Shown: one piece after another, positions 1 through 7,964 of the stretch | How the letters are laid out: every line of letters starts with the position of its first letter | How positions within the stretch are numbered: position 1 is the stretch's first letter | Source: an uncultured archaeon | GTDB taxonomy: Archaea; Asgardarchaeota; Lokiarchaeia; Sigyniarchaeales; Promethearchaeaceae | Reading direction: 5' to 3' | Length of the DNA stretch: 7,964 bases | Assembly (NCBI GenBank): GCA_964426185.1 | Contig: CAYRPF010000107.1 | Location: forward strand, 1-7,964 | Notes under the pieces: generated by a model | Seen by the model: only the letters and a program-made list of their open reading frames with translations | Told to the model about the DNA's origin: nothing | The model's database searches: none | Position numbers and translations under genes: made by a program

Positions 1-1246
1 CATAATTGATTTCAAAAGAACCATCAACTTCTTCTCCATAAAGGTTTAATACGGGATAATCTGGTACGGGATTATGGGGATCGTATGTAAATATATCCTT
101 TGTTTCTTGCGTTGGCGCTTTACGTTGAAGTTTACCTGTTCCTTTTGAAGATTGTGCATTTCCATCACTATTTAAGTATAATTCTAGTTTTCCTTTTTCG
201 ATAGAAGGCAAAGCGACATCAAAATTTTGCCATTTATTTTCTCCCATTAAAAACAGCTGAGTTCTTTTCCATTCGGAAACTTCATTTTTGATTCCCTTTA
301 ACCAGTAATCAAACCATTTAAGATGAACTTCTCTCATGTTAAGCACTGCTTGGGGGCCATAATCAATACCCCGGAGCTGTTGCTTTGGAGCTCCTGTTCC
401 TCCATGATTCCAAGGGCCAATCAATAAATAAATTTGGTCTGGTTTTGGGGTATTTTCAAGCACTTTCTGATATGCCCAAAGAGTACCGCGGAGAGAATCA
501 TCATGCCATCCGCTAATAAACAACATCGGGATGTTCATTTGCGAACACTCTTCTTTACTTGCACGATTACTTTTCCAGAATTCGTCTAAATTCGGGTGTT
601 CTAAGATTTTTTGCCAGCTAGAAAGTGTTTTTCCGATTTTTTTATCCATTGTTTTTAATGGTAAATGAAACAAGATATGATCCCAATCAATTGCAGTAAG
701 AATATTGCACTGATTTGATCTTCCACTTACAAAGAAAAGCCATTGAAGGTTCTCCAATCTTGGAATCCCATTACTGAAGGGAATGGTTTCCATCAAATCA
801 GGAACAAGGGCCTGTGGTATTATGGCTTTCAGATAGGGGGGATTTTTTCGGGCAGCATCCCATTGCACCGCACCTTCATAGCTTCCCCCTCGCATTCCCA
901 CATTTCCATTACACCATGGTTGGGCTGCGATCCATTCAATTGTATCATAACCATCATTTCCTTCATTATATTCATCAAAAATTCCATCAGAATCGCCCCT
1001 TCCTCGTACATCTTGGAATACAAAGGCATATCCATGTTGAGCGAAAAATTTTCCGACATTGACACAATATATTTCTTCATTGCCATATGGTGTTCTTTGT
1101 AGAATTGCAGGGAAAGCCCCTTCTTCATATGGTAAATACACTTCGCTAGATAAAAGAGTTCCATCGCGCATTGGTGTTTTTACATCCCATAAAACACGAA
1201 TGGGTTTGTCGGGTTTGTCCGATTTGTCATTGACTTTAGACTCCAT
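1..1246 (-). CDS. CocE/NonD family hydrolase (peptidase S15 / X-Pro dipeptidyl-peptidase-like alpha/beta hydrolase), 3' end outside window
   Basis: Manual translation from ATG at 1246-1244 is open for 415 codons to the window edge: MESKVNDKSDKPDKPIRVLWDVKTPMRDGTLLSSEVYLP...LQRTPYG...FQDVRGRGDSDG...DGYDTIEWIAAQPWCNGNVGMRGGSYEG...ISGWHDD...LIGPWNHG...WFDYWLKG...FTYDPHNPVP. Hallmark CocE motifs are PMRDG, RTPY (oxyanion Tyr54), GGSY nucleophile (Ser122, nt 881-883), GWxD (Asp249) and GPWxH (His281). No signal peptide. Absent from the ORF track because there is no stop in the window. Confidence 0.95.
   Translation of the reverse strand, partial: MESKVNDKSDKPDKPIRVLWDVKTPMRDGTLLSSEVYLPYEEGAFPAILQRTPYGNEEIYCVNVGKFFAQHGYAFVFQDVRGRGDSDGIFDEYNEGNDGYDTIEWIAAQPWCNGNVGMRGGSYEGAVQWDAARKNPPYLKAIIPQALVPDLMETIPFSNGIPRLENLQWLFFVSGRSNQCNILTAIDWDHILFHLPLKTMDKKIGKTLSSWQKILEHPNLDEFWKSNRASKEECSQMNIPMLFISGWHDDSLRGTLWAYQKVLENTPKPDQIYLLIGPWNHGGTGAPKQQLRGIDYGPQAVLNMREVHLKWFDYWLKGIKNEVSEWKRTQLFLMGENKWQNFDVALPSIEKGKLELYLNSDGNAQSSKGTGKLQRKAPTQETKDIFTYDPHNPVPDYPVLNLYGEEVDGSFEINY
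1202..1228 (-). repeat. 3 x 9-bp imperfect in-frame repeat (DKS-DKP-DKP) at the hydrolase N-terminus
   Basis: + strand reads gggtttgtc gggtttgtc cgatttgtc. Confidence 0.7.
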
Positions 1247-1268
1247 GATGTGTTTTTAAAGAAGCGAA

Positions 1269-1286
1269 AATATAAAAACCTTGTCT
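1269..1286 (-). promoter_or_regulatory. Putative archaeal-type BRE/TATA promoter for the hydrolase (leaderless or near-leaderless transcript)
   Basis: - strand reads AGACAAGGTT-TTTATATT. The TATA-like box is centred about 26 nt upstream of the ATG at 1246, and there is no SD before that ATG. Confidence 0.45.
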
Positions 1287-1300
1287 ACATGATGTACACA
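1282..1300. promoter_or_regulatory. Imperfect palindrome, candidate transcription-factor operator
   Basis: TGTCTACAT-G-ATGTACACA: 8 of 9 arm positions are complementary. It lies next to the putative TATA/BRE of the hydrolase. Confidence 0.4.
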
Positions 1301-1336
1301 TATAAATGTAATTATTCTTTTGAAGTAATTAATTAG

Positions 1337-1374
1337 TTTTTGAGTTATACGAGGCGTGTTTTAAAACTCAAAAA
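1337..1374. repeat. 10-bp perfect inverted repeat with 18-nt spacer in the divergent intergenic region
   Basis: TTTTTGAGTT (1337-1346) ... AACTCAAAAA (1365-1374). Confidence 0.55.
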
Positions 1375-1386
1375 AGTTTTACTGAA

Positions 1387-1413
1387 TTGTAATGTTAAGC
1401 TCAATTATTACAA
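1387..1413. promoter_or_regulatory. Inverted repeat TTGTAAT-N13-ATTACAA just upstream of the transporter cluster; candidate operator
   Basis: Arms at 1387-1393 and 1407-1413, ending 3 nt before the ATG at 1417. Confidence 0.35.
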
Positions 1414-1416
1414 ATA

Positions 1417-1956
1417 ATGGTGATTACTCTGGGTAAACCAAAAACAAAGGAAAATGCACTCGAATTTAAATATATCAATTATAATCGTATCGGAGCTATC
1501 TTTTTTATAATTCTTCTCATTTTTATTGGATTTTTTGGCTTCATATGCAATTATTATGGAGAAGGACCTATAGACTCTTCTCTAATATGGTATTATCAAC
1601 TTTTTTTCAAAGTGACATTATCCAAAAATATCTTTTTGTTAAAATCTATTCCTGTACTCCCTCTAATCTTGACTTTTACAGGTTATTACTTGACCAACCG
1701 TGAAGAACTCTCACTTAAAGGAATTAAAATTTCTCTTTATTTTATTCCTTTAACTCACCTTTTATCAATTCTATGGTATTGGTTTAATGTTTCTCAAATA
1801 AATATTGAACCCATACGGCTTTTATTTGCTACTTGGCAAGGTTATCTGACAATATTTCTCACAATCGCTTGTATCTTGTTCGGATCCTTCATTGGTATAA
1901 AGGTCAAACAATATAAACTGCTGAAAAGAAAATTAATTTTAAAAAAGGAAGTATAG
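1417..1956 (+). CDS. Uncharacterised integral membrane protein (about 4 TM), first gene of the ABC cluster
   Basis: 179-aa ORF with hydrophobic segments at about aa 25-45, 72-92, 103-123 and 143-161. N- and C-termini are Lys-rich (both inside by the positive-inside rule). Co-oriented with dppB, 74 nt upstream. Confidence 0.85.
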   Translation: MVITLGKPKTKENALEFKYINYNRIGAIFFIILLIFIGFFGFICNYYGEGPIDSSLIWYYQLFFKVTLSKNIFLLKSIPVLPLILTFTGYYLTNREELSLKGIKISLYFIPLTHLLSILWYWFNVSQINIEPIRLLFATWQGYLTIFLTIACILFGSFIGIKVKQYKLLKRKLILKKEV

Positions 1957-1980
1957 AATTGATTTAAAGGTGTTATTCGA

Positions 1981-2014
1981 ACTAAAAAAATACCAAAACT
2001 AAAAAAATACCAAA
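1981..2014. repeat. Perfect 17-bp tandem duplication in the intergenic region upstream of dppB
   Basis: ACTAAAAAAATACCAAA at 1981-1997 and 1998-2014, followed by a partial degenerate start (GCTA). Confidence 0.9.
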
Positions 2015-2030
2015 GCTAGCGTGAAAAAAT

Positions 2031-3074
2031 ATGGCAAATATGTTAGTGTATATCACAAAAAGGATTTTAATGACAATTCCAATGATCTTGATTTTAATTG
2101 TTTTAACGTGGTTTTTAGCCTATTTAATGCCGGGCGATCCAACATCCTTTTTCCCACCGACAACATCTCCAAGCAAAATTGCAGAATTCAGAGAACTTTG
2201 GGGATTGGATAAGCCGTGGTACGGACAACTATGGACCTACCTCCAAGGGCTTTTTCACGGAGATCTTGGCGAATCAATCCAAGTTTCACCTGGGGCAAAA
2301 GTGGTCGATCTCATGGCAGTTTATATTCCGCGGTCGATTCAAATCGCCATTTTCCCTATCATGCTAATCCCCTTTATAGGTATAAAAACTGCACTTGTTT
2401 CTGTAAAAAATAAAGATAAGTGGCAAGATACATTCGTCCGGGGATTATCGGTCTTATTAATTTCGACTCCAGCCTTCTTTTTTGCACTAATTTTGCAATT
2501 GATATTCGGCTACTGGTTACCAACAAATTTCGGGGAAGATTTTATCAATATTCCCGTGATCGGTCTCTTTTCCCATGAATTGGGAAGTCCACCGACCTTA
2601 ACCGGATTTCGACTAATTGACTGTTTGCTTGCAAATGACTTGCACCTCTTCTTAGATACAGTAGAGCATCTAATATTACCCGTCGCATGCCAAACGCTCT
2701 TGACCTTTGCAGTGGTTACCAGACAAACACGTACGAGTTTACTTGACATATTAGACCAAGATTATATACGTACGGCCAGGGCAAAAGGCTGTTCAAGAGA
2801 TTTTGTATATAATAAGCACGCTTTAAGAAATGCGCTTATTCCAGCCACCACCGTCATCGTTGTGAATGCTGCATATCTACTTGCTGGATCAGTGATAATC
2901 GAAATTTCCTTTGGAATCCGAGGTATGGGCATGATATTCATTGAAGCGCTGACGACTAATGACTATTGGCTTATCGTTGGCAATGTTCTTTATGTAGGGA
3001 TCGTAATTATTCTGGGCAATTTATTAGCTGATTGTTTGTACACGATTATTGATCCAAGGATCATCTATAAATAA
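2031..3074 (+). CDS. dppB: Peptide/nickel ABC transporter permease, DppB/OppB family
   Basis: N-terminal YITKRIL...LMPGDP; WGLDKPWYGQLWTYLQGLFHGDLGES; DppB-type loop TGFRLIDCLL...HLILP; EAA-loop equivalent DYIRTARAKG...KHALRNA; C-terminal ADCLYTIIDPRI. Confidence 0.95.
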   Translation: MANMLVYITKRILMTIPMILILIVLTWFLAYLMPGDPTSFFPPTTSPSKIAEFRELWGLDKPWYGQLWTYLQGLFHGDLGESIQVSPGAKVVDLMAVYIPRSIQIAIFPIMLIPFIGIKTALVSVKNKDKWQDTFVRGLSVLLISTPAFFFALILQLIFGYWLPTNFGEDFINIPVIGLFSHELGSPPTLTGFRLIDCLLANDLHLFLDTVEHLILPVACQTLLTFAVVTRQTRTSLLDILDQDYIRTARAKGCSRDFVYNKHALRNALIPATTVIVVNAAYLLAGSVIIEISFGIRGMGMIFIEALTTNDYWLIVGNVLYVGIVIILGNLLADCLYTIIDPRIIYK

Positions 3075-3114
3075 TATAATCTAAGAGAAATTCACAGTTT
3101 AGAGGAAAAAAAAT

Positions 3115-4182
3115 ATGACCCAAAATAATTCAAACACTTCTGATAATAAAAAAAAATTCTGTTCATGGAAAAAATTCTTATTCAAGCCAGATTTGCCAAA
3201 AAATAACCCGACCGATATTGCATTGATTAAAAATCAAGCAAAGGGTAAGGTGTGGGTAGAATATCTAAAGTTTTTCTTGATTCCCACATACCAGTCAGAT
3301 TCATTCTCAGCTTTAGAGACTGCTCTTATTGAAGAAAATAGCCGAAGGTCAACATTTCGGAAAATGCTAACACCGTTGACGATCATCGGATCGCTTATCA
3401 TTATATTTATGGTGTTTTTGGCAGTATTTGCGCCTTGGTTGTCCCCTTATACTTATAAACAGTTGTCTTTAAGCCAATTTCCTGGCGCTTACGCTCCACC
3501 TTCCCCAGAACACTTTTTAGGAACAACTTTATATGGGCGAGATATATTAGGAAGAATCATATATGGCGCACGTGAATCGCTCACATTAGGGATCTCGGCC
3601 ATTCTAATTAGTTATGTCTTTGGAACGATATTTGGGCTGATTGCCGCCTATTTTGGAGGAAAGGTTGATACGATTATCATGCGTATTTTTGACCTCCTTA
3701 TGACTTTACCAGGACTAGTAATAGTTCTCCTTTTTGGGGCAATATTCGGGAGAACTATGAATGTTTATATGATCTCTTTTGGAATATTGATGATTCCCGA
3801 AAATGCCCGGCTTATCCGGAGTCAAGTGCTTATTGTCAAGCAATGCCAGTATGTTGAAGCCGCGAGAATTTCAGGAGCTAAAGATTTTCGGATTATGTTT
3901 AAACATATTCTCCCGAATTCAATAGCGCCAATGATAATTTCTGCGTCATTTTCAATGGGTGCCACCATTTTAGGTATTACGGCCCTTACTTTTCTGGGTA
4001 TGGGAGAACCTAATGTGGTCGAATGGGGTGGGGATGTCAATCTGGGAAAATCAATGGTTTTCCAAGCCCCTTGGGCATTTTTCTGGCCAGGTTTTTTTAT
4101 AATAATTACAGTTTTTGGGTTTATTTTATTGGGAGACGGATTGGTAGATGTTTTTAATCCACGCAATACCACAGAAAATTAG
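3115..4182 (+). CDS. dppC: Peptide/nickel ABC transporter permease, DppC/OppC family, with extended N-terminus
   Basis: AVFAPWLSPY; PPSPEHFLGTTLYGRDILGRIIYGARESL; EAA motif YVEAARISGAKDFRIMFKHILPN; EWG...APW...PG; LLGDGL...FNPR. GAGG at 3102-3105 precedes the ATG. Confidence 0.95.
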   Translation: MTQNNSNTSDNKKKFCSWKKFLFKPDLPKNNPTDIALIKNQAKGKVWVEYLKFFLIPTYQSDSFSALETALIEENSRRSTFRKMLTPLTIIGSLIIIFMVFLAVFAPWLSPYTYKQLSLSQFPGAYAPPSPEHFLGTTLYGRDILGRIIYGARESLTLGISAILISYVFGTIFGLIAAYFGGKVDTIIMRIFDLLMTLPGLVIVLLFGAIFGRTMNVYMISFGILMIPENARLIRSQVLIVKQCQYVEAARISGAKDFRIMFKHILPNSIAPMIISASFSMGATILGITALTFLGMGEPNVVEWGGDVNLGKSMVFQAPWAFFWPGFFIIITVFGFILLGDGLVDVFNPRNTTEN

Positions 4183-4186
4183 GAGG
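4181..4186 (+). promoter_or_regulatory. Shine-Dalgarno site for the TM-fused dppD
   Basis: AGGAGG, 7 nt before the ATG at 4194 and overlapping the dppC TAG stop. Confidence 0.75.
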
Positions 4187-4193
4187 ATATAAG

Positions 4194-6176
4194 ATGATAT
4201 TATTGTTTATTTTAAGCCAAAAACGTTTGTATGCCATGATATTTGAACAGATATTCTTGATCTTTATGGTATATATCTTGTTTCAAGCCATTAACAAATT
4301 TGGTAAAGGAAAAGATCGTCATTTACCGACGAAATTTCTATTTCGGAAATCTTTTCCCATCATAACAGCCTTAACCATTCCAATTTTTATTGTTCGCTTT
4401 ATCTTGGAATTTATCGGAATCCGGTCGAGTTTACTCTTTTTTCTCGGCCTCCACTTGACCATCGTCTTAGTGATCCATCTCAAAATCTATCAGAAGGGCT
4501 TGATAGAAACAAGGGGAGAAGAACACTTTGACTATTATGCACAATACCACAAAAATTATATAATTTCTATATGGGGATTTCTGATAATTGGCTTTGCTTA
4601 CCAGTCAATAAGATTGGTTGAAAGTTTGACTGATCAGACATTACTTTTACCCAGTATTATGGAGAATTATGAATTTACTGCTATTGTTATGGCTGTGTGT
4701 TATGCAATAACGAAATTAATTAATTTAACAATACAAGAAAATAAACGTTTAGCCCCAATAATCTTTAACAAGTCAATTCTTTTTTCTATGGGCTTGTCTT
4801 GTGGACCTTGGCTTCTTTTCATTACGATATATGGACTGATTGTACGGGCAGCTCCTTTTCAAGTCTTCGGTTTTGGAATTCTAGTCCTTCTTTACATCAT
4901 TACATTCTTAGTCATTTCGCGAATTGTCTCGAAATCAGAGCAAAAGAAATTTGAACAAAAGATGCTCGAAGAATTCCAAGCTAAGTGCAACTCTTGTAAT
5001 TGTGATAACCAGAAAAAGGAAGAAGTTATACTCAGTGTCCGTGATTTAGTTACTTATTTCTATACTGATGAAGGGATTGTAAGGGCTGTGGAAGGAGTTT
5101 CCTTTAATATTTATAACAATGATATTTTAGGATTAGTAGGAGAATCTGGTTGTGGTAAATCTGTGACCGCTCTCTCTATTTTGCGGTTGGTTCGACCGCC
5201 AGGAAAAACTGTAAGTGGACAAGTGCTTTTCCATGATGAAGATCTCCTTAAGAAATCAGAAGATGAGATCTTAAAATATCTAGGAGATAGAATTACCATG
5301 ATTTTCCAAGATCCTTTAAATTCACTTAACCCTGTTTTTAAAATCGGGGATCAGTTAACTGAAGTGTATCATTTACACAAATCCGATGAATTGATTGCTG
5401 CAATGAAGACTTGTGAAGAAAAATTGGCAGATTTAAAGGAAGAATTTGCAAAAATTAATTTACAATTGGAAAAGTTGGAATTCAAAGATGATGATGCTTT
5501 GTTAACGAAAAAACAGGAGTTAGAAAAGGATATTGAAATGCACCAAAAATTCACTTCTCCTTATTCCATTGCACGGGAAAATGTTATCGAATTATTGAAG
5601 GATGTAGGTATCCCAGACCCTGAGATGGTCTATGACCGATATCCACATGAGTTGAGCGGTGGAATGCGACAAAGGGTCATGATTGCAATGGCTTTGGCAT
5701 GTTGTCCAGAACTATTGATCGCGGACGAGCCTACTACTGCTTTGGATGTAACAATTCAAGCCCAAATATTAGATCTTATCGTGGATTTACAGAAAAAATA
5801 TAATACTTCTATCCTTTTCATCACCCATGATTTGGGTATTATCTCACAGATCTGTCAACGCGTTGCGGTTATGTACTGTGGATATATAGTCGAATATGGA
5901 AATGCAAAAGATATCTTTCAAAATCCAAGCCATCCATATACCCAAGGATTACTCGAAGCTATTCCACGAATCGGTATAGAAAAAGATAAATTGCCTGAGA
6001 TCCCGGGGTCTGTTCCAAACCTTTTACACCCACCAACGGGATGTCGATTCCATCCCAGGTGTAAGCATCGTTTTGAGCCTTGTGATAAGGTCACGCCCAA
6101 AATGATTGAAGTGGGTAAAAACAAGTTTGTTGCCTGCCATTTATATGATCCAGCTTATGTTCCACAAGAGGTGTAA
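4194..6176 (+). CDS. dppD: DppD/OppD-type ABC ATPase fused to an N-terminal ~7-TM domain of unknown function
   Basis: aa 13-245 contain seven hydrophobic segments. The NBD starts at about aa 279: Walker A GESGCGKS (316-323), Q-loop FQDP, signature LSGGMRQR, Walker B LLIADEPTTALD, H-loop ITHD, HPYT motif and C-terminal CRFHPRC-x6-C-x17-C. Confidence 0.93.
   Translation: MILLFILSQKRLYAMIFEQIFLIFMVYILFQAINKFGKGKDRHLPTKFLFRKSFPIITALTIPIFIVRFILEFIGIRSSLLFFLGLHLTIVLVIHLKIYQKGLIETRGEEHFDYYAQYHKNYIISIWGFLIIGFAYQSIRLVESLTDQTLLLPSIMENYEFTAIVMAVCYAITKLINLTIQENKRLAPIIFNKSILFSMGLSCGPWLLFITIYGLIVRAAPFQVFGFGILVLLYIITFLVISRIVSKSEQKKFEQKMLEEFQAKCNSCNCDNQKKEEVILSVRDLVTYFYTDEGIVRAVEGVSFNIYNNDILGLVGESGCGKSVTALSILRLVRPPGKTVSGQVLFHDEDLLKKSEDEILKYLGDRITMIFQDPLNSLNPVFKIGDQLTEVYHLHKSDELIAAMKTCEEKLADLKEEFAKINLQLEKLEFKDDDALLTKKQELEKDIEMHQKFTSPYSIARENVIELLKDVGIPDPEMVYDRYPHELSGGMRQRVMIAMALACCPELLIADEPTTALDVTIQAQILDLIVDLQKKYNTSILFITHDLGIISQICQRVAVMYCGYIVEYGNAKDIFQNPSHPYTQGLLEAIPRIGIEKDKLPEIPGSVPNLLHPPTGCRFHPRCKHRFEPCDKVTPKMIEVGKNKFVACHLYDPAYVPQEV
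6168..6173 (+). promoter_or_regulatory. Shine-Dalgarno site for the TM-fused dppF
   Basis: GAGGTG in the last codons of dppD, 8 nt before the ATG at 6182. Confidence 0.65.
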
Positions 6177-6181
6177 ATAAA

Positions 6182-7603
6182 ATGCTTTTGCGTATAGATA
6201 TCTCATTAGAAGCCATTACATGGATTTTATTAGTTACTTCCTTCGCTCTCATCTTGGCAGTTGGATTTTTTTATGTTTTTTCAGGGATCAAAATTCAATT
6301 AGTCGAAGAGAAGAAATTGCGTTTGATTTTGATTGCTTCCATTTTACCTGGGAGTATCTTTTATTTTACCATTTCTGGATTAGTCCTATGGAGTAATTCG
6401 GTCACCAGCATCTTCAGTATTCCAATCGATTTACAAAGTTTTACACTTGGGACCGGTGAAATAGGAGGCACATGGTCGAAATTCCTTCTCATTTCCGTAG
6501 GATTCAATCTAACTTTGGGGATCATCCTAAAGCAACTTGCGTTCCATTCTTTAGCTAATATGAAGAAAGGATTTAGTGTGTCTTCCGTTGAAATTGGAAA
6601 GAAAATCTTGCAAGTCGAAAATTTAAATGTTTACTATCCAATATATGGTGGAATATTAAAACGAGCTACAGGATTTGTAAAAGCAGTCAACGGCGTTTCA
6701 TTTACAATCAAAGCAGGAGAAACCATGGGTTTGGTTGGGGAAAGTGGTTGTGGAAAATCTACTCTCGCTAAAGCAATATTGGGGTTAGTAGATATTCATG
6801 AAGGAAGAATTTTATTCAACAATGATGAATTGCACTACCCTATCGAAAATGAATTTCGACGCCGAATCCAAATTGTATTTCAAGATCCCGACGCTTCACT
6901 CAACCCGCGTATGAAGATTGTAGATATCTTGGGTGAACCCCTCCGTAATCTGATGGGAATGACAAATAAAGACGATATTCGAGAGGCCGCAGTCCAATTG
7001 TTGGAAAAGGTCTCACTAAAACGTGAATATTTAGAACGTTTTCCCCATGAGTTTTCGGGTGGGCAGAAACAGCGGATCACCATTGCTCGTGCCCTCGCAT
7101 GTAATCCAGAATTGATCATCCTAGATGAACCAACTTCAGCCTTGGATGTCTCTGTGCAAGCGGGAATATTAAACTTATTGAAAGATTTGCAACGAGAATT
7201 TGGGTATGCTTATCTTTTTATTACCCACAATCTATCCGTCGTAGACAACATCGCAAATAATGTGGCGGTCATGTATCTGGGGAGATTTGTGGAGTATGGG
7301 CCTGTAAAAGAGATTTTTTCCAATCCGATACACCCGTATACGCAAGCACTCCTTTCTGCACGTACTGAAGTTTGTTATGACAATACTATTAAACGGATTA
7401 TATTAGAAGGTGAAGTGCCCAGCCCCATAAATCTTCCTGAAGGGTGTTATTTTCATCCACGATGCAATAATCCAAATCGTACCGACAAATGTAAATCTAT
7501 TCCACCAAAAGCTTTGAATTATGGAAATAATCATTTAGTTTGGTGCTATGATAATTCTCACTGCTGTGTTGAAGTGAATGACGATTATCTAATCAGTAAT
7601 TGA
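6182..7603 (+). CDS. dppF: DppF/OppF-type ABC ATPase fused to an N-terminal ~3-TM domain of unknown function
   Basis: Hydrophobic segments at aa ~12-34, 48-70 and 101-121. The NBD starts at about aa 142: VKAVNGVSF, Walker A GESGCGKS (186-193), FQDPDASLNPR, FSGGQKQR, LIILDEPTSALD, ITHN, HPYT and CYFHPRC-x8-C-x17-C. Confidence 0.93.
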   Translation: MLLRIDISLEAITWILLVTSFALILAVGFFYVFSGIKIQLVEEKKLRLILIASILPGSIFYFTISGLVLWSNSVTSIFSIPIDLQSFTLGTGEIGGTWSKFLLISVGFNLTLGIILKQLAFHSLANMKKGFSVSSVEIGKKILQVENLNVYYPIYGGILKRATGFVKAVNGVSFTIKAGETMGLVGESGCGKSTLAKAILGLVDIHEGRILFNNDELHYPIENEFRRRIQIVFQDPDASLNPRMKIVDILGEPLRNLMGMTNKDDIREAAVQLLEKVSLKREYLERFPHEFSGGQKQRITIARALACNPELIILDEPTSALDVSVQAGILNLLKDLQREFGYAYLFITHNLSVVDNIANNVAVMYLGRFVEYGPVKEIFSNPIHPYTQALLSARTEVCYDNTIKRIILEGEVPSPINLPEGCYFHPRCNNPNRTDKCKSIPPKALNYGNNHLVWCYDNSHCCVEVNDDYLISN

Positions 7604-7606
7604 TAA

Positions 7607-7641
7607 TTTTTATTCATTTTTTCGTGACATTTTTTTATTTT
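7607..7641 (+). terminator. Putative T-tract (archaeal-style) terminator of the ABC cluster
   Basis: T5 (7607-7611), T6 (7617-7622), T7 (7630-7636) and T4 (7638-7641) directly follow the dppF stop, with no GC-rich hairpin. Confidence 0.5.
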
Positions 7642-7964
7642 CCTTCTCATATTGTATTTTTAATGAATATAATCAAGTATTCTACCAGGTCTTCTTAATC
7701 TTACATTTGTCTCTCCACGAAATCGGAAAATAGAATGAGTTGTACAGAAAAATAAGGGGTTTTCAGAAAACTTAAATTGCGATCTGCCGCTTAAATACCC
7801 CATATCTGTTGAAGTTTGCGGTACATTCCGCACGCTAGAATCTTTAAATTCATGCCGAAAGTATTCCGAATTATTGAATAGGACCAGTAGATATCATTTA
7901 GTAAATGGCTTTCACCGCCTTATTCGAAAATCCCAATATCTAGATGGTCAAATAGAATTGGAAA

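Follow-up and report, generated by a model that had tools for sequence, protein, structure and literature searches.

A conserved Lokiarchaeal Dpp-type ABC transporter architecture with membrane domains fused to both ATPases

In a 7,964-nucleotide stretch of DNA (the window) from contig C107 of a Lokiarchaeal genome (G000), both ATPases of a Dpp-type ABC transporter are preceded, in the same chain, by membrane domains of no known family. Five co-oriented ORFs are present in the window, in the order 4-TM gene, dppB, dppC, [7TM]-dppD and [3TM]-dppF (Table 1), and the original prediction of this order with intact ATPase motifs was borne out by ORF analysis, Pfam and hydropathy. The claim that this is an undescribed but conserved architecture also held: the modules match no described accessory family, the layout is conserved in relatives and the fusions did not vanish, so that none of the outcomes named beforehand as fatal to the idea came true. 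The fused layout is not described in the papers and structures searched, a literature search that had most subscription journals outside its reach. We explain the operon as a functional type I importer of the PepT (Dpp/Opp) family in Lokiarchaea, in which the extra domains would form a peripheral scaffold, and give this explanation as a whole a probability of about 0.5.

Table 1. Features of the window.
Feature	Position	Strand	Characteristics
CocE/NonD (S15) serine hydrolase, divergent, truncated by the contig start	1..1246	-	PF02129 E 6e-59; TIGR00976 above cut-off
4-TM accessory membrane protein, 179 aa	1417..1956	+	no Pfam/NCBIfam family
DppB-type permease, coupling (EAA) helix intact	2031..3074	+	PF00528 + PF19300; RTARAKG motif
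DppC-type permease, coupling helix intact	3115..4182	+	PF00528 + PF12911; EAARISG motif
Full dppD ORF, 660 aa	4194-6176	+	
DppD N-terminal 7-TM domain + linker helix	4194..4985	+	predicted N-out/C-in; internal duplication; without known family
DppD ATPase domain	5025..6176	+	ABC_tran + oligo_HPY (Pfam); catalytic motifs intact; four C-terminal Cys
Full dppF ORF, 473 aa	6182-7603	+	
DppF N-terminal 3-TM domain	6182..6589	+	predicted N-out/C-in; hydropathy
DppF ATPase domain	6590..7603	+	ABC_tran + oligo_HPY (Pfam); motifs intact; four C-terminal Cys
Left ~350 nt of a dispersed ~410-nt non-coding repeat	7615..7964	.	assembly breaks there

The divergent gene that had been noted on the left could be identified as the CocE/NonD hydrolase cut off by the contig end. 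A CocE gene also adjoins the orthologous operon in a relative (G001), and the enzyme, which is cytoplasmic, may process the imported substrate. On the right, the supposed T-tracts are in fact the left end of the dispersed repeat, where read depth is ~10x higher. The final 17 nt of the window are identical to the start of C18, another contig of the host genome, which may follow the window across the repeat. A direct join of the C107 and C18 starts through CocE was ruled out, as no CocE remainder is present at the C18 start. Rfam gave no match, and a scan of the window for sigma-70 promoters and terminators, with models unsuited to archaea, stayed at chance level.

Type I importers are in the textbook picture built with soluble ATPases beneath two permeases. 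As in the PepT family (Dpp/Opp, TC 3.A.1.5), DppB and DppC are two BPD_transp_1 (Pfam) permeases with coupling (EAA) helices, and the two ATPases carry an oligo_HPY C-terminal domain with four Cys. Both ATPase domains (NBDs) retain an intact Walker A, signature, Walker B Glu, D-loop and H-switch; the motifs are likewise preserved in fused proteins, namely 45 DppD and 43 DppF. The ATPases are not the soluble peripheral subunits of canonical members, and because they carry conserved 7-TM and 3-TM fusions the system is a variant of the family rather than a canonical member. E. coli DppABCDF/OppBCDF (PDB 8Z1V-8Z1Z, 8Z21; PMC12136057) has the same pair of BPD_transp_1 permeases with coupling helices, the two distinct ATPases with a C-terminal four-Cys [4Fe-4S] domain and the family-5 binding protein. 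However, its DppD and DppF, each about 330 aa long, are soluble, and the ~65-residue insertion in the helical subdomain of DppD and the accessory gene heading the operon are further differences. The best sequence matches among solved structures are the PepT-family systems OppABCD/DppABCD of M. tuberculosis (PDB 8J5Q, 8WD9), whose NBDs are instead fused together in one soluble chain without extra membrane domains. Type IV ABC exporters and permease-ATPase fusions also place a membrane domain before the NBD in a single chain, but there the fused domain is the pore, whereas here the pore would be the separate DppBC pair. In bacterial DppC-DppD fusions, too, the fused domain is the BPD_transp_1 permease, i.e., the pore. 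The fused domains of the window match neither this permease nor the 6-TM exporter domain.

The original prediction had stated that the system lacks a binding protein, which is true solely of the 8-kb contig. The host genome encodes a cognate family-5 binding protein on C18, which is intact and has a Loki-CTERM anchor, and such a protein is also encoded in the fetched region of 47 of the 48 related loci; judged by these genes, the variant has the cognate binding protein of its family. In a tree (SH-aLRT 99) the C18 protein groups with the binding protein next to the orthologous G001 operon, a join of two long branches, and a search gives the same pairing (E 5e-84; next best E 5e-18). Since the system has a binding protein, there is no need for the extra helices to supply substrate instead, as had been proposed. 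An importer or exporter independent of a binding protein would be suggested by the contig, which has a hydrolase as neighbour instead, and E. coli SapBCDF is known for putrescine export. In view of the related loci and the intact, anchored C18 gene, this reading and that of an assembly artefact are both very improbable. Artefact or read-through was ruled out because 44 genomes, one of them single-contig, encode the fusions in open frames, and the contigs of four other runs, none seen to span the entire stretch, list no coding indels. Gene neighbours are hydrolases here and glycyl radical enzymes in one subgroup of loci, where the common glycyl radical neighbour passed no specific NCBIfam cut-off. 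In the proteome of P. syntrophicum the top-ranked protein is a family-5 binding protein (PMC11284389). As peptide uptake has a central place in the life of Lokiarchaea, the add-ons may shed light on the regulation or organisation of nutrient uptake in Asgard archaea.

The DppD membrane domain is present in 44 of the 154 genomes of the host's order. In each of the 48 related loci examined, the domain is part of DppD, whose gene lies behind dppBC, and a membrane-fused DppF follows wherever the contig is long enough; 44 DppF proteins from fused loci have an N-terminal membrane domain. No carrier of either domain other than Dpp ATPases was found, and the two occur together. When 8000 candidates were scored, the DppD domain stood alone in only two short proteins, on contigs of 0.8-2 kb, which are probably fragments. 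Unfused Dpp operons occur as well, on C102 of the host genome and as a type in G010 and G011. They have the accessory gene, a divergent binding protein and the DppD insertion in common with the fused system, but their ATPases are soluble and their DppD proteins are set apart in the tree, across a 98/88 branch from the fused ones. Fused and unfused operons within one genome thus offer a built-in comparison.

Genomes carry up to about three full fused copies, and the paralogues differ in their module sets. Helix number ranges from about 3-17 in DppD and 2-13 in DppF. This variation arises by duplication and by an interchangeable 4-TM module, which is also found by itself and as a fusion to a polar amino-acid ABC permease. 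Across the lineage, the extra helices into which the two ATPases are built number 10 to about 25. The independent additions and the stand-alone form point to a generic role for importers, such as targeting or clustering them in membrane regions (e.g., protrusions) via a membrane or cytoskeletal partner. For the system of the window this is distinctly improbable, as the module is absent from its proteins and from the host genome and no partner was identified. The extra domains have dN/dS values of 0.28-0.67 vs 0.05-0.24 for the NBDs; by this measure the fused domains are under purifying but relaxed selection, and the higher values mark them as tolerant, as expected for a peripheral part.

Hydropathy gave seven TM helices for the DppD domain, three for the DppF domain and 3-4 for the first ORF, and Pfam found nothing on the first 272 residues of DppD, the first 136 of DppF or the 179-aa protein. 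K/R counts favour an N-out/C-in topology for both fused domains, which would place the NBDs in the cytoplasm. An AF2 model built from 70 sequences (pLDDT 87) shows the DppD domain as seven long helices, and one continuous helix connects the domain to the NBD; an earlier model (3 sequences, pLDDT 57) and the fold search based on it were set aside. Searches of Pfam, NCBIfam and PDB assigned the fused domains to no family. PDB fold searches with the good model gave no convincing match, which does not prove a new fold, and the top row of an Atlas fold search was a cluster of the DppD-domain family itself. With 7 and 3 helices and the predicted N-out/C-in topology, the domains differ from the six helices with both ends cytoplasmic of type IV exporters. 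In the fold comparison that bears on the exporter membrane domain, the best match (Z 8.0 over ~100 residues) was to unrelated helical bundles. Within the DppD domain TM1-2 resemble TM5-6 (hhalign 96%, E 1e-9; reversed control 2%), which supports an internal duplication. The idea that both fused domains go back to one repeated unit of 3 TM helices was rejected, as homology between the DppD and DppF domains was not found (about 1%, equal to reversed controls). Nor did comparison show homology of the extra domains to DppB/DppC or to the accessory protein. The complex would be an attractive cryo-EM target, with three or four new membrane protein families.

In TM6 of the 70 DppD-domain sequences polar residues are conserved (W206 98%, Q209 92%, E214 90%, QDIR motif 87%), which suggests a binding site or a specific interface. 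Such residues, the predicted topology, the continuous helix to the NBD and the paralogues with differing module sets would fit a sensor role: on binding a lipid, ion or solute within the membrane, the 7-TM domain would turn the attached ATPase on or off, and the system would be a regulated importer or transceptor. We consider this unlikely, because the window's lineage has lost most of these residues, its own domain lacking Q209, E214 and QDIR, and lengths vary heavily under relaxed selection. Moreover, the model as a whole superposed poorly on GPCR/rhodopsin bundles (TM-score about 0.2), and Foldseek gave E-values of 0.9 or worse. A weak profile match to an orexin receptor (E 0.008) covers 95 hydrophobic positions.

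In the scaffold explanation, the membrane-anchored binding protein encoded on C18 would hand its substrate, a peptide or a similar small solute, to the pore that DppB and DppC would form, and DppD and DppF would dock on the coupling helices and burn ATP. In one operon lineage both ATPases would have acquired N-terminal membrane domains that tether them and lie alongside the permeases, the DppD domain against DppB. The extra domains would thus be a peripheral belt outside the translocation path that stabilises or assembles the complex and may restrain or tune ATPase closure, with no second pore. Several points speak against it: a tether alone requires one helix, vs 7 plus 3 here; the conserved TM6 residues, though partly lost in the window's own domain, suggest a binding site or specific interface; the complex prediction below scores weakly; and the tree that pairs the binding proteins joins long branches.

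A complex prediction of the DppD domain with DppB scored ipSAE 0.49 (best of three controls, one with DppB replaced, 0.00), a score so weak that it is more often wrong than right absent a good prior. In calibration the mark was reached by 58/80 solved and 2/110 mismatched pairs, with 7/80 solved pairs and both mismatches at 0.60 or under. The runs agree in 100% of contacts, with a partner pLDDT of at least 67. The model hints weakly at a contact of the DppD domain with DppB, the partner of its ATPase; E. coli DppD docks on DppB (PMC12136057). When DppB was replaced and the DppF domain was still present, the DppD-domain score fell to 0, so even this weak prediction lends no support to the self-standing second membrane subcomplex proposed originally.

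About 14 extra helices and the constant co-occurrence of the DppD and DppF domains could still mean that, with the accessory protein, they make up a second transporter or channel that the importer's ATPases also drive or gate. The Sap system (SapABCDF + SapZ), a Dpp-type importer whose operon includes an extra membrane protein, provides precedents in SapZ and in SapD/TrkE, an ATPase on which a further membrane system, TrkH K+ uptake, depends (PMC9629497); the Sap ATPases are, however, unfused. Such a unit is improbable here, since the DppBC coupling helices already occupy the NBD docking sites and two domains without homology make no pseudo-symmetric pair. Moreover, 13 of 48 fused loci lack the accessory gene, which is found in unfused operons too. 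That the 7-TM and 3-TM domains are either a new membrane sensor or a second membrane machine, covalently wired to the importer ATPases, is possible but doubtful. If true, an Asgard nutrient pump would be switched by, or drive, a separate membrane process, and module swapping and duplication would give the paralogues different inputs.

Of the extra membrane subunit that had been proposed, the gene is present, but it is not special to the fused system, as it also sits in unfused Loki Dpp operons. Its family had no match in the other orders sampled, and the family databases Pfam and NCBIfam show no link to SapZ. The gene was found in 34 of 61 relatives and in 35 of the 48 fused loci, with dN/dS values of 0.11-0.41 in relatives, and lies directly upstream of dppB in 27/27 loci (L013-L039).

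The fusion of membrane domains to the Dpp ATPases is real and widespread. The window, an entire contig of a 3.26-Mb genome of 34% GC, carries five co-oriented genes whose open reading frames lie where the original prediction had placed them. Homologues bear the name Promethearchaeota, which makes the source a Loki-group Asgard archaeon. The permeases DppB and DppC are of the ordinary kind and have coupling helices, and the C-terminal part of both the 660-aa DppD and the 473-aa DppF is a complete Dpp-type ATPase domain (NBD). Neither residues 1 to ~270 of DppD (D domain), residues 1 to ~135 of DppF (F domain) nor the 179-aa first gene product matched Pfam or NCBIfam. Seven helices in the D domain and three in the F domain are predicted from hydropathy, an AF2 model (pLDDT 87) and the positive-inside rule, and the predicted topologies give both an inside C-terminus, as the NBDs require. 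No ribosome-binding site was found before internal starts near the NBDs.

Of the order's 154 genomes, 44, from three families, matched a D-domain profile, often with several copies each; almost all the matching frames were open and 630-1100 aa long. Genomes G010 and G011 gave no match of the fused type. Outside the order a match occurred in one of ~225 sampled genomes, so that the domain is close to order-specific among the genomes searched. In all 48 related loci read, dppB and dppC are followed by a fused dppD, and a fused dppF is present wherever the contig extends that far. The conservation in relatives on which the original prediction depended was thus found, and the catalytic motifs, proposed to be intact in the window, are so throughout the fused ATPases. 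In contigs of four other sequencing runs indels are intergenic only. The membrane domains of relatives are under purifying selection, which is weaker (dN/dS 0.28-0.67) than that on the NBDs (0.05-0.24). In the unrooted DppD tree a 98/88 branch splits fused from unfused proteins, in line with a putative single origin of fused DppD.

The claim that the system lacks a binding protein did not hold, as, in the region fetched, 47 of the 48 loci encode a binding protein of family 5, usually in divergent orientation, and the remaining one stops at a contig edge. The window's genome encodes four such proteins. The one on contig C18 carries a Loki-CTERM anchor; its best matches by far are the binding protein of the orthologous operon in genome G001 and the equivalent in G119, and it pairs with the former in the tree (support 99; both long branches). 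The final 17 bases of the window are the initial 17 of C18, an overlap that lies within a dispersed repeat and shares a variant seen in the window's contig, C18 and C124 only. Based on this identity and variant, the binding-protein gene may sit ~900 bases beyond dppF on the same strand; this join is unproven and has at least one alternative. The T-tracts described on the right of the cluster are present but belong to this repeat, which has T-rich ends, no ORF, no Rfam match and more than 20 partial copies, most of them located where contigs end; it could be a MITE-like element or what remains of a group II intron.

The 4-TM accessory gene lies immediately 5' of dppB in 27/27 loci first read and was found in 35 of the 48 fused loci, sometimes relocated beyond the binding-protein gene. 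The predicted extra membrane subunit stands, but it is not peculiar to the fused system, since unfused operons have it too. Loki Dpp systems in general have it as an accessory, which either predates the fusions or is independent of them. The family has 85 representatives in a 1.8-billion library and was not found in the other orders sampled.

The D domain is internally duplicated (hhalign 96% vs 2% for the reversed sequence), and no homology was found among D, F, accessory and permease domains. In relatives, partial duplication and a separate 4-TM module extend D to as many as ~17 helices and F to as many as 13. The module is absent from the window's genome; elsewhere it also exists as a free-standing protein of 140 aa or fused to a GlnP/HisM-type permease (polar amino-acid importer). 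The D model as a whole matched no solved fold, and the extra domains matched no described accessory family in Pfam, NCBIfam or solved folds.

Features and side observations (G, genomes, G000 being the window's own; C, contigs; L, loci read)
Feature	Location	Remark
CocE/NonD hydrolase		left neighbour of cluster
Dispersed repeat, ~410 nt, non-coding	window 7615-7964; G000:C30:31345-31755	partial; full copy
Coiled-coil-like insertion, ~65 residues, DppD helical subdomain	window 5376-5543	unfused Loki DppD has one too
Group II intron reverse transcriptase/maturase (RVT_N, RVT_1, GIIM)	L126:2671-4203 (G000:C18)	directly after cognate binding-protein gene
3622-aa open frame	G119:C144:38966-42220	at least two family-5 binding-protein-like stretches
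4-TM module, no known family	L150:3366-4424; L148:4287-5405; L158:4211-4639	alone, permease-fused or inside long DppD/DppF
Two or three extra helices on DppB/DppC	L097:6715-7992; L108:10449-11675; L122:7335-8843; L049:530-1738	some fused operons
Glycyl radical enzymes, ~815 aa, one to three	L047:13844-16291 and ~18 loci	3' of dppF, one fused subgroup
Soluble 285-355 aa protein	e.g. L021:615-1490; L040:551-1606	beside many Loki Dpp operons of both the fused and the unfused kind
Solitary dppB	L127:4835-5860 (G000:C86)	dppC, ATPase, binding protein not found nearby

In a four-chain complex prediction the D domain packed on the other chains with a score of 0.49 (best control 0.00), above a mark passed by 58 of 80 solved and 2 of 110 mismatched pairs, where passes up to 0.60 are more often wrong; with DppB replaced the score was 0.00. 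The model weakly supports such packing, which would fit the geometry in E. coli, as DppD docks on DppB there (PMC12136057). We favor, at a probability of about 0.5, a normal binding-protein-dependent importer of the Dpp/Opp kind, in which the extra helices would tether the ATPases to the membrane and form a peripheral belt stabilizing or tuning the complex. A sensor role of the extra domains is possible though rather doubtful. TM6 polar residues are kept in most D-domain members and largely lost in the window's genus. That the domains form a second channel, for which SapD-TrkH is a precedent (PMC9629497), seems improbable, and a function in localization slightly more so.

The tethered importer would work like Dpp/Opp and has all their defining parts except soluble ATPases, in place of which its ATPases are membrane-fused; it is thus a variant of Dpp/Opp. 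Neither the literature searchable, of limited coverage, nor structures yielded a description of this layout, which agrees with an undescribed architecture.

The substrate of the window's system is probably peptides or amides, as CocE and Pab87-type peptidase genes flank orthologous operons. In one fused-operon subgroup, genes for glycyl radical enzymes of unassigned type come after dppF, so the paralogues probably vary in specificity; an activating enzyme and an aldehyde ferredoxin oxidoreductase are encoded near these enzymes. The soluble protein beside many Loki Dpp operons has no Pfam or NCBIfam match and is absent from the window. In G011 one Dpp operon (L043) is split, with accessory-dppB-dppC and dppD-dppF ~9 kb apart on opposite strands.
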